A stretch of 64,000 nucleotides of DNA from Leucoraja ocellata (lineage: Eukaryota). The stretch spans positions 1,054,001-1,118,000 of the forward strand of contig JAWMAR010000384.1 in NCBI GenBank assembly GCA_036785375.1. The letters run 5' to 3'. The translations under genes and the position numbers were made by a program. The notes below the pieces were generated by a model. The model searched no databases and had not been told where the DNA came from. It was given only the letters and a program-made list of their open reading frames with translations. Each line of letters starts with the position of its first letter. Positions within the stretch are counted from its first letter, which is position 1. Below are positions 1-64,000 of this stretch, one piece after another.

Positions 1-352
1 TTTCAATAATTAGTAATTGTTTGCAGTTTGGATCCTTCCACTGTTCAAGATGACTGCCTGGCTTTTTGAGTTCACATTTATTACACTTGGCAAGAGCTTC
101 TCTCTCAGTGCAGCAAGTTCTGTGAATTACTTTGAGTGAAATCATTGCTGCCAATATAGAAATGGGAGTTGGCCATTTTGCCCCTTGAGGCTTTCCACCA
201 TCCAGTGAGATCATGGCAGATGTGTGACCTAATTCCACGTTGTTCATGTTGCCTTGTATCGCCTCCCCTTGTATCCTCTCCTCTCATCCACCCTGGCAAG
301 ATCCCTCAGAATCTTGCACGTTTCAATCAAGCCTCTTACTCTTTGAAACTTT

Positions 353-640
353 GACACAGTGGTGCTGTTGCCTCATGGCACCAGGAGCTGGGTTTGATCC
401 TGACCTTGGGAGATGTCTGTGGTGTTTTCACATGCTTCCTGTGACCGAGTGAGTTTCTGCTGGATACTCCTGTTTCCTCCGACATCCCAAAGACCTGCGA
501 GTTTGTAAGTTAATTGGCCTCTTGTGGTTAATTGCCCCTAATGTATGGGGAGTGGATGAGAAAGTGGGATAGCATATGATTAGTGAAAACTGGTGATAGA
601 TGTTGGCGTGGGCGGAAGGTCCTGTTTTCATGCTGTATCT
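353..640 (+). mobile_element. HE1-like tRNA-derived V-SINE
   Basis: B-box-like gggtttgatcc, V-domain-like core (gtttcctccgacatcccaaagac...ttaattggc) and CR1-like tail cctgttttcatgctgtatct. Confidence 0.7.
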
Positions 641-871
641 ATGAATGATTCAGTGGATACCAATCTAGCTTGATCATTCTTTTAAATATCCTGCCCATTC
701 TGAGTATTATTAAGGTAAACCTTCTCTGAACTGCATCCAATGCATTAACACCATTTCTTCAATTATGAAGCCAATACTCTTACCTATTATCCTGATACGA
801 TTTCATCAGTATTCTATATTACTGAAGCTTAACCTTCTTTATTAAATCCCCATAGCAATAAACAATAACAT

Positions 872-1250
872 TTTGCTGGAGGAATGGGTAGCATCTGTGG
901 AGTGATTGGACAGATAACATTTCGGGCTAGGACCCTTCTTCAGACTGATGGAGTAAAGGGGGGGATACCTAGTAGAAATAATGGAGGTAGCCCAAGCCTG
1001 GAAAAAGAGAGGTGGCTATACATACTCCTCCCATCTGCCATTCAAAGTCCCTCTGACCTGCATACACTTATCATTTGCCAGGCTTTGTCCCGCCCCATCA
1101 CTTTTCCAGTTTTCTCCCTGCTACTACAATCAGTCTGACAAAGGGTTCCTACACAAAATGCCCATTCACTCCATAGATGTTACCTGACCCGCTGAGTTCC
1201 TCCAGCACTTTGTGTTTTACTCAGGATTCCAACATCTGTAGAGTTTTTGT
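872..1250. mobile_element. Inverted pair of Penelope-like terminal repeats
   Basis: Minus copy ~872-955 (ttcgggctaggacccttcttcagactgatg) followed by plus copy ~1000-1250 (cagtctgacaaaggg...gctgagttcctccagcactttgtg). Confidence 0.65.
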
Positions 1251-1699
1251 GCCAATAACATTGTTGGTTTACTTGCTATGCCTGCTAACCAGCTTTTTGC
1301 AAGCTATGCAGTAGAGCACCGAGGGACCCTCTACATCTCAAATATCTGCAATCTCTCAGCACTTAGATGAGTTTTTATTTTACCAAACTGTTCTTTTCCA
1401 CTTATTTGAACCATCTGTATCGTCTTTGCAACTTGGCTTCACTGTTTACTTTCCTACCAACTCTGTGCCATCAACAGATTCACCATTAGCACCTCCATTT
1501 CATTTGTATAAATGTAAAAAAAAAAAAATTGCATTTGCTAACCATAGAGAAGCCATGTATGCAAGCTGTCTCTTTCATGTTGCCAGCGATTCTGCTATCT
1601 GTACCAAATATTTCACCTTCTACACCATGGATTTTCTGCAATAACCTTCAATGTGGCATTTTAACATATTGAAGGACTCATTCCTCCAAAATGGATGCC

Positions 1700-2860
1700 C
1701 TCACACTCTGAGTCAGTCATATAATACAGACATATAATCCTTCAGCCCAAAGAGTCCATATTGAACAAGATGCCCCATCTAAATGTTCCATTTTCTCATA
1801 TTTGGCCCATATCCATGTAAATCTTTCTGATCCATCAAATGTTATTTTACCCGCCTCAACTATTTCCTCTCATAGATCGTTTCATATACCCACCACCCTC
1901 TGTGTGGAAAAAGCTGCCCATTGGGTTCCTATTGAACCTTTTCCCCCCTCGCTTTAAACCTATGCCCTTCAGTTTTTGATTTTCCCCTACCCTGGGGGAA
2001 AAAAGATTGTATACATTCACCCAATCCATTGCCCTCACAAATGTATACGCCTTTTACAAGATCACCTATCGGTCTCCAGCCTTCAAAGGAATAAAGTGTT
2101 GAATACAGTATTCTAAGTGTAGCCGTACCAATACCTTGTACAACTGTAACATAAAGTCCCAACTTCTATACTCACTGACTGACGAAGGCCATTATGGCAA
2201 AAGCCTTCTTCATCACCCTTTATCTACCTGCGATGCCACTTTCAGCAGACTATTTATTTCTATTCCTAGGTCTCTCAGCAGACTATTTATTTCTATTCCT
2301 AGGTCTCTCTGCCCTACAATACTTCTCAGGGCCCCACTGTTCACTCTGCAGATCCTGTCCTGGATTGACTTCTCAAAATGCAGCACATAACACACCTGCA
2401 TTAAACTCCATGAGCCATTCCTTGCCCAGTCTATCGTGGTCCTACTGAAATTCTTTAAAACCATTTTCACAATCTATGATACCACCTATTTTAGTGTCAT
2501 CTGTAAACTTACTAATCATGCCTAATATATTCTCATCCAAATCGTTGACCAAGATGACAAATTCATGAGCCACAATCTCCCATGAACGAAACCATGCTGA
2601 CTATCCCTGATCAACCCCTATCTTTCCAATGCATCTATGTCTTCCCCTCAGAATCCTCTCCAGGAAGTTTTGTACCACAGATGTTAGGTTTAACCATATA
2701 TAAGTTCTTGGGTTTTTCTTTGCAGCCCATTTATACAGAGGCACAACATTAGCCACCCTCCAGTGCTCTGGCACCTCACCTGTGCACTGGAATCTGTTTT
2801 TCACAATTTAATCTATTCACATAATCTATTAACATCTCTGCAGCATGCACACAATTTCCA
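1700..2860 (-). mobile_element. CR1/HER1-like LINE fragments
   Basis: The minus strand gives RT/3' relics (WRVANVVPLYK...KNPRTY..LNLTSVV, GIGLKRGGKRFNRNPMGSFF). tgtcatctgtaaac is the reverse of an F(A/T)DD motif. Confidence 0.75.
2242..2307. repeat. Perfect 33-bp tandem duplication inside a CR1 relic
   Basis: tcagcagactatttatttctattcctaggtctc occurs twice in tandem. Confidence 0.9.
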
Positions 2861-3039
2861 TGTAATTTTATTTTAATCACTGGCAAATTTGAATCATGTT
2901 ATCTCATTTATACTCGGAGATTGCAACCATAATCCTTGCAGGAGGGCCTCCTGTCAAACAGAATTTCTGCTTGCCACCTTTACGCTTTCTGGTCACATTG
3001 CTCCAGTCACCAGGGTTTAATTTTTTTTATATCCATTGC

Positions 3040-3255
3040 TGCCCGAGTAGAATTTGTACATTCTCCCCTTCACCTTGTGGGTTTCCACCAAGTGCTCAGT
3101 TGCCATCCACTTCTGAAGGACATGTAGATCAGTAGGTTAATTGACCATTAAATTGAATCTGGTGTATGTGGGAGTTAGTGGGAATGTTTGGATTAGTCTA
3201 TTTGGGTGGATGAAAGTCAGCAGGATTTCGGTGGACCAAAGGGTCTGTTTAACAT
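3040..3255 (+). mobile_element. Truncated V-SINE
   Basis: gaatttgtacattctcccc...gtgggtttccacc...gttaattgacc...taaattg. Confidence 0.55.
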
Positions 3256-4576
3256 CTCTGATTGCTGTTTCTTCACTTGCACTGATTTTCGTGTCAGTTT
3301 ATTCAAGATGTCTATTTCTGGCTTCTTCCACCTGGAATACACTGTTCAAAGTAGTTATTTAACCTGTTTGCTCATTTTTATTTGCAATATTCCTATTATC
3401 ATTTTTAAGTGGTTCTGGCTACCCGTTCCCCCTAATATGATTCCTGTTCTCTCCTTTATGTTTCTTCCTGTCCTTTTTACTTTTTTTCACTTTGGCTCTC
3501 CAAGTGGCTAGAATTTCTGCTAGATTTTGGATGTTTTAAACACTTTCCTCTTATTTTGTGTTGCTCCTGACCATTTTAGTCCTCCATGACTATTTTCTGT
3601 CATCAAGCATGTTCCAGTTTCCACCCAGACTGGAAGGATGTGTAAATTGGTAGATTAATTGGCAACCGAATTGCCTCGAGGGGAATGGATGGGAATGTAG
3701 AATTGATCTCAATGGGTGGTAGATGGTTGGCATTGACTCATTGTGCCAAAGGCCTTGTTTCCATGCCTCATGACTTTATGATATGATAAGTGACGTTCTC
3801 ATCTCCAGATGAATTGCCAATGTATCACATTTAATTCTTTGCAACACCTCCCACTGGTCGTCTGTCATCCTGCCCATTAGCAAATGTGCACATTTTTTCC
3901 TGGACAGTCTGCCTCATTGCATTGAAGCTAATCTTGTCTCAATCTAAAATCTTAGTGGCTTAATGTTTTTCCCTTTCGAACACTGCATTAAGTTCTGACA
4001 ACTATATTTTTAAACCTGGGAACCCCTTTGTGTGATGTGGTAAAATTAGAAGTAGGATGCAATTATGAAAAGTGTTTTTATTGTGTTTTTATAATTAGAG
4101 CAGAGAAGCGGGTGGGCAGAATGAATCAAACCCCCCTCAGGGCGGCAGGTGCTACAAATATGTTGGGAACGTTAACTCGTGTTATGATGACTAATGTTCA
4201 AGCATTGTTAGGCTCTTAGCTCGATCTGACTCAATACTCATTATTAAATCCAATGTGGTCTGTCAGTTCTGCAGAAAATAGACGTAGAGAATTATTTTGA
4301 ATGTTCTTGTGTGAAATGCAAAATAGGCTTTCAGCCCATCATGTCTGTGCTGGCTTTAAATGAGTTCTCCAGCCTGATTCCCATCTTGCAATGCCAGGTC
4401 CATGGCCTTTAGCTCACTGTTATTCAACCGCACATCCAACAGTTGTTTAAATGTGATGAGACTTATAGCCTCTATGAACCTTTCTGACTGTGAGTTCAAC
4501 ATCCAACTCCTCCCTGCTACACCCCTCCAAAAAATTGAATGTGAACTCTCCACTAAGAGACAAAGTAAATGGAAAG

Positions 4577-4776
4577 ACACTAAAAGCTGGAGTAACTCAG
4601 CAGGGCAGGCAGCATCTCTGGAGAGAAGGAATGAATGACGTTTCCGGTCGAGACCCTTCTTCACCCGAAACGTCACCCATTCCTTCCTTCCAGAGATGCT
4701 GCCTAACCCGCTGAGTTACTCCAGCTTTTTGTGTCTATCTTTGGTTTAAACCAGCATCTGCAGTTCCTTCTTACAC
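4577..4776. mobile_element. Fold-back Penelope-like terminal repeat insertion
   Basis: TSD AAGTAAATGGAAAG at 4563-4576 and 4777-4790. About 70-bp inverted arms (~4576-4650 vs 4664-4735). Nested in a CR1 relic. Confidence 0.8.
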
Positions 4777-6029
4777 AAGTAAATGGAAAGGCCATTATGG
4801 CCCCTCATAATTTTGTGTACCTCAATTAAGTCTCCCATCAGCTGCTTCTGTTTGAAAGAAAACAAGCATAGCTCATCCAGTGTTTACTATTAGCAAAATT
4901 GTTCCAGTCCTGGCAACGTCGCCATAAATCATCTCTATGCCCCTCCAGTGCAACCACCTTTCTGTGGAATGGTGACCAGGGCAGCATGTATTTTAGTAGG
5001 CTAAGGTTTAGCTATACTTTATGTAATGCAAGCATAACCTTCTGATCTATTGTTCTGTCAATTGTCTATTTTTCAAATTCATTTTTGGGTACTGGGTACA
5101 GTTTGATTTTTTTGATTTTTTTTGGGGGTGTTTTTCTCCAGCTTCCAGCACCTATTGTCTCTTGCATCTTCATGAAGAACTTTGCCCACATCCTCTATCT
5201 CCAACCATTATTGCCTACCTACTAGTTTCCGCTTGGTCTCTAATAATTTATCTTTTGGAGTTTAATGGTTTTTATGAGCCAGTATTTTCACCACTCCTTC
5301 TGTTTTTAATCACCATTTTAATTACACTCTAGCACTTGCACGTCCAGTTTTCTGGTTGGCGCCTGATTATAAACTTCCTTTTTTCTCCTTATCTTAATCT
5401 CTGCACCTTGTCACTCATCTAGATTTGATAGGTCAACCCTCTTTGTTTCCCTGAATTTTTCAATCTCGTCCATGTATGTCTGAGATTTGTTTTACTTCTC
5501 CAAATTCAGTTTGGTTTTACTAATTTATTCTTCATCTAAAATAATCAACCTACGTCAATTTAGAATCTTTGATTCACTGCCTTTGTCGTGACCTGTTTTG
5601 TTTCATCTCAAATGATATGGACATTAAAATCTCACATTAACCGTCCTTTTTTTTGTATTAAACATCCAATCTACATACAAAGGGTATGTACAACCTCCAC
5701 TATTATCTCAATTTATTATTTCTACCCACGGTGTCCACTCATGTAATCCTTCCTTATAATTGTAGCCATTTCATCGATGATTAGATGATTACTTCTAAAT
5801 TTTTCCTTAAAACTGTGAATATTTTGTTCCCATTCCTGGCTCTTTTGCAGCCATCTCTGTTCTATTCCCAATTGATAACAACCATGTAAATGTATGGCTG
5901 CTGTTAATTCACTTTGTTCCATATATGTTTGGGTGAAAATACTTACTTAGGCAGCTGACTTGAATCTCCAACATGACATTAATTTATCTTCTTTTTAGCT
6001 GCTTCATATATTTTCATGCCTCACTTTTG

Positions 6030-6360
6030 TGTGCCCCACCTGAATATGCAATCATTTATCCCTTTCCACCTATATCCTTCCTCTGGCTTCACAATTTGTA
6101 CCTCTTCTATCCAGATCACACATTGTCTTTTCATTTCTGGCCTTTGTCCAGTCATCTGCGAATCAAAACCCCCTTTGCCTGTATCCACCTATCACTTCCA
6201 GCTTTCTCCCCCTGACCACCAATCACCACATTCAGTGTAAAAAAGAGCCCTGACCCAAAACAGCGCCTATTCGTATTTTCCAAAGATGCAGCCTGCCTTG
6301 CTGAGTTACTCCTGCACTATTCATTTGGTAAACCAGCATCTCTGTTTCCTTGTGTCCTCG
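6030..6360 (+). mobile_element. Older Penelope-like 3' fragment
   Basis: Degraded core plus gctgagttactcc...aaaccagcatct tail. Confidence 0.55.
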
Positions 6361-7222
6361 TATCTTTGAGTATTCATTTTACCCGTGGCTCCAAAGTGCA
6401 ATTTCTAACTTCAACCATATTTCCACATCTTTTAGTTGGGAAGGGTTACTCCTTTTTTGGTCCTCCGTTTGAATTGCCAACTCTTGCCCTTCCCTCTTTA
6501 CTCTTACATCATTTAAAGTCCTCCTTGCATCCATTCTCCTTGCACAGATTACAGTTGTGCGTGGAGTCCATTTTATCAGTGCCATTCCTTGTTCCTAGCC
6601 TAGGGTTGGTGTGGTTGAAAACTCACGTTCCCACATATGTCATTGGGAGCATATGGTATGACGTCCTCTGACAAGTAAATCATTTTTCTTGTGTGAACAA
6701 TCATAGGATTGAATACGTAACCATTAAAACCTAGTTATTTTTTGTGATTTATGACAATCTGATTTGTCATTTTTTGTGATTTATGACAATATGACAATAT
6801 TGTTTTGTTGGTGGGCATAATTTTTGTAATTGAGGTAATTAACTTGTGTTCTAATCTTACAATTAAAAATATATATTTCAGAGTTCAACCCAGTCAGTGA
6901 TATTGTACTTTGAGATGCATTTTATTTTAATTTGAATAGTATATAACAGATGCAGCCTATCAGTCTGTAGCTGATCTGCATTGTTTTTGTCCATGGCTAT
7001 TCATGACCATTTTTAAAAGATTTTGTATTTGATTATATGCATATTGTATACATGCATATAGATGTTTTCAGTTCTAGTGCATTTAGATTTGCAGCCAAAT
7101 GCAAGTGCAAATTACATTATCGATTTCCACTTGGAGAGATCACAGGAGTGTGGTTGCTTTTAATTCTGTAAAATGTGCTTTTGATCAAGGATGCATCTCT
7201 ATTCTTCTGTTCTGTTTTACAG

Positions 7223-7273
7223 GTGTAGGGAAAAGTAGCCTCTTACTACGATTTGCAGATAACACATTTTCAG
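7223..7273 (+). CDS. RAB35: RAB35 coding exon 2 (exon 1 lies upstream of the window)
   Basis: ttttacag|GT...TCAG|gtaagc. 51 nt encoding (G)VGKSSLLLRFADNTFS(G), the P-loop end, matching vertebrate Rab35. Confidence 0.97.
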
Positions 7274-7433
7274 GTAAGCACAATTGGATTCTTGTTTTCA
7301 TCGTTTAATATGCAGTGCTTCATTCCCGTGAGGATAGGAATTTTCAATTTGCAGTTTCTTCAGGTTTTTTCCTTTGTCTTTTATTCAGATGTAGTAGGGT
7401 GACATCTTCCTTTTAACTCCTAGAAAATAATTA

Positions 7434-7605
7434 CTTAACATCATCACTAAAGAAGATGATTTGGTTGTTTTATTACTTTGTTATTTATGTGATCCTGATG
7501 TGTGATTTTTTTTTTGTTTTCTATATTACAACAGTGACTACACTATAAAAGTAAGAGGTGTTTTATTCGTTACAGAGCACTTTGAGATTTCCTCAGGTTA
7601 TAAAT
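7434..7605 (+). mobile_element. Old Deu-SINE/L2-tail-like relic
   Basis: tattacaacagtgactacact...agcactttgag...tcctcaggtt. Related minus-strand relics near 14000-14260, 15325-15520, 24290-24620, 27870-28170 and 53220-53450. Confidence 0.5.
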
Positions 7606-8039
7606 TATTATCCAACATCGTTGAGCTTAATATTGTTCAGAAAATTATAGTGTCCCTGTGAATGTAGGTTCTTTGTTTTTTCTTTTCATATTTGTTTCTT
7701 TCATTACTTTCCAGGTGTGTTATCCCAAGCTGTCATAATTTACCACTTTCATCAATTTCAGATCAATGCACTAATTCTTCTCCAATCCTCCCATCACAAG
7801 ATGATTGCATCAAATTCTTAACTGTTCAGACGGTCTTGGGAGTGTGAACTGTACATTTGAAATGTGCTCACTATTGTAATGAAAGGCATTTAACAGTGGT
7901 TTTGGTTTATAAAATACACTGGTCAGTAATGAGAAATAGATGCTGGATGATGAGCCCTTAGGGAGCAGTTTATGCAGCATTTAAGCTTCGGTACTGTGAG
8001 TTAATTTGATTAATTGTACACAATAGCTATTCATAGTGC

Positions 8040-8169
8040 GTAAGAAGGAAATTAAGATGCTGGTTTACACCGAAAATAGACACAAAAAGCTGGAGTAACT
8101 CAGCGGAACAGGCAGCATGTCTGGAGAGAAGGAATGGGTGATGTTTCGGGTCGAATCCCTTCTTCAGAT
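8040..8169 (-). mobile_element. Penelope-like terminal repeat fragment
   Basis: TSD TATTCATAGTGC at 8028-8039 and 8170-8181. Minus strand begins tctgaagaagggattcgacccgaaacatc. Confidence 0.78.
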
Positions 8170-8707
8170 TATTCATAGTGCTTGTGACATCGTATTGCAT
8201 CTCTATTCTTTGGAATCTTCAGGGCACTGCTGGACCTCAAGATAGACTGATGCTCTCATTCTAAGAGTTGCAATTGTATAACATCCTTTGATATTGTGAA
8301 AAGTCTCTTAAAGATACATTAGTTCCTCACAAATTAACTACATAGAAAGGATGCAGTTGGATGTCAGTACATGTTTCCTGCACTGTTCTCTCATTGGTGC
8401 TTTTACAAATCAGTATGTTGAATATAATGATAGGCTCCTTTTAGGTTTTGTGTGCCAGTTGAATGGCACCACTGCGGATCATGCCTTTTGCCCTGCACCT
8501 GTTTAACGCCCTTCTTTCCCTTTGTCCCACAAGAATGCATTTGTCATTATCCAGAGAATTATGGAGGTAACACCGAGTCATACAGCATGAGAATAGGCAC
8601 TTGCCAACCAAGATGCCCCATCTAAGCTAGTCCCATTGCCTGTGTTTGGCCCATATCCCTCAAAACCTTTCTTATCCATGGATCTGTTAAAACATGACTC
8701 TTCATAT

Positions 8708-9009
8708 TCTTAACATCATCACTAAAGCAGATGATTTGGTTGTTTTATTACTCCCAGTTTTGCTAGCCCTTGCTGTCTCCTCCCCTTCCTTAACCCTCGA
8801 GCTGTCTCCTCCCATTCCCCCCCGCCTTCGGGCTCCTCCTCCTCCCTTTTTCCTTCCCTCTCCCCCCCACCCCCCATCAGTCTGAAGAAGGGTTTCGGCC
8901 CGAAACGTCGCCTATGTCCTTCGCTCCATAGATCCTGCTGCACCCGCTGAGTTTCTCCAGCATTTTTGTCTACCTTCGATCTTCCAGCATCTGCAGTTCC
9001 TTCTTGAAC
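8708..9009 (+). mobile_element. Penelope-like retroelement 3' terminal fragment with 5' captured sequence
   Basis: TSD ACTCTTCATAT at 8697-8707 and 9010-9020. Pyrimidine-rich tract, hammerhead-like core, and the family tail ccagcatctgcagttccttctt. Confidence 0.75.
8875..8916 (+). ncRNA. Minimal type-I hammerhead-ribozyme-like motif in a Penelope-like terminal repeat
   Basis: CTGAAGA 8882-8888, extra A, stem II GGGT-TTCG-GCCC, GAAA 8902-8905, palindromic ACGT in place of helix III, TC with predicted cleavage after 8909. Stem I catcagt/gcctatg has an internal loop. Confidence 0.6.
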
Positions 9010-9568
9010 ACTCTTCATATGATCCGCTTTCCCCTTTTCTTCCATACTGACTTGATGCTTATGCAGATATTTTTGGTGATTTCTTGTCTCAATTTGTCAG
9101 TGCTGAAATATTTTTCAAAACTGTCGCATGGCAACGTGCTACATGGTAGTTGTAACTTTACCCAGCCTAAAGTTTTACACTGTTGGTATTTTCAATGACA
9201 TATTAGCTATACTTTCCAAGAGCAACGTTTTACAAGAAATGTTATGGACTAAGCAATCAATGCTTTTCTCCTCTGCCCTTCGATGCACATGTGTGTGATG
9301 CCCACTGCAACAATTGCATTTCTGCTTGGTTGAGGCCACTGTAAGGCATTGTTTTGACCTGGTTTATAAATGGCAAGCTGTTTATAAAAGCATAAAATGT
9401 TACATTATTTAAAGTCGGGCCAATATGAGAAAGAATCAGTTACATTTTCACAGCAATGATCTCTCAATGAAAGGTCACTGCCTTTCAGTGTAGTTTCTCT
9501 CACCTCAAATGCTGCTTTTTATGTATTTCCAGCACTTTCCATTATTCTTTCAAATTTACAACATCTGT

Positions 9569-9803
9569 AGATAGACACACAAAGCTGGAGTAACTCAGCG
9601 TGACAGGCAGCATCTCTATAGAGAAAGAATGGACTGAAGAAATCTGAAGTCTCGAACCCAAAACTGAATTACGTTTCGGGTCGAGGATCTCAGGCTACTT
9701 CTTCCCATTCCTTCTCTCCAGAGATGCTGCCTGTCCCGCTGAGTTACTCCAGCTTTTTGTGTCTACCTTTGGTTTAAACCCGCATCTGCCGTTCCTTCCT
9801 ACA
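9569..9803. mobile_element. Fold-back Penelope-like insertion nested in an older copy of the same family (~9465-9825)
   Basis: TSD TACAACATCTGT at 9557-9568 and 9804-9815. Inverted arms surround a scrambled centre. Confidence 0.75.
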
Positions 9804-10078
9804 TACAACATCTGTTGCACTTTTTGTAAAAATCCAACTTGTTATTTTGAATGTTGTGCTTTTAACGGGAAAGGAATGCTAATGTTTATACATCATGTTT
9901 GAGTGAAAACCCGGTTACTGTCGGGAAGCAGTTTACCCTAGAAGTTAATTAGTCTAATTCCTCTGCTAGGCTTGTATTGATCTTCTGACAAAGTCATCGG
10001 CTAAACTAGCTTGAATTTTCTGCTTTGTCTTTTTGCATCAGAGCATGCAAAGATATATCTTTCTGGTGTGAATTTTAA

Positions 10079-10234
<156 letters not shown>

Positions 10235-11399
10235 TGAGTGCAGTTCCCACCCAGGCCAATTTATAGACTAATGCTGTTAACCTTCGTTCAAGTATCGTCT
10301 TAAAGGCGATGGTCTTTTGATTGTACAATGGAGTGGACTGCTTACTTGATAACTGGAATCCATAGCTCAGGTCATAAAAGGATTATGTGGGTCACTTATT
10401 ATCATTGCCTTGGAAAGTTGGAATTCTTTGCAGAGAATAATGTAACAATTATTGTGTTTCCGATAGTATCAATTCCACATGAAAGCAAAACAATTTTTTA
10501 ATTAAAATGTATATTCATTGTTTCTGCTATGGGGGAAGAAAAGAAGTTTGTGATAACTGGCACAGATTAAAATAGTGCAAATATACACACTATTTAGAAT
10601 CGGATCTCATTCCTCCTTTAAGGAGTGATTTAAGAAATGTGGACAAAACAGTAGACGTGTTATCTCTTGAGAAATACTTGAAGGCTTATCTCCACAGCTT
10701 TGTTTGAAGGCTGGATTTTTTAGTTCGCATTCAGCCCTGTGTTCTTGGACCATGTCACACGTCAGACGTATCAGTCAAAATTGTGAACTGATCTTGAACC
10801 GCCAACCCACAACTCTCCAACTTGGAGTGTTAAGAAAATGTTGCTGTTAATTAATGCACGCTTGTGTTTACCTTGTGATGACAACTTTTGGGGGGAGATT
10901 GGATACATTAATGAGAGGTCAGACTTTTAGTGTTGTACATCCAATTCCAAATGTCCATTTGTTCTTAATTCCATTACTGTGTTGTAAGGAGCCTTGTCTT
11001 GAGGCTGGAAGATTAACAGCAGGTTGAAATGCAAAAGCATTGATGGAGTCATTGAGTTCACGTGACAGAGCTTCATTCATTGAAGCTTATTAAAGACTTG
11101 GTTTCAGAGCAATTCAAGAGGCAAATAAATTCAGAAACATTGACAAATTATTGAGAGATGTACACTGAGCAGAAAATCTAAGGAAGGGTTGAACATTTTT
11201 TCTACCCTTTGGCCATATGTGGAAGATTAGGAATGTTGAAGAAACTATCAGTTCAATTTTGACTTTTGGCTTTTTAAAGCAAACCGTGCAGTTAAAAATC
11301 ATATATAACTTTTTGCCCATTTCTAACTTTTATCACACTTCTTGCTATTGAACTCTTTCCCTGGAAATACAACCAACTGTATTTTAAATCCATGCTCAT

Positions 11400-11960
11400 T
11401 TAACAGTTACATCACGTAAACGGGCCCTTTTTGGCCAATTTGGCCAACCAAGTTGCCTAATCTGAGTCATCCCATGTGTCTGTGCCTGACCCATATCCTT
11501 CCAAATATTTCCTATCCATGGATGTATCAACGTGTCTTTTAAATGCCATAACTGTACCTACCTCTGCTTCTTCCTTTGGGAGCTCATTCCATTTGTGCAG
11601 CACCCTCTAAGGAAAAAAAAAAAGCCCGAAGGTCCCTTTTAAATCCAACTTGTCCATGCTTCCAAAAATGCCCATCTAAGGTATTATTTGCCCACATTTG
11701 ATCTATATTCTTGAAACCTTTCCTGTCCATCTTGGATAGCCATAACTATTTAGTCCCAATTCTTGTACTTAATACATGATGCTGACGCCGCCTTCACCAC
11801 CCTGTCTACTTGTCACCACTGTTATGGAACTGTGTACCTGCATCACTAGGTCTCAGGTCAACAACACTCCCCAGGGCCCCATAATTTACTGTTCAAGTCC
11901 CGTCTTGGTTTGCCTTGCCAAAATGCAGCACCTCGCCTTTATCTGAATTAAACTCTATGC
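11400..11960 (-). mobile_element. CR1-like LINE 3' fragments
   Basis: cccatatccttccaaatatttcctatccatg...ccaccctgtctacttgtc...gaattaaactc. Confidence 0.6.
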
Positions 11961-14574
11961 TAAGCATCTGGAGATCTGGCCATATCATTGAAGAGTCAAC
12001 AACATATGAACCTTTACTGATGTAAATAGGTTTTGCACATAGCATATTTTACTGGTCAATACTTATGGTACATGAATGTGAGAGCAAGAGAAAGCTATTC
12101 ACTGTCTTCTTGTTTATTCTGTCATTTGGTTATATCCTGCACCCCTATGCGTAATCTTCATCTAAATGCTTTGGTTCTATAAGCTTGAATACATCTGGCT
12201 AACCTAATCAAAATAGTTAATTTGATTATGAACTTGATTTCCCCAATTATTTTTTTTTTTGGGGGGGGGGGGGCCGGGGGTGGGGGGACTGAGATTTTCA
12301 GATTTCTATCGCCATTGCTGTGAGGAAGTTGTTATTGACTTCACCACTGAGCAGATTAGCTCTAAGTTTAAGATTGCGTTCCACAGACTGGACTCTGACA
12401 AGTCAGCTAATCCTGACCTTCCTGTTATTATGCTGTGGTTTCCTAAGCACTTTCCCAGCGTCTGATGAAAGCATGAACTTTGTTGAAACTTTTAATATTG
12501 TTAAAAATAAAGAAAGGTGAAATCAACTGTCAATAGGAATGCAATGTTCTTTGTAATGTGTGTACGAGAGAGACTATTAGTTCTAGGGAGAACCCAGATG
12601 AGTATGTTGCATCAGTATTTGAGGGCTTTTTCCTCTGTTCAGTCTATACCGAGGACTGTTATCTGATTAATGATCTTCTATTCATTTGTTCATAATTTTA
12701 TGGCCTTTATCGTGATCATCTTTGATTTGACAATAATTTTAGAAGCAATTGGCTTCAGTAGTGTTAGGGGTGGTAATTTACCATTCACAGGAATAAACCA
12801 TCATACCTTATCTGCAAGGTATTGACAGCCTTAATTTGATTATAATCAGGTTATGGTTTAGTTTAATGAGATCATTTCCTGTGACAATCTTGCTTTGGAC
12901 AACGAGCAGGAAATGGACAGCAGAATGACTTTGACTAATTTGTTAGCTTAAAGTGTTGCCTGCATTATTTGTGCCCTTTACTCTCAGCAATTGTCTTTGT
13001 TTGCCTCTCTGAACAGGTGTTTAAATTCACTCTTCTACGTTGAAGAATGATCTGGTACATCTAAGTTGTACCCAAGTAAGAGTAGAATAGTTTAGTGAAG
13101 GCTATCATGTGTTTACAGTTTAATTATCAAGATGATGTAGGGAAGCTGACAGCTATTAATAGTGGTCAGATCTAATCTTGCTCACAAAGATTTGTACCAT
13201 TAAAATTTGAGTTATAATTTGAGAACCTTTTGTTCTGTTTGGACAGTAATTTGGTACAGAGACATAACTATTGTGACTTAAATCGTTTTTTCTCCAAACT
13301 GGAGGAACTGATGGAAAGTGCCTGGACTGACCCCTGAGTTCATTGAAAGGATGTCTGTTGCGTGCACTTGTTTGCTTCTTGGAAAGTGAGCCTTCGTACG
13401 TTCAACATTCATAAAAATGACACTGAATTGAGTGTTTATAATACTGGCAGAAATAGATTGGCTGTACTTGTGCTGAGAGTGTTGTCTGCTAACCTTTAAT
13501 TTGCAGCTCTAGTTATCACAAGTGGCTTGCCAACGGGTAGGAGTGATATTGAAGCAAAAGTAGTAGGAATATTTTATCTGAATTCCTACTTTTGTTTAGT
13601 CTGCACAGACTGAATGCATTTACTCAAGATAAGAAAGGATTTCTTTTAAACTATTGCTGCCTATTCTTTGATCAGACCTTGTCTTCTGATCATCAGTCCA
13701 TTATTGATCTTCATAACCAATGCACAAGAGGTTTTTGTGCATAAATAATAAATGTAAATTCTAACCTGTGTATTAATTTTCTTCATGGTAATATTTAAAG
13801 CATTTATAAAATAAACGGTAAGCAATTTAGAATTGCCTTGCTTAGGCATCTTTGTGCGTCACAACACATTTTTTTTGTTCAAAAATGGGGAAAATAGGGA
13901 AGTAATAATTTAGGGAAGTAAGCAACTTTCATTTCATTTCAATATGCTAAAGCATTTTACAGAAAGTGGTACTAAGACAATTCTTCTGGTAATATAGGAA
14001 ATGTAGTAGTCAGATTGTCTGCAGGAAAGTCCTACAAATAGCAATGAAAAAAAAGTGATTATTTTTGATATTGGAGGAGGAAGTAATATCCTGGATGTTC
14101 AGAAGAATGCCCAAACATTGTTTTAAAACTGAGCCATAGTTTTTTTTTGCATCCACCTGAAGGGGAACTCGTTTGTAAGGTGGCAATGCTGCTCTCTCCA
14201 CATCTTGGATTCTAAGATCAAAACTGGAATTGGGTTAAAAATCACTGCCAACTGACTTGCAAACCAGATATTGGTTGACTGATTGAGGGAATAAAGAAGT
14301 ATTTAAAATTGATGTTGTTGAGATGGGTGGTCTAGCATTAATCCACATAATGATAAATTGGTAGTTTAAGAGTGTAATATTTCAGCCATGCAGTAGGGGA
14401 GTTACACTGGTAGGAACAGTTGACACAAAATAAGTATTTGCTCAATTTGCTTGACAGATAAAAATGTATGTAAGACAATTGCACGTTGGCCTTCTGGTCT
14501 TACACATTTTGCCCACTGTACAATCTGTAAAAGCCCAGGTGATCATGGAAAAGACTAATTTGTATCAATATATT

Positions 14575-14730
14575 TAAGAAAGAAATGCAGATGCTGAAAA
14601 AATCAAAGGTAGAAAAAATGCTGGAGAAACTCAGCGGTTGAGACAGCATCTATGGAGCGAAGGAATAGGTGATGTTTTGGGTCGAGACACTTCTTCAGAC
14701 TGAAAGAAGGGGGTGAGGGAAGAGCAGGGT
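14575..14730 (-). mobile_element. Penelope-like terminal repeat fragment
   Basis: atgctggagaaactcagcgg...gggtcgagacacttcttcagactga. Confidence 0.65.
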
Positions 14731-17700
14731 TACTAGATTTTTGACCAAGTACAGTTTTTCTCTTTTGAGCTCTTTTGTTTCAGTTGGCAAAATGCAATAA
14801 TTCAGTAGGTGGAATTAGAATTATTATTATTAGCTCGCTCACTTTTTTTCTGAATTGTGAATGAAGAACATTTCGATGTGGTTGTTTAAAATAAAATATT
14901 TCAACACTTGTTGTTAACTCACTTCACTCTAACTTTCCACAATGGCTTCAAAGGCATTGTAGACATCCGTTGGTGAAAACCACACTTGTTCAGTGACAGG
15001 AAGTTAAGTCTCCATTAAGGGCTTCATTCTGCTGACGCCAGCCAGCATCCAGATGACTCTCCAACTTTTACATTTGTCTTCAGGCTGTGGGAGTGCACTG
15101 ATTGTTTGGATTAGTAAATAAAGATTTTTTTTTTTAAAGAAAATAAACAGTTTGGTTTGTGTCAGATAAAAATGATTTTTAATCGAACCATCAGTTACTT
15201 TCAAAGAACTATAAAGCCAATGATGTATTTGATTATATAACCTGCATGTAGCCAGCTCCCACAATTATGGTAATAGTGTTAAAAAAAATGATTATTTTTA
15301 TAAAGATGATTTATTAGCGATAGATCCGGGGAGAATGCTTGTTCTTTGAAATCATACACCCAGGATGGCAGATGAGTTCTTACTTAGAAATCTAAGCAAA
15401 AGGTGGCACCTTGTTGGACCTCTCGCGACTGCACTGGAATGTCACCCTGGGTTTTTATGCTAATATTTCTGAAGTGGAACTTGAGCCACAAACTCTTTGA
15501 TTCTGGAGGGAAGTATGCTGTCAGCTTCTTCTTATCGAGTCCACATCACAAGATTAGAAATTGTTCAGCCAGGGCAGAACACACTTCTCGGCATCTGCAT
15601 ACAATGGCTTCTTGTGCGTAATGGTGTAACGATTGGTGGAAACAGTGACGTGACTTGAATGCTTTTCCCTTGACCCCTGCTATCAGTTGAGCCACAGGTT
15701 ACATGCTTTTAGTTTTCTAGACTGGATTGTGGTTGTCTCTCACAGATTGGCTAGATGGAGATAAGTGCAAATATCTCAATCTAGATTTTGACCCTGCTGT
15801 TAGGGTGGTCATACAATGATCTTATGATCATATAATCATAGTAAGGTTATATAATCTGGTCATACTACCCTGACCAGGTTATGTTGTACAGTATCTTCAT
15901 TGTGGGGTTGTATTCTGGGCCATCTAACTGAACGAGGAACATCAAGCCGAAATTAGAGGGTGACTGAAGAAAATGTCAAAGAATTGTGAAAGAGGAGAGC
16001 AATTTTTTTGATCTTGGTTCATTCAGAAAATTTCGACATTCCTTTTGCCATATTCTACTTATTTTCTCAACTGACAAAATAATTTTATTTTATTCCTCTT
16101 ATTGATGTGTTGCTCATGCTTCGTTAAAAAAAGATCTTGTTGAGCCTTAAATGTACCTTTTACTAGTTTGAATGTGTGTTTACTCTTCTCATTTTGTTTT
16201 GCTATTTAAGGATGTGGGCTGGATTTGCCCTCTTCACTTCCGTAGTTGTGTTCATCATTGGCAGCGTTGTCAGCTTATTTTCAGGACAAAAATCTATTGC
16301 CATTCGCCAGCTCTGACCTGTCACAATGAGGATTGGCTTCTCGGCACCTCCTCTATTACTGGAACAGTTCTGTGTCTTGGCAACCAGAGCTGATGTTATG
16401 TTTGATCACAGTTGCCGCTGACTTGTATATTTTAGTGGTGCTAATAAATCTAAATATATTGTACTATTTACACGATGTCCCTTCAGATCAATAGAGAGTA
16501 AGTCGTTCCAGCTCTTGCCTTTGCAATGTCAAGAGTGTTTGATTGTCACAAGACTGGGTCCAGAACAATGAAATTGTTTAATTGCTGCTGCTTTACAGGC
16601 ACAATAAATGCAACAAGCAATATTGTTCGCTTACTCTTGGTAAACCAGACCACAATAGTGCAAGCTAAGCAACATAGTGCAAGATCTGTAATAGTTTGGT
16701 GTTGGCCAGGGTGGTATGTGTATTTAATAGTAGCTACCACCTTGAGGCAGCTCTTCCTGTAGCGATGCCTTCAATAGTGGGGAGTTGGTACTTCTGATGA
16801 ACCAGGCAATGTCCACCATTTTCTGTGGCGTCTTTCATTCTTGAGTGTTTGTGTGTATTATATGTGCAACTTGAATACGTGTGCAACTGTGAAATATAGG
16901 ACAAAAAACAAAATTGCGTCATTTTGTATTCTGTATTTTCTAGCTTCTTCCCATGCTTTGTATTCCTGGATCCAGTTTACTAATTAGCTGACTTCAGCTA
17001 ATCTGGCCAGCCAGTTTTATTTTCCTTTTGAACAAACAGTGAAGTCATTTGACTTTGGCATAATCAGATGCATAGGATATGTTTGTTTAATTAAATTGCA
17101 ATTTATAATCAATAATATCTTTATTCTACCAGTTGATTAAAATTGCATGATCGGGACAATTTTTAATGGTAATCCCAGGATTTTTGTAGATTGCAATCTA
17201 ATTAGTGTATACAGTAAACAAAAAATAGGATCTTATGCTTTTAAATAGGATGGAATAATATCACAGCACTATGGCCAATTTTGTATCAAAGTCAAGAGCT
17301 GCCAGGTTGTAAAACTGAAAACGGTCATCTTCAAGAAGGATCCTAAGGTCATACTACAGAGAGTACACACTGTGGCCTGCGAGATCAGGATATCTTGAGG
17401 AGAATGCAAGCCTTCAGTATTGATCCAGAGATAAATAACATACCTGTACTTTCAAACATTTAGTCCAATGTAACTAAGGTGGCGAAAACGGTTGACACAA
17501 AGAGATGGCAGGTCAGAGGTGCACATTTCAGCGGTTATGTTTTCCCAGTCCATTGCTTTGACCACACTTTTGTCCACCCCATTTATTTTGCTCTGTAAAT
17601 AAAAGCTTTATTTTAATGTTTGTACTGAGCTGAAATGAATCTGGCAGGTTTTGTCTCTCTAATAGCCCTAGTCCACCAGGAATCAGCAGCACAATCCCAG

Positions 17701-18124
17701 TATAAAGGATTAGCATTGTCTGCCTTTTTCCTCATTTACTGTGGAGCATATGTCTGATGCAAGTTGTTGACGAGGACAGATCCCTACTGCTTGCCGGTGT
17801 AAGAATGAATAATTTGTGTCCATGACAACTCCATGGTATCAGAGTGAAAGTCTGTATCAATGTGAGCAATGGGCCAATGAATGCTGCTGATTCTGCAAGT
17901 GAGGCATAATCATATTAAAAAAATCACTGTTCCAGTTTTTAACCCTTGTCTAGACTTTGCTTGTCCACTCCCAGGGGAAACCCCCTCTTCTGCACTTCTC
18001 TCCCCAACAAGGTAAATAGCTTTGAATCATCGTGACACTTTTCTTTCTTTTCAGAGATTGTTTTACTTTTCCTTTCAACCTCCTTATCGAGTATTTGGAT
18101 GTAAATTTCAAACAGTATATAACT

Positions 18125-18357
18125 TGCGAAGGAAGGAACTACAGATGCTGGTTTAAACCGAGATAGACACAAAAAGCTGGAGTAACTCAGCGGGTCAGAC
18201 AGCACCTCTGGAGAAAAGGAATAGGTGATGTTTCAGGTCTTCAGATTCTGAAGACTGATTCAGTCTAAAGAAGGGACTTGACCCAAAACGTCACGTCACC
18301 TATTCCTTTTCTCCAGAGATGGAGTCTGACCCGCTGAGTTACTCTACCTTTTTGTCC
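18125..18357. mobile_element. Fold-back Penelope-like insertion
   Basis: Inverted arms (gacacaaaaagctggagtaactcagcggg... / ...cccgctgagttactctacctttttgtc). Possible 7-bp TSD ATATAAC. Confidence 0.7.
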
Positions 18358-20739
18358 ATATAACAACTCGTTATGTCCAATCATCACCCAACCCTGACTG
18401 GCTGAGCCTGTTCTGTAAGAGAATTGGGTCTCAACTGATATGTAATCCAAGTTACTACTATTATTGGCCTCGCTTCTAAATGGTATTTGGTACTTGGCCA
18501 CGGCACAGAATGTCTGAATACAAACTGATGTTCTGTTCTGGGGGAGGGGATGGAAGGCAGAGGACAGTTTTTCCTCAATAAATTCCAACCCTTGTTAGCT
18601 TTCATATTTAATTTGTGACTTTCTTCCATTAATGGTTACCATGAGACTAGTGAATGAACATTAAAAAAAAACTGCAGAAATCTTTAAATTAAAACAGAAA
18701 ATGCTGGAAATACTGAAGAGGTCAGGCTGGGTCTGTGGGAAGGAAAATAGTCACGTTTCAAGCTGGGGACCCTTTTGTCAGTACTGGGAGAGAAAAGAAG
18801 CGTGTTAAGCTGCCGGGAGAGTGGGAGGATGTCTCTGTGGGTAAAGCTTGGGTGATGGTGGGATAAGCTGTAAACAAGGCTATCTGATCAGCAATTAGTG
18901 GGAGCAGATACAGAGTGAGAACATAGGCTCTGTGGGAAGAGAAACAGCGAAACAATTATCCCATTGTCACACCTACTGTGTCCAAAAGGAAAAAAACCTT
19001 CCCACCTCCAATCACCCAACAAGTTAGCAAGTTTATTTTTCCACCTTCCAGTTTTGGCAAAAGATCTTCATCCTGAAACGTTGAAAACGATCATTGAGGA
19101 TGTTTTGTCACACATGCTCACTGATTGTGGTCTATGGATCAGAAAGTTAAATTTTGGAGGATCTAGACCATCTGCGCACTAATGACCAGCCTCTCAAAGC
19201 ACTTAATGATGGAGGCCTGACCTGCTGTGTATTTCCAGCCTTTTTTAATTTTAGGCTACTGGCTGCATGGGCAATTATTCTGCTTCTAATGGGCAACGTT
19301 CACAGACTGCAGGAAGAAAAACCTTCAAGAAGTGTCCTCTGCCAGATTCATTTTCCTTAAAATTAACTGAGTTTTGGGTGGCCTGGGTCAAAGCAGTTCA
19401 TTGGCTAACGTGAAGTGGTGGATTTTCGAGGAAGTGTCCAAACATTGCCAAATCATGATTAATTTCTATTGTAGAAACAGTTCTCTGAAAATTTAAAACC
19501 ATAATCAGCAAAATACCAGCTCGTAATACAGATGCATTATGCTCAAAATCATAATACAGATGCATTATGATGAGTTCCATCCTTCCCTTTTAGGCAGGCA
19601 TATGACTTTCTTTATTTTATTCTTCTTTCGTGTCCATCTTCCATGTTTCAAATGTTGACATTGCTGTCATCGTCAAGAGCTGCCAAGTATATAACTTCTG
19701 GCAACAACCAGTGAGAGCCATCACTTGTTGCAATAGATGATGGTGGTAGCAGAATTAGCTCAGGATACTTCCAGTTTCCAGCCCAGTGACGTGGACGCTT
19801 CTGTTACGGGGCCTTTATTTTATTAAAAATACAGCATGGAAACAGGCCCTACAAACCACCAAGTCCATGTCGGCTATCAATCACCCATTCCCATTGGTTC
19901 AGTTATTCCCCTTTCACATCCACTCCTTGCACATTCCGTCCATGCCAGTCACTTTTTACATGTTCACTCTTGGGAAGGCCGATCTGAAGTCTGTGATGGT
20001 GACCTTGGATGCAGGTGCACCTGAGACTTGACAATGACATAATTTCACAACATTCTGTTAAAAACGAGCTTAAAATGCATTGAACTTGTCGGAGAGATGC
20101 ATTGTTGGCAGCAAAACTGCCCGGCTTTAATTTGTAGTCAGTTATAGCATGCTAGCTTGCCACAATCAATAGGCTTCCCTGATAGCTTCACAAAGATCAT
20201 ACCTAGATTTCCTGAACCGGTCAGGATCATTCGACTTGATCGCCACAAGCTTGAAAGATAAAGATTAGGACCCTTCTTCAGTCTGATCTGCTGAGTTACT
20301 CCAACAGTTTTTTTGTAAACCAGAGCTTGCACTTCCATGTATCACCACAAACATAGATTTCACCAAGCAGTGGACCTCGCAGATCATCAATGGTTTCTGA
20401 ATTGGGAACATTTGGGTTCATTTATTTGGTGTGCAGCCCTGTATGTACTTAATGACTGAGATATGTGATGGCGGTGGCACACTCATTTGAGTTGGGAGTT
20501 CAAGTTTAAGTTACATTTATTGTCACATGCACCAATTGGTACAGTGAGATTTAAGTTACCATACAGCCATACGAATGAAACTAACACAATACACGATGGG
20601 ATTTAACTTAAACATTCCTTGTTCTGCAGGCCACATTTTAAGGAGTGACAAATGGCACTTCTTTATCAGTGTTTCTTCCCCACCATTTCACATGTTTGCC
20701 TGTATACTGTGTGTTAAAACACAGTTGCCTCTACTTATC

Positions 20740-20992
20740 ATAGAAACATGGACATAGAAATTAGGTGCAGGAGTAGGCCATTCGGCCCTTGGAGCCTGCA
20801 CCGCCATTCAATATGATCATGGCTGATCATCCAACTCAGTATCCCGTACCTGCCTTCTCTCCGTACCCTCTGATTCCCTTAGCCACAAGGGCCACATCTA
20901 ACTCCCTCTTAAATATAGCCAATGAACTGGCCTCGACTACCCTCTGTGGCAGAGAGTTCCAGAGATTCACCACTCTCTGTGTGAAAAAAGTT
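20740..20992 (-). mobile_element. Young CR1-like LINE 3' end
   Basis: (gaaacata)-type tail followed by aggtgcaggagtaggccattcggccc. Nearly identical to 22383-22555. Confidence 0.8.
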
Positions 20993-22382
20993 CCTTCCAC
21001 TCAACTGTGCTACTTGCTCAGGTTTTTGGTTCAGTCTTTTATGGCATTCTGGATTCACAATGATTTTTTTTTTTTTTTTTGCCTTGCCAGACAGCATTAA
21101 GAATATATCTGCTGGCCAAAAGTTGTTTGCAAAACATCAAATACATCACCTCCCCCCTCTCCCCCACCACCATCACCATGGTAGGTTAATGTATTTTTCA
21201 GCATCACGGTTTTTGCTCATCCTGTCTTGGTGGCCTGCTGCTCACACCTCCCTCTCTGGCTGTTGCTGGCACCATGACATGAAAGCAGCTTTGGGATTGC
21301 TGGTGATGGCACTGGTATTACATCATTCATGTTGCCATTCTCCCATTGAAATCAACCTGTGCTAATGTATAATTATCTGTCAGCAATGTTAATAAAGTTG
21401 TGTGTGCATCCATCACCGCTGATTGCTTCATATTTTTGTCTCTGGGGAGCTGACACACACAAAGAAGGGAAAACGTCTCAATAATTATTATTTGCGGGGT
21501 TTTTTTTTTAAAAACCTCCCCACAGGTTCTATTTTTTAACTAGCATCTATTTTAAATTCAAACTTTGTGTCACCTCCCACGGATGGTTCAGGCAAAGGGA
21601 GCTGAATTTCTCATTTATTTGCTAAGTCCATAAGGTTTCATTTCTGTTAAAAGGGAACTTTGCAGTTTTGATAGAGAGCTTCAAAATGTCACCAATAAAA
21701 TATTAAAATTTAATTTTTGCTAGCATGTTGAGTCGCTGTCAATATAGTCCCTTGGTAGTCATTAGCATCAACACCTATCACATTATTAAAAAGCTACATA
21801 TACCTGTAGTTACTCATCTGCTTCAGGCTTAATCCATACCCACCGCACGAAAGCTTCCACTTTACAATAGTGAAATACTCATTATAAAAAGCTTCCAGTG
21901 GAGCAGAACAAATGGCGCGGTAGGGTTTTGCTATTCATATTTATTTGCGCATCTGCCACTTCAGAAGTTGTCGCCTCATTTAACAGTGAGTTCCTTAGCT
22001 TCACCATGAGCTTTTGACAACCAAATTGGTCCTGTTGTGTAGGCTGTGGCTGCCAGCTGCAATACACCAAGGATCTAATTAAAGAGGAGGTGTCTGCGGT
22101 GTGTCCAAGATCTAGTTTACGTAGAAAGTGCTTGCACTGTGCCCAGATCTAATTTGTGCAGGAGATATACATCCTTCTCTGGGAATGGATGCATTTGGTT
22201 TAATGACTGGGCTAGTTACCCTGAGGCCTGGATTAACCATCTGGTGTCATGCTCAAACCCCAATGCAACAGCAAGTTAATTTAACTTCACCAGTGAAGAA
22301 AAAACAGTTGTGAATTTTATAAAGAGAGCATTTGTAATTGTAACGATGAAACCAGTGGGTTGGTTCAAAATAGCTGGACTGA

Positions 22383-22555
22383 TAGAAACATAGAAACATA
22401 GAAATTAGGTGCAGGAGTAGGCCATTCGGCCCTTCGAGCCTGCACCGCCATTCAATATGATCATGGCTGATCATCCAACTCAGTATCCCGTACCTGCCTT
22501 CTCTCCATACCCCCTGATCCCCTAAGCCACAGGGGCCACATCTAACTCCCTCTTA
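22383..22555 (-). mobile_element. Young CR1-like LINE 3' end
   Basis: (tagaaaca)n tail, same subfamily as the 20740 copy. Confidence 0.8.
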
Positions 22556-23586
22556 ACCTGATTCACGGACAACACGGTTCATTTCAACCAGCATCTCATC
22601 TGCTCCCATTGTGCTTTTGTGCCCATATCCTGCACTACTGCAGGTGATTGGACAATGACGGAGAGTCAGAAGGGAATGGCCCTGCATGTTTTCGCTGTTG
22701 AAGTCTCCATTACTTCCCTTCTATCTCTTTGTCTCATGGCACCAAGTCAAACGGAGACAAGGAAATCCCTAATTATTACTTATCATTAACTGAGACGGGA
22801 TGATCGATAGTCCTTTGTGTATTATAGCCCATTCTGGAAGTGAACAATGGTTGAGTGTATACTTGCCATCCACAGGAAATAGATTTTACACATAGCCATA
22901 AGTTGATTTTGTCCATGTCAGAAATATAACTATACCTGTGCAGTATTGTAATGAATGATATCAAAAGCACATAAGACTGATAAAGAACTATTACCAGGAA
23001 TGGGGAAAGAGTGGAAACTAGTTCTGCCGTTCATAGGAACTACAGTATGTCGGACTTTGGAATTTAGTATGAAAAGAGCACATTTGTGTGTGTGTGTGTC
23101 CATTAACTGGGTGTTTGCAACTTGGGGACCTCCTGCACTCTGGGTAACTTGGTAGTTCTGACAGGTAAAGCAGCCACGCTAAGTCTATGGCAAATGGTGC
23201 GAAAAAGAACCTGAATAAACCTTCCTGTCCCAATTCTCGTATTCTGGATGTTGCCGATGTATCTCTCCACAGCAGCAATCAATTAAAGCAGTAAAAAAGG
23301 TTAAAGAACCTACCCTTGATATTCAATGACATTACTGTTAGCAGGTTCCCAACAAGCAGCATCCTAATACCGCTACAAAAGCTGGTCAGATGCAAGTGCC
23401 TCCTCTCCTGATCTCCAAATATTCCATCCCTCCACTATTGCCACACCCTGGCTGCATTGTTTTACAATTGGACAAAATGCCCTGCAGTTAGTTCCAACAA
23501 TGTTTTGGTGCCTCTCAAAGGACAAGGGCAATGAGTACATGGGAACCACAAACTTGTGGGTTCCCCTCCAACTTGCACATTATCCT

Positions 23587-23704
23587 GGACACAAGGAACT
23601 GCTGATGCTGGTTTTACAAATCTGAAGAAGAGTCCCAACCCAAAATATCACCTATCCATATCTTCCAAAGATGCTCTCTGACCCGCTGAGTTACTCCAGC
23701 ACTT
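23587..23704. mobile_element. Short inverted Penelope-like fragment inside an old LINE 3' relic (~23300-23860)
   Basis: Minus tail joined to plus tctgaagaagagtcccaacccaaaatatc...gctgagttactccagc. Confidence 0.6.
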
Positions 23705-26597
23705 GGTGGGGTCGAAATTTTGGAACTCCCTCTCCAACAACATTGTGGGAGTAATTCACCAGAAAGCTGGTTCAAGAATTGACTCGCCTCCATCTTCTCA
23801 TGTAATTTATGCCAGCCAATAAATGCTGACTTTGCGTGACGCCCACATCTAATAAATGTCTGCATCATTGATTGTTGCCCGCAGTGATCTTTTGTATCAC
23901 ATGACTACTATTCAGTGATGTATGTGGTCAGGTGCATGGACAGGTTTTATATCCACATGTGTGCCAGCGACTTTTTGTTGCAGCTCGGCTTGAGATCTGT
24001 GGTGTTGTAAAATGTGAACTCAGACTTTGTGGTTTCCTTTCATAAGCTCAGTTTCCTTTCTTGGTGCTTTGAGACTGACTATACATGACAATCTAAATGG
24101 AAACTATTGTTAAATTAGAAACATGTTTTAAAAGATATATTAAATATCTTTTTGCTATGTTGTAGGAATCTATTTCCTAATGATGCTCCCTTTGTTAGCT
24201 ACTGATACATTTTGTCTCCTTCATTGTCGGGATTTATAGACAAGGGAACTTGCATATCAAGGAAAGAATCTGCATTCATTTTTTTTTTTTTTTTAACCAA
24301 CCTCAAGACATTACAAAGCACTTTGTACAAATGACATACTTTTGAAAAATGGTCATTGACAATGTAGGAAAATTGGCAAATGATTTGTCAACAACAAGCT
24401 CTCACTTGTAATTTAAATTGAATGACCAAATAATCTGTTGTTGATGTGCCTTGAGGGATGAAAGATGGCCAGGATACCTCTGAGTTCCACACAATTACAA
24501 TTGAACGTAGTCAAAACTTGTCCAAGGCGATAAGGCATCCCGACAAGGTACACCAACACTCGGCAATGATTGCAGTATTAGCCTAGTCTAGTGTAAGATT
24601 TGATCCCGCACTCGGAATATCAATGAAAAATAATTAGTCACATGTGCCCCTTTTGTGCTTTTGTATTAGCTATAATTTGTATTACTTTACCTTGCTACAG
24701 TGAGAAAGTCAACAGACTGGCAACATGGAGACCCAACCAGCAACCCAGAGAATTGAGCTCAATCCCAACAGGGCAGTAGTGAAATTTAAATGAATTATCG
24801 AGAATTAATAATCCAGTTTGGTCTGGACAAAAGTGCCAACGAATATCTGTAAAGACGACCGTGAAAATCTGCCTGATTGCAGACGAGACCCATCTGGTCA
24901 ACTCCTGTCGTCTTTCCCTGGTCTGGCTTACATGTGGTTTCCTTTGAATTGCTCTCTGAAGTGGTCAAGCAATAGTCCATATGTTTAAACAAAAGTAATA
25001 AAACTGCACAGATCATCCAGCATTGCGATAAGCACCAAATTCAAAGTTGCTCCAAGCCTAGTGGCTGATATGCCATCACTAATATAGACGAGGGGACCAG
25101 GCATCTGTCTACAGATTCTTCTCCAATATTAGCTTGGAAATACATAGCTGATCCTTCATTGTCACTGGGTCTGAGGCTAGAGCTTTCTGCACTGCAGAAA
25201 CACCCCTACCAGAAGGACGGCACACTTCAAGAAGGTGATTCATGTCTCTCTTGCTCAGATTTTGAAAATAGTTCATGAAAAAAACTTGAATTGAATGAAT
25301 GAATAAATTTATTGGCCAAGTATGTACACATACAAGGAATTTGCCTTGGTGCTCCACTCACAAGTAACAACACGGCATACAGTAAACCATTAAGAATAAA
25401 ACATTAAAACGTTAAGAATAAAACATTATAGTTTAAACATGTGAATGAAATTAAATATCAGAGCAAAGGGAGGCTAATTGGAGTTTAGTTAATCACCATC
25501 CCCAGCTGTTTTCCACTTCCTGTTGATTGAATCATCCTAGCAACGCTGTGTCGACAACCTGGGTTTGTGTTTGAGGAAGAAAAACTACTTATTACCTGCT
25601 GGTCCAGATGAACAGGAGGGACCGCTAGCACTGAATCCCAAATGGTTGAAATGAGGAACTTGGATTTAAAATATGAGCAGTTTACTTGTCCACTTTTAAT
25701 CCCAATCTGATAGAGTAATGCCAAATAATTTTGGATATCTTGAAACATCCCTTTTTGCTGACTTCAAAACCAATTCACTGTGTTCATTTCAACCATATCA
25801 ATGCCAATTCCTGCTTTCCACATATCAGTTTGAACCAACAATGTGATACTTTTGGGTTCCTTGACCAGAACTCAACTTTGATGCCAATTTAGTAGCACCG
25901 GAATTCCCAGAAGTTAATGGAACTGTTCAAAGTGAAATTTGTTAGATCTACTACCATCTGCTGTGGCGACGGGTGTTCCACAACATGGGGTGGGGTTATT
26001 CAGTGAGAGCCAGACCAGGCATCGCATACAGATCAATTTAGTTTAGTTTATTGTTACTTGTACCAAGATACAGTGAAAAGCTTTTGTTGTGTGCAACCAG
26101 TCAGCAGAAAGACAATACGTGATTACATTTACAGAGTGTAGATACATGATAAGAGAATAACGTTTAGTGCAAGGTAAAGCCAGCAAAGTCCAATCAAGGA
26201 TAGTCTGAGGGTCGTCAAAGAGGAAGAGGTAGATCATGGGTATTTGGAATTTTTATGCCAAAAGACTGAATGGGCCAGTCTAGAAATTAAAGAGCTTCGA
26301 TAGGGAGTTGTTAGGTAAAGATATTAGGGAGAGTGGAAGAAAATAATAAGTGGTATTGAAGATTTAAATAAGGATAATGATTGAATGGCAGAACAGATAT
26401 GAGAAGATGAATGAGCTGTTCTTGCTATACTAAGTAAAACATTGAGGAGCCTCCTGCTGCACACTATTAAGGAAGTTAGGCCGGTGATTCATCATTTCTT
26501 GGTTATGCCACAGCTGAATAGGGTTGCATTCCTCAATTTCTTGCAGGTTGTTTGTAGCTGGGCTACAATCAGTGTTACCAGGCAGTCAATTATCTAG

Positions 26598-26914
26598 TTT
26601 CCCTTGCTCTCCGTCCTTCCCCTACCCTACCCGTCGTACTTGTTTCACTATCATCCTGTTGAGTTTCACTGCCTGTATAACTCATTATCACCTCCCCCGC
26701 AGCCAACAATGGACCATTGTGAGCTCCACCTCTCCTTGATCATCATTGCTTTTTGCATATCTCTCATTCATTTGTTCTATGTGCCATCTATAATCTCTAG
26801 TTTCCCTTTCCCCTGACTCTCAGTCTGAAGAAGGTCTCGACCCAAAATGTTGCCTATTCCTTTCTCCTGAGATGCTGTCTGACCTGCTGAGTTACTTTGG
26901 ATTTTTGTGTCTAT
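26598..26914 (+). mobile_element. Penelope-like 3' terminal fragment
   Basis: TSD AGTCAATTATCTAG at 26584-26597 and 26915-26928. The core is decayed at its CpGs (ctgaagaaggtctcgacccaaaatgtt). Confidence 0.78.
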
Positions 26915-28208
26915 AGTCAATTATCTAGACCTGTTACAGCAGCTATTTTAAAGTTATCAAAGTATTTCTATTTTATTTAAATATCAAGAAGTGCTTTTAA
27001 AATCCTTTAAATGATTAGGAGGCATGGCACTCATCTTTACCTATTGAAAGTGACACCACCAATAAAATGTAAACTAGCCTTGGCCTCTACAGATTGCAAA
27101 TCTGTAACTGCCGTTCTGTGAAGATTAGCTAACTCGGCACTAAATCAGAAGTCTTAGCTGAGACCATCTGGTCTGCATAAGTCACTATCACACCAGATGG
27201 CAAATATAACCAAAATGCCATCTGGGAAGCTTCAGTTGCTGGGTTGTACAAGAGAGTTCAGGAATATCCACTCTCCTGATATTTGTATGTTTGTGTGAGG
27301 CAAACTTTCCCTCCACCACTATCCTCTCCCCCCTCACTACCCCATCATATCAATAGAATCAGTGAAAGATAATTAACATAGAAAGTAAGTATTAAGATTG
27401 AGAATACTATGAATACACTGGTGATGATGAGTGAATGTGCACTTGCGCATGGAGTTACATCCATTATGGCAAAACTTCTCTATTAGGATGGCTTTTGTCT
27501 CCTGTGTGGGATTTTGTGGGAGATCCTGAAATGTCAAGATTATCCTTGAATGCCATAATTCATGTCTATGTTTGTAAGAGGAAGAGACCTGGGCACGTCC
27601 ATAGTCAAGGTAGATAATTTAACTTGCTCACAAACTCTTTATCACTAACTCATACAAATAAACCTATTGACATTTTCAGCAGAGGATGCAAGAAACGACA
27701 ATTCTGGACCTGAGAGCACTCTCATTTAAAAAGTTTTAAGTTTACGTTTATTGGCCAAGTATTCACATACAAGGAATTTGCCTTGGTGCTCCGCCCACAA
27801 GCGACAACATGACATACAGTGACAGTTAGGAATGACACATAAAACATTAATAATAAATATTGTGCAACTTCAAAACCACACAGCGCTTCACAGCCAATAA
27901 GCTTCTCGTTTCCCTCTTGAAGATAAGCACAGCATTCATTGCATGTAGTATATGTTCCCACTAACAGGAGTGGGCTGATTGATGACTGTTTTTAGTCTTG
28001 TTAATGTTGGCCAAAGACAACATCTTCCATTCAGATTTTCTTACAGGATTTTTTATATTCACTGTGGAGACACATGGGATCTTTTCATCTGGGAAAATAA
28101 CACACTGTACACCCGTGGCACTCCCTCAAAGTGTCAAGCTGAATTGAGCATTAACTTCACTGAAATCAACCCTAAGTGTCTTAAATGTTATCTCTTCTTA
28201 TTTGGCAG

Positions 28209-28333
28209 GTATTACAGAGGCACTCACGGGGTTATAGTGGTATATGATGTCACCAGTGCAGAATCATTTGTTAACGTCAAGCGGTGGTTACATGAAATAA
28301 ACCAGAATTGTGATGATGTGTGTCGGATACTGG
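28209..28333 (+). CDS. RAB35: RAB35 coding exon 4
   Basis: ttggcag|G...CTGG|gtatgt. 125 nt, YYRGTHGVIVVYDVTSAESFVNVKRWLHEINQNCDDVCRIL. Phases are consistent with flanking exons. Confidence 0.98.
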
Positions 28334-28789
28334 GTATGTATATCATTACCATTGTACATTGGAATGAAATAAGGAAATTGTTTGATGATTCACTCATTCA
28401 CAATAAGAATGTCACTCATCCACCTGTGTCCCTCCATTTCCAAAGATATGATAGATAATTTTACAAACATAGGAGCTTGGGTAAATGATTACCTCTCAAC
28501 CCTGCTCCACGTGTGATGTGAAATCGTGGCTGATCTAATTGTCACACCCCATCTCTGCATTCCCATCTGCCCACCATAAACGTAGACCTCATTTGCTTAT
28601 TAAAACTCTATCAACCTCTCTTAGATATTCAAACATTCTGTTTCTACCACCTTTTGAGGAAGAGATATCCAAAGAGTCGTGAACGTCAGAGAAATTTCTT
28701 CCCGCGTCAAGTCTTCAGTGGGCAACCCTGATATTTAAACAGTAACCCCTCATTCCAGAATCTCGTGGAATCGTCACCTCAAGTGACTA

Positions 28790-29065
28790 ATGGCAGCAGA
28801 GTGGTCCAACAGTAGAGTCGCCGCATCACAGCGCCAGAGACCAGGGTTCGATCGTGACTACGGGTTCTGTCTGTATGCAGCTTGTACGTTCTCCCTGTGG
28901 CCGCGTGGGTTTTCTCTCCCTGTGCTCCAGTTTGTTCCAAACACACTCCAAAGACGTGCATGTTTGTCGGTTAATTGGCTTCTGTAAATTTATCCCCAGT
29001 ACGTCCCTAGGATTGCTGGTCGCTGCAGACTCGGTGCGATGGCGGCCTGTTAACACTCTATCTCT
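28790..29065 (+). mobile_element. HE1-like V-SINE
   Basis: cagcgccagagaccagggttcgatcgtgactacggg...gtacgttctccctgtg...cacactccaaagacg...ttaattggc. Confidence 0.8.
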
Positions 29066-29800
29066 AAAATTAAAATGTTTAATTGTCATATGTAGCAGGA
29101 ATAAAACAATGACTTTTCTTACTGCTGCATTACAGACCAATTAATGCAATAACACAACAGAGTTGTGGTTTGGGTTCTGCAGTATAGTTCAAAAGCCTGC
29201 TGGTTGCTGGAGAAAAGCTGTTCTTGAATTTGGTGGTCACAGTTCTCGGGCTCCTGTAGGTGCTTCCTGATTGTCGTGGTGACATGAGAGCATGGCCAGG
29301 GTGATGTGGGTCTTTGATATTAGCTGTCTTTTTGAGGCAGCACTTCCTGCAGATCCCTTTGACGATGGGGAAGTCAGTATCCCTTGGGGACCGGCAATAT
29401 CTACTACTTTCTGCAGCCGCCATCGCTCCTGGGTGTTTCATGTTACTGAACAGTCCTGATGCAACCTGTCGATATAATCCCTCCCCTACTGCTGTAGACG
29501 TTTGACAGAATATTCGGTGGCATTCCAAATCTTCCCAATCATCTGAGGCGTTGATGAGTTTTCTTTGTGATTGCATCAGTGTGTTGGGCCCAAGACAGAC
29601 TTTCAGAGACGTGCACACCCAGAAACGTGAAGCAGTACACACTCTCCAGCATCATCCCATTGATGAATACGGCTTCATGGATCCTTGGCCTTTCCCTCCT
29701 GAAGTTAATAATTGGTCTTGCTAATGTTGAGAGCAAGATTGTTGTTCTGGCACCATTCAGATTATCAATTTTCCTCCTGTACTCTTAACTGATCGTTACC
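29066..29800 (-). mobile_element. Rex1/Babar-like LINE 3' part
   Basis: Minus ORFs FTFLGVHVSESLSWAQHTDAITKKTHQRL and IKDPHHPGHALMSP..SG..YRS.RT.TTKFKNSFSP. Confidence 0.8.
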
Positions 29801-30339
29801 TGGGATTTGCATATAATCTTGAGATTCACCCAGTCAAGATCCATCATAATATTATATTTCAAATTAAGTCCCCTCTTTCTCTTCTTAGCCTCAATGATAC
29901 CAGCCGGTTCAAACTGCTCGAAGTGAATGAGTGATAATTCCAAATATTGCTGTGGCAAACCTTTTCTGAAATGCTTCCAACTCCTCAGAAGGTGCCAGAA
30001 AAACTGGAGTGATGTGTACGCAAGAGCTGGGGAAAATGGGATTAATATAGATGGATACTTAATGACTTGATGCGCCTATGGTGGCTGGAGGGCCTGTTTC
30101 GCACTGTATCACTCCATGCATTTTATCATCCCTCCTTGTATATAACTACCTATGTCGTGTACAGATGATGTTTCTTAATGCCGTGTATAACTGTGGCTCC
30201 CAGCTTTGTATTCAGTTCCACACAACAAATGATAACATTAGTGCTTCGAATTACTTGCATTACCTGGATACTAGCCATTTTGCATTGTGCATTGGGATCG
30301 CTAGATGCCTCTGCACTTCAGGGCACTGCAATCTATCAC

Positions 30340-30790
30340 CAGTGCTGGTTGCCCCATTACAGGAAGGATATGGAGGCTTAGCGAGGGTGCAGAAAAGGTT
30401 TATCAGAATGCTGCCTGATTATTGGTTATAAAAAGAGGTTGTATGAAGGTCAATTATTTTCTCTGGAGTGTCGGAAACTTTGCAATGCCCTAATATAAGT
30501 TTATAAAATTATGAGAAGCATTGATAGAGTCAGATAGTCAGAATCCTTTTCCTTTAGTCAAACACTAGAGGGCATAGTTATAAGGTCAGAGGGAGAAAGT
30601 TTAAAGGAAAAATTAGAGACAATTTTTTTAAGAGTGGTAGATGCCTGGTGGTCGAAGTAGTGGCTTTTAGACAGATGCATGAATATATGGACCATGTGCA
30701 GTGCAGAAGGGACGGGTTTAAGTGGGTAGTGTGTTCACCACACACATCATGACATGAAGGGCCTATTCCTGTTGTACTGTTCTATGTTCT
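30340..30790 (+). mobile_element. CR1-like LINE 3' fragment
   Basis: W.PHYRKD / RVQKRFIRMLP relic, ending gggcctattcctgttgtactgttctatgttct. Confidence 0.7.
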
Positions 30791-32789
30791 TTTTTTCTAT
30801 TTAAGTAATGTGCTTGCTTTGTTATTTTTCCTGCCTAAATTTCTGATGTTTTTACCATTCATTAAAAGCTTAGGGCAAAGTTTTACATGCTGTCATTTTT
30901 GCCATATCACTACTCAAGGCCACAAATAAATTTAAATTCAGGGAACCTGTTAATTTGCATATATTTCACTCTACAAATTTTGATTGTGTAATCTGTTTGT
31001 CTAATTTCAGAATTATCTACCAGTAAGTTGCTCAAAATATTCCATTCGGCCATTTTAGTCCTAATGACAAAACAGTTGGGCATGTGCTGTGAAAGGGGAT
31101 TGATCTTCAAGTGTTTTATTGTTGGGTCTCGGAATCTGCTGCAGCACAACATGAGTTAGGTGCAGAAAATCCCCCCAATGGTGTTATTGGTTGTAATCTG
31201 GGAGTCATTGCTGCTCTAACTTTGTTTTTATTATATTATCAAAGATAGCACAATGAATTGGCTGTGGGTGTCCTGATCCAGCACTCCAAGCTGGTGTGTC
31301 AATACAAACTCTTCAGGCACCCCCTTCCCTCCTGCCCGCCTAGAATTCCACAGCAACAGCGAGCTTGAGCACAGTTTCAAAGTGTACTTTCTTCAACAGT
31401 CATTTCACTTTGTGTACTCAAGTGTAATTTAGATAAGATTATCATCTACACAAAGTTATTGGCATTTCCAACTTTTCATAGTTCGAGGGACTGCATTGAG
31501 CGTGTTCCCTATCAGCTCACACAGACTGACACTGAACAGAAGGTCTTTGTCTGGGCCAGAAGTAAACCTAGGTCCAAAAGGTTAAAGATCACTGTGTTAA
31601 ATTATTTGACAGCTTTCTCAGCCCTTCATTTTAATATTGTAAATTGTAGTTTTGAATTTTCTTAGCTTTCACTATTTAAAAAATATTGCCTCCATTTGGG
31701 AAAACTTTGCCAGGTTATTGTTCAATTATGGACATTTTGTCAATTATGGAACAGAAACAAAATGATATATCTCAGTCGTGGCCATTTTGCTCACCAGCCT
31801 GTGCTATTAAAAGGAATTCCACTCATCACTTTCCCTCGTGGCTCTAGAAAAATTTTCATATGTGTATTTATCCAAAGCTCTTTCAGGAACTATTTGTGAA
31901 TCTGCTCTTTGAGTATTCCCACTCGTACTACATAGTTAAGGACAGCTTCCCCTCGGTTCTGTTGCCATTTCCTAAAAGCAGGAAATGATAGAAATGCTAA
32001 TTGTCAGGAAGCATCTGTGGAGGGAAAAGCAGGTGTAACATTTAAAGTGCTGATTGTTTTATTACAACGGAAAATAATTAAAAATGTAACCAGTTTTAAG
32101 TTGCACAGAAAAGGATCTGGTAGGAAAGAAGAAACGGGAAGATGTGCGATAAAGTGTCAAGCTGGAGAGATTAAATTATGGGGGTATGATGCTAGGCAAA
32201 AGGGGAAGTAATGAGACTAAAGAAACACAAGATGGATCGAGAGGGGGTGTAAATCAGAATAATGGGATGGTCTGACAGTGAGCCTAGTTTTGCATTTGGG
32301 AATTTGTGAAGTGCCATTGCAAGAGATGAGGAATGACTTGCAAAGAGCTTCCTGGATGTACGGAGATAAACGTAAAATGGAAAAGGGGATCTTCATGATA
32401 AATACCAGACACACAGTAGCTGACCAAAGCAATTACAGAAAATTAGTATTGGAATAGCATAATGGTTAACATAAAAGTAAAACCAAAATTATTTAAGAAA
32501 TGAAGCAGCTGGAGGATGGAAGATCCTGACCCAAACGATCGTCTGGTCATTTCCATACACAGATGCTATCTGACCCATTGAATTCCTCCTGCAATTTGTT
32601 TTTGCTCAATTCCAGCATCTACAGTGTCTCAGTCTTTAATCAAGTTGATGAGTATAAAGGTGAATCAGTTAAGGGCTAATAGGGGCGGGGGGAGTGGGGG
32701 AAGAAGGGGTGCTAATGGAGCCAGAGGGCATGGAAGATCAAGCGATTGCAGTTAAATGTGTTGAAGACTTTGCCGTGTTACAAATTCAT

Positions 32790-34630
32790 GATTATAAAGC
32801 ACTGAAACGGCCTCTTTAATCCAACTCTTCCATGTCGGCCAAGGTGCCTATCTAAGCTAATCCTCTTTGCCTGTGTCTGGCCCACATCCTTCTAAATCTA
32901 CTGGACCAAATGTTCTTTCAATTTTGTATTTATTCCTGCTACCATCTCTCCTCTGGCAGTTCGTTCCCTATTTCCACCATGGAAAAACATTCCCCTCAGA
33001 CCCCCTATAAATCTTCCCCTCTCACTTTCCACCTATGTCCTCTAGTTTAAGACACCCCTACCCCAGGGAAAAAACTGTAGCGATCTACACTTATCTGTGC
33101 CCCTTATCATTTTATTAACCTCACTCATGTCATCCCTCAACATCCCTTGCCCCAGGGAATACAGTCCCAGCCTATCGAATCTCTCCTTTATAACGCAAGC
33201 CCTCTAGTCCAGGCAACATTCCTGTGAATCGCTGAACCCTCTCTAGCTTAATCACATCCTTCCTCGAGCATGGCAATCAAAGCCACAAAGAGTACCACAA
33301 GTGTAGCCTAACCAACATTGTGTATTGCTGTAACATGATGACCCACCTTTGCTACTTAGTACAACGGCTAATGAAGGCAAGCACACCATATCCCATCTTC
33401 AGCTTGTTTATCAGTGCTGCCACTTTTAGGGAACTATGCACTTGTATCCCTTGATCTCCGTTGAACTATTAACCATTCAATATGATCATGGCTGATCATC
33501 CAAAATTAGTAACCCGTTCCTGCTTTTCCCCATATCCCTTGAATCTGTTAGCCCTAAGAGTTATATATAACTCATTCTTGAAGACATCCAGTGAATTGGC
33601 CTCCACTGCCATCTGTGGCAGAGAATTCCACAGATGCACAACTCTCTGGGTGAAAAGGTTTTTCTTCATCACAGTCCTAAATGGTCCGCCTCTTATTCTT
33701 AAACTGTGACCCCTGGTTCTAGACTCCCCCAACATCGGGAAAATGTTCCTGCATCTAGCCTGTCAAATCCCTTAAGAATTTTATATATTTTTATAAGATC
33801 CCCTCTCATCCCGCCATCCCGGGAATTAACCTGGTGAACCTACGCTGCCATCTCTCAATAGCAAGTTTGTCCTTCCTCAAATTAGTAGGCCAAAACTGCA
33901 CACAATACTCCAGGTGTGGTCTCACCAGGGCCCTGTACTACTGCAGTAGGACCTCCTTACACCTATACTCAAATCATCTCACGACGAAGGCCAACATGCT
34001 ATTTGCTTTCATCACTGCCTGCTACATGTACCTGCATGCTTACTTTCAGTGACTGGTATACAAGGACACCCAGGTCTTGTTGCACCTCCCCTTTTCCTAA
34101 TCTGACACCATTCAGATAATCTGTTTTCTTGTTCTTGCCCCCAAAATTGATAACCTCACATGTATTCCCTTTATACTGCATCTGCCCACTCACCCAACCT
34201 ATCCAAGTCATCCTACAGCCTCATAACATCCTCCTTCCAGCTTTGTGTCATCCGCAAATTTGGAGATGTTAAATTTAATTCCCCCATCTAAATCGTTAAT
34301 ATATATTGTAAATAACTGGGGTCCCAGCACTGAGCCTTGCGGTACCCCACTTTCAATGGAAAAATAATAATTCAGAAATTGGCACAGCCTGCCATTCTGA
34401 AATGGACCCGTTAATTCCTACTCTTTGCTTCCTGTCTGCCAACCAGTTCTCTATCCATGTCAATACCCTACCCCCAATACCATGTGCTCTAATTTTGCAA
34501 ACTTATCTCTTGTGTGGGATCTTGTCAAATAATTTTTGAAAGTCCAGGTACATCACATCAATTGGCTCTCCCTTGTCCATTCTACTTGTTCCATCCTCAA
34601 AAAATTCCAGATTAGTCGAGCATGGTTTCA
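32790..34630 (-). mobile_element. Two abutting CR1-like LINE fragments (~32790-33465 and ~33470-34630)
   Basis: Minus ORFs LGESRTRGHSLRIRGGPFRTVMKKNLFTQRVVHLWNSLPQ and GVRLGKGEVQQDLGVLV. FADD relic near 34250-34260. Confidence 0.85.
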
Positions 34631-35051
34631 CCTTAGTCACTTGCTAACCTTATTTCCTAGAGGAAGTGGAGTACAGCCCCTTCTCTAGTCGCTATAAAAA
34701 CGGTGATATTGTTTAACTGGAAGAAAATGCAGGCCATGCATAATCTCCATTCATGGGCGGTTATGCATTTTGTTCGTGATTAAACCCCCACCGACCACTT
34801 TGGTGTGTCTGTAAATACTCATTTCGCTCACATAACTGCGCTCACATTTCCCCCTCCCCCGCCGTCCCCACTGTGTCATTGAACTTTTTGTTTCCCCCTT
34901 CAATTCACATATATCCCTAACTCCCACCATTCATCTCCTATTTCACCCATTCACTTGCACCTCTTCCCCACACTCATTTACATTTGTAAGTTACTGCCTT
35001 ACCCAATTCCCACCAGACCTGTTGTTATCAAATCTTTTGCTTCTATTGCAG

Positions 35052-35176
35052 TGGGCAACAAGAATGACGATCCTGCACGCAAAGTAGTAGAGACCAACGA
35101 TGCACAAAAATTTGCAGAACAGATGGGCATTCAACTTTTTGAAACCAGTGCAAAGGAGAACCTCAACGTCGAAGAG
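35052..35176 (+). CDS. RAB35: RAB35 coding exon 5
   Basis: attgcag|TG...GAG|gtaggc. 125 nt, (V)GNKNDDPARKVVETNDAQKFAEQMGIQLFETSAKENLNVEE with NKxD and SAK motifs. Confidence 0.97.
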
Positions 35177-35259
35177 GTAGGCATTGCCGTCGAAGAGGTT
35201 TAAGATGGGGTTATGTGAATAATTTGGGTCTTCTCATCTGTCAGTTCCTTCTACGAGCT

Positions 35260-35650
35260 TCAGAGTTTTACAGCATGGTACAGCATTAGTGTGGGCATGT
35301 TCGGCCCAACATGCCCACACTAACCCACATGACCCATCTACATTAGTCTCACCTGCCTGCGTTTGGCCCATATCCCTATAAACCTGTCCTATCCATGTCC
35401 CTGTCTAAATGTTTCTTAAACGTTGCGATAGTACCTGCCTCAACTACCTCCTCCGGCAGCTTGTTCCATACATCCTTGTGTAAAAGATTTCATAGGAATC
35501 ACTCGGGTTCCTTTAAATCTTTCCCCTCGCACCTTAAACTTATGTCCTTTGATTCTCGATTCCCCTACTCTGGGTAAAAGACTAGACCCAGCCTGCTCAA
35601 CCTCTCTCTATAGCTCAGATCCTCGTGTCCTGGCAACATCCTTGTAAAGC
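35260..35650 (-). mobile_element. CR1-like LINE 3' fragment filling most of RAB35 intron 5
   Basis: gcgtttggcccatatccctataaacctgtcctatccatg...tcctggcaacatccttgtaaa. Confidence 0.7.
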
Positions 35651-35685
35651 TGTGGTCCAAGCTCACCGTCTGCTTTTGCTTTCAG

Positions 35686-35814
35686 ATGTTCAACTGCATC
35701 ACAGAGCTCGTGCTGCGTGCCAAGAAAGAAAACTTAGCCAAACAGCAGCAACAGCAGCAGAATGACGTCATCAAACTGTCCAAAAACAGTAAAAAGAAGA
35801 GGAAGTGTTGCTAA
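35686..35814 (+). CDS. RAB35: RAB35 last coding exon (6)
   Basis: tttcag|ATG...TGC TAA. MFNCITELVLRAKKENLAKQQQQQQNDVIKLSKNSKKKRKCC* has poly-Q, a polybasic tail and a CC prenylation motif. Exons 2-6 total 554 nt, so a 52-nt exon 1 gives 201 aa. Confidence 0.98.
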   Translation: MFNCITELVLRAKKENLAKQQQQQQNDVIKLSKNSKKKRKCC

Positions 35815-38500
35815 CGAGGAACAAAATAAACGGACTTCTTTGCAATGAACAGTCCCTTTCACTCGGACTTGTATATCATAAATTCAGAAACAAACGTTCT
35901 TTTACATCCCCACCCCACCTCTGCCCCACAACTTTCCCCTCACCCACACCCTCACCCCGAGCCCTGGGAGGATAATGTTTGAGAGCAGATGTGGAGTCTT
36001 GTTGGCTCGGTGCTGTTGCTCCTATATTTCAATTTCCGAATTATTATTTTTCCATTGAAAGTGACTGCGGCAATGGAGCTCAGTGCCAAGATCGGAGCAG
36101 ATCATCTCATTCCATTTGATTTGTATGGATCTACAGAGAAAATAAATGAGTGACTTGTCTCGCTTAAGGGATTTAAAAACCCTGTACATAATGTACAGCT
36201 TTAATGCCACCCCTTTCCTCATCGCTTCGCCTAATACTTTCAGATGCCAAGAAATCATGAAGCACCTTCATTCTATCTTCTATTTTGATTTTTAATAAGT
36301 AAATATTTTTGGATCCAAGCTGCTGACTAATGTTGAAGCACGGTGGCCACTAGCTGCTTCCAGTTTTGCACCATTTCCGCTGTTAGACTCGCACTGTTGT
36401 TATCTGATTCGGCGTTTGTGGTTGGGGAAGAGGTGGGGTAAATATGGAAAGCAACTGCAATGGAGGGAGAAAGGGACATTGGCTTGCTAATTGTGCTAGA
36501 CAATTTTATCAATGGAATTGGAGACCTCATTTGGAGTTTTTTTTTAATCATCAAGTAACTACTCCACTATTTATATTTAAAAAAATGGGTCCAGAGTTTT
36601 TGGCTGATGAAATTATCATGTTGGATGATAATTAGCCTTCTACTATGATGGGGAGGGGTGGGGCAGGTAAATAATGGAGAAAAAAAAGTAACTAAATAAA
36701 TTGTGAAATAAGGTAAGGTGAATGAACGGTGTTTTTAATATCTGTCAATCATGTGCATTGGCTTAACGCGTGTTAATATCAGCCCTTCAACGTAGAAGGC
36801 ATGAGCTTGGTATGTGATAATGTCTTTTTCTAAACAGCACACAGTTGATGCCCTGTGGTAAAATAAATCCAACAGTACATCTTATCTTGTACTGGGGTGG
36901 AGGGGAGGGTGGTCTTGCATTTTAAAATGGAAGGTTAGAAATTGTAGGGGAGACCAAATCCATGGTGTTGTGTCGGAGGGAAAAAACAATTGGAATTTCC
37001 ACTACCGAAGTGAGAGCCCTTGGAATGAGTCTGTGCAATTGGATACCAGTTGGGAAACCCTGTTGTATTGCTAATTTATCAACTCCATCTGAGAAGCTGC
37101 AAGGCGGCTGAAAAATGTCATGATTCGTGAGTGTGGAATGCAATAGTAAGACTGGAATATGGCTATATGTGCCTGCCCCATGTTACAATCCGAGAGTACA
37201 AATTGAAGAAATATAAAAAAGTTTACGCTTGATCATTCTATACTTAATGTTGACGTTGGGTGCCTGAAATGGACGTGCCCCTGTTCCACCTTATAACACA
37301 CCAGCCAGTCATTGCCTCATTGCCGCATAGAGATCTCTCTCATGTGGATAGGATAATGAACTGCCTCCAGCTATGAGAGTTCAGAATGCAATCAGTGTGG
37401 GTGAAATCTGCAGCACAAGACTGTCTAGAGGAGAATTAATTGCCACTAAATTAAGAGTCTAATGCTTATGGGGATGGTTGGTGCAGGATATGGAAAGGTC
37501 ACCTGGTGCAAGAATGAAAAACGCTTACTATGGGATAATGCCACATTGGTCACTGCACAGGCAGTTTCACACTGGATTACAGGTGATCAGGTAATCACAG
37601 GTAACCTGTGACTACCTGACCAGGCAAATGCTTGATTAGGAATAGTGGATGACATTGTTTTTTTAAATGGTATGTAGGATAAAAAGTAACTTAATAACTT
37701 TTGTTTTGAGATTACCATTTACTGACAGTTTTAAAGAAAGTATATCATTTAATTTGTGTACAAGCTGGTCATTATATCAAAGGAGAAGGCCTGTTTTATA
37801 TGTTATATTGTGGACTCCCATCTGTTAAAAGGTGTATCTTAAAATATCTGAAATCTTGTGGCATTTGGTTATGCGACTGTTCGTGATGACGATTATGTAT
37901 TAAAACACAGAAATTACTGCAAAAGTGGTGCAGGTTACAATATCAGTTTGTCAGTTGTCCCTGTGTGTACTACCAGCATAGAAAACGTGCACTTTGCATG
38001 AGCATTCCTACAATGTGCATCTTCCATCTGCTTTTTGCATCCATTGCACCCACTTTGTGTGTTTGTAAGTTTTAACCAAGAGCCTGCCTGGCAATATTCA
38101 TTTTTGTTGTTTGAGTGTATGTGACTGAAATTGGACTGAAAGCTGTCTGTTATGGTTATGTGGGCACTACACTGAAGTATGTGTCTGCATATACATGATT
38201 TAATTTTATATTTTGCATACTTCCAGTTGGAGTATCGTGGTTAATTCTGGGCTTTTGGTACTTTAAGCAGCATACAAAAGAGAACTACTAGAAATGTACA
38301 TAGGATAGATTTAGTTATGTGAAGAAACTGGAAACGGTCTCTTTCAGATAGCAAAGGAGCATTCTGATTCATGAAACATTTAATGAAATAACCGAGGTGA
38401 AGTTCTTTCAGTGGTAGAAAAATACAACAATTGCCAAAAGATTCAGATGCCCTGAAAGTAGGATGAGTGTGAACCAATAGTGTCCAAAAAGAATTGGAAC
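35815..38500 (+). other. RAB35: Probable RAB35 3' UTR (end uncertain)
   Basis: Follows the stop codon and is about 2.7 kb with no recognisable interspersed repeats. AATAAA occurs near 35825, 36141, 36695 and 36862. The true cleavage site cannot be determined. Confidence 0.5.
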
Positions 38501-38546
38501 ATGAGGAAAGAGTGGGGAAATGGAAGTAATTGAATATGAAGTAATA

Positions 38547-38675
38547 TGAGAAAGGGTCCCAACCCAAAACGTTGCCCGTCCATTCCCTCCACAAATGCTG
38601 CCTGACCTGCTGAGTTACTCCAGCAATTTGTGTTTTTTTGCTCAAGATTCCAGCATCTGCAGTTCCTTGCACCTC
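38547..38675 (+). mobile_element. Penelope-like terminal repeat fragment
   Basis: gaaagggtcccaacccaaaacgttg...gctgagttactccagc...ccagcatctgcagttcctt. Confidence 0.65.
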
Positions 38676-41600
38676 TTTTAAAGAGTTGTGAAGGAGTATT
38701 TCCATAATATGACTTTTCGATGATGGAAGGTGTGCCAGAGGTAACAAGCACAGAACAGAAAAGAGAGCAGAAGCAACTGAAGGTTGGCTGTCCTAAATGT
38801 GTTCTGATTTGGTCCTTTTCATTGAGATCATGGCTAATTTACCATGGCACCATTTTCCTGCACGGTCCCATATCCCTTGATTCTCTTATCATCAGGAAAT
38901 CTATCTCTGTTTCGAATGAACCGGATTACTGAGCCTCCCCCGCCTTCCGGGCTAGAGAAATAAAACCAGCCACCCTCATATTCTGAGACTGTAACCCAGG
39001 ATCTACATTCCTCAGTCAGGGGGAAACATCCTTCCTGAGTCTTGTTCATGGAATCCTACATGAATTATGTACATTTCAATCGATTTAATAAATGCAGTCC
39101 CAGTCTACTCCATCTCGCCTCATGCAAACATTCTGTCTTCTCTTCAACTGGTGGAATAAATCTTGCTTGTAATCCCACTATGGAAAGTATATATTTTTCT
39201 TTAGGTAAAGATATCAAAGGTCATGTCCAAGTTGTACATGTTAAACAAAAGGTGGGTTAGAAGGAATGGACTAGCAGAACAATAGCATAATCAGAGCAAT
39301 TATGGTCTGAAATTATTGGATTCTATTTGAGTCTAGTACCTAATCAAAACATGTAATTACTTAGACTTTTGGTGCCTTCAAGATCAATAAGATTGCAACG
39401 GTAATTTAAAATGAGAATCAAATGGACTCATGGTTACACTGGCAGTTGAATGGAGGTGTTCCACAGTGTGAGTACTTGTCTGTGTTTTGTTTCTCTGTCC
39501 CTGAGGTGGAAATGGTAGTGCAGCAGTTAAATTATGGGGCTGGTAATTCAGACGACAGGATCAAGAATCCACTCTAAATCCCAATCTAGAATTTCAATTC
39601 AATTCATAATCTGGAATTTTGAAAATAACTTAATATCATAAAAATCTTTCTGATTCGTCTGTATCATCTGAATTGGCCATGCCTGCCACACGGTTCAAGG
39701 GCAAAATAAAATAGGAAACAACTACCATCTTTGCCAGCAGGCCCCTAGTAAAAATCATCAAAAATACAAGTCTACCCACATAAAATAGTACAATGTGTGG
39801 ATTTTCATGGAGTGTGTAGGGCCAGGGGTAGTGAAGTAAAGGGATGGCTGTTGTGCCATCTCTGGTATAGAAAGGTGACTTTTGAAGCAGAAGTAATTGA
39901 AGTGTTGGCCAAGGTATTACTGAGGGAATGGTCGACAATAAAGGATACTTTGACCGTTGACTTTCACAATGCTTAAAAAGAGGGTGAGGAGCAGATGTGT
40001 TTTGGATCATACTTAAGGCCTCCTATGTACGTGCCCTGCTTTGTGTGCAACTGTCTTGAAATATATGGTTTTCATGTTCTGGATGTGATTTATGTGCATC
40101 TCTTATGGAGTATCCTTACATGCAGTTTGTGCATGATTTTAACTCAAATGCATGTTCTTGAATTCTGACCTTATTTGGCTCATCCATACTTCATATCTAC
40201 ATGTACAAATTGTGCTTGTAAATCCAAAGTGTATTTATACTGTGTACATGTGCATGCATGTTGGGTATCCATGAGTATGTGTGCTTGTACAATGCATGTT
40301 CAGATCTCATTTTCTCAGGCATGTGTTTTAGTTTTATCTCATGTTTCTGCTTCTATATCATTTACATTATTGATATGGATACAATTAGGCCTTAGTCTCT
40401 GTCCATATTGTCTGTTTTGTCTATTTCCTTTGGTGCACTTGGTATGCATGTGTTGTTACTGCCTGTTCAGTTAGACGCATCAGTTTTGTGTATTCCCCGC
40501 TAGTTTTTCTGTGCTTGTAATTTGTATACGTGGACGAAGGAGGATTAAAGAGAAGTTGATTTTTACAATCCCCTTTTAGATTTCAGAGCAGCGCACACGA
40601 CATGTTACAGCCAGCGGGGTCGGTTTGAGGTGCATTGTTGCATAGTGGTAAATGCAGATGTCTGCAAATGTTCCCTATTACACAAGTCACAGCTAGATTT
40701 TCATGTTTCTGTCTTTCATCCCCCAAATGTCATGCACTCTGAGTGTGCATTCAATTTGTTTGTAAATTCTTCACTGTGTTTACAAATGTGTTGTACACCA
40801 CAAGACATTTTTCAACTATTTATTTATATGTGAATGTTGATGCAGTTTGGTATGTCTAACAGTTACAAGCAAAAGAAAATTGGGGCTGGATTTTGCCTGT
40901 GGCCCCACGCCAGTTGTCCTGGGACCCCACGTAAGTTTGGCAACTTTTCGAAATGTGTCATAAATCCCACATAGCGTCCAGCAGTGGAGCAGCAACTAGC
41001 CAGTGTTTGCACTATAGAATCTGCTCTCGGATCCTGTGCCAGTTTAGACCTAGAACAGGATTAAAGAGTTTTTTTCATCTAAATGGAGATTTTTGGCTGT
41101 GGGGAAGAAATATAAAGATAGGTTGATTATTTTGCAATTTGTCCATGAGTATTGTCTCCTTAACATAGCAGAATCATGTGGCCACATCTACCTGCTTTAC
41201 TGGACTAACAGTAATATTTATAACTGCCTTAATGCTCTAAAAATAGTAACAAACATAAATAATTTTAAGACTTTTAAAAATGTAATTGTTTGTCAATGAC
41301 GGGGATAATTGGAGGCATTAAAAGTATTGACAGCTTTGACGGATGGCGGAGTGGGATTGTGGAGTTGTGTGGCTCTTCCAAGCATCATGGGGTTCCAGAG
41401 GAGTTTTGTGGATGGGTTTGTTCTTACTTACCCATCTCACCTGGCTAGGTCATTGAGGCCCATGGGTCCACAAGTACAATTCCCACAATCACACCAAACT
41501 ACCATACCTAATGAGTGTTGTAAAAGCTTGAAGATGACTTTAGAAAGTAAGAATGGAAAGCACCATTATTTTTGTGTAGAGAACATTGCTAAGTTACACA

Positions 41601-42549
41601 GGCCAGTGTGAAATTATACAACCCATGTAAATGGACTTGAAAGATGCTGGTGAACCATGGATGCTTATGAAGATCTTTCAGCAGCTAACATTTATTTATT
41701 GCATTAAAATAACTACTGAGAACCGTTTCTCTGCTTAAAGAAATAATTCAACTAGACTGTTTTTAAACCAATGAACATTAAATTAATGCTGAAGTGCAAA
41801 CGGCAGTTGTAAGGGATGTAAGTAATGGCCCTGAATGCAGATTAAAACCATTCAATTTGGTAGTTATGCTTTTGCAATGACAAATGCTTGGTGTAAAACC
41901 TTGACACGGCTAACGTGGATAAGTTAGAATAGTGATGGGAACCATTCCAATGTTTTGGGTAAAGTACCTTGGTTCAGTATGTTAAGCACATGTGACTGTC
42001 AAGGGAGGTAGGCATTTATTTTCTAAGACTAATTTATGTTCCCTCTTGTGTAGTAGCTGGGTTGATCTCTGTTTTGAACGTAATCAACGGCTGAACCTCC
42101 TTAGCCATGGTTGAGAATTCAAGACTCGCCACTATAAGTGAACAGATTTTCATTTTGATTCAAAATGACCTACCCTTTATTGACAGGTGGACATTTATGC
42201 TGGTGGACATCTGGGTTAGCTTTACCTTACTGATCTGTACTTGTGGTTGAGGCACATTCGATGTTATATCAATGTTCTTGAGGTGGATGTATAGTTTTAA
42301 CTTGCAGATCTATGACTATATAATACATAGAGGATGCAATCTGTGTGGAGATGACATCTGAAAGAGCATCAACCTCATTTTTCAGTACATGCATCTTTCC
42401 TGTGTAGGTTTCCTAGTGGAACTGCTGCTTGTGAAATCAGCTGTTTCATTGTTTTCCAGCTTGCAATTTTAAATGTCTGTACATGCATGAAAATGGACAT
42501 ATGCACCTCTCATTTATATAACAGCCAAGTATTTATATGGCATTAGAGA

Positions 42550-42680
42550 TACTAGGAAATGTAGATACTGGAATCTTGAGCAAAACACAAAGTGCTGGAT
42601 TAACTCGGTGGGTCAGGCAGCATCCGTGAGAAAATGGACAGGTAACGTTTCATGGCAGGATCCACTTCTGATGCATCTTC
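42550..42680 (-). mobile_element. Penelope-like terminal repeat fragment
   Basis: cacaaagtgctggattaactcggtgggtcaggcagcatc...aacgtttc. Further degraded copies lie near 18670-19250, 20260-20345, 31975-32170, 32515-32635, 43010-43080, 46100-46330 and 62245-62310. Confidence 0.55.
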
Positions 42681-43849
42681 TTACAACCAATCCAATCCAT
42701 TTTCATGGCAGTCTCACTTTCTAGTGTGTGTGGATAATCTTGTGCGTATGCATTCTGAAAGAGGCTTATCCTCTTGGGGATGGTATCAACTTGACCTGAA
42801 TGCTCATACTCTTCAGAGCTCTGTTCCATGCGTCTCTTCACAGAGTAAGTGGCCTATTACTATGCAAATGTTTAGCATTATTGTAAGTTTCTCATTCTCA
42901 TATTTCTTTGTAGGAGTCCATTGACCATGCCAGCTTGTCCTCCCCATTCCCTGATTGATTATCCTGTAACATTCTCCCATCAGCTCCCCCTTTTTTGGCC
43001 ATCCACTTTCACCAGCTGACCTGCTAAATTTTCTCCGCATTTTCTGGTTTTATTTCAGGTTTCCTGAATCTGCAGGATTTCTCTTAGCCGTAGTAATACT
43101 AGTTAACATAACTATGCCTCTTTAAAGAGAACTCGTGATGTCAAAAGTCACTCTTGCCAATCAAAGGAAATATTGGTCCCTTTTAGTGGTGGTTCAAGTA
43201 CTTAAAAGCTGATTGTGGAAACTATATTCCCGTCGCAACAACTCATTGGCCTCAATATTCACCAATAAATAAAACCGCACAGCTCCTTCTCGAAGGCTGA
43301 GTATCAATCAGCAAGTTCCTCCAAGGGCCGATAAGGAAAGCAGCGGGTTCTCCACAGGAACCAGGAAGTGACTGGCAGGGAATAAAATATTTAAAATATT
43401 ACGCCGTTTCTCCACCGGGAACAAGCGTGCCCGCCGCCTTTTACATACAAATGTCAAACATAAGTCGATATTACTTCCCGCAATTGTGTTACGTTATCAC
43501 CAACTTGCATGCATTTCTTTTTGTAGGGTCTTAAATCCGTTCTTTACTTTGGAGTTACGTAAACTGGATGCAATGCACTCAACTTAATACTTAATGCACT
43601 CAACCTCTAAGTGTAAATTTGTCTCAAATCTTTAACATAAACTATTGATCTGTCTCGTGGTTTTACTATTATTTTCTTACAACGAGGACGTCATTTTGTT
43701 GATTATTGAAACTGGAAGAGCGAGAGCAATCGGTGCAATTTAAAATGCTTCCTGCTTCAAGAACAAAGTGGTTCTTGCTCTCAGCTGTAGTATTGGTGAT
43801 CACCAGCTGATGGCACTGAGGAACTGTAGCACAAGGCTCCCGCTGAGTG

Positions 43850-44125
43850 TATGCGGGCGGGGGAGCTAAACATGTCTTGGGGTGAAAGTGATTACACCAA
43901 CCGCTTGGGACACACATATAAAGAGGTTTACAACTCATCTGTAGCTTCCAGCATAAATGTTTTGCGAGAGCATACACAGAGCATAATTTGCAAACATCTG
44001 TTCAAAGGTGAAAGATGATAATTAAAAAAAGGACCATGGCGGAGGGTGATTGTCCCTTGGTAAATTGGAGCTGCGGATCCCAGATCGGATGGTGAGCAGG
44101 AGTTGGGGCACCGAGCGCGTTGGTG
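43850..44125 (+). promoter_or_regulatory. Putative second promoter and first exon upstream of TOP3B
   Basis: GC box GGGCGGGG 43855-43862, TATAAAGA 43917-43924, ACCATGGCGG (ATG 44036), donor-like TTG|GTGAGT at 44122/44123, and a CpG-enriched patch. Confidence 0.35.
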
Positions 44126-44405
44126 AGTGAGCCCAGGGATTTTCGGATGTGATAGAGGTGGGTGGGGCCGAAGAGATCCTTGGTGAGCGAGGACAAACTG
44201 CTCCGAGACATTTTATTATGTAACAATTTATCTGTTGTGTTGCAAACATTGGAAATGCCAGTTAACGTGTTCCCCGTCGGTCAGATCAAAGGGTCAGATC
44301 TTGCAGTGCATCACACATTTCTATTGAATTCCCACGGTGTAAAAACAGACTGAGTAGAACGTAGAATCAAGGGCCATACTCAGCATAAGGGACAATCCAT
44401 TTGAG

Positions 44406-44493
44406 GTAGACAAAAGTGCTGGAGAAACTCAGCGGGTGAAGCAGCATCTATGAAGCTAAGGAAATAGGCAACATTTCGGGCCGAAACCCTTCT
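44406..44493 (-). mobile_element. Short Penelope-like terminal repeat fragment
   Basis: TSD TCCATTTGAG at 44396-44405 and 44494-44503. Same subfamily as the 8.9-kb copy (gggtttcggcccgaaa). Confidence 0.75.
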
Positions 44494-44984
44494 TCCATTT
44501 GAGATTGAGGTCAAGGAAGAATTTCTATGAGTCCCTAGAATCTATTCTCCAAGAGAACTGAGGCCATTGAACTATGAAGTATAATCAAAGCTGAGGCAGA
44601 ACTACAGGAAGGTCAAAAATTCGTTGAACAGGCAGGAGACTCTAGATTATCCCAAATCCAAATCAATCCAGACAATAGTGAATGGTGGAGCAGTCTGGAG
44701 GGATCAAATTTGGAAGAGTTCCTCGTGTTGTAGATCATGGAGGTCACTTATTTTCTTATGGAGCTCTGCGTAAGACATACAGCACACAAAAGGCTGGTCC
44801 TTATGTGGTTAGAGTTTGGCAAATCATACCTTTGGTGCAGGAAATAGTGGCAGACATCTGTGGAGTGCCTTAGGGTATCCCAAAGGAGCTTTAGGTCCTT
44901 GCACCTAAAGTGAGAGAGGGCCAAGTTGCAATTAGAAGAGCCACAGATGGGGAGACCCACCTTCAACTTCCTCACCATATAATA

Positions 44985-45450
44985 GTCAGTCCTGTAATGG
45001 GTCAACCAGGACTGCATGCAATACTCCAAATGCAGTCGAACCAGTCTTATTGAGCTGCATCAAGATTTCCTGACTCTTATACTCAATGCCCCAAACAATA
45101 CCATACACCTTCTTTACCACCCTATCTACTTGCGCTGCCACCTTCAGTGAGCTACGAACTTGAACTCCAAGATCCCCTACCACTGACGTGGGGCTCACTG
45201 ACCTATAATTCCCTGGATTCTCTCTATTTCTTAAACAAAAAAACAAACAACATTGGCCATTCTCCAGTCCTCTGGGACCTTTACTGTGTTTGGAGAAGAG
45301 ACAAAGATCCTTGTCAGGGTCCCCATATTCTCATCTCTTGCCTCCCTCAATAATGTGGGGTTGATTGCATCAGGCCCTGGGGACATCCACCTTAATGCTC
45401 TGCTAGAGCCTCAGCACCATCACCATCTCAACCTCAAACTGCCCTAGCAT
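44985..45450 (-). mobile_element. CR1-like LINE fragments
   Basis: Minus ORF RENPGNYRSVSPTSVVG-DLGVQVRSSLKVAAQVDRVVKK. Confidence 0.75.
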
Positions 45451-45559
45451 ATTTGTATTCTCCATATTGATCTCGCTGTCCTCCAACTCCTTCTATGCTC
45501 CTCATAATTTTGTATACCACTGTAATATTCTGCCTCGGCTTCCATCTTCAATAGCCTAC

Positions 45560-45742
45560 ACAGGGGGAGGGGGAGAGGAGGAGAGGAGGAGGGGGGGAGG
45601 AGGAGGAGGAGGGGGTTGCCCTGACAACGACGGGGTCCTCCATCAGCCCAGCAATCGGAAGTTGTACACATGCGCCGGAAGTGTCGGTGATGTAGCAGCG
45701 ACGGTTGTTCGAGCGTGAGGCCGATGTGCGCCGGCTGGGGAG
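45560..45742 (+). promoter_or_regulatory. CpG-rich TOP3B proximal promoter/5' UTR
   Basis: Local CpG enrichment. ETS/GABP-type CGGAAGT (45656-45662) and CCGGAAGTG (45675-45683), X-box-like GTTGCCCTGACAAC (45615-45628), and a pure purine tract at 45562-45615, all directly upstream of the ATG. Confidence 0.7.
45562..45615. repeat. 54-nt pure purine (GGA/G-run) tract
   Basis: Only A and G on the + strand. Confidence 0.9.
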
Positions 45743-45812
45743 ATGAAGACGGTGCTGATGGTGGCGGAGAAGCCGTCCCTTGCTCAATCCATTGCCAAGA
45801 TCCTGTCGCGGG
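45743..45812 (+). CDS. TOP3B: TOP3B first coding exon
   Basis: ATG at 45743. MKTVLMVAEKPSLAQSIAKILSR(G) contains the TOPRIM AEKPS motif. Donor GG|gtaagt, 70 nt. Confidence 0.97.
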
Positions 45813-46839
45813 GTAAGTGAACCGCAGTCTGAAGGAGGCTTGTAATTGCATCCAGATATGGCTGGTCCCGATCAACCCAGTTTAAAATCAGGCAAATGAT
45901 GCTCGCTGAGCAGGGGCCGTCTGCGGTTCTTCACAAGCGTGAAGGAAGAAGTGAGACCGGTTCCATAGAAATTCAATAAACTTTTTTGAAAAGTTAAAGG
46001 GTTCTGCAACTTTGCAAATCTTTTATAAATACAGAACATACCGGAAACACCCGTGACGGCACCTGTCAATTTCCCTCCATAGATTTTCTCAAGGAGTTTG
46101 TGCTCTGATTTTCTCCAGGAGTTCGTGTTTTGTTCAAGTTTCCAGCATCTGCATTCCGTTGTGTCTGTGGAAACATTCAACTTGTCAGGCAGCATTTGTG
46201 CAAAATAAAAAAACCTGACAAAGAGTCCCTGATCTAAAACATTAACTGTTTCTCTTGCCACAGATGCTGCCTGACCTTCTGCCTGTTACCAGCATTTTCT
46301 TTTTTTTTGTATTTCTGGTTTCCGATATCTGACGGGTTTTTTTTCTCCATTTACAAAGTGTGGTCCCAATATAAATCATAGAATAAGAGCACAGAAGGAG
46401 GCCATTCAGTCCAAGTCTGCCAGTTCTTTCAGAATCTAAAATCGGGTAGTCAAGTTTGTGTTTTCTTTCCCCCATTCTTTCCTAGTGCTGCCGTCTTTTT
46501 CTCCATGGGGTACTTAACTCTTTTTTTTTTTGCTTTAATAGACAAGCACATTTGTAACGTTTATTCTATCGTTCTTTTGACAAGTCACTTTAGATCTATT
46601 CCTAATGATTGGCATAATTGCATTTGCTCCCATTAAACCTGGCATCATTGTAAATAGTTCTAACACATTTCCTCTTGGTTTCCTCTTTTGCAGGGAAAAT
46701 AATATCAGGTTTTGTAGTCCATCTACTATCTTTAACCCTTGTGTGCTGGAACTGTGTTTTAAAATTTGCTGTGATCCCTGAATTGGATACCAAACTTGGA
46801 GTAGAACAAGTGTTGTATTACTTAGTGTAGCTTTCTAGA

Positions 46840-47330
46840 ATTTAATTCCGTTTATTGTCAGATGTACCGAGGTACAGTGAAAAGCTTTTTTGTTCTGTGC
46901 TATCCATTCAACATGATTACAATCAAGCCGTCCACATCTATGGATGTGCACAAATATGGAATTACAGGAATAATGTTTAGTGCAAAGTAAAAATAGTCTG
47001 AGGGTCTCCAATAAGGTAGATGGTAGCTGAGGACCACTCTCTACTTGGTGATATGATGATACAATTGCCCGATGACTGCTGGGAAGAAACTGTCCCAGAA
47101 TCGGGAGGTATGCGTTTTCACACCTGCACCTTTTGCCAGAGGGGAGACGAGGAAGTGTTCGGCCTGAGACTGGTCCTCGATTATGCTGGTGGCCGTGCTG
47201 AGGCAGCGTGAAGTGTGACGGAGTCAATGGTAGGAAGGAAGGTTGGCATGATGGTCTGGGCTGCGTCCACAATTCTCTGCAATTTCTTGCAATCTTGGAT
47301 GGAGCTGTTCCATAAATGAGAATTTCTACT
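46840..47330 (-). mobile_element. Rex1/Babar-like LINE 3' part
   Basis: tttattgtcagatgtaccgaggtacagtgaaaagc end, shared with 26035-26240. Related short 3' ends near 16520-16740, 20500-20610, 25290-25480 and 27735-27860. Confidence 0.65.
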
Positions 47331-48620
47331 CCATGCATCTATTTACAAATACCTATTAACCACATCTTTTTGAAACCTTTATCTATAAGCCTACCACCTT
47401 CAAAGATTATTCACATGTTCTACCAGATCTCTCTGTTCTTGCATTCCATTAGAAAATGTATTATTAGCTGCTTTTCTTTGGATTGGATTGTATGAAATTT
47501 CATATATCAAGCAATCTCCTATCCTCCATTGTCATTTTGATCTTTTTCTATTTTCCTCTCTATAGTATACGTCCAAATATGTTGCCTGTAAATTTTGAAA
47601 TTGAATTTTGCACCACCCCTTAATTTTAAAGTCAAGACACTAACCCATTGTGGTCATTGTACAGAATCAGAGAGAACTGAATTATATACCGTAGCTATGG
47701 ACAATTTTTTGGAAAAAACAGCTGTGCCTGGCAATTTTTTAACAACAATTCCTGCTTTTTGTGCATAGTCAAACCTCTTTTGTAAATTTGGATGTAATGT
47801 CAGGCTTTGGTGAAATCATATGTTGAATGTTGAGTGCAGTTTTTGTTTCCTTGCCTACATAAGCATATGTTAATTTATGAGAGATTTTTAAGATAGATTT
47901 TTGGAGATTTGTTGGAATAGGTCTATATTCTCCAGAACTTTGAGACTGAGGAATAAAATTTGTAGATTGTTTGATGGGGTAGATGCTGAAAGGGTTTTTC
48001 CCCGCATGGACACAGGTCGGTCAGTCAGTCCACCACATCCCCGCTGATCTTTGGGTACCAACCCATATGAAACCCATCCTTCAGTACTAGGCTCATGGCC
48101 TTCTATATTTCAGCAATGCCTCTGCTTGTTCTTAAATCCTGTCAGCATCTCTGTCTCCACCATTCTTTCTGGCCTTTCAATGCAAATATTCACCACTCTC
48201 AAGTTCCCACTAAGGTCACTAACCCAGGGCAGATCTGTAATATCGTATTATTCTCAATGTATTTAAATAAGTGAAGTCATGATCTCTCTCTGACTTGTAA
48301 ATTTTTATCTTTGAAATCATTAGTCCAGACCTATAAATTGACTACCATAACCACAGTGCAACCACTCCTGTTTCAAATCTATTGATTTCTATTTTAGATG
48401 CATGTTTTTTTCATGGCTGCAATTCATAGCTCACATCACGCGGCAGTCATTAGATTGATAATTATTACATATCCTTAATTGTAAAAAAAAGCTTTGTAAA
48501 TTATTAAATTTGAATCTGGAGCTGGAATACTCATTGTAGAAACTATGTGTTTGCCTTCTGTTCCACAAAGAAAAGTTGTGGAAGAAAGTTGAACTTTTTT
48601 TTCTTATGCTTTCCATTCAG

Positions 48621-48752
48621 GTAACTTGAACTCCCGGAAAGGTTTGAATGGAGTATGCTCCGTGCACGAGTACACCGGGACCTTCCTGCGGCAGAATGTC
48701 CGATTCAAGGTGACGTCAGTCTGCGGTCATGTGATGACCTTGGATTTCATAG
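48621..48752 (+). CDS. TOP3B: TOP3B coding exon 2
   Basis: cattcag|GT...ATAG|gtaatc. 132 nt, NLNSRKGLNGVCSVHEYTGTFLRQNVRFKVTSVCGHVMTLDFI. Confidence 0.97.
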
Positions 48753-48999
48753 GTAATCTGGATCCTGGTGGAACTTTTACTTAGCAGAGATGTGAATTAT
48801 TGTCCAATGAATGAGGATACTGGACATTGCCAGTTTTAGTCTTCAAATGAGTATTCCTCAATTTTTATAAAATTATCGCAGAATTTGCAGATAGGGCTAG
48901 GAATTAAAAACCTACTCCTTTGTTTTATGAGGCCAAGGGTTAGAGTGTGCAGTCCCTGAATTGATCATATCCATGCAAAAGTAAATCTAGCTTCAAAAG

Positions 49000-49200
49000 A
49001 AGATACAAAATGCAGGATTAACAGTGGGTCAAGCAGCATCTCTCGTGAACATGGATAGGATTCTTTGATGTCAACCAACATCTATAGTTCCCTGTTTTTA
49101 GAAGGGTCCCAAAATGTCACCTGTCCATGTTCTCCAGACCTGCTGCTAGACCCACTGAGTTACTCCAGCATTTTATATAAACCAGCATCTGCAGTTCCTT
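49000..49200. mobile_element. Rearranged fold-back Penelope-like insertion
   Basis: Minus arm, then a duplicated tail, then a plus arm starting gaagggtcccaaaatgtcacc. Confidence 0.55.
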
Positions 49201-49350
49201 TTTATGATAAATGTAATTTCATTTGATCAAGTAAATCCATCAGTGCCTGAATTCTTGGTTTTAGCTCAATTTTTTCCTGAAGGTTTCAATTAAATTTCCT
49301 ACTTCGTCAGCCCTATGATAAAAGTCTTTTTTGCCTACTTCTCCAATATT

Positions 49351-49655
49351 TAATAATAATAATAATAATAATAATTTAATTTATAGAGCACTTTAAAAAC
49401 AAACATAGCTGCAACAAAGTGCTGTACATCACTAATCATTGACAAAAAAGTTAATACACACCAAAAATAACAATCAAAAGAAATAGTAGGAAAAGACATG
49501 TAAAATAAAGAAACATCAAAAACACCACAAACAGAAGCAAAGCCTCAGGCATGGTCAAAAGCCAGGGAATACAAATGCGTTTTAACACTGGATTTGAAGA
49601 TGGACAGTGAGGGGGCCTGTCTGATGTGCAGCGGCAGGGAGTTCCAGAGTGCCGG
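49351..49655 (-). mobile_element. L2-like LINE 3' end with (TAA)8 tail
   Basis: (taa)8 at 49351-49374, then tttatagagcacttt...caaagtgctgtaca...ggcagggagttccagag. Confidence 0.55.
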
Positions 49656-50722
49656 AATTATAATTACTAAATTATTTTAGTAAGTAACAATCAAACGTTT
49701 TGAAAAAATAATGAGAAAAGTGAAGTATCTTTTTCATACTGTCTTCTGTCAGCAGTGCTCTGGAAATTAGTGTCAAATTCAAACCCCAGAATCATCCTGG
49801 TCTGTTGATACTCCCATCAACTTGGGTGTGCCTGCCTGCTGATGTTGTTTCACGAATCACGATCTGAAGTTGAATAGATTTAATCCATCATTCAGATTGT
49901 AGCATTACATTATTATATTAGTGAAAGTCATGCAGTTGTTAACAGCTAATTTGGCATGAAAACAAGTTACATTTTGCCAGTGAGAAAATGCCTTGTGATT
50001 TTATACAACCCCTTTGCCTTGCCTGATACCGAGTTGGCTTTTTTCAGTATGTGATACGGTAAAGTGTCACGCTTGGAAATTTCATAGACCAATTAAGATC
50101 AACCATGTTGTTGAGGATTTGGTATCGCATGAAGACTGGTTAGGTAAAGATGGCACATTTACTTCCCTGAAGAAGAAAAAAAGCACCATAAACCAATCAA
50201 GTAGCTTTTTAACTTTTTATTTCATGCTTATTAACAGAATTTAAATTCTACATCTGCCATGCTGGAATTTAAACGTGTCTGTTAGTGATTTATTTAAACC
50301 TTTAGATTACTAATTCTGTATCATAACCACTGTGCTCCTCTATCGAGTGCCTTTATTTAGTTTGTTACAATCTGAACAAAATAGCCAATACACCCGTAAC
50401 ATCTGTTTCAAATTTATAATCTAATTCTAATTCAAAACCCAGCTCATTAATGATGCATATGGTAAGTTTAAGAATTGCAGATTTGCAACTGGAAAAATAT
50501 ATAATTTGCGGAAGGACATACCTTTGCATTGATGCGACTTGTTTTTAGCATTGCGAATATACCTTGGCCATTGCAATCTATCGACAGGTGAGGTCTGGAA
50601 CAGCTTAGGACAACAGGAAGTAAATATATCTTTGTCTGGCATTGTTGTTTTCAATACTCTGACAATGGGATTGTGGGGATTGCTTCAGCAAGAACTTATA
50701 ACATCATGTTTTCATTTTTCAG

Positions 50723-50829
50723 GAAAATATAATAATTGGGACAAAGTTGATCCAGCAGAGCTTTTCAGCAAAGCACCAACAGAAAAGAAGGAAGCTAACC
50801 CCAAACTCAATATGGTGAAGTTTTTACAG
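50723..50829 (+). CDS. TOP3B: TOP3B coding exon 3
   Basis: ttttcag|GA...CAG|gtgcca. 107 nt, KYNNWDKVDPAELFSKAPTEKKEANPKLNMVKFLQ. Confidence 0.97.
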
Positions 50830-50870
50830 GTGCCAAAGCCGTTAGTCTGGATTTAAAATGGTTACATGTA

Positions 50871-52482
50871 CAGTACCCTCCATAATGTTTGGGACAAAGA
50901 CCCATCATTTATTTATTTGCCTCTGTACTCCACAATTTGCGATTTTAGGAAAAAAATCACATGTGGTTAAAGTGCACATTGTCAGATTTTACTAAAGGCC
51001 ATTCTTAGACATTTTGGTTTCACCATGTAGAAATTACAGCTGTGTCTATACATAGTTCCCCCCCCCCTCCATTTCACGCACCATAATGTTTGGGACATAT
51101 GGCTTCACAGGTTTTTGTAATTGCTCAGGTGTGTTTAATTGCCTCCATAATGCAGGTATAAGAGAGCTCTCAGCACCTAGTCTTTCCTCCAGACTTTCCA
51201 TCACATTTGAAAGCTTTTATTGCTGATTATCAACATGAGGACCAAAGTTGTACCAATGATAGTCAAAAAACCCATGATGTGACTGAGAAACAGGAATAAA
51301 ACTATTAGAGACATCAGCCAAACCTTAGGCTTACCAAAATCAACTGTTTGGAACATCATTAAGAAGAAAGAGAGCACTGGTGAGCTTACTAATCGCAAAG
51401 GGACTGGCAGGCCAAGGAAGACATTCACAGCTGATGACAGAAGCATTCTTTCTATAATGAAGGAAAATCCCCAAATACCTGTCTGACAGATCAGAAACAC
51501 TATTCAGGAGTCAGGTGTGGATTTGTCAATGTCCACTATCTGCAGAAGACTTCATGAACAGAAATACAGAGACTACACTGCAAGATGCAAACCACTGGTT
51601 AGCCGCTAAAATAGGATGGCCAGGTTACAGTTTGCCAAGAAGTACTTAAAAGGGCAACCGCAGTCCTGGAAAAAAGGTCCTGTGGACAGATAAGACAAAG
51701 ATTAACTTATATCGGAATGATGGCAAGAGCAAAGTATGGAGGAGGGAAGGAACTGCCCAAGATCCAAAGCATGCCACCTCATCTGTGAAAGACGGTGGTG
51801 GGGGTGGGCATGTATGGCTTCTCAAGGTACTGGCTCACTTATCTTCATTGATGATACAACTGCTGATGGTAGTAGCATAATGTATTCTGAAATGTATAGA
51901 CACATCCTATCTGCTCAAGTTCAAACAAATGCCTCAAAACTCATTGGCCGGCGGTTCATTCCACAGCAAGACAATTATCCCAAACATACTGCTAAAGCAA
52001 CAAAGGAGTTTTTCAAAGCTAAAAAATGATCAATTCTTGAGTGACCAAGATAATCACCTGATCTGAACACAATTGAGCATGCCTTTTCTATGCTGAAGAG
52101 AAAACTGAAGGGGACTAGCCCCCAAAACAAGCATAAGCTAAAGATAGCTGCAATACAGGCCTGGCAGAGCATCACCAGAGAAGACGCAAAGCGACTGCTG
52201 ATGTCCATGAATCGCAAATTTCAAGCAGTCATTGCATGCAATGGATATGCAACAAAATACTAAACATGACTACTTTCATTTACATGATATTACTATGTCC
52301 CAAACATTATGGTGCCCTGAAATATGGGGACCATGTATAAACACTGCCGTAATTTCTACATGGTGAAACCAAAATGTATAAAAAGTCCTTTATTAAATTC
52401 TGAGAATGTGCACTTTAACATGTGATTTTTTTTTTTCCTATTACAAATCTTAAATTGTGGAGTACAGAGGCAAAGAAATAAA
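50871..52482 (+). mobile_element. Decayed Tc1-family (DD34E) DNA transposon with long IR/DR terminal repeats
   Basis: TA|CAGT start. About 225-bp left TIR with internal direct repeats CCATAATGTTTGGGACA (~50880, ~51081), mirrored at ~52296-52482 with the outer end lost. Transposase relic from ATG 51235 to TAA 52263 has GRPRK, WTD, QQDNYPKH...SPDLNTIE (34 codons between D and E) and GYATKY*, with multiple stops and frameshifts. Confidence 0.93.
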
Positions 52483-52818
52483 GTACCCGTTCCTGCCTTT
52501 TCACCATATCCCTTGATTCCACTAGTCCTAAGAGCTCTATCTAACTCTCTTTTGAATGCATCCAGTGAATCGATCTCCACTGCCTTCTGAGGCAGAGAAT
52601 TCCACAGATTCACAACTCTCTGGGTGAAAAAGTTTTTCCTCATCTCAGTACTAAATGGCCTACCCATATTCTTAAACTGTGGTCCCTGGTTCCGGACTCC
52701 CCCAACATTTGGAACATGTTTCCTGCATCTAGCGTGTCCAATTCCTTAATAATTTTACCTAGTGTGTGAGGGGTAGGGTTAGTGTGCGGGGATCGCTGGT
52801 CGAGCTGTATCTCTAAAC
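52483..52818. mobile_element. CR1 3' fragment (minus, ~52483-52757) fused to a V-SINE tail (plus, ~52758-52818)
   Basis: Minus ORF GRPFSTEMRKNFFTQRVVNLWNSLPQKAVE, then gttagtgtgcggggatcgctggtcg..ctgtatctctaaa. Confidence 0.75.
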
Positions 52819-53553
52819 ACATATTTCCTTAAATATCCTTCCAAAAATGCACACAGCACTGCAGCTGTGGCCGGTCAAGTTGGTTCAAAACATTTATACT
52901 TTGCAAAAAGTTCTGACATTCTGTTGCACTTCCTAATTAATTACTGTACCTGCTTGCTAACTTTTTGTTTCATGCACTAATACTCCTTATCCCTTTGAAC
53001 TACAATATTTTGGAGTTGCATTGGGCTTTTTGTTATTTAGCAGGTTAGGGGTTACAGAGGTTTGGTGTTACTATTTGATTAACATCTTATTGTGCTGTCC
53101 ACTTGCTGTCCATTTTATTAAATTATTTTGCTTGTCCAGCATCCATATCAAAGCTTTGAGTTGATTGCATTAGTTAAATGCAACCCTTTTTTCATTTTCA
53201 GTTTTTTTAGATCTCGAAGATCTTCTTAAAGTGCTTGACAAGCTATAAAATATTTTTGAAGTGTGAACCATTATGAGGAAGGAAACACAGAGACCAATAT
53301 GCATCCAACATGCTTTCACATGGCAATATGATGATTAGAGATGTTTCTAAAATATGGCTCTTGAGACATTAATATTTGCAAGGTTATCAGTGAAAATTTA
53401 CATGTTCATCAACATGGTGCAATGACTCGTTTATCATTCACCTGAGAGATCACTTTAACTTCTGATCATGAGGATAACTGTTCCATCAGTGTTGCACCAG
53501 AGTGAATTTGAGTAATTAATCCCATTTATTCACGTATTATTTGTTTTGAGCAG

Positions 53554-53628
53554 GTGGAAGGGCGAGGCATTGACTACATTGTTCTCTGGCTGGATTGTGA
53601 CAAGGAAGGAGAAAATATCTGCTTTGAG
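53554..53628 (+). CDS. TOP3B: TOP3B coding exon 4
   Basis: gagcag|GTG...GAG|gtaaga. 75 nt, [25 protein letters not shown] with the TOPRIM DxDxEGE motif. Confidence 0.97.
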
Positions 53629-53754
53629 GTAAGATTTTTTTTTTTTAATCATAGGTTTAAAAAAAGCACATTACATTTCCTAGAATCCAAAGGAGATTTT
53701 ATTTTGCCACCCAAAACTGAGAACTGGACAAGAACAAGAAGAAGAAGAATCAGA

Positions 53755-54045
53755 GCGGCACGGTGGCACAGCGGTAGAGTTCTGCCTTACAGCACCAGAG
53801 ACCTAGGTTCGATCCTGACTATGGGTGCTTGTCTGTACGGAGTTTGTACGTTCTCCCCGTGACCTGCTTGGGTTTTCTCCGGGATCTCCGGTTCCACACT
53901 TCAAAGACGTACAGGTTTGTTGATTAATTGGCTGGGTAAAATGGTAAATTGTCCCGTATTTGCAGGATAACGTTAGTGAGTGGGGATCGCTGGTCGCCGC
54001 GGCCTCGATGGGCCGAAAGGCCTATTTCTGCGCTGTATCTCGAAA
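53755..54045 (+). mobile_element. HE1-like V-SINE, near full length
   Basis: gcggcacggtggcacagcggtagag (A box), ggttcgatcc (B box), V-domain, tail gggccgaaaggcctatttctgcgctgtatct. Confidence 0.85.
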
Positions 54046-54385
54046 CTACATAACCATTGCTAATATCTATACATAATAAGCCAAAATCTTGCCTAAATTA
54101 TTCCTAATGAGGTAAAGGTCGGTATTTGTATAGATTGAGAATGGCAGCCAAGTAACGATAGCTGAGTGGTGACAATAAAGTTTACTTCCAAGATGCTTCT
54201 GAGCTCTATTCTAAAATATTTTCCAGCACATTGCCTTTTATTTTGAATTTTCATCCTTCTTTTGGATTTGTTGCGATATAAGCATTGACCCATTAATAAG
54301 AGTACTTTTTTGAGGAATGTGCATTTGTCCACAGTATGTATTCTTTACATTCAGACTTGCACTGTGTATTTTTGTGTTTATTCAG

Positions 54386-54582
54386 GTACTGGATGCCATT
54401 ACACCCGTTATGAACATTCCCCGTGGAAATGAAAAGGTGGTTTATCGTGCAAAGTTCAGTGCTATAACGGATACTGACATTAGCAAGGCCATGAACCAAT
54501 TAGGAGAGCCTAATCGGAATGAAGCACTCTCGGTTGATGCACGTCAGGAGCTTGATCTGAGAGTGGGTTGTGCTTTTACAAG
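54386..54582 (+). CDS. TOP3B: TOP3B coding exon 5
   Basis: attcag|GTA...AAG|gtacag. 197 nt, [10 protein letters not shown]...[20 protein letters not shown](R). Confidence 0.97.
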
Positions 54583-56047
54583 GTACAGCAAGAGTGTATA
54601 TATAAAGCATTCCAAAACACCAGGTCTGATATTCAATAATCAAGTTGCGTCTTGACGAAGTAGATTGGGTTTGATAAATCGAACATCATCAAAGAAAGAC
54701 CAAATTGTTGATTAAAAGTCCAACAGAATACTCCTAGTGCCTGTAAGGTATTTGAATCTAGCACTTGCTTTCATCCAATATACTGTAAAATGAAATCATT
54801 ATAAACCAGTAACGATATTCTTAAGAACATTGCTTTCTTGAGAAATTCCTTGAATCATTTAAGCATCCTCTGCCACAAATCTAATGTAGTCTTTATCAAT
54901 AATACCACATTGTTGCTCAACAAACTCATAGAATTTTTTTTTAAGTTGAAGTAATTATAGCAATATTTTGATTTTTTTGTGTAAAAGTGAAATTCTCTTG
55001 AAATTTGAGTAGGGTCAGGAATGTGCGGCTGATGCTGGGATACAGAGTGTGGCTACTGACTGGCTGAAACTCACCAGGTTCTATCTCCCACTTACTCTAC
55101 GCTTAGCGGAAGCACAGAAAAGAGTATCGGACTAATGTGTAATATCGTTATAAAAAGAAAGCACAAGTGCATTTGGGTATTAGTACATGTAGCATCCACT
55201 CGTCCATTGAAATTTGTCGGAGGTTTTCTTAAAACTCATACACACAAAGTCCATAACATTCCTCCTTCAACTTTTGAATTTTTTAAACTAGGATTTGTAC
55301 ATCACTGGCAAGGCCATCATTTATTGCCCAATCCTAATTGTCCTTGAGAAGGTGGTGGTGAGTCATTTTCTTGAACCATTGTGGTCAATGTAATGAAGAT
55401 GCTCCCATATTGCTCGGCAGTCAAGAGTTCAAAAGTAGAGCCCGTGACAAAAATGTTGTTATTTCCAAATTAGGATGGTGTTGCATCTTGAAGAGGAACA
55501 GCAGGTGATGTTCCATCAAAACAGTCACCCACGTCTTTAATAGTAAAGGTTCTGGGTTGCTTCATTTAAAAAACTCATCTAGGCTGGACAAACTTTCTGC
55601 CGTATTTGCTATTTCTTAATTAACTCAAATCTCCTCTTGTACCAGTTTTATTCCCATTGATTGTTTCCAAAATCCTACCAGTGATATTAAAGTGTTTAGA
55701 AATGACCTAGCTCTCTTCCTTGAACAAGACTGGCAGATTTGCCACTTTACAATACTCTGCATCTCCTCTGTACCTAGGGAAATAAGGAGACGAATCATCT
55801 AGACAAACTCTTGTTTCCATTATAACCTGCCTGTCACATTTCGCCCTATAAAATATCTCAATCATCCATGCTTCTACTGGTATTTTATCAACACAAATGT
55901 CTCTTGGAAGTTGTTAGTGCAACAAAAAACCTTGTGTTGGTGATTAACCATAGACTGAGATAGGTTTCATCGAATTTTAAAGGACTCTGCAAGGGCAGAA
56001 AACAAACATTTCCGAGTAAGAAGCTAACATTTTCACTTGTTTTCCAG

Positions 56048-56204
56048 GTTTCAGACCAAATATTTTCAGGGTAAATATGGGAATTTGGACAGTTCCCTCG
56101 TCTCATTCGGACCCTGCCAGACACCCACTCTTGGTTTCTGTGTGGAGAGACATGACAAGATCCAATCTTTCAAGCCTGAGGCTTACTGGGTCCTGCAAGC
56201 AAAG
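56048..56204 (+). CDS. TOP3B: TOP3B coding exon 6
   Basis: ttccag|G...AAG|gtttgt. 157 nt, [52 protein letters not shown]. Confidence 0.97.
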
Positions 56205-56550
56205 GTTTGTGATAAATTTATAATGGTATATAGCGTATTCCCTTCAGCCTGCCACATTCCCATTGACTCGAGGAAAAATTTGCACAATCCAAGAGAGATG
56301 CCCTTTATTTAGAAGACTGTTAATATGCTGTTTATTTGAATAGGAGATGGTTGTTAGTTCCTAAGAGACCCTGGATTTGCACCTGATAGTGTCAGTATTC
56401 TGCTGGCATGCAGTATCTGCAATAGTTGTCGAGACCCACATGGGAATGGCAGTTCCATTTGCATCTACTGAACTTGATTGTGGAGTTAACCTAATCATAT
56501 ATGTGTGCTGTTTGTTCTATCTGTGGGCTCCTTTTCCTGCACATTGGTAG

Positions 56551-56826
56551 CACGATGGCACAATGGTAGAGTTGCAGCGCCGGAGACCCGGGTTCAATCC
56601 CGACTACGGGTGCTATCTGTATGTAGTTTGTACGTTCTCCCCGTGACTGCGTGGTTTTCTCCGAGATCTTCGGTTTCCTCCCACACTCCAGATATGTAGG
56701 ATAATTGGCTTGGTGTATGTGTAAATTGTCCCTTGTGTGTAGGATAGTGTTAAAGTGCAGGGATTGCTGGTCGGTGCGGACTCAGTGGGCCGAAGGGCCT
56801 GTTTCCGCACTGTATAACTAAACTAA
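56551..56826 (+). mobile_element. HE1-like V-SINE, near full length
   Basis: A/B boxes, V-domain, and a tail ending (ctaaa)n. Imperfect TSD ACATTG(G/T)TAG at 56541-56550 and 56827-56836. Confidence 0.85.
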
Positions 56827-57250
56827 ACATTGTTAGTAATTCTAATCTTAATGCTTGGATGGTGCAAATTTTGATCCACAATGATATTTTGCCTTTAAAA
56901 ATGTGATAATCACATTTGGAGAGCTTCCGAAAACCAAGAAGCATTTTCCATTCACAGACGATTAATAAATGCAGTTAATAAATAAATAAATTGTAAAATG
57001 CAGTGGCTATTGCCTGGATGACACCATCTTTATGACATGTTGGAACATCCTACTTTTAGACACGAGTTATGCAAACCTTTCCTTTATTTTCCTTCTGGGA
57101 GTTGATAGATATCTGCTGTTGTTGTCGGTATTATTACTTTGTCTCCAGGCAATTTAAAAAATAATGAGTTTCTCTATAGCGAACTGCTCTGCAAGCACAA
57201 ATGAACAATTTGGGGGTCATTGCACTCTCAATTTACTTGTTTTGTTCCAG

Positions 57251-57364
57251 GTCACTAATTCTGCTGGTGATTCCATGGTTCTAGACTGGGACAGAGTCAG
57301 AGTTTTTGATCGAGAAATAGCACAGATGTATCTGAATATGACAAAGTCCACAAAAGAAACAAAG
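57251..57364 (+). CDS. TOP3B: TOP3B coding exon 7
   Basis: ttccag|GTC...AAG|gtaggt. 114 nt, VTNSAGDSMVLDWDRVRVFDREIAQMYLNMTKSTKETK. Confidence 0.96.
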
Positions 57365-58215
57365 GTAGGTAGGGGGGTGGGGGGAATGGGTAAGCCCCTG
57401 TCATGCTCTTAGTTATTGTGTCCCTCGGGGTATCACAAGGGGAAAAGATGCATGGGGATGGGGTTTTCAGGGTATAACCATTTCATAATAACAGTGATCT
57501 AAAAATGATGTAATGATTCACAGACCAAGTCGAAAAAACGTTAAAGTTCGACAATTTTCTTTGAGTTTAAGAAATCTGGATCTAAAATCTGATTTCAGGA
57601 AAAGTGATCATGATGACAATAGGTTGTTATCCAAGCCCAATGTGTTTATTCAAACTTTTAATCAGGAAAAAGACCCAACATGCTGGCCTGTTCTGATCTT
57701 CAGTTTATCGCGTTTTGCTGTGGTGTAAACAGTACTAATTATTTTTAGACTGGTACAAGTAGAGTCCGCAGACATTTGAAAGGATTGTTAACATTTTCAG
57801 TGGTCAAGAATGGGCAATAACTGCTTGTCAATGACACACAAACTAATTGCCTAAATGCACAGATAAGTAGAAATGTCTAAACTACATAAAGGGAATGCAC
57901 TTGTTTAACACAAGAGTGTAGAAAGAATGGGAATTGCAATTGTTTGAGAGAAATGGAATGAGAGGAAGCAATAAGGGAAGGGGTTAAGTGGGGAAATGAT
58001 ATACTGGAAGGGTAGGGAGAAGCAAGGGAAGGAAATGATTGGGGAAAATTGTGATAAATTGAGAAGGAGGCAGGGGAGAAATGGTTCGCAAATATAGACC
58101 ATTCCACAGCATACCCCTGCTTATGATAGATGGCATCCAACTGAAAGTAGAGCATCTCATCTTAACTCTGGAGGTAGTTTGTGGCCTGGTTATATATTTT
58201 CATGTTTTATTACAG

Positions 58216-58306
58216 GTGCAATCTGTCAGTAAAAAGGAGAAGGTGAAGCAGAGACCACAGGCCCTAAACACTGTGGAGATGTTACGTGTAGCAAGCTCTG
58301 CACTGG
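58216..58306 (+). CDS. TOP3B: TOP3B coding exon 8
   Basis: ttacag|GTG...CTGG|gtatgc. 91 nt, VQSVSKKEKVKQRPQALNTVEMLRVASSAL(G). Confidence 0.96.
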
Positions 58307-58633
58307 GTATGCCTTGCATTAACAGCTCTTACTGATGAGTTACTTTTGTTCAGCTGAGTACGATCACAGTGTCTGAGTATTTTAAATGAATAATGCCTAA
58401 ACTTTTAATTTCCTTTAAACTTTTTAAAAAAAGCAGCTTCAACTATTTATTAAGTATTGAAATAATGTGCAAACTAATAAATTAATTTGGCATTTGAAAA
58501 GATTGTAGGGCTCATGCATTTCTGGTCACGTTGCCTTTTTCATTTAGTCGTAGAGCTAAACACAGAACAGGCCCTTCGACCCAACTCATCCATGCTGGCC
58601 AAGTTGCCTAAGAGCTTGTCCCACTTGCCTGTG

Positions 58634-59695
58634 AATTTATAATAGGAAGCATGGAAAAGGCAGAACAGTTAAATGAGTACTTTGGTTCGCTCTTCACTAA
58701 GGAAGACACAAACAATCTCCTGGGAATACTAGGGGACTGAGGATCTAGTGGGAGGCAGGAACTGAAGGGAATTAAATGTAACATCTTCAAGTTTGCAGAT
58801 GACACAAAGCTGGGTGGCAATGTGAGCTGCGAGGAGGATGCTATGAGGCTGCAGGGTGACTTGGATAGGTTAGGTGAGTGGGCAGAAGCATGGTATATGC
58901 AGTATAATGTGGATAAATGTGAGGCAAGAACAGGAAGGCAGATTATTATCTGAATGGTGTCAGATTAGAAGGGAAGGTGCAGCGAGACCTGGGTGTGCTT
59001 GTACATCAGTCATTCAAAGAAAGCATGCAGGTACAGCAGGCAGTGAAGAAAGCCAATGCATGTTGGCCTTCACAGCGAGAGGATTTGAGTTTAGGAACAA
59101 GGAGGTCCTACTGCAGTTGTACAGGACCTTGGCGAGACCGTGCCTGGAGTATTGTGTGCAATTTTGTTCTCCTAATTTGAGGAAGGACATTATTGTTTTT
59201 GAGGGAGTGCAGCGTAGATTCACCAGGTTAATTCCCGGGATGGCGGGACTGATGAATGATGAAAGTATTGGTTGACTGGGCTTGTATTTGCTGGCATTTA
59301 GAAGGATGAGAGGCGATCTGATAGAAACATAAAATTATTAGAGGATTGGACAGGGTAGATGCAGGAAAAATGTTCCCGATGTTGGAGTGCAGAACCAGGG
59401 GTCACCGTTTCAAAATATGGGGTAGGCAATTTAGGAGATGAGCAAAAACATTTTCACCCAGAGAGTTGTGAAGCTGTGGAATTCTCTGCCACTGAAGGCA
59501 GTGAATACCAATTCACTGGATGTTTTCAAGAGAGAGTTATAATTTGCTCTTAGGGCTAAGGGAATCAAGGAATATGGGGGGAAAAGCCAGAACAGGGTAC
59601 TGAATTTGGATGATCAGCCATGATCATATTGAATGGCAGTGCTGGCTCGAAGGGCCGAATGGCCTACTCTTGCTTATATCTATGTTTCTATGTTT
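58634..59695 (+). mobile_element. Internally deleted CR1-like LINE with 3' tail
   Basis: [10 protein letters not shown] near 58790, RPCLEYCVQFCSPNLRKDI..EGVQRRFTRLIPGM, and tail (tatgtttc)n. Confidence 0.88.
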
Positions 59696-60069
59696 ATCTA
59701 TACTTGTCAGGGTGACATATTAATGATGGGGAATAAATCATTGACCATTTAATGCATCAATGCCAAAAGCAGGCATTGCCAAATCATCTTATCTCAACAT
59801 TAATAGCATGCCACCAGTGCCAGTATAATATTTTCCACAATACCTTACCTGCATTTCGCTTGGTGAAATGAATTGCATTTTGGATAAAGACCTATTCTTT
59901 GCCCTTTTTGTTTGGGGCTACCTAATTTAGTTTTACAAGGAACCTTGGTTGTCTGTAAACAGGTTGCTCATGCCAACAGCTGTGTCTATAATTATAAAAT
60001 AATGGTGCATTTGAGGCACAGAAAATTATAGAACTATTGTTTGTTGTCAACGATTTTTATGTTAAAAAG

Positions 60070-60215
60070 AGACGAGACTGCAGGTGCTGGATTTTTGAAA
60101 GAATAATGTTGGAGGAACTCAGTAGGTCAGATATTGTCGCTGGAGGGAAATAGACAACTTTGACCATTTCCCTCTGCAAATACCTGGCCCATTGAGATCC
60201 CCCAGCACTCTGTTT
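60070..60215. mobile_element. Degraded fold-back Penelope-like insertion
   Basis: ctgcaggtgctgg...ggaggaactcagtaggtcag / ...ccattgagatcccccagcactctgtt. Confidence 0.5.
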
Positions 60216-60879
60216 TTATTCACTATGTAATTGCATGTATTAGCAGCAGTTACAGTATGTATTGTACTTTAAAGGCAGTTTGACCAAGGTGTTATTAGTC
60301 AGCAATAACAAACATTTATAAAGAAATTCTGATTGTCCTCAGGAATTGAATGTAACTATTTCTACGGAAATATTCTTGCTGGCTGCATTGATAATGGATA
60401 ATTTTCCAAAGTATTTGCATTTATTTTTGGGGACATTATACAATGGAGAAGGAAAGGTGATACAGGATTCTTCTTTCATTTTTTAGATTTTGTGCAATAA
60501 GTAATGTAGCCCTTAAAATTGGGTAGACAAATTGGTTTTGAAATGGTGGAAGTTAATCTTTGATTATATTTCCCAATATTATTAAATTGAACCCCTCGAT
60601 TTCAGGAATTCCATTGCTTTAACGTGATAGTCTTTAAACCACACTTAATTATTTCTGTTCACATTAGTGCATCTGCCTTGTACTTTCATTCTACAGAGGA
60701 TTGACATTTCAAGTGTAAACTGTTTTATTCTCTTCATGGACCCTGACTGGCATTTGTATTTTCAAAATGTCCTCATTTTGTTTCAAACATTCAGTATTTC
60801 TTAATGCATTAATCGTGTTAAGTGTTGCTGATATATCAGAGTTCATTTTCAATTATTTTTAACTGGTACCAAATTCAAT

Positions 60880-61000
60880 ATGGAGTAATTTAATCAAAAA
60901 ATAAAATTATTATAATAATTAATATAGTATATTAATATTGGTATAATATAATTAGTACAATATTAGTATATTGAAAAAAAATTATTAGATGGACATACTA
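60880..61000. repeat. AT-rich low-complexity tract
   Basis: attattataataattaatatagtatattaatattggtataatataattag... Confidence 0.6.
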
Positions 61001-61240
61001 TTCATTTAGTTATATATTGTTGCATTCCACATTATTGAGTTTGTAAAACCCAAATCAATATTCTTATTCAATCTATTCAAAAGCTTTTAAGGCAGAATAG
61101 CAGACTGTCAGGAAGATGTTAAAATTAAGACCTGTTATTTGGGCTGCATATCTATGCACAATGAACTGGGTTGATTGTTTCTGTCACTGACTTTATGATG
61201 TATTTAAATAATATTATCCTTCATATAATTGCCTGACCAG

Positions 61241-61395
61241 GGATGAGCCCACAGCATACCATGCAAATAGCTGAGAAACTCTACACTCAAGGATACATCA
61301 GTTACCCTCGAACAGAGACCACACAATATCCAGAAAGCTTCGACCTCAAAGCAACCCTCCGACAGCAAGCAAATAACATCAACTGGAGTGACGTG
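61241..61395 (+). CDS. TOP3B: TOP3B coding exon 9 with catalytic tyrosine
   Basis: gaccag|GG...GTG|gttggt. 155 nt, MSPQHTMQIAEKLYTQGYISYPRTETTQYPESFDLKATLRQQANNINWSDV. Active-site Tyr codon TAC at 61303-61305. Confidence 0.95.
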
Positions 61396-61854
61396 GTTGG
61401 TAAAAAGAGACTTACGTATACATAGCATCTTTTGAAGTCTTCAAAAACGCTTTGAATCTGGTAGTGCTGATAAACATGTACCGTTCCTCCTCCTCAAAGT
61501 GTTATGGGTTTACTCCAGTCTCTGTTGTTTATTTTTTAACTGAGATACAACCAACATCATTATTTCAGTCATTTGTTTTGCAACTATGGTTTCAAAAATA
61601 ATTTAAAATGGCCAGTGAAAATAGACACACTCATACCTTGCTGCTCCCATTCTGTCTGAAAATTGTAGCTTTTTTTCTTTGTTGTACTCTCTACTTGCTC
61701 ATCAGAAACTCTGAATGTCTATCTATTGTTGGTTGTACTAGTTTTATTTCGTCACCCAATCCTAATAATTACTTTGAAAGATGAAATTAAAATGAATAGT
61801 GAGATAAAGGTGAAATCACTTATCTGGCAATAATAGAGTTAAATTATTTTGTAG

Positions 61855-61960
61855 GTGAAGGCTTTACTTACTGAAGGCATTAATCGTCCTCGGAAGGGTC
61901 AGGACGTTGGTGATCATCCACCCATCACCCCAATGCGTTCAGCTACAGAAGCTGAATTGG
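61855..61960 (+). CDS. TOP3B: TOP3B coding exon 10 (gene continues beyond the window)
   Basis: ttgtag|GTG...TTGG|gtacgt. 106 nt, VKALLTEGINRPRKGQDVGDHPPITPMRSATEAEL(G). No further exon was recognised before 64000. Confidence 0.96.
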
Positions 61961-64000
61961 GTACGTCTGTGTTACATTACAACAAACATGTCCAAACTTA
62001 ATCCTTGTGTGGGCCACAAACCTGCGATGTTTGTGTTTATTACTAACCACTGTGAATTTCATGGGCCTGAGGTTTGGATGGGATTTTGTTCAGTGCTGTG
62101 GCCTTGGTGGATAATAATCAAATCATGGAGTCAGATGTACACACAGTCTGTGGCTTACAAGTGATGTCGTTTGCAGAAAATAGTCAGAATATTCATTATA
62201 CAGAATGCAAATTCCTGAGCAGAGTGAATGGAATGATTTAAACGACTTAAGCATCTGTGGAGAGAGAAGCTGTGTACATTGCAGATTGAAGACCTTTCAT
62301 CAGAACTGCAAAAATGAAAAACAGGAATAAATTCAGTAAAGGATTCCTGGACTTTCTCAATGAATATAAAACTATAGCTACAAAGGGGTATTGTTATTGG
62401 TTTTGGTTTATCTTGGTATTATCGCTAGATCTGGCCATGTGATGAAATACCTTGGACAGATTATCTAATTATGGGTGAGTAGTCGAGTCATGGTAAAGCA
62501 TTCTAAGATTAGAAATGGAATGAGTATGGGTAGAGGTTAGCAGAAAAGCTGTAAATATATGGAATAAAAATGCTCAACTTTTTAAATAATAAATAAATAT
62601 GGAAATTAAAACTAATTTCAATCCTGGCACTGAGGTAAACAAAAGCTGCTGTAAGCATTTTAGGTTGCAGACCAGTGTTGGTGTGAGAATGGTCAAAGGA
62701 AGAGCATTTCTGTGTGCTCCTGTCTTCCATCAATAGGAATTATTTGTTTGGATACTTCTAGCCTTTTCTGGATTTCCCCAGATTTTCCTGGCTGGTTTGA
62801 TGCTGGGTACATTTTTCCTGAATCATTCCAAAAATCACATAGCAAAATTGGAACTTAAATTGGGTCATCATTTACTTTGCCTGACTTCATTTCATGAAAT
62901 CTCCACTCTTGATATTGTTACTTGGAAATAGTAGCGGCAGAATTTGATTTGCATTACCCCACCACCTCATTCTTGCTGGTCAGTAATGTGGTTAAAATGT
63001 AACCTTTGTTATTGTGAGATCAGGCCATTTTATTTTTAATAACCTTATTAACCATACAATGCAATAGAAATAGTGGAGGAGCAGTATTGCCTTAGGCTAA
63101 ATCCTCTCAGAATATTATAGGATAGGCTAGGCTAAAATTCTGCGGATGCCAGGGGCAATTACGTAGGGAAAAAAAACATAAGATTTGATTCAGAAAGTAT
63201 GGAATAAAAAAATCAGGAATAATAATTCTTTTAAATTATCAGTTCGCAAAATGCAGTATTATACACTCAGGCTGACACTTGCCATGACAACCGTTGCCTA
63301 GTGCTGGGGCAGTAATTATCTCTCAGTCAACTCCAAGCCTAAGCAATCTGTTCATTCTCAAATCACCAGGCAGCAAACTTGAAAACTGGGTCAAATGAAA
63401 TCCTGGCAGAAATTTGATGAATTTTGAGACAAAGCTCCTTTTAGTTGGTCCTTCCCAATATTACTAGGAGGTCTGGTCACTCTACAACTTAAAGATAGGC
63501 ATTACTTAATATTGCAAATTAGACTAAACAAATATCGTTTCGAGGTAATAGACAAATTTGAAATACTTACACGAAATGTGGTAAAGGCTCCCAAATAGAG
63601 CTGTGAAGATGTAAATCCTGAAATCGTTTGAGAAGGTGTAATGTTATTTTGAAAATCTGCATTTTCAGGAGTGCTAGAGAAATGTGGCTGTAAATAATAA
63701 ACCTATCTCCAGATTGGATCTTGCAATGCTAAATTGGCAATCTTTTGATTTTGGATGTGAGCTCTACAGGAAATCAATGCAAAGTTAGCAATTAGCAATT
63801 GACATGGCTGTGCTGCTGTACATGCTGTGCTTAGATAATAAACCGGCAAAGCTTCCTGCTTTTGATTTGTTTTCCTTTGATTTGTGCTGGTAATTATACC
63901 TGTGAGATTACGTGCTGAAACTGATTTTATCCGCTCTTTGACAGCGGTTGGCTATTTAGATAATCACATTCACTTCTCTATTTATTCATTGTACCAAGTT

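Follow-up and report, generated by a model that had tools for sequence, protein, structure and literature searches.

A hammerhead motif in RAB35 intron 2 of Leucoraja ocellata as the probable passenger of a recent Penelope-like insertion

The hammerhead motif in the second intron of RAB35 in Leucoraja ocellata is best explained as part of a recent insertion of the 5′-truncated end of an endonuclease-bearing Penelope-like retrotransposon (PLE), likely an inert passenger in its host gene, and we assign this reading a probability of about 85%. The locus lies in a window of 64,000 nucleotides (contig JAWMAR010000384.1, positions 1,054,001 to 1,118,000), and coordinates are those of the window unless a copy elsewhere is named. 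The RAB35 locus itself is minor, a single young copy out of a very large number. The family to which it belongs is young, very abundant and sharp-ended, and in it the genome shows that the cut site does not define the inserted ends.

The host gene is read on the forward strand, with coding exon 2 at 7223-7273 and coding exon 3 at 10110-10233, the latter identical to Rab-35 at 41 of 41 positions; an exon at 28210 also has Rab-35 as its best match. Coding exon 1 sits some 12 kb upstream of the window, which makes 7274-10109 intron 2; the motif is sense within it, as the sequence-only reading had placed it. Older members of the same repeat share this intron, namely an antisense copy at 8040-8172 (reverse strand, 78% identity over 128 nt) and a head-to-head pair of arms at 9569-9798, found by similarity and profile search, whose cores are lost. 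A second, unrelated high-copy repeat lies at 8602-8690, just upstream of the insertion.

The inserted element occupies 8751-9009 on the forward strand and over 260 nt matches the 3′ end of L091, a full-length copy, at 95% identity. It comprises the last codons and the stop (8764-8766) of an ORF for a reverse transcriptase (RT) and endonuclease (EN), the end of this RT-EN ORF being read in relatives, then a pyrimidine-rich 3′ UTR, a terminal repeat (pLTR) with the hammerhead, and a tail. The tail, at 8978-9009, corresponds to the optional 30-40-nt PLE tail delimited by the bimodal 3′ ends of the subfamily, and the RAB35-intron copy has the long 3′ end. The insertion is flanked by an 11-bp target-site duplication whose left copy (8697-8707) and right copy (9010-9020) are identical. 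At the 5′ junction, and placed within the target duplication, is a 44-nt filler (8709-8752) that matches 43 of 44 positions of 7434-7477, a source 1.27 kb upstream in the same intron; it likely arose by a template switch at integration. Among the next-best matches, 39 other genomic copies are 96-99% identical over 8870-9015.

The empty site is represented in a related species, where a single contig in runs X21/X22 (one sample) joins 8694 to 9013. In X17, with flanks identical to the window, contigs run into the insert from both flanks, and together these observations indicate that the insertion is lineage-specific. The empty site and the missing helix III speak against a domesticated intronic hammerhead of the RECK type, which is marked by a conserved orthologous intron site and a stable helix III. 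The contig holds two copies of a 3.1-kb region that includes the insertion, inverted relative to each other and 97.8% identical (L001 and L002; G000:C384:1061370-1064515 and 2003763-2006908), and similar duplicated pairs are found elsewhere (L010/L030, L032/L033, L035/L048); such regions are likely uncollapsed haplotypes or segmental duplications.

The motif is a minimal type I hammerhead (min-HHR) at 8880-8911 on the forward strand, recognised by its sequence, by a descriptor match and by the consensus in Fig. S3 of PMC4209133 (Cervera and De la Pena 2014). Stem I consists of 2 bp between GT at 8880-8881 and 8910-8911, the core CTGAAGA (8882-8888) is followed by an extra A (8889), and stem II of 4 bp is formed by GGGT-TTCG-GCCC (8890-8901). 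GAAA (8902-8905), CG and TC follow at 8902-8909, the palindrome ACGT (8905-8908) stands in place of helix III, and C17 is at 8909 with the predicted cut at 8909/8910, such that C3 to C17 spans 8882-8909. Core, extra A, stem II, GAAA, CG and TC are thus as the earlier reading had described them for 8875-8916. Its short and interrupted stem I was half right: the stem is short, with 2 bp across the family and an A-C mismatch at position 2.3-1.3 in 223 of the 359 copies that cover the motif, while the outer C-G pair 8875/8916 depends on a private T>G change of the RAB35-intron copy.

These features agree with the definition of PLE min-HHRs in PMC4209133, which includes the extra nucleotide and the palindrome: the core reads CUGANGA...GAAA..UH with an additional nucleotide after A9 and G10.1-C11.1, and a palindromic 15.2/16.2 replaces helix III. 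The ACGU form had been taken for a special variant. It is instead the commonest published form and no new variant, as C-G occupies 15.2/16.2 in 29 of the 56 rows of Fig. S3 by our count; among the 359 motif-covering copies, CG is found in 156 and its CpG-decay forms CA/TG in 139.

A strict minimal-hammerhead descriptor matched once in the window, at the RAB35-intron motif, and 37 times in a 1.4-Mb genome sample, with every match from the Penelope family and none in three shuffles, which bears out the claimed intactness of this copy. No other hammerhead family was detected by this descriptor in the sample. A loose core pattern gave 13 matches in the window against 5.5 expected, weak evidence by itself, and an Rfam scan at E ≤ 1 left the motif undetected. 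Two Rfam matches to microRNAs (9569-9767 and 4611-4698) were rejected, being head-to-head repeat hairpins. A weak Rfam match to the CPEB3 ribozyme at 19748-19825 (reverse strand, antisense in RAB35 intron 3; 23.4 bits, E 0.088, gathering score 35) is probably due to chance.

Relatives of the inserted copy continue upstream into a single ORF with RT plus a GIY-YIG endonuclease at the C terminus. In one 647-aa frame the RVT_1 domain was matched at E 2.3e-6 and GIY-YIG at E 6.2e-4, both significant yet below the Pfam curated cut-offs, and the DKG motif before RT and the CCHH motif in the endonuclease, as defined in PMC8557442, were read in the translated L020 and L091 sequences. A CX4CxxC linker lies upstream of the GIY-YIG motif. 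A CX2-5CxxC linker is assigned in PMC8557442 to the Neptune and Nematis clades and given there as absent in Penelope/Poseidon, and the parent element accordingly fits Neptune/Nematis, without separation of the one from the other. A long proline-rich repeat region lies N-terminal to RT. Of 7990 scored, 1523 were homologues of the RT-EN protein at E ≤ 1e-50, those among the matches listed bearing RT families, and the named homologues of highest identity (62-72%) come from Chiloscyllium, Rhincodon, Hypanus and Mobula; a PDB search with this protein returned nothing at E ≤ 0.01.

L091 is a full-length copy in which direct repeats of 131 bp, sharing 95% identity, stand 4.04 kb apart with a frameshifted ORF between them. 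The hammerhead motif is carried by both of these terminal repeats. Direct repeats in L091, 5′ truncation, bimodal 3′ ends with an optional 30-40-bp tail and head-to-head pairs together characterise the repeats as pLTRs. The assignment to Penelope-like minimal type I hammerheads therefore stands, given RT and GIY-YIG in relatives, the motif in both L091 repeats and the fit to the consensus of PMC4209133. In L245, which runs from the 5′ pLTR into the ORF, one frame is open from just past the TGA of the core through the terminal repeat and into the ORF; the first ATG of the ORF lies beyond the tail and is overlapped by AG/GTATG, which resembles a 5′ splice site.

The extent of the family was estimated by sampling 10 kb at each of 140 fixed positions on large contigs (1,399,400 bases), which gave 609 profile matches, most of them decayed. 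Extrapolation yields about 1.5 million, a figure that counts each arm of pairs separately and may be inflated by duplicated haplotypes, several loci being present in pairs 97-99% identical including their flanks. In the window, 24 profile matches correspond to about 20 loci after merging of head-to-head pairs, compared with none in a reversed 0.8-Mb control, in agreement with the approximately 20 repeats first noted. The motif is intact in one of these 24 matches and fully intact in 39 of the 359 motif-covering copies of the sample, and some 90,000-96,000 intact motifs are extrapolated genome-wide (from 37 and 39 per 1.4 Mb). At L116:7668-7996 there is a tandem array of units of about 66 bp from the 3′ part of the repeat, without the 5′ half of the hammerhead.

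Variation among the copies had been taken as the mark of a conserved structure, and this argument was not supported. The arm at 4.65 kb actually reads GGGT-CTCG-ACCG and is damaged, the copy at 38.55 kb has lost both CUGA and GAAA, and the differences in stem II amount to loop changes and one U-A/U-G swap, with no compensatory pairs. A covariation score of 0.208 against 0.213 in shuffled alignments was obtained from 39 distinct rows that were preselected for a near-intact core, in a family whose uniformity deprives the comparison of power; in these rows helices I and II show one-sided U-A/U-G changes only, and loop II varies. RNAalifold returned no consensus structure for 41 copies. Across 306 full-span copies, conservation at non-CpG core positions (0.89-0.95) is the same as in the body, and at CpG core positions it is 0.65-0.75. 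Inserted copies decay neutrally, with core CpG positions lost fastest. Between subfamily consensuses, none of 11 non-CpG core columns change as opposed to 17 of 54 body columns (p = 0.025), or 2 of 13 core columns when CpG columns are included (p = 0.21), which is a weak indication that the active lineages are under constraint.

The lack of compensatory pairs and of an RNAalifold consensus, together with a stem I of just 2 bp, would suit a hammerhead that is vestigial. A pyrimidine tract at 8860-8881, ending in CAG (8878-8880), is located directly 5′ of the motif and could act as a sense cryptic splice acceptor in RAB35 intron 2. This tract and the bases TCAGT, which resemble an initiator, overlap the 5′ edge of the motif and would offer other grounds for its preservation. 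Penelope carries both an internal promoter and an intron at this place (PMC2377424, PMC4209133), and the intron of Drosophila Penelope ends at helix I (PMC4209133). Against the vestigial reading, the metazoan consensus is matched by every core position, by the nucleotide added after A9, by G10.1-C11.1 and by the palindrome, and the motif stays permissive under each of three near-core changes between subfamilies (stem II U-A to U-G, stem I U-A to U-G and C17 to U17). We regard it as unlikely that the motif is a mere relic.

The ends of inserted copies bear on how the element is copied. They were analysed in the subfamily of the RAB35-intron copy, of which 79 of 86 copies were usable, with positions given relative to C3. 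The 3′ ends are bimodal, at +83 to +99 in 41 of the 79 (near +93) and at +123 to +130 in the other 38 (near +128). This bimodality is that of the PLE tail, which in the lizard element PAc, an Anolis Poseidon, is attributed to RT starting at two internal sites (PMC11167929). The 5′ ends lie beyond -8 in 26 of the 79, none of them between -31 and -8. A further 33 begin at -7 to +3 (one of these being a duplicate row and one probably from another subfamily), 17 at +4 to +25 and 3 later than +30; at the cut site (+26 to +30) there are none. In a set drawn from every subfamily, made up of 351 copies in which no native upstream sequence was detected, out of 425 kept from the 609 at ≥85% identity, 158 start at -5 to 0, where the -5 bin is censored and may conceal copies with undetected native upstream sequence. 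This set also has no peak at the cut site, with 13 starts at +26 to +30 compared with 26 at +20 to +25 and 19 at +31 to +36. L091 starts at -2. Of 20 ORF-proximal repeats, 8 start at -9 to +2 and the other 12 are partial tandems, but the query was biased towards copies that include the 5′ edge, and these repeats are uninformative for the cut site. The concentration of 5′ ends at the 5′ edge of the motif and their absence from the cut site suggest that uncleaved RNA is the likely template of insertion.

Adjacent copies are arranged head-to-head in 102 of 144 pairs and head-to-tail in 32. Target duplications of at least 10 nt were found for 107 of 518 testable matches (control 3%). Among head-to-head pairs within a single target duplication (e.g. 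L229:5578/5674, L129:5163/5165 and L113:6391/6401) and with both arms listed, 24 of 27 combine an arm that has the short end (+93) with one that has the long end (+128), as judged by eye. A cap-derived extra G at the 5′ junctions was considered and rejected: G is found at -3 in 6 of 9 junctions at -2, and microhomology with the inverted arm accounts for several of these. No shared spliced first exon was apparent by eye upstream of the stubs.

Judging from the DNA junctions alone, the parent RNA likely begins 2-5 nt 5′ of the core, and the element protein would prime RT internally, either about 93 nt or about 128 nt beyond the core. Truncated ends like the RAB35-intron copy would come from priming in the 3′ repeat, whereas priming in the 5′ repeat followed by run-off at the RNA start would give stubs of about 100-130 bp, often head-to-head. 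The template is likely uncleaved RNA, with the cut dispensable for insertion, in agreement with PAc (PMC11167929). The ribozyme likely cuts only if the element protein refolds the motif or joins two repeats. A bolder reading, which we put forward as a possibility and as distinctly less than probable, is that the hammerhead opens the transcript and that a protein-triggered cut clips a capped leader of about 30 nt as an off-switch or translation switch. This would explain the conservation of only 2 bp of stem I; the cut would not be what makes ends competent for insertion, and the stubs primed in the 5′ repeat, often paired head-to-head with one short and one long tail, would be a record of two-strand priming at the two sites. 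The edge at -7 to +3 could alternatively be caused by the splice acceptor formed by the pyrimidine tract and CAG (8878-8880), or by stalling of RT, and fast decay of cleaved RNA could account for the missing starts at the cut site.

In the model proposed in PMC4209133, the hammerheads of the 5′ and 3′ terminal repeats in a tandem or full-length transcript would pair and cut, releasing a unit or circular RNA as the template of insertion. The motif in both L091 repeats, the 12 partial tandems among the ORF-proximal repeats and the constancy of the core between subfamilies except at CpG are in keeping with it. The ends are harder to reconcile, with none of the 79 at the cut site, no peak there among the 351 and junctions some 30 nt upstream of it; moreover adjacent copies are mostly inverted, and hammerhead mutants of PAc insert normally (PMC11167929). 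Release of a unit template by self-cleavage is unlikely for this family.

Folding argues against an effect of the RAB35-intron copy on host RNA. Stem II has a probability of at most 0.002 in five of five contexts for the RAB35-intron copy and a median of 0.0 over 34 intact copies, although nearest-neighbour models take no account of the tertiary core or of folding during transcription. A double-hammerhead dimer, resting on 4 + 2 + 2 bp, reaches -7 to -13 kcal/mol versus -24 kcal/mol for the best alternative, a gap of 11-17 kcal/mol. In a fold of 7980-9850 the entire motif is taken up by pairing with the antisense copy at 8040-8172, in a duplex of -163 kcal/mol, and pairing with antisense neighbours is by far the stronger (-81 to -187 versus -27 to -36 kcal/mol). 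The hammerhead fold of this copy is therefore predicted to be disfavoured and masked by its antisense neighbour. At 8893-8905 the loop change of the young subfamily creates an inverted repeat; it spans stem II and GAAA and is a competitor of the hammerhead fold. Given the absence of stem II in the folds, the unfavourable dimer, the antisense pairing and the lack of a second intact copy in the window, cutting of host RAB35 RNA by the motif is unlikely on these models.

The sequence-only reading had gone further and suggested that sense copies might pair within or between host pre-mRNAs; dispersed copies would then dimerise, cut introns and affect host RNA genome-wide. The copy in RAB35 is indeed intact and sense, intact motifs are extrapolated to tens of thousands genome-wide, and a minimal hammerhead from Schistosoma shows weak in vitro cleavage as dimers and trimers (PMC4209133). 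Within the window, however, the 24 matches include no other intact copy, and two same-strand motifs occur in only 1 of the 140 10-kb stretches (30 regex family-like matches). The dimer and antisense energies also weigh against the proposal, as does the lineage-specific insertion, absent in a related species, and sense copies are not depleted between RAB35 exons 2 and 5 (7 sense and 5 antisense family matches, numbers too small for testing). Cleavage of host introns by dispersed copies would be a major finding; present evidence points the other way, and we consider it very improbable. The accompanying view that the motif could work only as a dimer was too narrow, since the hammerhead of the lizard PLE cleaves only with the element protein (PMC11167929).

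Of the known systems, the min-HHRs of PLEs (PMC4209133) are among the closest. They share CUGANGA with the extra nucleotide, a G-closed stem II, GAAA, a palindromic 15.2/16.2 and UH, and like the RAB35-intron family they are found in the two pLTRs of complete copies and in truncated copies dispersed in their thousands. The stems here lie at the short end (stem II 4 bp, stem I 2 bp), though a 2-bp stem I is also found in the Culex, Drosophila and Oikopleura rows. The copy density is far above the 4,000-9,000 motifs given for coelacanth and Xenopus, and the 56 examples of that paper include no cartilaginous fish. In vitro activity of min-HHRs is low there even for dimers, and the function of Penelope hammerheads is called unclear in PMC8557442. 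No published description of the family was found in a literature search for hammerhead-bearing Penelope elements in sharks, skates and Chondrichthyes.

PLE-derived non-LTR retrozymes have been reported in one chondrichthyan genome (bioRxiv 10.64898/2026.07.22.740005), and are likewise non-autonomous and carry type I hammerheads. They form head-to-tail arrays with a hammerhead in each unit, whereas the RAB35 copy is a single truncated end; a retrozyme was rejected here because the window holds no head-to-tail array and adjacent pairs are predominantly head-to-head. The endonuclease-bearing (EN+) Neptune/Nematis PLEs (PMC8557442) agree with the parent element in the RT and GIY-YIG ORF, CCHH, DKG, the linker zinc-finger, pLTRs, partial tandems, an inverted 5′-truncated partner and a 30-40-bp tail that is often one-ended. 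The N-terminal proline-rich repeat region and the dominance of very short stubs set the RAB35-intron family apart from them.

PAc (PMC11167929) also has its hammerhead in the pLTR, two internal RT start sites that match insertion 3′ ends, target strands that can both be primed, and uncleaved RNA as template. It differs as a Poseidon without the linker zinc-finger, and its ORF starts at stem II, whereas the first ORF ATG of the RAB35-intron family lies past the tail. Protein-assisted cleavage has been demonstrated for PAc, whose hammerhead mutants still insert, and is putative in the present family. The RAB35-intron family would thus seem to be a further case of the known minimal-hammerhead PLEs, and one that supplies a near-intact element for studying protein-assisted cleavage.
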